27,512 nt of DNA, from sequence record SRR22947727_1461; one strand, written 5' to 3'. Shown here piece by piece: positions 1 through 27,512 of the stretch; the first letter of the stretch is position 1; each line of letters starts with the position of its first letter. The position numbers and the translations under genes are program-made. A model generated the notes under the pieces. The model saw only the letters and a list, made by a program, of their open reading frames with translations. It made no database searches and was not told where the DNA came from.

Positions 1-502
1 GTCGAATTTGTGCTTTATTAGATAGACTATCACCATCTAATAGAGGTGACCATACTGTCAAAAGATTAAAGATTCTTTCAGAAAGAATATCAGGCGACCA
101 AGCGAAGAAATTCCATTTTCCATAAACCTCAATCCACTTATCGACCAAGTTTCTCGCTCTAACGCTTGCATATTTATCTTTCGTCACTGCCAAGTCATTA
201 AGCCAATGAAAACTATGCAACCAACGTGCAAACTGCTCAGAGGGAACAGCGAGTGTCCAGGGGTCACCCTGGGCCCCAACATCTAAATTTTGCTCTGAAT
301 TTTGAAAATGACCCTTCAATAAAGCCTTACCAATATCTTTATCTCCAAATATAAAAGAGGGCTTAGCATCATAAAATAAATCTGTTTTTCTGACATTTAA
401 TCTCAGGGATCTAATTGGGGCCTCTAGCTCAACACACCATCTATGCAAGCCTGAGGTAAGAATAGATCTGAGTATTAGCAAAGAAGAAATTCGGTTTGCC
501 AT
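1..502 (-). CDS. Heparinase II/III-like family protein, N-terminal part (runs off the left edge)
   Basis: Manual translation from ATG at 502 is open to position 1: MANRISSLLILRS...GDPWTLAVPSEQFARWLHSFHWLNDL...ARNLVDKWIEVYGKWNFFAWSPDILSERIFNLL. The LHSFxWLxDL and AWxPxxxxxR motifs and the position after rpe fit the conserved alphaproteobacterial heparinase-like gene. Not in the ORF track. Confidence 0.8.
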   Translation of the reverse strand, partial: MANRISSLLILRSILTSGLHRWCVELEAPIRSLRLNVRKTDLFYDAKPSFIFGDKDIGKALLKGHFQNSEQNLDVGAQGDPWTLAVPSEQFARWLHSFHWLNDLAVTKDKYASVRARNLVDKWIEVYGKWNFFAWSPDILSERIFNLLTVWSPLLDGDSLSNKAQIR

Positions 503-534
503 AACAGTTTCAAATTAAACATTTAGTCATATAG

Positions 535-1203
535 TTACTTTGTACTTTTTTTACGAAGGGCTAATATATTCTCTTTGTAATTTCCTTGACCCTTAAAAAC
601 AGCACTGCCAGCAACAAGTGCTGTAGCTCCAGAATCGATACAAAGCTGAGCAGTGTCTGGATTTACACCGCCATCAACTTCAAGTATAATATCTCTTCCA
701 GATGATTTAATCTTATCGGCTAGAATTCTTATCTTATTTAATTGTGAATGAATAAAACTTTGACCGCCAAATCCTGGATTAACGCTCATAACTAAAATTA
801 AATCCAGTTCCTCAATTAATGTATCAACAACGTCTGGATGTGTTCCCGGATTTAGAACAATTCCTGCCTTTGCCCCGCCTGCTTTTATAGCCTGCAAAGT
901 TCGGTGTGTATGAGGCCCCGCATCAGGATGTATACTTATATAATCAGCACCTGCCTTGATAAAAGGGTCAATCAAATAATCCACAGGCGAAACCATTAGA
1001 TGAACATCAAAAGGTTTACTCGTCCGCGATCTTATCGCTTTGACTACCATAGGACCTATTGTTAAATTAGGTACATAATGGCCATCCATAACATCAATAT
1101 GAATCATATCTGCGCCAGCTTCATCTATGGCTTCAATTTCTTTTCCAAGGTCTGAAAAGTCTGCAGATAATATAGATGGAGATATTAATAGTTTACGAGT
1201 CAT
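535..1203 (-). CDS. rpe: Ribulose-phosphate 3-epimerase
   Basis: SPSILSADF, HIDVMDGHYVPNLTIG, DVHLMV, MSVNPGFGGQSF, EVDGGV motifs. Confidence 0.98.
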   Translation of the reverse strand: MTRKLLISPSILSADFSDLGKEIEAIDEAGADMIHIDVMDGHYVPNLTIGPMVVKAIRSRTSKPFDVHLMVSPVDYLIDPFIKAGADYISIHPDAGPHTHRTLQAIKAGGAKAGIVLNPGTHPDVVDTLIEELDLILVMSVNPGFGGQSFIHSQLNKIRILADKIKSSGRDIILEVDGGVNPDTAQLCIDSGATALVAGSAVFKGQGNYKENILALRKKSTK

Positions 1204-1300
1204 TATTCACTATTACCAGCCCAATACCCCGTACGCAAGCAAAGTAAATATTTCCATTTATACTTCTAACTTCTTAGTAACCTAATTAACCAAGCACATT

Positions 1301-2650
1301 TCATGAACTATTCGACCTTTTCATTTTAGCTATAAAAAAACCATCCATTCCACCTTCATCTGCTAAATAATGAGGTAGTGTTCTTACAAAGCCACCCTCA
1401 AAAGCTTCAAAAGGCAAATCTAAACCATCAATGTTTTTGATAGCCTCCAAGGAGAAATGAGGATTTCTTTTTAGAAACTTATCAATCCTAGGCTTGCCTT
1501 CTGCAGATAGCAATGAACACGTTGAATAAATGAGTACGCCGCCGGGTTTTACAAAACTGGCTGACTTATTAAGTAATTGATCTTGGATTTTAATTAAATT
1601 CGAAAGATCCTTTGGTTTTCTATTATAGAGAACATCTGGATGACGTCGGAATGTACCTGTCGCTGTACATGGAGCATCTAGCAATACAGCGTCATAGAAA
1701 TTTTCATTAGAGTCCCAATCTAATGCATCTTGACATATTATATCAGCTGATAAATTTGTTCTCTTAAGGTTTTCCTTTACCCTACCAAGTCTGGATATAG
1801 ACTTATCCAGCGCTGTAACCAGAGCACCCATAGAGGCAAGTTGCATTGTTTTTCCTCCTGGTGCGGCGCACATATCTAAAACTCTTTTACCGCTTAGGGA
1901 CCCTAATAATTTTACAGGAATACTTGCTGCTATATCTTGAGCCCACCATTCACCCTCAGAGAAGCCTGCTAGCTCTGTTATATTGCCAATTTTATTAATT
2001 CGAACAGAGTTTTTCCCTATAATCTTGCCGCATAACTTATCTGCCCATATACTTTCATTAGACTTAACTGTCACATCAAGAGGTGGTTCCTGTGTTAGTT
2101 GGATACTAAATTTACGACTAGCCTGTCGTCCGTAATCAGACTCCCATTCTCCTAAAAGCCAAGAAGGAATATTTATTTTAGGGGGCTCCTGAGCAGCTAA
2201 CTTGCTACCAGAATCTACCACCTTACGCAAAACAGCATTAGTTAAGTTAGCAAATCCCTTAGAAGAATTTCTTCCTTTAAGCATTGCAACTGTTTCTCCT
2301 ACTGCTGCATGTGGAGGCGTTCCAAGATAGATAATTTGTGCCGCGGCTGTCTGAAGGGCAGCATAAATAAGTTTGGGTGGGTTCTGGCGCAAAAAGGGCT
2401 TTAGAGCTGAGTTTATTTGGCCCATTCTCCTAAAAGTTGTAGCAACAATTAATCGAACAAACGCTCTGTCTCGACTTTCCAGCATCGCATAATCTTTTTG
2501 AGAAGATATTACTTGTTGTAATGGCAAGTTCTTTTCCATAACCTCCTTAACACACAAAGCCGCCAATCTCCTTGATATAACGGAATTAGAATCAATATTT
2601 TTTTTGCTGCCAATACGATTGGTTTTATTTTTCATATGATGCCAATACAT
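1301..2650 (-). CDS. rsmB: RsmB/NOP-family RNA m5C methyltransferase with N-terminal NusB-like domain (start may be ATG 2635)
   Basis: DMCAAPGGKT SAM motif; DAPCTATG and YSTCS contain both catalytic Cys; NusB-like N-terminus (PPHAAVGETV, FANLTNAVLRK). Confidence 0.92.
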   Translation of the reverse strand: MYWHHMKNKTNRIGSKKNIDSNSVISRRLAALCVKEVMEKNLPLQQVISSQKDYAMLESRDRAFVRLIVATTFRRMGQINSALKPFLRQNPPKLIYAALQTAAAQIIYLGTPPHAAVGETVAMLKGRNSSKGFANLTNAVLRKVVDSGSKLAAQEPPKINIPSWLLGEWESDYGRQASRKFSIQLTQEPPLDVTVKSNESIWADKLCGKIIGKNSVRINKIGNITELAGFSEGEWWAQDIAASIPVKLLGSLSGKRVLDMCAAPGGKTMQLASMGALVTALDKSISRLGRVKENLKRTNLSADIICQDALDWDSNENFYDAVLLDAPCTATGTFRRHPDVLYNRKPKDLSNLIKIQDQLLNKSASFVKPGGVLIYSTCSLLSAEGKPRIDKFLKRNPHFSLEAIKNIDGLDLPFEAFEGGFVRTLPHYLADEGGMDGFFIAKMKRSNSS

Positions 2651-2728
2651 TATATTTAAGGTTTGGTAACTACTATGAAAAGGTTTTTAATTGTTTAAAT
2701 TAAATAAAACACTATAGTTTCAATTGTT

Positions 2729-2929
2729 ATGAGTAATGATCAGTATATCAAAAACTATAATAAAGTTATAAGCCCTGCTGCGCAAAGAGCACTGAAAGAA
2801 GCAGAAGAACGTCGCAAAATTCAGCACAAACAAGAAGCCAAATTAGCTAAAGAAAAGGGCGGACCCAAAGGGGCGGAGCCAACGCGTTATGGTGACTGGG
2901 AACGCGGTGGTATTGCTTACGATTTTTAA
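2729..2929 (+). CDS. DUF1674 protein (SDHAF4/Sdh8-like succinate dehydrogenase assembly factor homolog)
   Basis: C-terminal GGPKGAEPTRYGDWERGGIAYDF signature. Confidence 0.93.
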   Translation: MSNDQYIKNYNKVISPAAQRALKEAEERRKIQHKQEAKLAKEKGGPKGAEPTRYGDWERGGIAYDF

Positions 2930-2931
2930 TA

Positions 2932-3426
2932 CTAGAGTTTAGCCCTTTTTTCATGCAATTTAAAGGCGCTATGAAGGGCTCTAACAGCTAACTCTGTGTA
3001 TTCAGCATCTATTAAGACAGAAATCTTTATTTCTGAAGTTGCTATTACAGCGATGTTAATACCGCGCTCAGCTAGAGCTTCGAACATTGTTTGCGCTACG
3101 CCTGTATGGCTACGCATACCTATCCCCACCACGGAAACTTTAGTTACATTTTCATCAAACTTTATATCATTAAAACCTATAGATTCTTTAGAATCCTGTA
3201 GGGTTTTAAGAGCAGTATTTAAATCACGTTTTCCAATTGTAAAAGTCAAATTAGCGGCATTATCAGTACGTGATATTCCTTGGACTATCATATCTACACT
3301 TATATCGGCATTTGCCAGAGCAGAACAGACCTTTGCTACCACTCCCGGTTTATCCGCTAAATTTAAAAGTGTAATTTGCGCCTCATCACGCGAATAAGCA
3401 ACTCCAGATACAACTCTTTCTTCCAT
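2932..3426 (-). CDS. Putative aspartate kinase beta subunit from an internal in-frame start (164 aa, ACT domains only)
   Basis: Minus strand reads AAT-GAGGA-TAAGAAT-ATGGAA: SD-like GAGGA (3438-3434) 7 nt before in-frame Met261 (MEERVVSG), at the kinase/ACT boundary. Confidence 0.6.
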   Translation of the reverse strand: MEERVVSGVAYSRDEAQITLLNLADKPGVVAKVCSALANADISVDMIVQGISRTDNAANLTFTIGKRDLNTALKTLQDSKESIGFNDIKFDENVTKVSVVGIGMRSHTGVAQTMFEALAERGINIAVIATSEIKISVLIDAEYTELAVRALHSAFKLHEKRAKL

Positions 3427-4206
3427 ATTCTTATCCTCATTACAGACTAAAGTTCCTGGATTTGGTTTTCCAGCTTCTACCATTGACGTCAAAACACGTA
3501 TGGGTAAATTATTATTCATTGCCAACTCCACAGATCGAGTCTGAAGGACTTTTGCACCCAAAGAGGCTAATTCCAACATTTCTTCGAACGCAATAAAGTT
3601 CAACCGTCTAGCATCCTCAGCTATTCTGGGGTCAGTTGTATAAATACCATCAACATCTGTGTAAATATCACATCTATCAGCTTGTAATGCCACGGCCAAT
3701 GCAACAGCTGAGGTATCAGACCCTCCTCGTCCGAGAGTTGAAATTCTTCCATCTTCACTAATACCTTGAAAACCAGCAACGACAGCAACTTTACCCTGCT
3801 CCATAGATGAACCCACCTTAGAGCATTCAATTTTAGAAATTCTAGCCTTCGAATAAGATTTATCAGTTCTAAAAGGAACTTGCCATCCAAGCCAAGATCG
3901 AGCGCTAACGCCTCGACGTCTTAATGCTATAGCTAAAAGGCCCGAGGTCACTTGCTCTCCAGTTGCTACAATAGAATCATACTCATCACTTATATCACCA
4001 CCCGTTATTTTTCCTTGATTGACCTTATCAGAGTCTAATTCATCCACTAATGATACAAGCTTATTAGTTTCGCCGGACATAGCCGAAACAACAACCGCTA
4101 CCTCATTACCTGAATTTACTTCGGATTCCACAAGCCTAGAAACGTGCCTTATCCGATCCAAGCAGCCAACTGACGTGCCGCCAAACTTCATGACTATTCG
4201 ACCCAT
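2932..4206 (-). CDS. lysC: Aspartate kinase (alpha subunit)
   Basis: MKFGGTSV, VVSAMSGET, TLGRGGSDTSA, DVDGIYTTDPR, two ACT domains ending TSEIKISVLI. Confidence 0.98.
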   Translation of the reverse strand: MGRIVMKFGGTSVGCLDRIRHVSRLVESEVNSGNEVAVVVSAMSGETNKLVSLVDELDSDKVNQGKITGGDISDEYDSIVATGEQVTSGLLAIALRRRGVSARSWLGWQVPFRTDKSYSKARISKIECSKVGSSMEQGKVAVVAGFQGISEDGRISTLGRGGSDTSAVALAVALQADRCDIYTDVDGIYTTDPRIAEDARRLNFIAFEEMLELASLGAKVLQTRSVELAMNNNLPIRVLTSMVEAGKPNPGTLVCNEDKNMEERVVSGVAYSRDEAQITLLNLADKPGVVAKVCSALANADISVDMIVQGISRTDNAANLTFTIGKRDLNTALKTLQDSKESIGFNDIKFDENVTKVSVVGIGMRSHTGVAQTMFEALAERGINIAVIATSEIKISVLIDAEYTELAVRALHSAFKLHEKRAKL

Positions 4207-4365
4207 TAGACTTCCTTTTAATCCATTAGCTTTTTAATGGGCTAAACCAATATTACAAGTAAAGAGATTTTAAAAATATTCTTCGAACACAAATAAGGTA
4301 ATAAAATTTTCCTTTTAAAAAAACCGTCTTATATTTGTATATAAACGTATTTATATCGATATATT

Positions 4366-5145
4366 ATGCTAGGAAAAATAATGAGAAAGAATAAAGTGTC
4401 ACCTGAGAAACCCTTAAAAACATCTGTTGACCCAGATGAAATGGCAAGTTTTTCAAGAATGGCTGATAACTGGTGGGACCCGAACGGTCCTTTTAAACCC
4501 CTCCATAAAATGAATGGAGCCAGATTAAAGTTCATTATTGATAACCTCTGCGAACTTTTTCATAGAGATCCAAAAGACAAAATTCCACTTAAAGGGTTAC
4601 GAATACTAGATATTGGTTGCGGAGGAGGTTTGTTATGCGAGCCACTAACTAGGCTCGGCGCCGAAGTGACAGGAGTTGACGCATTGGAACGCAACATACA
4701 AACAGCTAGAATTCATTCAAAAAAAATGGGATTAGAGATAAATTACCTACATGGGACTATTGAAAATTTAGTACTATCAAGCAATACAAAATATGATGCG
4801 GTACTGAACATGGAAGTTATTGAACATGTTAATAACCAGTCTACATTTATAAAAAATTGTGGAGCTATGCTTTCTGAAGGCGGAATAATGTTTTGTTCAA
4901 CTATAAACAGAACTTTTAAGGCTTTTACTTTTGCAATTTTAGGGGCTGAATATATTTTACGATGGCTTCCAAAGGGCACCCATCAATATAGTAAATTTGT
5001 TACACCAGATGAAATTCAAAGATGGTTAAAGGATGCAAGCTTACTTCCTAGGCCTTGCATAGGTATGACACTCAATCCTCTAAAAAACACATGGAGTTTT
5101 ACAGAAGACCTCCAAATTAATTATATAACCATAGCAACCAAATAA
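4366..5145 (+). CDS. ubiG: Ubiquinone biosynthesis O-methyltransferase (start 4366 or 4381)
   Basis: WWDPNGPFKPLHKMN, LDIGCGGGLL, MEVIEHV, STINRT, GAEYILRWLPKGTH. Confidence 0.97.
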   Translation: MLGKIMRKNKVSPEKPLKTSVDPDEMASFSRMADNWWDPNGPFKPLHKMNGARLKFIIDNLCELFHRDPKDKIPLKGLRILDIGCGGGLLCEPLTRLGAEVTGVDALERNIQTARIHSKKMGLEINYLHGTIENLVLSSNTKYDAVLNMEVIEHVNNQSTFIKNCGAMLSEGGIMFCSTINRTFKAFTFAILGAEYILRWLPKGTHQYSKFVTPDEIQRWLKDASLLPRPCIGMTLNPLKNTWSFTEDLQINYITIATK

Positions 5146-5147
5146 AA

Positions 5148-5588
5148 TTAGTTTAATTTTTTCTTGTTTTTAGGCGACACTGCTTTTGGTATTGCTGTTA
5201 GAGTGATTCCCTCATTATGAAGATCTTTCGCGTCACTCAAGCTTGCTTCTCCATAAATTTTACGCTCCTCCTTTTCACCATAATGAATGGCCCTTGCTTC
5301 CTCTGGAAATTTATCACCCACATACTCAAACTTATCTTTTATGTGCTGTCTTAATTTTCTAACAACAGAATTAAAATTTGAGAGATCTTGAATGTCCTTC
5401 GATGCAATCGCTTCTTTTTTTCTAGATGAGGATATATTGGGAGCCATAATCGCTTTATCAATTCTTGTTGAACTGCAATACGGACAACTTATAAGCAGTT
5501 TACCTCTTTGAGTCTCATAATCTGAAGAGTTCGAAAACCATGCCTCGAATTCATGTTCTTCAAAACAAATGAGATTATACTTAATCAT
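5148..5588 (-). CDS. DUF1178 family protein
   Basis: MIKYNLIC..HEFEAWF, CPYCSS, KAIMAPN, YVGDKFPEEARAIHYGE, IYGEA motifs; typical position next to the nitrilase. Confidence 0.92.
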   Translation of the reverse strand: MIKYNLICFEEHEFEAWFSNSSDYETQRGKLLISCPYCSSTRIDKAIMAPNISSSRKKEAIASKDIQDLSNFNSVVRKLRQHIKDKFEYVGDKFPEEARAIHYGEKEERKIYGEASLSDAKDLHNEGITLTAIPKAVSPKNKKKLN

Positions 5589-6397
5589 AACTTTAAATTC
5601 ACCTTATTGTATAAAGATGGTATATTTTTTCTAACCTGGTTTACTTCTCTTAGGTCTATATCACAACAAATATAGTCAGGTCGATTATTTTTAATAACAG
5701 ATCTAATTTTACCCCAGGGCCCTATAACCATAGAGTTTCCATAGGTACTTCTTCCATCTTCATGCAGGCCAACCTGAGCTGGCGCTATAACAAAACTTCC
5801 GGTTTCTATGGCCCTAGCCCTTAAGAGTATTTCCCAATGCGCTTTGCCTGTAGGAACAGTAAAGGCTGCCGGGATTGATAGTATATTAGCATTAGCTTGG
5901 GCATAAACTCTGTAAAGATAAGGAAAACGTAAGTCATAACATATTGAAAGGCCAATTCTAGCGGCTTCCACATTAACCAGAACAGGAGTGTCTCCAGCAA
6001 TGAACAAATTCGATTCTTGCCATATCTCGTCTTCAGATGCCTTGGCATCAAAAAGATGAATTTTATCATATCTGGCTTTTATTGTACCTCCAGCTCCAAA
6101 CATAAAGGATCGATTAATAGCTTTATTAAATTTAGCCTTAATTGCGAGAGATCCAACAAGTATATTTACTGATAGTTCTTTAGCTAATGCACTAAAAAGT
6201 TTGACCCCAGGGTCATGACTTTCTTCATGAATATTCTTTAAAAGTTCTTTTGGATTACGCTGTATTATATGGGTCATTTCTGGCGTAGCAATTAACTTAG
6301 CGCCATCTTTTGCAGCAGCTCTTATAAAATACTCGACCTCCTTTAGGTTACAGTTGATGTCTGAACCCGAACACAATTGGATAACTCCAACACGCAT
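5585..6397 (-). CDS. Carbon-nitrogen hydrolase (Nit1-like, probable deaminated glutathione amidase)
   Basis: Glu-Lys-Cys triad (TPE, YDKIHLFD, ICYDLRFP), PAAFTVPTGKAHWEILLRARAIE; coupled to grxC. Confidence 0.93.
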   Translation of the reverse strand: MRVGVIQLCSGSDINCNLKEVEYFIRAAAKDGAKLIATPEMTHIIQRNPKELLKNIHEESHDPGVKLFSALAKELSVNILVGSLAIKAKFNKAINRSFMFGAGGTIKARYDKIHLFDAKASEDEIWQESNLFIAGDTPVLVNVEAARIGLSICYDLRFPYLYRVYAQANANILSIPAAFTVPTGKAHWEILLRARAIETGSFVIAPAQVGLHEDGRSTYGNSMVIGPWGKIRSVIKNNRPDYICCDIDLREVNQVRKNIPSLYNKVNLKL

Positions 6398-6651
6398 TAA
6401 ATTAATAATTTGTCTAATTTACCATTGGCTTCTAATGCATGAAGGTCATCGCAACCCCCAATATGCCTTCCTCCGATAAAAATTTGCGGAAATGTGTTCG
6501 CACCAAAAGACCGTTCTCGCATTTCATGCCTAGTTTCTTTATTAAGATAAGCAGGTATCTCTTCATAAGTTACACCTTTTAAGTCTAATAAATTCTTGGC
6601 TCTCCAGCAAAAAGGGCACATCATTTTAGTGTATATCTCTATTTTAACCAC
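6397..6651 (-). CDS. grxC: Glutaredoxin 3
   Basis: CPFC active site, TFPQIFI, IGGCDDL, GKLDKLL; GTG start. Confidence 0.96.
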   Translation of the reverse strand: MVKIEIYTKMMCPFCWRAKNLLDLKGVTYEEIPAYLNKETRHEMRERSFGANTFPQIFIGGRHIGGCDDLHALEANGKLDKLLI

Positions 6652-6753
6652 AGTAGGTCCTACTCTAACTTGAAATTGTTCTTTTACATACTAGAAATTA
6701 GCCTCTAGACAAGTTTAATACATTTAACTCATCAAATAAATTAGATATTTTTC

Positions 6754-7587
6754 ATGAAGCATATCTCTACAACTGAAAAAATTTTTAATACTGAATTACT
6801 TTCACTAAGACGCGCGCGCGCGAACAAAAGAGCAAAATCTTGGCTTATTAACCGCTGTATTGAGGATGTTGTGGAAAGAATACTTGATGTAAATAGAAAA
6901 TTTGATTCAATTTTAATTATTGGTACGGAATTGTTGCAAACTGAACTTAAAATAGCTTTACCAAAAGATAAATATAATAAAATTACCCATATAAATTGCA
7001 TTACAGAACTAAACGTAAGGAATAGTTTTGATCTAGTTATATCTATTTTAAGGCTACAAACAGAAAATAATGTATATGAGATGATATCTAAAATTCATAA
7101 AAATCTAAAGCCAGATGGGTTATTTATTGCAGCTATGTTTGGCGGCAACACTCTTAATGAATTAAGGCAGGTTTTTTATAAAACTGATAACAAAATATTT
7201 AGTGGTCTAACTCCGCATATCTACCCTATGACAACATATAAACAAGCGGCTGAGTTATTGGTTAAGTCTGGTTTTAACCAGCCTGTGGTAGATAGCGATA
7301 GAATAACAGTAAATTATAGCAATTTGAATCGACTAATAAATGACCTGAGAGACCTTGGGGAAACGAATGTATTGAACACCCAAAGCAAACAACAGCTTAC
7401 AAAGACTTATCTGAATACATTAACAAAGCACTATAAAAGCTCTTATTCAAGAGAAGACGGTAAATTAAAATGTACATTTGAAATATTGTGGCTTACCGGT
7501 TGGATTCCTCATATAAGTCAGCAAAAGCCATTGAAACCTGGAACTCCAAAAGTTAACTTTGAAAGTCTTTTTAATAAAAATAAATAA
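6754..7587 (+). CDS. NDUFAF5/BioC-like class I methyltransferase-fold protein (divergent)
   Basis: LKPDGLFIAAMFGGNTLNELR, PHIYP, GFNQPVVDSD, DLRDLGETN, TFEILWLTGWIPHISQQKPLKPG; SAM motif I is degenerate. Confidence 0.85.
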   Translation: MKHISTTEKIFNTELLSLRRARANKRAKSWLINRCIEDVVERILDVNRKFDSILIIGTELLQTELKIALPKDKYNKITHINCITELNVRNSFDLVISILRLQTENNVYEMISKIHKNLKPDGLFIAAMFGGNTLNELRQVFYKTDNKIFSGLTPHIYPMTTYKQAAELLVKSGFNQPVVDSDRITVNYSNLNRLINDLRDLGETNVLNTQSKQQLTKTYLNTLTKHYKSSYSREDGKLKCTFEILWLTGWIPHISQQKPLKPGTPKVNFESLFNKNK

Positions 7588-7589
7588 CA

Positions 7590-8009
7590 TTATATTAAAA
7601 ATCTTTTACCTGCTGGAAGTCTATCACGAAGTTCTTTTGCCAATGGAATATCTGCAGCAACCAACTCATAGTCTTTTAGCTTATCAGGGAAAACCCACTT
7701 TAAAATCTGCCCTTCACAAGCTTTTGCGAAGCCGTCCCATTGTCTACAGATATAAAGAACCATTAATATATTAAACTCTTCATAAGAATGCGAAACAAAT
7801 GAAAAAGGCTGTAAACAGCTTTCACAGGGGTCTATGTTTAATTCTTCTCTCAATTCTCGAACAATGGTTTGTTCTGGCTTTTCACCAGCTTCGATTTTAC
7901 CCCCAGGGAATTCCCATAATAGAGGATGGGGTTTGTTGTAAGGCCTTTTAGTTATTAGGACTCTTCCATCTGGATCAATTAATGCACATGCAGCCACATA
8001 TATTGTCAT
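7590..8009 (-). CDS. mutT: 8-oxo-dGTP diphosphatase, MutT-type Nudix hydrolase
   Basis: WEFPGGKIEAGEKPEQTIVRELREELNI Nudix box; follows argJ as usual in alphaproteobacteria. Confidence 0.9.
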   Translation of the reverse strand: MTIYVAACALIDPDGRVLITKRPYNKPHPLLWEFPGGKIEAGEKPEQTIVRELREELNIDPCESCLQPFSFVSHSYEEFNILMVLYICRQWDGFAKACEGQILKWVFPDKLKDYELVAADIPLAKELRDRLPAGKRFLI

Positions 8010-8090
8010 TTATTGAAATCCACTAACTTTATGAAAATTATAAACTATTTTGGTCATTATTATATAAAAAAACAAACATTAACTAAAAAT

Positions 8091-9332
8091 TTAACTTCTA
8101 TAATCAGTATTTATCGATATGTAATCATGTGTTAAATCACATGTATATAAACGTGCCTCACCGGTTCCTAAACCTAAATCTACCGCTAAATCTATTTCGG
8201 AATTTTGCATATATATAGAAACTTTTTTCTCGTCGTAATCTTTTGAAATACTACCCCCTTCAGCAATAGCATAAGGTCCCATAAAGATCGATAGTTTATC
8301 TCTCTCTGCAGGTTCTCCTGATTTACCCACTGCCATGACTACACGGCCCCAGTTTGCGTCCTCCCCAGAAATTGCGGTTTTGACTAGCGGTGAATTGGCA
8401 ACACTTAGCCCTATAACCTTAGCACTACTGTTACTAACCGCACCCTTAATACTTATTTTTATAAACTTGGAAATGCCCTCACCGTCTTTCACAACTTGTA
8501 GAGCAAGGTCCATCATTACAGACTTAAGTGCCTCTATAAAATTCTGAAGCCTTGCGTCTGAAGGATCATTGATTTTATTATGCTGGGCTGTGCAGCTCGC
8601 CATTAGTAGGAGTGTATCAGATGTAGAAGTATCGCTATCTACAGTTATTGAATTAAATGTATCTTGTACAATCAAATTTAGTAAATTCTGCAATACACCC
8701 TCAGAAAGATTAGCATCTGTGGCGACAAAGGAAAGCATTGTTGCCATGTCTGGAGCAATCATGCCTGAGCCTTTGGCAATACCATTAATCCTTACAGGCA
8801 CTCCATTAATTGTCGCAGTAGCCGATGAGCACTTAGGATAGGTATCAGTGGTCATGATGGCTTCAGCGGCCTTTGACCACCCAGCGTTAGATAAATTTTT
8901 ATTAATATCAGGAAGGTGGCTTATAATTTTTGAAGCATCTAGCGCCTCACCGATAATACCAGTAGATGCAAAAATTACTGAATTGGATTCTACACCAAAT
9001 TCTTTCGCACAACTGAGAGCTATTTTAGTAATTGCATCTTTGCCTTTTTTGCCTCCAAAAACATTTGCAACGCCAGAGTTAACTATAAGGAGCCTAGGAC
9101 CACCAGTTTGCACATTCAAAGCTTTTTTAGACCAAACCACTGGATGTCCCGGGCAAAGGTTTTTTGTAAAAACGCCAGCAATTTGAGTGCCGGGGCAGCC
9201 ATGAAAAACCCATAAGTCAGCCCGGTTTTTATATTTCATACCAGTCTCTGCCGTTGCCATTGTAAAGCCTGGTATTGGTAAAAGTGAAGAAAATGCTGAT
9301 GGGGCAAAGGGTGATATTTTAAGTTTAGTCAT
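8091..9332 (-). CDS. argJ: Glutamate N-acetyltransferase / amino-acid acetyltransferase
   Basis: AIMTTDT, GIAKGSGMIAPDMATML autocleavage motif, DTSTSDT, VKDGEG, DANWGR, TCDLTHDYISINTDYRS. Start placed at ATG 9332 (MTKLKISPFAP), overlapping the PPIase stop by 8 nt, rather than 9380. Confidence 0.97.
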   Translation of the reverse strand: MTKLKISPFAPSAFSSLLPIPGFTMATAETGMKYKNRADLWVFHGCPGTQIAGVFTKNLCPGHPVVWSKKALNVQTGGPRLLIVNSGVANVFGGKKGKDAITKIALSCAKEFGVESNSVIFASTGIIGEALDASKIISHLPDINKNLSNAGWSKAAEAIMTTDTYPKCSSATATINGVPVRINGIAKGSGMIAPDMATMLSFVATDANLSEGVLQNLLNLIVQDTFNSITVDSDTSTSDTLLLMASCTAQHNKINDPSDARLQNFIEALKSVMMDLALQVVKDGEGISKFIKISIKGAVSNSSAKVIGLSVANSPLVKTAISGEDANWGRVVMAVGKSGEPAERDKLSIFMGPYAIAEGGSISKDYDEKKVSIYMQNSEIDLAVDLGLGTGEARLYTCDLTHDYISINTDYRS

Positions 9333-10221
9333 TTTCGGTAATATCCTGAGGTCTTTCCAAAAGTATATCTGACAAATCATACACTTGAATTACATTTTCC
9401 TTACGAAGCTTTGAGAGTAAACTACTCACCTCTTCATATGTTATAAAGTCTATGATTTTTTCTTTCATTTCGGTTAATGTAGGCTGTGGAGCTCTTCTCC
9501 GCTTTAACAACTGTAAAATATGCCAACCATCTTTTGTTTCTATGGGATCGGAAACCTCTCCAATCGTTAAGGAAAATGCTAACTTTGAAAACTCATCATC
9601 CATCATACCTCTTGAAAAATAAGGTAAAACTCCACCATTTTCATTAGTAAAGGTATCTTTGGAGTATTCGGAAACTAAATCATCAAAACTTTCTCCTTTT
9701 GACAACCTTATGGAAACCGTACTTGCTTCTGTAAAGTCTTCTAATAATATATGCCTAACTTGAATTTCATCCATTTGTCCTCTTAAATTCTGTTGTTCGA
9801 CATATAACTGCTTTATAGTTTTTTCATTAACCTTACTCTTAATATATTTCTCAAGCATTATATTACTCAAAGTGTGCTCTCGTGTGAATGCTAATCGCCG
9901 CGTAGCTTTAGATTCTTGATCTATTTTTTTCTCGAGGGCCTTAAGGGCTAATAGACGTTGATCAATAGCCTCATTGAGAACCTTATCATAAATTTCAGAG
10001 TCAAACTGTATGGTATCACCCTCACCAATAAGACCTCGCGATATTGCAAGGTCTTCAATATCTAAGAGAAAAATCTTAGTTTTATTTACTTCCGCAACCA
10101 CAATATTAGTAGATTCCTTAGATATGTCAGATTGGTCTTGGGAATTGTTTCTGACTCCGCAGGAGGTCAGAATAAACCACAAAAAAACTACAATTAAAAT
10201 TAATAAATTAGTCTTAGGCAT
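9325..10221 (-). CDS. PpiC/parvulin-type peptidyl-prolyl isomerase, probable lipoprotein
   Basis: VRHILL, GESFDDLVSEYSKD, NGGVLPYF, GEVSDPIETKDGWHIL; hydrophobic N-terminus with lipobox-like LTSC after ATG 10221 (track start 10260). Confidence 0.9.
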   Translation of the reverse strand: MPKTNLLILIVVFLWFILTSCGVRNNSQDQSDISKESTNIVVAEVNKTKIFLLDIEDLAISRGLIGEGDTIQFDSEIYDKVLNEAIDQRLLALKALEKKIDQESKATRRLAFTREHTLSNIMLEKYIKSKVNEKTIKQLYVEQQNLRGQMDEIQVRHILLEDFTEASTVSIRLSKGESFDDLVSEYSKDTFTNENGGVLPYFSRGMMDDEFSKLAFSLTIGEVSDPIETKDGWHILQLLKRRRAPQPTLTEMKEKIIDFITYEEVSSLLSKLRKENVIQVYDLSDILLERPQDITEND

Positions 10222-10352
10222 ATTTTTCCATAAAAATTTAAAGCTTTTTGTTTGTTCCATTTCATTGACTTAGAGCAAGAGCATCCTTAAGTCATCAAAA
10301 AGCATTTATAAAGTTATCTGTACAATGCTACTTTTGCCATCAAGGAGCCCCA

Positions 10353-13028
10353 ATGTTAGGGATAGCAAGAAAAATTTTCGGTACTGAAAATGATAGAAAG
10401 CTAAAAAAGCTACGTCCTATTGTTGATACGATTAATGCTTTAGAGGTAGAATATGAGGCATTAAGCAATAGTGAACTCAAATCTAAAACAGCTGAATTTA
10501 AAAAACGCGTGCAAAATGGTGAAGAGCTTGATGACTTATTGCCAGAAGCTTTTGCTACGGTCCGTGAAGCCGCAAAAAGAACACTTGGCCAACGTCATTA
10601 CGATGTACAGCTTATTGGTGGCATTACGCTCCATACTGGAGAAATCGCGGAAATGCGAACAGGTGAAGGAAAAACACTTGTATCAACTTTAGCGGCTTAC
10701 TTGAACGCATTAACAGGCAAAGGAGTTCATATAGTAACGGTTAATGATTATCTGGCCAGCCGTGATGCAGAGTGGATGGGGCAAATATATAGTTTTCTAG
10801 GCATGACTGTTGGTTGTATCAACAATCATGAAGCATATGAAAATGAACGCAAGCAAGCCTATAATTGCGATATAACATATGGGACCAATAACGAGTTTGG
10901 TTTTGATTATCTTAGAGATAATATGAAGTATACCCTTGATGAGATGTCTCAACGCGGACATACATATGCGATAATAGATGAAATTGATTCTATATTAATT
11001 GATGAAGCACGGACACCCTTAATAATCTCTGGGCCGACAGATGATAAGTCAGAATACTATAAAACAATAAATGAATTCATTCCGCTCATTACAGATGATG
11101 GTTATGAATTGGATGAAAAAGCAAGAACAGCTACCTTTAATGAATTAGGTAATGAACAAATTGAAAATATTTTAAGAGACAAAAATCTTCTGGAAGGCGA
11201 TAGCCTTTACGATATTGAAAATGTAACTATAGTCCACCATATCAATCAAGCATTAAAAGCCCACAAGCTCTTTATTAAAGATAAAGATTACATCATTAAA
11301 AAGAATGAGGTTGTGTTAATTGATGAGTTCACAGGAAGAATGATGGATGGCAGAAGACTTTCTGAAGGACTTCACCAAGCAATAGAAGCAAAAGAAAAGG
11401 TAGATATAAAACCAGAGAACGTTACTCTTGCATCAGTAACCCTACAAAACTATTTTAGGTTGTACAATAAACTTTCTGGTATGACAGGAACGGCTGAAAC
11501 TGAAGCTAGTGAATTTGCTGAAACATATGGGTTAGAGGTATTGGTTATTCCTACGAATAGACCAATACAAAGAATTGATAATGATGACGTTATTTACAGG
11601 ACAGAAAAAGAAAAATTTAATGCGATTGTCAAAGAAATATCAGAAGCATCTAAAAATAACCAGCCTATGCTTGTAGGCACTGTTTCAATAGAAAAATCTG
11701 AATCGCTATCGAGTTTCTTGAAAGAAAAGGGTATAAAACACAGAGTTTTAAATGCTCGTTTTCATGAGGAAGAAGCTTCTATTGTAGCTCAAGCGGGGGT
11801 ACCCGGTGCAATTACTATTGCAACAAATATGGCGGGAAGAGGAACAGACATACAGCTAGGTGGAAACCTTGATATGCGTTTAGAACAAGAAATCCCAAAG
11901 GACTTATCAGAATCAAAACGTAAAAAACTTGAAGAAAAAATATCCAATGAAATAATAAAACTTAAAAAACAAGCCATAGAAGCCGGAGGCCTTTATGTTC
12001 TTGGAACAGAGAGACATGAATCACGTAGAATTGACAACCAACTTCGTGGCAGGACTGGTAGACAAGGTGATCCAGGAAGATCAAAATTCTATCTCTCAAC
12101 TGAAGATGATTTAATGAGGATTTTTGGCGGAGATAGACTAAAGGCAATGATGGGAAAAATGGGATGGGAGGAAGGCGAAGAGCTAACTAATCGCTTTATG
12201 TCAAAAGCTGTGGAGAGGGCTCAAGTTAGAGTGGAAACCCGCAACTTTGATATCCGTAAAAATCTATTAAAGTATGATGACGTGATGAATGATCAAAGAA
12301 AAACCATATTTGAACAACGTATGGAGTTTATGACAGATAACGATGTATCTGATGTAATAGAGGATTTCAGGCATCAATGTTGTGAAGACCTTATTGAAAC
12401 TTATGTACCCAAAAAAGCTTATGCAGAGCAATGGAATATAAGTGCACTTACTGAGAAAACAAAAGAAAATCTTGCGATGGATATCCCTTTTTCCGATTGG
12501 GCAAAGGAAGAGGGCATTGCAGATGAAGAGATGTTGGTGCGCTTAAAACAATCAACAGATAAAGCATTTAAGCAACTAACAGATGGTATTGAATCTAAAG
12601 AAATGCAGCGCATTGAAAAACAGCTTCTTTTACAAGTTATTGACCAAAATTGGCGAGAACACTTGCAGCAATTAGATAACTTAAAATCAGTAATTGGAAT
12701 GCGCGCTTATGGTCAAAGAGACCCCCTTAATGAGTACAAGTCAGAGGCTTTCACTTTATTCGACAAACTCTTAACCGACTTAAGGGAAGGCGTTACTAAG
12801 GCAGTCACCCGATTGTTAATTAATGTGCAAATGCAACGACAACAGGAACGTATTGAAAAAGTTCAGAAAATAAAAGACTCAGCAAGGTCACCAATGGATA
12901 TGATGCGTGTAGCAGAAGATAATGAGAACAAATTATCAAAAAAAGACTTCGAAGGAATTTCTAGAAATAGTCTTTGTCCATGTGAATCAGGAAAGAAATT
13001 TAAGAAATGTTGCGGTAAAAGCAACTGA
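10353..13028 (+). CDS. secA: Preprotein translocase ATPase SecA
   Basis: [51 protein letters not shown]-terminal SEC-C motif [22 protein letters not shown]. Confidence 0.99.
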
Positions 13029-13092
13029 AATGATTTCTAAGATCTTAAACTTTAAGTATAGAACACTACAATTTCTTAAAAACTATATATAT

Positions 13093-13150
13093 TGCCCCAG
13101 TGTGCATCATTATAAAGAACATGTGCACATATGAGCATCATAAATATGCA
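13093..13150. promoter_or_regulatory. Cluster of TGC/GCA palindromes, possible NtrC-like tandem operator upstream of the porin
   Basis: TGCCCCAGTGTGCATCAT (13093) and TGCACATATGAGCATCAT (13124) repeat at 31-bp spacing; AGCA-N9-TGCA at 13134-13150; perfect palindrome ATGTGCACAT at 13121-13130. Confidence 0.4.
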
Positions 13151-13257
13151 TTTTTTATTATTCCAAAGCAAATCCGTTTACTCTTAATGCTTACAATCTA
13201 TCTAGAGGTATGGATTTCATAGCTCACCTGTGTGAGATAAATATAATGGAGATAAAT

Positions 13258-13980
13258 ATGAAAAAATTACTTTTAAGCACATCTGTTTTTCTAGCACTAA
13301 CCGCTAATTCTAATGCACAAGACATTAGTGTATCTACATCAGTGGATTATGTAAGTGACTATGTATTCAGAGGTGTGAGTTTAGCAGATAGTGCTATTCA
13401 GTCTGGTGTTGAAGCATCATTAGGGTCTTTTACCGCAGGCGCTTGGTTCTCAACTGGTGTTGGGGACACTTCATCAACAGCAGGAGATGAAGTTGATCTT
13501 TATGCAAGCTACAGCTTCTCACTTTCGGACCTCGTTAGTACTGATGTAGGAATTACTTACTATCACTACCCACAAGGTGGTGGTTTATTTGAAACTGATG
13601 GTGGTGGTGCCGGTACTTATGAGATTTACACAAGTTTAGGGTTTGATTTACCTTTGTCGCCCTCTGCATCAGCTTACTACGATTTAACACTTGAAGCGTT
13701 TACTCTCGAGGGTGGTGTTAGTCACAGTATTCCGGCAGGTGATAAGACAAGTTTTGATTTAGGTGCAACACTAGGTCTTGTTGATGGTGATGGTTTTTCA
13801 TATGAGTATGGTTCAGCATCTGCATCTTTAGGGTATTCGCTCTCAGATGATGTTTCGGTTTATTTTGGTGCTACCTATGCCTTAAATTCAGAAGATATGT
13901 TAAATCTTGAGAAATCCCTAAATGGAAATCCTAAGGACAGTTTGTTGTTCTTTGGAGCTGGTATCTCAGCAGGATTTTAA
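13258..13980 (+). CDS. TorF-family (TIGR02001-like) putative outer-membrane porin
   Basis: GGAG SD before ATG 13258; signal peptide MKKLLLSTSVFLALTANSNA; SDYVFRGVS motif, EVDLYASY, YYHYP; C-terminal Phe. Confidence 0.88.
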   Translation: MKKLLLSTSVFLALTANSNAQDISVSTSVDYVSDYVFRGVSLADSAIQSGVEASLGSFTAGAWFSTGVGDTSSTAGDEVDLYASYSFSLSDLVSTDVGITYYHYPQGGGLFETDGGGAGTYEIYTSLGFDLPLSPSASAYYDLTLEAFTLEGGVSHSIPAGDKTSFDLGATLGLVDGDGFSYEYGSASASLGYSLSDDVSVYFGATYALNSEDMLNLEKSLNGNPKDSLLFFGAGISAGF

Positions 13981-14003
13981 CTTCATAAATTTCATATATT
14001 TTT

Positions 14004-14029
14004 AAAGGGCTCTTTAGGAGCCCTTTTTT
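14004..14029. terminator. Intrinsic terminator, probably bidirectional, between the porin gene and accA
   Basis: AAAGGGCTC-TTTAG-GAGCCCTTT followed by a T run; A run on the other side. Confidence 0.85.
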
Positions 14030-14984
14030 ATAATAATGATCTACCAATATTCAAAAACTTATCTCTACGTTGCCTTACAAGTTCGGCTGTATCCATTTTA
14101 GAGAGAGTATCTAAAGACTTAACTATAGCTGTCTCAAGAGATTTTATCATTTCCTTAGAGGATCGATGTGCACCGCCAATTGGCTCTTTAATAATTTTAT
14201 CAATCACCCCTAATCGCTTTAGGTTTTGAGCTGTAATTTTCATCGCTTTTGCCGCATCTTTAGCGCGACCACCGTCTCTCCAGAGTATAGATGCGCAGCC
14301 TTCAGGGGAAATCACAGAGTAAATAGAATGCTCTAACATCATAACAGTGTCCGCTGTTGCTATTGCTACAGCACCACCGGACCCGCCTTCACCAGATATT
14401 ATAGAAACAAAAGGAACACGAACTGATAAACCTTTATCAATACTGCGCGCTATAGCTTCTGCTTGACCACGCTCCTCCGCACCTCTTCCTGGGTAAGCTC
14501 CTGCAGTATCAATAAAGCTAATAATTGGCACGTTGAACTTTTCAGCAAGCTCCATAAATCGTACAGCTTTGCGGTAACCCTCTGGTTGAGCCATTCCAAA
14601 ATTATGCTTTAGTCGGGTTTCAGTATCTTTACCTTTTTCATGCCCCATAACTAATACGCTTCTACCTTGAATTTTTCCTAGCCCTCCCAATAAAGCGCAA
14701 TCATCTCCAAACTTTCTATCGCCAGATAAGGGCGTGTAGCTGGTTACGAAACTATTAATATACTCACTAAAATGTGGCCTAGAGGGATGACGGGCCACTT
14801 GAGTTTTTTCCCAAGCACTTATTTTTGAGTATAAAGATTTAAGTTGTAGTTTAGACTTTTCCTTTAAATCAGATACATTCTGATCTTGAAGACCTTTTTT
14901 TTGAATCATCTCTTCTATTTTACTATCAAGTTCAGCAATACTACGTTCGAAATCAAGGTAAGTGCGTGCCATACTATACTTCAT
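14028..14984 (-). CDS. accA: Acetyl-CoA carboxylase carboxyltransferase alpha subunit (start 14984 or 14972)
   Basis: YLDFE, ARHPSRP, FGMAQPEGYRKA, DTAGAYPG, GEGGSGGA, YSVISPEGCASILW. Confidence 0.98.
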   Translation of the reverse strand: MKYSMARTYLDFERSIAELDSKIEEMIQKKGLQDQNVSDLKEKSKLQLKSLYSKISAWEKTQVARHPSRPHFSEYINSFVTSYTPLSGDRKFGDDCALLGGLGKIQGRSVLVMGHEKGKDTETRLKHNFGMAQPEGYRKAVRFMELAEKFNVPIISFIDTAGAYPGRGAEERGQAEAIARSIDKGLSVRVPFVSIISGEGGSGGAVAIATADTVMMLEHSIYSVISPEGCASILWRDGGRAKDAAKAMKITAQNLKRLGVIDKIIKEPIGGAHRSSKEMIKSLETAIVKSLDTLSKMDTAELVRQRRDKFLNIGRSLL

Positions 14985-15140
14985 CCAATCTTAAAAACTG
15001 TTATATCAATGAAATTTCTTTGCGCTTTCTATCACTGAAATAATAATCATGAGTAACCTACAGTATTAAGTCTATATCTAAAAGTTTTTTTATGATTCTT
15101 AATAGCCCTCTTTACTTTATTTTTAAAAATCTTATTTAGG

Positions 15141-15419
15141 CTACCAATCTCTCCAAATTCTTTCGTTCACTTCGTTACCATAGCGCTGTACAAATCGTCT
15201 TTTCAGCCTCCTTTGCCAGTGATGAGCAGCTTTGAGATCCAGACCCTCAGCTATTATTAAAGTATCAGCAAATATTTTTGGCGTTATAGTTTTATATTTA
15301 TTCAGGAGTAAATCCTTAACTTTAATTTCTGCGCAAAAGTCCCAATCATCACATAATTCACGTAAAAAAGCTTTAAGGTCTTCTTCGAGATCTGAATGAT
15401 ATTGTCTTTTTTTTGGCAT
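15141..15419 (-). CDS. Hypothetical protein (92 aa)
   Basis: ATG 4 nt after the xerD stop on the same strand; fills the gap; protein-like composition (LRELCDDWDFC, FADTLIIAEGLD). Confidence 0.7.
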   Translation of the reverse strand: MPKKRQYHSDLEEDLKAFLRELCDDWDFCAEIKVKDLLLNKYKTITPKIFADTLIIAEGLDLKAAHHWQRRLKRRFVQRYGNEVNERIWRDW

Positions 15420-15423
15420 AATC

Positions 15424-16335
15424 TTAATTTGCTAATGGGTGTTTACTCTCTACTAGCTTTCTCATCCGTTTGTCTAGAACATGTGTGTATATCTGAGTCG
15501 TCGAAATATCTGAGTGACCTAATAAAGTTTGTACAGACCTTAAATCTGCTCCATTAGACAATAGATGAGTTGCAAAGGCATGCCGCAAAATATGAGGCGA
15601 TACCATCTTAGGGTTTAGGCCTGCTTTTATTGCAAGTCTCTTTAAAAGTTGGGCAAATCTTTCTCTGGTTATATGACCATTTTTGGAACTAGAAGGGAAA
15701 AGAAATTTATCTTGATATTCAATTGAACCAAATCCTTTCGGGAGCGTTAATTCACGAACTAAAGCCCATTTTTCAATCATATCTTTTGCAGGCTTAGTTA
15801 GAGGTAGTAATCTCTCACGCCCGCCCTTCCCTTTAATTAATAAACAATTATCACGCCTATTTGTTGACCTTACAGTTAGAGTTACAAGCTCTGATACACG
15901 CAAACCTCCTGCATAAAGAATCTCTAACATACAAAGCAAGCGAACCCCCTTTGGGGAAATGTCTTTTTCTGCGGTCAAAAACAATTGATTAACTTCAAAC
16001 TCTGACAATACCTTTGGAAGAGGCCTTCCTTGCCTTGGTCGGTCTAAATTATTGGCAGGGTTATCTTTTCGGTGGCCTTCGGTTTGAAGAAATAAAAAAA
16101 ACTGCTTTAATGTCGAAAGTTTTCTTGCTGCAGTAGATGCGGCTATGCCTTCTCTTTGCCATTTGGCTAATACAGCCTCTAAATGTCCTGTCCCTAAAGT
16201 TAAAAAAACTTTATTTCTCGTAGCAAACTTCCAGTTCCTCAAATCACGCTGATAAGCTGATAAAGTATTTTCAGATGCACCCCTTTCAGCACTCATCATT
16301 TCCAAAAAAGACTCTATTAAATAATCATCCGTCAT
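15424..16335 (-). CDS. xerD: Chromosomal tyrosine recombinase XerD
   Basis: GGLRVSEL, KGKGGRERLLP, SPHILRHAFATHLL, LLGH, TQIYTHV catalytic motifs; conserved aroK/accA context. Confidence 0.93.
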   Translation of the reverse strand: MTDDYLIESFLEMMSAERGASENTLSAYQRDLRNWKFATRNKVFLTLGTGHLEAVLAKWQREGIAASTAARKLSTLKQFFLFLQTEGHRKDNPANNLDRPRQGRPLPKVLSEFEVNQLFLTAEKDISPKGVRLLCMLEILYAGGLRVSELVTLTVRSTNRRDNCLLIKGKGGRERLLPLTKPAKDMIEKWALVRELTLPKGFGSIEYQDKFLFPSSSKNGHITRERFAQLLKRLAIKAGLNPKMVSPHILRHAFATHLLSNGADLRSVQTLLGHSDISTTQIYTHVLDKRMRKLVESKHPLAN

Positions 16336-17888
16336 AGTCGTCTAGCAAAATCCTCAATGGCGATATCTTTAGCGAACTCCGTTAATCCAGCACTTATCAA
16401 AACATCTATAATATTATAAATACTAGAATCGTTAAGAGGACTATTTTCAAGAATGATCGCCGCGCGCAATGCAGTTTCCGCAACAGAAGAGTGCCTAAGA
16501 GTAGTTTTAAGTAAAAGCATATCCCCTGCCTTGACTGTAAATCCAAATCCTTCGTCTTTACCTTCCATTGCTTTTAAAAAAGGTAAAGAAGAGCTAACTC
16601 TTAAAGAGGATAATATGAAAAGGTCTCTATCTGAAAGAAAATACTGTAACTCTATATCTGGAAAACTAGCCTCTAAATTTGTTAAAAAACCATCGAAAAG
16701 GTAAGTATTATCTAATATAGCCATAATAAGCCTGATTTTAGTTTTTTGATTTCCATTAGGTAATTTTTCATAGAGCTCACGCAATAAAGTGTAGTCTTTC
16801 CTCTCTAGGCTTGCGCGTACGAAAATATTAATATCCGGGATTTCAATTTGATCAGAAGTGACATTATCCAAATGAGTTTCAAGGGCTTTAACAATGCGGG
16901 AAAAAGATAAGTGTGTATCTGCTTTATTCAATATAGTAGCTAATATTTTTGCAGAAAATAAGTCTTCATTTTCTATCGTATCTAGTTTTTCACTTGAACC
17001 CTTATCAAAACTATCATTAATGAGAAGCTCCGGGTTATAGGTTGGTATCCTCTTAAATTGTATATTTCTATCGTTCACAATGCCATTTATTAAAAGCTCT
17101 TCTATTTGATCATATTTTATTTGATTAGGTAGCCGGTTAATTAAACCTACTTTATCTTTCAAACCCAGTTTATTGTTTTTAGCTTCAGTTATTAATGCCT
17201 GAGTATCAAAATTTATAGCCTTCGATTGCATTGCATTTACCAAAGGGTCAATGTTATTAGTGATTTTTGGTATTTCGTCAGAGTTACCTAAAAAGAAATC
17301 GATAAATTCGTAAAATAGTCTATCTTCATGCCCCATACTTTGAAGTAATTCGACAGCTAATTCAGCAGCAGCTAACTCATCACGACTAATATTACAAAAA
17401 ACTCTAATCTTTATCCAATAAGGTAAACTCCTATTGTTACCTAAATTATCAGATATATCACAAGCAGACTCAATGTCATCACTTCCTAAAGCATACTCAA
17501 CTCTATTTTTAGGTAAATGAACATAATCTGAATAACCTTTCATTAAAGTTTTGAGAGCATCATTATCTTGCATTTTCATTACATACCTTAAACGAGCACT
17601 AACATATTTTTTTCTTTCCCCCTCTGGGGGCATTCCGCCGGCCAATATCGTAGCTCTTATAAGTTTTCCTCCCACTTTACTTGAAGTCGTTGTCGGAATT
17701 TTATTAATTAAATCTACAGCTGTAGATGTTGAGGTGCCCTTCCAAAGATTAGCATCGAAAACGCCAGTTATAGCGTCTGTTACACCAGGGTCATAAATAC
17801 GGGCTGTTTCTAAATCTAAAACCTCTATATTTTCTGCGAAAACTGGGTACTGAAAAAAGAAAAATATTAATGATATTAAATATTTCAT
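16332..17888 (-). CDS. Exported hypothetical protein upstream of xerD
   Basis: Long ORF; signal peptide MKYLISLIFFFFQYPVFA from ATG 17888, 1 nt after the stop of the upstream small ORF; LWKGTS and DIESAC..YWIKIRVFC motifs; ATGA overlap with xerD. Confidence 0.82.
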   Translation of the reverse strand: MKYLISLIFFFFQYPVFAENIEVLDLETARIYDPGVTDAITGVFDANLWKGTSTSTAVDLINKIPTTTSSKVGGKLIRATILAGGMPPEGERKKYVSARLRYVMKMQDNDALKTLMKGYSDYVHLPKNRVEYALGSDDIESACDISDNLGNNRSLPYWIKIRVFCNISRDELAAAELAVELLQSMGHEDRLFYEFIDFFLGNSDEIPKITNNIDPLVNAMQSKAINFDTQALITEAKNNKLGLKDKVGLINRLPNQIKYDQIEELLINGIVNDRNIQFKRIPTYNPELLINDSFDKGSSEKLDTIENEDLFSAKILATILNKADTHLSFSRIVKALETHLDNVTSDQIEIPDINIFVRASLERKDYTLLRELYEKLPNGNQKTKIRLIMAILDNTYLFDGFLTNLEASFPDIELQYFLSDRDLFILSSLRVSSSLPFLKAMEGKDEGFGFTVKAGDMLLLKTTLRHSSVAETALRAAIILENSPLNDSSIYNIIDVLISAGLTEFAKDIAIEDFARRL

Positions 17889-17889
17889 A

Positions 17890-18030
17890 TTATTTTTCGT
17901 AATCATCCGGCAATTCAATTACTTTTAGATCTTGCGGTGCATTTTCACTAGATGCACTCGAAAGAAGCCACCATGTGAGTCCAAACAAGAATAAAACTAG
18001 AGTAAAACTGACAATAAATAATTTTTTCAT
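17890..18030 (-). CDS. Small single-TM membrane protein (46 aa), below ORF-track cutoff
   Basis: MKKLFIVSFTLVLFLFGLTWWLLSSASSENAPQDLKVIELPDDYEK*; AAAGGT SD-like upstream; stop 1 nt before the next ATG. Confidence 0.8.
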   Translation of the reverse strand: MKKLFIVSFTLVLFLFGLTWWLLSSASSENAPQDLKVIELPDDYEK

Positions 18031-18169
18031 AATCTGACCTTTAACATTATATATCAGATATTAACGTTTAAGTGTTGAGCAAACGTTACTTTTTCCTCAT
18101 ATTAAAAACCTATATTTAATACACTATCAGATATAAATATAAAAAAGTAAGATAATAAGGAATAGTTCA

Positions 18170-18709
18170 ATTAGTAAAAACTTTACAAACAGCTCAATAG
18201 CACTTGTCGGGCTGATGGGTGTTGGAAAAACTACAACAGGGAAACAACTAGCTAAAATTCTCAATAGAGAGTTTTATGACTCTGACTACGAAATTGAAAA
18301 AGCATCAGGAAGAACAATAAGCGGCTACTTTAAAGATTATGGTGAAAAAGAATTTAGGAAAGGAGAACGACTCGTCATAGAGAGGCTATTAGCTAAAAAA
18401 TCTATAGTATTAGCAACTGGTGGGGGTGCTTATATACAAGAAGAAACACATGAAATTTTAAATGGCAGAGCATTAACAATATGGCTCAAAGCTGACTTAA
18501 ATACTATTATGAATCGCGTTAGTAAAAATTATGATAAAAGACCTCTTTTGCAAGTTAATAATCCTGAAGCAAAGATTAAGGAACTTATAAAAATAAGGCA
18601 CCCTATATATAAAAAATCACATATAACGGTTACAATTGATAATGAGGAACAATTCTCTATTAGTAATAAAATAATACACGCAATAAAAAAATATCAGAGT
18701 AATAATTAA
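18170..18709 (+). CDS. aroK: Shikimate kinase, probable ATT start at 18170
   Basis: SIALVGLMGVGKTT P-loop, DSDYEIE, GEKEFR, LATGGG, RPLL. ATG 18215 lies inside the P-loop, so the start must be upstream; TAAGGA lies 8 nt before ATT 18170. Gene identity is secure, the start is inferred. Confidence 0.93.
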   Translation: MSKNFTNSSIALVGLMGVGKTTTGKQLAKILNREFYDSDYEIEKASGRTISGYFKDYGEKEFRKGERLVIERLLAKKSIVLATGGGAYIQEETHEILNGRALTIWLKADLNTIMNRVSKNYDKRPLLQVNNPEAKIKELIKIRHPIYKKSHITVTIDNEEQFSISNKIIHAIKKYQSNN

Positions 18710-19815
18710 TGACTATAGTAAATGTAGATCTTGGCCTTCGAAGTTATGAAATCATCATAAAAGAGGACCTCCTTTCTGAGGCGGGTAATTTTATTTCACA
18801 AAGGATTTCAGGAAAAAAAATTGCAATAGTAACAGATGAAAATGTTTATAGGCTTCATGGCAAACAACTCGAGTCTGCTCTTATAGGGTTCGAAGTTCAT
18901 ATTATAGTCTGCCCCGCTGGAGAGGCACAAAAGAGCTTTGAAGGTCTTCAAAAAATTTTAAATTCATTATTCGACAAAGGTTTCGAAAGAAATGATACTT
19001 TGATAGCATTTGGAGGTGGGGTTATTGGCGACCTAACTGGATTTGCGGCTAGTATTTTTAAGCGTGGATGTAAATTCATTCAGATCCCTACTACTTTACT
19101 TTCGCAGGTTGACAGTTCTGTCGGGGGGAAAACTGCCATAAACAATAAATATGGTAAAAACTTAGTAGGTTCATTTTATCAGCCTAAGCTTGTTTTGTCT
19201 GATACAAATGTTCTAAAAACATTGCCTAAAAGAGAACTAAAGGCAGGGTACTCTGAAGTAGTCAAATATGCACTTCTTGGAAATTATGATTTTTTTAACT
19301 GGCTTGAAAAAAATGGAAAAAAAGTCTTATCTTGTGATCCAAACACACTAGAAAAAGCTATAGAGCTATCTTGTAAAACTAAAGCTAGAATTGTAGCAGA
19401 AGATGAAAGAGAAACTGGCAAACGTGCGCTGCTTAACTTAGGACACACTTTTGCTCATGCTCTAGAAGTTGAGGCAATGAAATCAGGAGACTTGTTACAC
19501 GGGGAAGCGGTTAGCGCGGGGATGGAAATGGCTTTTGAGTTTAGTTTAAAAGAAAATTTATGTAGTGCTAAAGATGTCAAAAGAGTAAAAGCACATTTTC
19601 AAGCACTTGGCTTGACATCAATAAAAGATATTATCCCACTGCTTAAAAATTCAAATAAATTTTTAAGCTTCATGCAGCAGGATAAAAAGAATGAGGGTGG
19701 AAACATAACTCTTATAATGGTAAACTCAATAGGCGACGCCTTTATCCAAAAGTCGACGTCAAAAGTTAGTTTGCTAGAATACCTTAGCCAACTTGCAGGA
19801 CAGAAAAATGCTTGA
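18709..19815 (+). CDS. aroB: 3-dehydroquinate synthase
   Basis: GGGVIGDLTGF, PTTLLSQVDSSVGGKT, LLNLGHTFAHA, LLHGEAV, DKKN; TAATG overlap with aroK. Confidence 0.98.
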   Translation: MTIVNVDLGLRSYEIIIKEDLLSEAGNFISQRISGKKIAIVTDENVYRLHGKQLESALIGFEVHIIVCPAGEAQKSFEGLQKILNSLFDKGFERNDTLIAFGGGVIGDLTGFAASIFKRGCKFIQIPTTLLSQVDSSVGGKTAINNKYGKNLVGSFYQPKLVLSDTNVLKTLPKRELKAGYSEVVKYALLGNYDFFNWLEKNGKKVLSCDPNTLEKAIELSCKTKARIVAEDERETGKRALLNLGHTFAHALEVEAMKSGDLLHGEAVSAGMEMAFEFSLKENLCSAKDVKRVKAHFQALGLTSIKDIIPLLKNSNKFLSFMQQDKKNEGGNITLIMVNSIGDAFIQKSTSKVSLLEYLSQLAGQKNA

Positions 19816-21091
19816 ATCAATCTTGCGTACCGATAACTTGATAATGATTTTTGTGGTAGCAATACTCCTTTACTTATCTAGTTTTTTTTCTGGATCCGAA
19901 ACTGCACTAACAGCTGCTTCAAAAGCTCGCATACATAACCTGGAAAAAAATGGAGATAAGAGAGCAATAATTGTTGCTAAACTTTTACTCTCTAGAGAGC
20001 GGTTACTTGGTGGTATATTACTTGGAAATAATCTTGTTAATATTTTAGCTTCAGTTTTAACGACAGCAATTTTTACTAATATTTTGGGAGGTGGCGGATT
20101 AGCTCTAATGAGTGCAACAGTTGTTATGACACTCTTAATATTAATCTTTGCAGAAGTTCTTCCTAAGTCATATGCGATATCTCAGCCGGACACATTAGCA
20201 TTGAAAGTAGCTACGCGAATCAACTTTATTGTTAAAATATTTTCTCCATTAGTTTTACTCATACAAATTATTGTAAATAGTACGTTGAGATTGTTTGGAG
20301 TGAATTCAAATTCAGCATCTTGGTCAGCGGAAGAAGCTATAAAGGGAACTGTTGACCTTCACCTTGAAGAAGGGGGGGTAGCAAAGCGTGCAAGAGATCA
20401 GATATATGGGGTTTTAGAAATTGGAGAACTAAACGTTGAAGAGGTGATGATTCATCGCAAAAATGTTTGCATGATTGATATTAATATTCCCTCAGAAACA
20501 ATAATTAAAGAAGTTCTGAACTCAGGGCACTCACGAGTCCCACTTTATGAAAATGACCAAGACAATATTATAGGAATTTTACATGTTAAAGATATTCTTA
20601 AGTCAATATCCAGCGAGGCAGGAGAGCTTTCAGAAATAGACACAAGAAAAATAATGCGAAGCACTTGGTTTGTACCTGAGACAACATCACTTGTGAAACA
20701 ACTGAAAGCATTTCAGCAAAAAAGGGAGCATTTTGCAGTCGTAGTTGACGAATATGGAGCTTTAATGGGAATAGTAACACTCGAAGATATCCTCGAGGAA
20801 ATTGTTGGAGATATCCAAGATGAATATGATGAAGAAATCACAGGGATAAATAAATTAAAAGAAGGAGGTGCTATCCTACGCGGAAATTTGACTGTTAGAG
20901 ATGTTAATAGGGCTATGGGATGGGAGCTCCCAGATGAAGAAGCGGTTACAATAGCAGGTCTTGTTATTTATGAGTCGCAAACTATTCCAGAGGTTAATCA
21001 AACATTTTCATATCATGGCTACAGATTTGAAGTTATAAAAAAACAACGCAATCAAATAATCTCATTAAAAGTTACTAAAGTACATGATTAG
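19808..21091 (+). CDS. HlyC/CorC (CNNM) family membrane protein with CBS pair and CorC domain
   Basis: FFSGSETAL, ILLGNNLVN, AEVLPK, GHSRVPLY, VVDEYG, TLEDILEEIVGDI; start at ATG 19808 with AGGA SD. Confidence 0.95.
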   Translation: MLESILRTDNLIMIFVVAILLYLSSFFSGSETALTAASKARIHNLEKNGDKRAIIVAKLLLSRERLLGGILLGNNLVNILASVLTTAIFTNILGGGGLALMSATVVMTLLILIFAEVLPKSYAISQPDTLALKVATRINFIVKIFSPLVLLIQIIVNSTLRLFGVNSNSASWSAEEAIKGTVDLHLEEGGVAKRARDQIYGVLEIGELNVEEVMIHRKNVCMIDINIPSETIIKEVLNSGHSRVPLYENDQDNIIGILHVKDILKSISSEAGELSEIDTRKIMRSTWFVPETTSLVKQLKAFQQKREHFAVVVDEYGALMGIVTLEDILEEIVGDIQDEYDEEITGINKLKEGGAILRGNLTVRDVNRAMGWELPDEEAVTIAGLVIYESQTIPEVNQTFSYHGYRFEVIKKQRNQIISLKVTKVHD

Positions 21092-22775
21092 TATTAAATT
21101 TTCTCGCCTAGAAATACTTCCTTTTATTTTTGTACTGTTAATTAACTCTTGCTCAAATAATGCAGCCCCTTCCTCTCAGCAAATACATTTTTTTAATGCT
21201 AACATTATAACAATGGATCCTGATAAGCCTCTCGCAAATTCTTTTATTGTTACCGGTGATAAAATAACACTAGTTGATGAAGAAGCTGAAAGTTCAAGCC
21301 TAAAAAATATCATAAAAGTGGACTTGGGAGGCAAGACAGTTTTACCTGGAATTATAGATAGTCATGTTCACATTCGCGAGCTTGGAATGGACACTTTAAA
21401 GGCTAATTTAGTTGGAGTTTCTAGTGTAAAGGAAATAGTAGAGCGCCTAAAAGATAAATTCCCCAACCCAGCTCGAGGTGAATGGCTGATAGGGCAAGGA
21501 TGGGACGAGGGTGCATTTGCATCCACAGGATACCCAGATAGACATTTAATAGATATATCGTTTCCAAATAATCCTGTAGCTTTAGAAAGTTTGCATGGGT
21601 TTGCTGGGTTATATAATAATTACGCACTAAAATTAGCAAATATTAATAGCGCTACTAAAGACCCTGACATTGGTAATATAATACGCCGTAAGAATGGTGA
21701 GCCAACAGGAGTTATGCTAACATTAGCTCAAGACCTAATTCAACCTTTTATACCAGAGCCAAGCAATGAAAAAATTAAAAATGCAATAATCGCTGGCCTA
21801 AACAATATGGCTCTTGCGGGTGTAACATCTATACATGAAGCAGGCATGACTTCCAAAGACGTTGAAGCATTTATTGCGTTAAAAAAATCTAACTCTCTTC
21901 CTATAAGGGTATACGGAATGCTTGATGGAAATAATGATGAATTAATTAAACACTGGTTTGCGCAAGGACCGCTTGATGATAAAAATGATTTTTTAGACAT
22001 AAGAAGTATTAAAATCTTCTATGATGGGTCTCTAGGGTCAAGAACAGCGCTTATGTCAGAACCTTATTCCGATCAATTGGGAAAGTCATTAGCAACAGAA
22101 CGAATAAGTACAGAAAAAATTCTAAGCCTAGGACGGAAGGCATCAGAATTAGGCTTCCAAATGGCTACTCATGCAATTGGCGATAAAGGCAATAATCAAA
22201 TATTGTCATTATATGAAGAAATATTAAACTTAGATGGTACTTTTGATCATCGCTGGCGTATCGAGCACGCACAAGTTCTGTTTCCAGACTTTTATAATCG
22301 ATTAGCAGAACTCAAAATTTTAGCCTCTATACAATCCTCCCATGCCGTGGGAGACAGTAAATGGGCAGAAGATCGAATAGGGCCAGAGAGAATTCGAGAT
22401 GCCTATTCATGGCAGAAAATTCTCAAAAGTGGAGGGAGGTTATTATTAAATTCTGACCTACCTGGCGAACCCTGGGAGCCAATGAATACATTATATTTTG
22501 CTGTTAATAGAAAACCACTTAATAGTAGTAAGGACGAAAAAGGGTGGTATATGGATCAAGCTTTATCAGTTCAAGAAGCTCTTAAAGCAATGACTATCGA
22601 AAATGCCTATGGAGCATTCCAAGAAAAAAACTTAGGTAGTATTGAGGCTGATAAGTTAGCAGACTTCATTATTATCGATAAAAACCCTTTAACTATTGCT
22701 CCAGAAGACATAAAAAATATAAGCGTACTTGAAACATGGGTTTCTGGAATTAGAGTCACCCCAGACTATCAATAA
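21084..22775 (+). CDS. Amidohydrolase-3 (YtcJ-like) metallohydrolase, probable lipoprotein
   Basis: PGIIDSHVH, KIFYDGSLGSRTA, HAIGD, RIEHAQ, NSD, GSIEADKLADF; lipobox-like INSC. Confidence 0.92.
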   Translation: MISIKFSRLEILPFIFVLLINSCSNNAAPSSQQIHFFNANIITMDPDKPLANSFIVTGDKITLVDEEAESSSLKNIIKVDLGGKTVLPGIIDSHVHIRELGMDTLKANLVGVSSVKEIVERLKDKFPNPARGEWLIGQGWDEGAFASTGYPDRHLIDISFPNNPVALESLHGFAGLYNNYALKLANINSATKDPDIGNIIRRKNGEPTGVMLTLAQDLIQPFIPEPSNEKIKNAIIAGLNNMALAGVTSIHEAGMTSKDVEAFIALKKSNSLPIRVYGMLDGNNDELIKHWFAQGPLDDKNDFLDIRSIKIFYDGSLGSRTALMSEPYSDQLGKSLATERISTEKILSLGRKASELGFQMATHAIGDKGNNQILSLYEEILNLDGTFDHRWRIEHAQVLFPDFYNRLAELKILASIQSSHAVGDSKWAEDRIGPERIRDAYSWQKILKSGGRLLLNSDLPGEPWEPMNTLYFAVNRKPLNSSKDEKGWYMDQALSVQEALKAMTIENAYGAFQEKNLGSIEADKLADFIIIDKNPLTIAPEDIKNISVLETWVSGIRVTPDYQ

Positions 22776-22776
22776 C

Positions 22777-23691
22777 CTAACGATTAGCCTGCTTATTTTT
22801 CATGAATTCAACTTTCAAGTCTTTAGAGCTTTTCCGAGAGCCATCATGTGAATAACCAGGGGCAGCAAAAATGTATGCAAGCCTTTGATGGAATTTAATA
22901 TTAGGCTGAAAGCAATCTTTAAATATATTATACATTTCTTTGAATGCTACCACAGCAGGGTTATAGGATGCGATCGGTGTAATTATTCCATAATTCACTG
23001 GGTCAGTCTCATCTTCTTCTGCAAATGTATTAAAAATTCTGTCCCATATTATCAAAATACCAGCAAAATTACTATCCAAGTACCTAGGGTTTTTTGCATG
23101 ATGCACCCGGTGGTGACTAGGAGTATTAAAAATAAACTCAAACCATGGAGACATTTTCTTGACAGACTGGGTATGAACCCAAAACTGGTAAACCAAGTTT
23201 ACACCTCCAATAAATATAACCAGCACAGGGTGGAAACCAAGTAGAATCAATGGCGATGAGAGAAAAACATACCCAGTAAAATGATTATTCCATGGCTGCC
23301 TAAGAGCTGTACTCAAATTATATTCCTCTGAACTATGGTGAACATTATGTGCGGACCAAAACCATCTAACTTTATGGGCCGCCATATGCTTATACCAATA
23401 AACAAAATCCTGAAGTACTAAGCAGATTAGTATCGCCTTAATACTGAATCCCCAGTCAAAAAATCTAAATTGCCAAACCCACATGAGAATACCAATGCTT
23501 ATACCTCCCATCAAAACATCGGAAATCAATTGCCCCACGCCCATACTGGATGATGTAATTGCATCTTTTACAACATATGTACCCGAAATCCTTTTTCTGG
23601 ATACAAGGTACCACTCTATTGCAATCAATAGTGTAAATATTGGAGCAGCCCAAAAAAGTACTGCTGGAAAATTTGGTATTTCGTACTCCAT
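22777..23691 (-). CDS. Sterol desaturase / fatty acid hydroxylase family protein (alkylglycerol monooxygenase-like)
   Basis: His boxes HMAAH, HNVHH, FWVH, HHRVHH; YNLSTALRQ, NFAGILIIWDRIF. Confidence 0.92.
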   Translation of the reverse strand: MEYEIPNFPAVLFWAAPIFTLLIAIEWYLVSRKRISGTYVVKDAITSSSMGVGQLISDVLMGGISIGILMWVWQFRFFDWGFSIKAILICLVLQDFVYWYKHMAAHKVRWFWSAHNVHHSSEEYNLSTALRQPWNNHFTGYVFLSSPLILLGFHPVLVIFIGGVNLVYQFWVHTQSVKKMSPWFEFIFNTPSHHRVHHAKNPRYLDSNFAGILIIWDRIFNTFAEEDETDPVNYGIITPIASYNPAVVAFKEMYNIFKDCFQPNIKFHQRLAYIFAAPGYSHDGSRKSSKDLKVEFMKNKQANR

Positions 23692-23808
23692 GCGTACTAA
23701 TTGTTAAATAATGTCTTAAATGTCAATGATACCTATTGTCTTACCACTAGCATGTTTCTCCTTCTCCTGTCATAACTCCAGAAATTAATTACTTCATGAG
23801 GACAATCC

Positions 23809-25113
23809 ATGAAAATTGTTATGATCGGTACAGGATATGTTGGATTAGTATCTGGGGTTTGTTTCGCGGATTTTGGACATGAAGTGATTTGTGTCGATAA
23901 AGATGTTACCAAGATAGAAATGCTAAAGTCTGGTGAAGTTCCAATATTTGAACCTTATCTAGAGAATCTTATATGTAAAAATGTTCGTGCCTCACGTCTA
24001 AAATTTACAACAGACCTAAAAACATCAATGAAAGGTTCTGATGTTGTATTTATAGCTGTTGGGACTCCATCACGACGAGGGGATGGACACGCTGATTTAT
24101 CTTATGTTTATGAAGCAGCTAAAGATATCTCCAAAAATATAGAAAAATATACTGTTATTGTAACTAAATCTACAGTTCCCGTTGGCACTGGGGATGAAAT
24201 TGAAAAAATAATATCTAAAAATCATTCCATTGAAAAGTTTTCAGTTGTATCAAATCCAGAGTTCCTAAGAGAAGGGGCGGCAATCAAAGACTTCAAACAC
24301 CCTGATAGAGTAATTGTTGGTACAGAAAGCCCTAATGCTATTCAGGTCATGAAAGCCGTTTATAGGCCTCTATTTATCAACGAAACTCCTATATTGTTTA
24401 CAAGTCGCAGAACCTCTGAATTAATAAAATATGCATCCAACTCTTTTTTAGCAACTAAAATTAGTTTTATTAATGAAATGGCAGACTTGTGTGAGAACTT
24501 AGAAGCCGATGTTCAAACGGTGGCAAGAGGTATAGGTCTTGATAAAAGAATTGCACCTAAATTTTTGCATGCTGGCCCGGGTTATGGGGGCTCTTGTTTT
24601 CCTAAGGACACTTTAGCGCTAATACGCACTGCTGAAGAGGTGGGAGTATCTCTATCAATTATAAAAACTGTGGTTAAGTCCAATGAAGACAGAAAGTTAA
24701 AAATGGTTCAAAAAATCATCAATTTTTTGGATGGAGATTTAAAAAATAAAACTTTAGCTTTTCTAGGGTTATCATTTAAACCAAATACAGATGATATGCG
24801 TTCATCTGCAAGTGTGGCTATCATACCTGAATTGCAAGCAAAGGGAGCTACAATAAAAGCGTATGACCCTGCAGCCATGAAGGAAGCCAAAGGGATTTTG
24901 AGAAATATAAGTTTCGCAGAAAACCCGTACGATTGTATTGAGGGTGCTGACGCGCTTGTTATATTAACAGAATGGGATGAGTTTAGAGCACTAGACATGC
25001 AGCGTATAAAAAAATTACTTAAAAAGCCAAATGTGATAGACTTGAGAAACATTTACAAATCGAAAAATATGAAAAATCTCGGATTTAATTATGTAAGCGT
25101 TGGACGTCCATAA
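23809..25113 (+). CDS. ugd: UDP-glucose 6-dehydrogenase
   Basis: IGTGYVGL, KSTVPVGT, SNPEFLREG, GPGYGGSCFPKD, FKPNTDDMR; GAGGA SD. Confidence 0.97.
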   Translation: MKIVMIGTGYVGLVSGVCFADFGHEVICVDKDVTKIEMLKSGEVPIFEPYLENLICKNVRASRLKFTTDLKTSMKGSDVVFIAVGTPSRRGDGHADLSYVYEAAKDISKNIEKYTVIVTKSTVPVGTGDEIEKIISKNHSIEKFSVVSNPEFLREGAAIKDFKHPDRVIVGTESPNAIQVMKAVYRPLFINETPILFTSRRTSELIKYASNSFLATKISFINEMADLCENLEADVQTVARGIGLDKRIAPKFLHAGPGYGGSCFPKDTLALIRTAEEVGVSLSIIKTVVKSNEDRKLKMVQKIINFLDGDLKNKTLAFLGLSFKPNTDDMRSSASVAIIPELQAKGATIKAYDPAAMKEAKGILRNISFAENPYDCIEGADALVILTEWDEFRALDMQRIKKLLKKPNVIDLRNIYKSKNMKNLGFNYVSVGRP

Positions 25114-25165
25114 CAACTTTGCTTATTAATGTGATTATTATCTAATGAAAAATTAAGGCTATATT

Positions 25166-26980
25166 ATGTGCGGCATTGTTGGAATTATTGGAAATTCGTC
25201 TGTAACAGATCGTTTAATAGATGGTTTACTTCAACTTGAGTATAGGGGTTATGATAGCTCTGGAATAGCTGTACTTGATGATGGAAAACTTAAACGTGAG
25301 CGCTCAAAAGGTAAAATTAGTGGGCTTATAAGTAGAGTTTCAAAAAATCCTATCGACGGAGAGTCAGGAATAGCTCATACACGCTGGGCAACACACGGCG
25401 TTCCCAATGAAACAAATTCTCATCCTCACTTTTCAGGACGCGTCAGCGTTGTTCATAATGGGATAATAGAAAACTACTTGGAAATCAGGAAAGAGTTATC
25501 TCATCGTAATTTTTTAACTGAAACAGATACTGAAGTATCCGCTCACTTAATAGATGAATTTTTACAAAAAAACATGGAACCAAAAGAAGCATTCTCAAAA
25601 AGTTTACAAAAACTAAATGGAGCCTATGCATTTGCTGTTTTAATAGATGGATTACCAGGTCACATGTTTTGTGCAAGAGCAGGCTCACCATTGGCAATAG
25701 GTATCGGCGAAGGTGAAATGTACCTAGGCTCAGATGCAATGGCTTTAGCAAAGTTGACCAATAAAGTGATCTACCTTGAAGAAGGTGATTGGGCAATTCT
25801 CACTCCAACTTCCTACGAAATTTTTGATTATGAAAATAATAAAGTTACTCGCGATGTAACAATAGTTTCGGGCGGCCCAGCTATGGCAGAAAAAGGTAAT
25901 TATCGTCATTTTATGCTTAAAGAAATCTATGAGCAGCCTGAAACCATAGGCAGGACTTTAGGTATATATATAAATGACTACAATCTTTGTCCAAAGATAA
26001 CAGAGAATCTTGATTTTTCAAAAATAGACCGTGTCATTCTTATTGCATGCGGGACTGCAAACTATGCTGCTCTAGTGGCAAAATATTGGTTTGAACAAAT
26101 AGCAGGTATAGCCGTTGAAGTCGATATTGCCTCTGAATTTCGGTATAGACGACCTTTTTTATTAAATACATCTCTTTTCATTGCTGTCTCTCAATCGGGC
26201 GAAACAGCTGATACTCTAGCAGCTCTCAGATATTGTAAGAGCGCCGGTTTAAAAACTGCAGCTTTAGTAAATGTCTTAACCTCAACAATGGCTAGGGAGG
26301 CAGATGTTGCTCTACCTATTAATGTTGGACCTGAAATTGGCGTTGCATCAACCAAAGCATTTACATCTCAGCTTATCGCATTGGCGGCGCTGGCTTTAAC
26401 AGCAGGAGTTTCGAATGGCTCAGTATCAAAATCTTATCAAAAGAAGTTGATCAAAGATTTAATAAAAACACCCCGCTTAGTCAAACAAACGTTAAGGCTT
26501 AGCAATCAAATAGAGAAAATGGCATTCGATTTTTCAAAGGCTAAAAATGTATTTTACCTTGGCCGCGGAACACAAATGCCGATTGCACTAGAAGGTGCAT
26601 TAAAATTAAAAGAAATCTCCTATATTCACGCTGAAGGTTACGCAGCGGGAGAACTAAAACATGGACCAATTGCTTTAATTGAAGATGGAACACCTGTTGT
26701 GGTAATAGCACCGTTCAACGAACTATTTGAAAAAACAATTTCTAATTTACAGGAAGTTGCATCGCGTGGTGCCTCTATAATTCTTATTACAGATGAAGAA
26801 GGAGAAAAACATGCAGGTTCAATGAGTTCAAGTGTTATAGTCGTGCCCACATCTAATGATTTTGTTTCACCAATAGTAACTGCAATTTCAATTCAATTGT
26901 TAGCATACCATGCCGCCGTACACCTTGGTACAGATGTTGATCAGCCGAGAAACTTGGCTAAGTCAGTGACCGTAGAATAA
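25166..26980 (+). CDS. glmS: Glutamine--fructose-6-phosphate aminotransferase
   Basis: MCGIVG, LEYRGYDS, HTRWATHG, SQSGETADT, ELKHGP, C-terminal DQPRNLAKSVTVE. Confidence 0.99.
   Translation: MCGIVGIIGNSSVTDRLIDGLLQLEYRGYDSSGIAVLDDGKLKRERSKGKISGLISRVSKNPIDGESGIAHTRWATHGVPNETNSHPHFSGRVSVVHNGIIENYLEIRKELSHRNFLTETDTEVSAHLIDEFLQKNMEPKEAFSKSLQKLNGAYAFAVLIDGLPGHMFCARAGSPLAIGIGEGEMYLGSDAMALAKLTNKVIYLEEGDWAILTPTSYEIFDYENNKVTRDVTIVSGGPAMAEKGNYRHFMLKEIYEQPETIGRTLGIYINDYNLCPKITENLDFSKIDRVILIACGTANYAALVAKYWFEQIAGIAVEVDIASEFRYRRPFLLNTSLFIAVSQSGETADTLAALRYCKSAGLKTAALVNVLTSTMAREADVALPINVGPEIGVASTKAFTSQLIALAALALTAGVSNGSVSKSYQKKLIKDLIKTPRLVKQTLRLSNQIEKMAFDFSKAKNVFYLGRGTQMPIALEGALKLKEISYIHAEGYAAGELKHGPIALIEDGTPVVVIAPFNELFEKTISNLQEVASRGASIILITDEEGEKHAGSMSSSVIVVPTSNDFVSPIVTAISIQLLAYHAAVHLGTDVDQPRNLAKSVTVE
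26945..26980 (+). other. Conserved glmS 3' end (attTn7-type TnsD target and general integration hotspot)
   Basis: Encodes PRNLAKSVTVE*, the segment that TnsD recognises in Tn7. Confidence 0.7.
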
Positions 26981-26982
26981 GT

Positions 26983-27321
26983 TTGCAGGGGGTAGTTGGA
27001 AAAACTGCAGTTCCCCATCTTTGTTTCACAATCACAAGTAAATCAGGGGATTTGACTTACAATCAACCCTACTCAAAGCGACAGCAAACACTTCATCGTC
27101 TTATATCCTTTATGAATAAAGAGGAGAAGATAGGATATAGAACCATCGCAAGAAGGTTCAACTCGTGGGGTATCAAAACAACAAGAGGAAAGACTTGGTC
27201 ATCAGGTTCTGTGCATTCTGTTCTCAAGAGGAAGATACAAAGTGATGAACGCATTGAAGAACGAAAGAAAAAGCATCCAACCAAGTTAGAGAACTTTAGG
27301 ATTGAATACTTTTATGTTTGA
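26983..27321 (+). CDS. Stand-alone Recombinase-domain (serine recombinase DNA-binding, PF07508-like) protein lacking a catalytic domain
   Basis: GYRTIARRFNSWGIKTTRGKTWSSGSVHSVLK matches the IAxxLNxxGxxTxRGxxWxxxxVxxIL motif; TTG start 2 nt after the glmS stop; alternative ATG at 27112. Confidence 0.8.
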   Translation: MQGVVGKTAVPHLCFTITSKSGDLTYNQPYSKRQQTLHRLISFMNKEEKIGYRTIARRFNSWGIKTTRGKTWSSGSVHSVLKRKIQSDERIEERKKKHPTKLENFRIEYFYV

Positions 27322-27404
27322 TTACCTGATTACGACTTTTTTTATATTTTCTTTGTACTGGTTTTTTTATTTGTAATAAAAATTATCTACTTTACTCTGA
27401 TTTC

Positions 27405-27512
27405 ATGAGATTTTTTTTAATAATATTTGCCGTATGTTTTTATTCAAACGTAGGTTGGAGTAATAATTTAGAAACTTGTCTCAGCGGCAAATACCCCAGT
27501 TTATGTAAGAAG
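27405..27512 (+). CDS. Secreted Cys-motif hypothetical protein, N-terminus only (runs off the right edge)
   Basis: Manual translation MRFFLIIFAVCFYSNVGWSNNLETCLSGKYPSLCKK...: signal-peptide-like start, open to the window end. Confidence 0.65.
   Translation, partial: MRFFLIIFAVCFYSNVGWSNNLETCLSGKYPSLCKK

Follow-up and report, generated by a model that had tools for sequence, protein, structure and literature searches.

The window analysed here, the whole 27,512-nt stretch of one strand of sequence record SRR22947727_1461, ends just behind a glmS gene with a small open reading frame (ORF) that bears a recombinase DNA-binding motif, and the question raised by this locus is where that fragment comes from and why it lies against the end of glmS. 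The glmS gene (25166–26980, + strand) is left intact as the integration target and encodes a glutamine–fructose-6-phosphate transaminase (604-aa ORF; TIGR01135, E 1.7e-234; NF001484, E 1.9e-243) that ends in KSVTVE and stop. The 112-aa ORF (ORF112; TTG at 26983 to 27321, + strand) starts 2 nt past the glmS stop, as an earlier, sequence-only reading of this DNA had described. It is followed by the start of a first cargo gene (27405–27512, + strand), of which 36 codons with a hydrophobic, signal-like N-terminus precede the window end; this frame has no Pfam match. The contig stops 190 nt past the piece that ends with ORF112 and 532 nt past glmS, such that the window shows one element end (attL) only, and the earlier observation that no Tn7 end or tns gene is visible therefore holds trivially. 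No Rfam RNA family was found in 25000–27512, and neither a promoter-like site on the + strand nor a terminator-like site in 26700–27512.

Rather than being a large serine recombinase (LSR) itself, ORF112 represents part of an LSR gene. Only one Pfam profile matches it at E ≤ 10, PF07508 (Recombinase; 25.5 bits vs. a cut-off of 21.1, E 1.6e-5), which aligns ORF residues 47–85 with profile positions 15–53 of 102 and places a recombinase-type helix-turn-helix at 27121–27237 (+ strand). Neither Resolvase (PF00239) nor zinc ribbon (PF13408) is matched at that threshold, in agreement with the earlier reading of a recombinase motif lacking both, and ORF112 belongs to no NCBIfam family. When the helix-turn-helix domain was given a second look by structure, its best matches were LSR recombinase domains, with middling Z values (9dxh_A, Z 7.0, rmsd 2.9 over 69 residues; Bxb1 9iub_D, Z 6.7); a sequence search of the PDB with a profile of the C-terminal domain (CTD) returned a single chance-level match (E 0.69), and Foldseek returned nothing at E ≤ 1e-3. 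ORF112 is more than a chance ORF because of the size of its family (1.84 billion representatives searched, 169 clusters matched at E ≤ 1e-10), its low dN/dS (0.00–0.15 vs. three 93–98% identical copies in differing contexts), and the confidence of its AF2 model (pLDDT 88.5), in which a strand at residues 9–18 pairs with one at 101–111.

The reading frame extends upstream of ORF112: it is open from 26962, through the end of glmS, and intact over 119 codons. This longer unit (26962–27321, + strand; hereafter the C-piece) comprises the end of a linker plus the CTD, the probable 3′ part of a split LSR gene, and its relatives include recombinases in which the parts are joined. The metagenomic LSR P0015 (710 aa) carries Resolvase (14–95), Recombinase (197–288), and zinc ribbon (306–373) domains as well as a second, partial PF07508 stretch, and ORF112 corresponds to its C-terminus (residues 599–710; 90% identity over 100% of ORF112). 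Six further LSR relatives, 24–34% identical to P0015, share this layout (five full-length; P0032 is N-truncated), all seven align end to end, and in the six the peptide encoded by the att core described below likewise precedes the CTD. We considered whether P0015 might be an accidental read-through fusion and rejected this, because the six relatives share its build and a circular contig (L065, below) shows it as well; P0016 is a read-through fusion of glmS and the C-piece, which adds to the evidence linking the two. P0015 itself has no match in IMG/VR, and in JGI metagenomes it matches C-pieces and remnants only, with no full gene. Among 46 related recombinases, eight end in (S/T)(V/I)TVE, which bears out the glmS-like SVTVE ending mentioned by the sequence-only reading, and 16 end no more than 3 aa after a KKK tract, which we count against a split gene; the LSR of some lineages may just end ahead of the core. 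The recombinase of G108 was discarded from the glmS system because its C-terminus is a tRNA-derived peptide, indicating a different target.

The junction between glmS and the C-piece coincides with an 18-nt att core, TCAGTGACCGTAGAATAA (26963–26980, + strand), that encodes the last glmS codons (S-V-T-V-E-stop), lies where the sequence-only reading had placed it, and is one instance of the family consensus TCNGTNACNGTNGARTAR. It occurs once within the window, and also inside the LSR gene of L065, at both ends of an integrated element (G002), and in tandem arrays. We infer a crossover at the dinucleotide AC (core positions 7–8; 26969–26970, + strand), a deduced rather than mapped position, from the dyad centre of the inverted arms: of 27 cassettes examined, 20 have arms that pair clearly, and the centre lies at AC in 19 of these. 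Contigs of G001 (99% identical) and G019 (77%) end at 26970, and protein-level homology to the element begins at 26971, within the last glmS codons. To the right of the core lies the element-side half-site, the P′ arm of attP (GTTTGCAGGGGGTAGTTGG; 26981–26999, + strand), whose reverse complement encodes QLPPAN; P0015 has NQLPPAN at residues 584–590, to the left of the core and as far from it as the arm geometry predicts. The identity between P0015 and the C-piece extends back through RRIS, the translation of core positions 9–18 plus 2 nt. Judged from the P0015 protein, the gene of the window's own lineage would thus contain an attP, and in the P0015 model the att-encoded residues 584–604 fall in the sole long stretch of low predicted confidence (570–600), between the folded body and the CTD. 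Logan contigs from four marine runs break or diverge at 26970–26989; none of those listed spans 26970 with at least 31 nt on each side, and no joints at the att site were found among them, such that the window junction rests on its own assembly together with analogous junctions elsewhere. The att sites of glmS elements break metagenome assemblies at a predictable nucleotide. Past the C-piece stop, the window and three close copies diverge within 8–70 nt.

Circular, integrated, and empty forms of such sites were all recovered; judged by record titles, the hosts of these elements are marine Proteobacteria. L065 (IMG/VR; 10,388 bp) is a circular contig whose ends share a 123-bp repeat; the gene for a 703-aa LSR (P0194) spans those ends and is intact, and inside this ORF lies an att site (1472–1525; AATTGTCCAATCCGAAGTAATCAGTTACTGTGGAGTAGTTCGGATTGGACAATT) with perfect 16-nt inverted arms, palindromic about the 18-nt glmS tail. 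The integrated form is seen in a Thioglobus genome (G002), in the order glmS, core, C-piece, about 10 kb of cargo, a small resolvase, LSR body, and a second core that reads NSVTVE-stop. Here the two gene pieces stand 11 kb apart at opposite element ends (C-piece at attL, LSR body at attR), the terminal arms form inverted repeats of each other (17/20 nt), and the LSR body (573 aa) matches P0015 residues 10–601 (E 1.9e-102); it joins the C-piece frame only via a −1 shift at an A9 run, which counts against the split. A second att copy next to a serine integrase, which the sequence-only reading had proposed to look for, is found in this genome and not in the window contig. The small ORFs that it mentioned right after glmS also exist as homologues in genome loci: a glmS end lies upstream on the same strand in eight of ten, and in five of these it abuts the C-piece. 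Empty sites were recovered as well: 11 loci from the window's genus extend to the end of glmS, and 10 of them show one core and then chromosomal genes. The nearest genome (G001) has neither a C-piece nor a P0015-like LSR, and a search of 101 relatives gave no homologue of the C-piece.

The LSR coding sequence to the right of the core, together with the G002 and L065 forms, supports an attL-type junction of an element that integrates in the last glmS codons, and we consider it probable that 26963–27321 is such a junction, at the last five glmS codons plus stop, with ORF112 the severed tail of the recombinase. The LSR gene of the glmS clade would contain its own attP, an 18-nt core with two inverted arms of roughly 16–20 nt, translated as a disordered linker. 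This linker would connect a complete LSR body, made up of Resolvase and Recombinase domains, a zinc ribbon with coiled coil, and a beta-rich C-terminal region, to an additional 105-aa CTD in which a recombinase-type helix-turn-helix occurs for the second time. The LSR gene would be whole in the circle; recombination at the central AC with the glmS end would put the CTD piece directly behind glmS, leave the LSR body at the far element end (attR), and rebuild the glmS tail with element-borne synonymous codons. Because integration would split the LSR gene in this way, ORF112 would be its severed tail, and of the three roles that the sequence-only reading had offered, that of half a split recombinase agrees best with the data, in the sharper form of a gene that has its attP within it and that integration cuts in two. 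Integration would then exchange the full-length enzyme of the circle for a CTD-less form in the chromosome, and the split may serve as a built-in directionality or commitment switch, or lock, with no separate directionality factor.

This origin is compatible with the C-piece being an inert scar today, either a recombinase pseudogene or an attL orphaned by deletion of the element, with no present role; such an explanation concerns present activity rather than origin, and we regard it as possible though unlikely. Serine-recombinase catalytic (Resolvase) domains are absent from the assemblies of four of five further genomes with a C-piece, which counts against the split-gene model and means that many C-pieces are orphans; moreover, G010 holds a 20-nt scar with a second core, decayed C-pieces and LSR 3′-end remnants lie in arrays (L043, L046, and the first cassette of L026), and the window ends too early to show an LSR. 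Against a scar, the frame is intact over 119 codons, dN/dS is low relative to three copies in different contexts, and the break coincides exactly with the att core instead of falling at random.

Less probable again is that ORF112 works as a stand-alone DNA-binding protein (directionality factor, repressor, or a partner acting in trans with the truncated recombinase), its translation starting at TTG 26983 through coupling to the glmS stop. A TTG right behind the core, which would give the whole domain, marks the window lineage (window, L043, L044, L045, and L046). Each of the six close copies examined retains it, and this lineage could therefore produce a free CTD. No terminator-like site separates glmS from the ORF, and the piece stays intact in genomes without a detectable LSR and shows strong purifying selection. 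Yet this TTG is part of the att arm, and start codons are not conserved among C-piece copies: L029 has none before its last eight codons and L024 none before the helix-turn-helix, and several copies are unable to start before that motif. The predicted fold requires the conserved N-terminal strand and helix, residues that several copies encode ahead of their first start codon. Of 14 copies examined, 13 have a frame that stays open back across the core, and the other, L045, lacks a recognisable core. The domain is also the integral C-terminus of the seven diverged LSR relatives (six complete, one N-truncated). In favour of a stand-alone protein, 147 of the 150 top-ranking family members among the library representatives are no longer than 195 aa; against it, gene callers would yield such small ORFs from integrated pieces anyway. 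The absence of a conserved start, the open frame, and the need for upstream residues together argue against a directionality factor or repressor, the headline option of the sequence-only reading, as the ancestral state. A junction of some other glmS element, Tn7-like or a tyrosine-integrase island, is barely credible, for although glmS is the classic Tn7 target and G038 holds a 27-kb island that we rejected as LSR-type (it is bounded by an 84-nt glmS-end duplication and has no LSR of this family), the window junction lies inside the last glmS codons rather than past the stop, its right-hand sequence is LSR coding sequence, and the 18-nt repeat has LSR-type inverted arms.

If a self-splitting LSR gene is indeed the source of ORF112, this integrase design would extend to bacteria and to the unrelated serine-recombinase superfamily, and so would have arisen independently. 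It would also provide a natural test case for LSR directionality, in which the circle and chromosome enzymes differ by one DNA-binding domain, and would be relevant to genome-engineering tools, in which control of reversal normally takes a second protein. The searches indicate that the glmS-targeting LSR family is recurrent and undescribed as far as the literature was searched, much as the sequence-only reading had guessed: no LSR with internal attP, serine-recombinase element at glmS, or glmS cassette array was found there, and supplements may list such; the main text of the marine-element papers checked does not contain the word glmS.

The same core also recurs in arrays. Tandem core copies (2–10) lie downstream of glmS in 18 of the 41 SAR86 genomes searched, and chance repeats were rejected using a reversed pattern, which gave 1 match vs. 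81 real matches in those 41 genomes. The cores bound small cassettes (0.3–3 kb, mostly single-ORF), each with its own inverted arms, and 23 of 24 are co-oriented with the upstream gene. Arm complementarity has a median score of 11 for the two ends of one cassette vs. 6 for arms at the same core (controls, 5); arms flanking one core are non-complementary, and boundaries do not form contiguous attC-type palindromes. Most array units have no recombinase, the larger ones include restriction systems, and many small ones encode secreted or membrane proteins. The arrays resemble a staphylococcal-type SCC or an integron array, with tandem recombinase-less units inserted at the 3′ end of a housekeeping gene, presumably by LSR catalysis. 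Taking these arrays together with the split gene, we give an even chance to a broader proposal, that the glmS stop region is the docking site of a serine-recombinase cassette platform, mobilised in trans by visiting LSR cassettes with the split as directionality control. Such a platform would be a functional analogue of integrons and SCC in streamlined marine bacteria: circles of 0.3–3 kb, usually with one ORF and a palindromic attP around the glmS tail, would stack head to tail and co-oriented behind glmS, visiting LSR cassettes with their own gene whole only as a circle would mobilise the others in trans, and the split, possibly with frameshifting at the poly-A tract before the core, would replace a separate directionality factor. 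The arrays also point to a source of variation in gene content that has gone unnoticed in abundant bacteria of the ocean.

Several known systems share parts of this organisation. The transposon Tn7 (TnsABC+D) inserts past the stop codon of glmS, and the glmS system shares with it the conserved glmS 3′ end as a safe, universally present target; it differs in a junction within codons, attributable to conservative site-specific recombination, and in the lack of a tns gene in the 532 nt in view. Phage LSRs (phiC31, Bxb1, and A118) have the same order of Resolvase, Recombinase, and zinc ribbon with coiled coil, and the same kind of att site (about 50 bp, inverted half-sites about a central dinucleotide). 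The glmS clade departs from them in its extra CTD with a second recombinase-type helix-turn-helix, in an attP inside the gene, and in an 18-nt core shared by attB and attP; phage LSRs use a separate recombination directionality factor, whereas none has been identified for this clade. Like integrons, the arrays build up small co-oriented cassettes at a fixed site, with cassette-specific imperfect palindromes around a conserved core. In integrons, however, attC is contiguous, whereas the arms of a glmS cassette are at opposite ends and would meet only in the circle; the glmS core encodes the end of the target gene, and, where integrons have the tyrosine recombinase IntI next to attI, no tyrosine integrase was noticed among the ORFs of the array loci.

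SCCmec elements (CcrAB or CcrC LSRs) insert in the last codons of rlmH (orfX), which stays intact, and form short direct repeats of the target-gene end and tandem arrays that include recombinase-less members; they measure tens of kb, are hosted by Firmicutes, and carry ccr genes unsplit by their own attachment site. LSR insertion at a housekeeping-gene end (presumed for glmS), short repeats, and recombinase-less tandem units are common to SCC and the glmS system, which differ in the target (glmS, not rlmH), in the split LSR gene, and in cassettes of 0.3–3 kb.

The closest parallel to the split itself is in SSV-type (type I, "suicidal") integrases (SSV1, pTN3, and pT26-2), for which PMC7253208 describes an attP inside the ORF that is translated, and integration that splits the gene to opposite element ends, a split thought to control directionality. 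These are tyrosine recombinases of viruses and plasmids with tRNA-gene targets, "so far restricted to archaea" (PMC7253208). The glmS elements have in common with them an attP inside the recombinase ORF and two pieces at opposite element ends. The SSV-type split takes a short N-terminal piece off the catalytic part and leaves two inactive stumps, whereas the glmS LSR would lose only an accessory CTD; furthermore, the glmS system involves a bacterial large serine recombinase and a protein gene as target. The glmS system therefore works like the SSV-type family and is not a member of it, being built on a serine recombinase in a non-archaeal host.

The glmS gene occupies positions 25166–26980 (+ strand) of the window, and its protein ends KSVTVE-stop. 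A 112-codon frame (ORF112; 26983–27321, + strand) opens at a TTG 2 nt past the glmS stop, and a signal-like ORF starts at 27405 (+ strand), with the window ending at 27512. These ORF calls and the Pfam results agree with the sequence-only reading's description of the glmS end and the ORF that follows: the sole Pfam match in ORF112 is a partial 'Recombinase' domain (PF07508, E 1.6e-5; residues 47–85, equivalent to profile positions 15–53 of 102), with no Pfam match to a catalytic or zinc-ribbon domain. Searches of the glmS-end/ORF112 stretch gave no Rfam family and no site resembling a terminator or, on the + strand, a promoter. The frame of ORF112 is already open from 26962, back across the glmS stop region.

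ORF112 appears to be the end of a longer gene that encodes a large serine recombinase (LSR). A search limited to longer proteins retrieved P0015, a 710-aa metagenomic LSR with Resolvase (14–95), Recombinase (197–288), and zinc-ribbon (306–373) domains, the last 112 residues of which correspond to ORF112 at 90% identity. The match continues 5' of the TTG and takes in 'RRIS', encoded in the window by positions 9–18 of the core (the 18-nt glmS tail at 26963–26980) plus two bases. We refer to the 3' part of the split gene as the C-piece, and to its product as the C-terminal domain (CTD). When the ORF112-family profile was run against 1.84 billion representative proteins (169 clusters at E≤1e-10), 147 of the best 150 matches were no longer than 195 aa; one long match, P0032, is an N-terminally truncated LSR running into the CTD. 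In a set of 46 P0015 relatives, six ~700-aa proteins carry the CTD; eight end in (S/T)(V/I)TVE, in line with the sequence-only reading's mention of recombinases with glmS-like SVTVE ends; 16 stop within three residues after a KKK tract; and the remaining 16 end otherwise, several after the core read in another frame. Seven fused LSR+CTD proteins align end to end at 24–34% identity, and the fused build is therefore old. The protein P0016 (523 aa) joins 400 C-terminal residues of a glmS product, in frame, with a C-piece (53% identity to ORF112). At the junction the glmS tail is read one base out of register, probably because of a one-base error or mutation, and P0016 provides an independent instance of glmS/C-piece adjacency. 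Two Resolvase-domain proteins of ~500 aa (P0154 and P0165) carry three or four tandem recombinase-type helix-turn-helix copies (PF07508/PF20552), a different architecture built with the same module.

An AF2 model of ORF112 built with 54 homologues (pLDDT 88.5) consists of a strand (9–18), three helices (32–47, 52–62, and 74–95), and a second strand (101–111). The closest structural matches in a second look are LSR recombinase domains, with middling scores (9dxh_A, Z 7.0, rmsd 2.9 over 69 residues; Bxb1 9iub_D, Z 6.7); Foldseek alone returned nothing at E≤1e-3 for the CTD model. In the full-length P0015 model (pLDDT 84.1), the sole long low-confidence stretch apart from the termini (570–600) spans the residues encoded by the core and its arms (584–604), between the folded body and the folded CTD (607–709), which suggests that the attachment (att) site is housed in a linker able to tolerate its sequence constraints. 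Copies 93–98% identical to the window's C-piece, present in four other contexts, have dN/dS values of 0.00–0.15, and their sequence departs from the window's within 8–70 nt past the stop, so that the cargo next to the C-piece differs from context to context; against window positions 27322–27400, all similarity in L043, L044, and L045 is gone within that distance. This suggests a second recombination-prone boundary behind the C-piece. Start codons are not conserved among C-pieces: L029 has none until the last 8 codons, L024 has none ahead of the helix-turn-helix, and L025 and L026 have them only just ahead of it. The TTG immediately after the core is retained in the window's lineage, and a free CTD could therefore be made there.

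Comparison of circular, integrated, and empty states in relatives indicates that attP lies inside the LSR gene, and that integration splits this gene while keeping the glmS frame. The circular state is represented by L065 (IMG/VR; 10,388 bp, terminal repeat of 123 bp), a contig in which a 703-aa LSR (P0194) spans the contig ends; its ORF contains the core TCAGTTACTGTGGAGTAG with perfect 16-nt inverted arms on both sides. The other recognisable L065 genes encode a small resolvase, a GIY-YIG protein, and a phrog_225-like protein, and no capsid genes were found on this contig. The integrated state is found in a Thioglobus single-cell genome (G002), as glmS, core, C-piece, ~10 kb of cargo, small resolvase, LSR body (matching P0015 residues 10–601, E 1.9e-102), and a second core (attR) that translates as NSVTVE-stop. 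The glmS tails at attL and attR of this element differ in synonymous codons, and its end arms are inverted repeats (17/20 nt). Both complete elements encode a small resolvase/invertase, which adjoins the LSR in G002 (L039 8220–8831, 203 aa) and lies a few kb off on the opposite strand in L065 (4741–5277, 178 aa), possibly for resolving multimers of the circle. A second, diverged C-piece-like ORF (L039 5650–6017, + strand; 116 aa, PF07508 E 4.7e-4) lies just beyond attR of the G002 element, in inverted orientation and with a degenerate core and arm in front. The window's genus contributes 15 glmS loci, 11 of which extend to the end of the gene; in 10 of the 11, one core is present and chromosomal genes come next. 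The exception, G010, has a 20-nt scar and a second core; here (L061, G010:C68, 2164–2204) a slightly altered glmS tail copy lies 2 nt beyond the first, a 20-nt footprint consistent with past insertion and subsequent loss. No true C-piece homologue was found among 101 relatives. Contigs of the genomes G001 (99% identical) and G019 (77%) both stop at 26970, and Logan contigs from four marine runs of four studies break or diverge at 26970–26989; none of the pieces listed bridges the junction, which is thus without independent confirmation in those four runs.

The core has the consensus TCNGTNACNGTNGARTAR. Arms were compared across 27 cassettes, 26 of them from arrays and one from L065; 20 of the 27 have at least 12 of 20 bases complementary between both end arms. 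In 19 of these 20, the dyad is centred between core positions 7 and 8 (AC, 26969–26970), as in a serine-integrase site with its central dinucleotide; this centre coincides with the end of the relatives' contigs. The reverse complement of the window arm (26981–27002) translates as FQLPPAN, and P0015 has NQLPPAN at 584–590, at the spacing predicted by the arm geometry; the window arm and the P0015 gene would thus be two halves of one palindromic attP, as judged from the P0015 protein rather than its DNA.

Crossover at AC would follow the standard serine-recombinase route of double-strand cleavage and rotation, and loss of the CTD would alter what the enzyme does. We tentatively favour CTD loss as a directionality or commitment switch. 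The integrated element would be able to make only a CTD-less body, yet circles exist; excision would therefore depend on a form made in the integrated state or supplied in trans. The main alternative is a pure lock, with excision in trans only, a scheme put forward for archaeal 'suicidal' integrases (PMC7253208). Certain points count against the split-gene reading or are left unexplained by it. In four of five further C-piece genomes, the assembly has no Resolvase-domain gene, and many C-pieces are therefore orphans. In G002, the LSR body joins the C-piece frame only via a −1 shift at an A9 run (L039, G002:C2, ~6497–6520, − strand); the body stops 4 codons past this run, and the core and C-piece are read in the −1 frame relative to it. 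Together with the KKK-terminated P0015 relatives, this suggests programmed slippage, or an LSR that ends before the core in some lineages. Such A9/KKK ends could reflect programmed frameshifting or transcriptional slippage that yields short and long isoforms, or else decay or sequencing error.

Tandem cores on the glmS strand number 10 in 10 kb in SAR86 genome G004, five each in L026, L030, and L031, four in L024, and two in L023, with units of 0.3–5.5 kb in which the longest ORF is co-oriented with glmS in 23 of 24 cases. Right arms match the reverse complement of the left arm at the next site (median local score 11 vs. 5 for 1030 control pairs; 16 of 26 pairs above the controls' 95th percentile), and no match is seen between the arms on either side of one core (median 6). 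Clustered arrays (at least two cores) occur in 18 of 41 SAR86 relatives, where a reversed-pattern control gave 1 hit in total, and elsewhere in 2/41 Thioglobus, 1/41 Methylophilaceae, and 1/61 window relatives (G019, same genus). The shared core and geometry suggest that this LSR clade builds the arrays. C-piece-led units carry restriction systems (type III in L031; MrcB-like/HNH and DpnI-like enzymes in G004), and many small units code for signal-peptide proteins. In L024 (SCGC AAA007-O20, 414–6122), glmS and a four-core array lie on opposite strands, the array beginning 550 nt from the 5' end of glmS. The glmS end carries a separate core and C-piece arm, an arrangement resembling the outcome of inversion between sites.

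Other integrases offer points of comparison. An unrelated 519-aa LSR (L047, G108:C2, 322–1881, − strand) ends ...GGIEPPTS..., a typical translation of a tRNA 3' end, and a tRNA-derived attachment site apparently overlaps its gene, the same principle at another target. A 27-kb island behind glmS (L073/L074, G038:C1, 793227–820325) is bounded by an 84-nt glmS-end duplication (28 codons, 93% identical) and has no LSR of the P0015 family; a different integrase type therefore uses the same glmS end. Full-text literature searches turned up neither LSRs with attP inside the gene, nor serine-recombinase elements at glmS, nor such arrays, and glmS is absent from the main text of two marine mobile-element papers. 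The nearest lifestyle to that of the glmS element is SCCmec with its Ccr recombinases. The nearest mechanism is that of the SSV-type 'suicidal' tyrosine integrases, which PMC7253208 states to be restricted to archaea. We regard the glmS-linked split LSR as a real feature and a variant of these known kinds, and the more novel reading, as a cassette platform, may yet apply.
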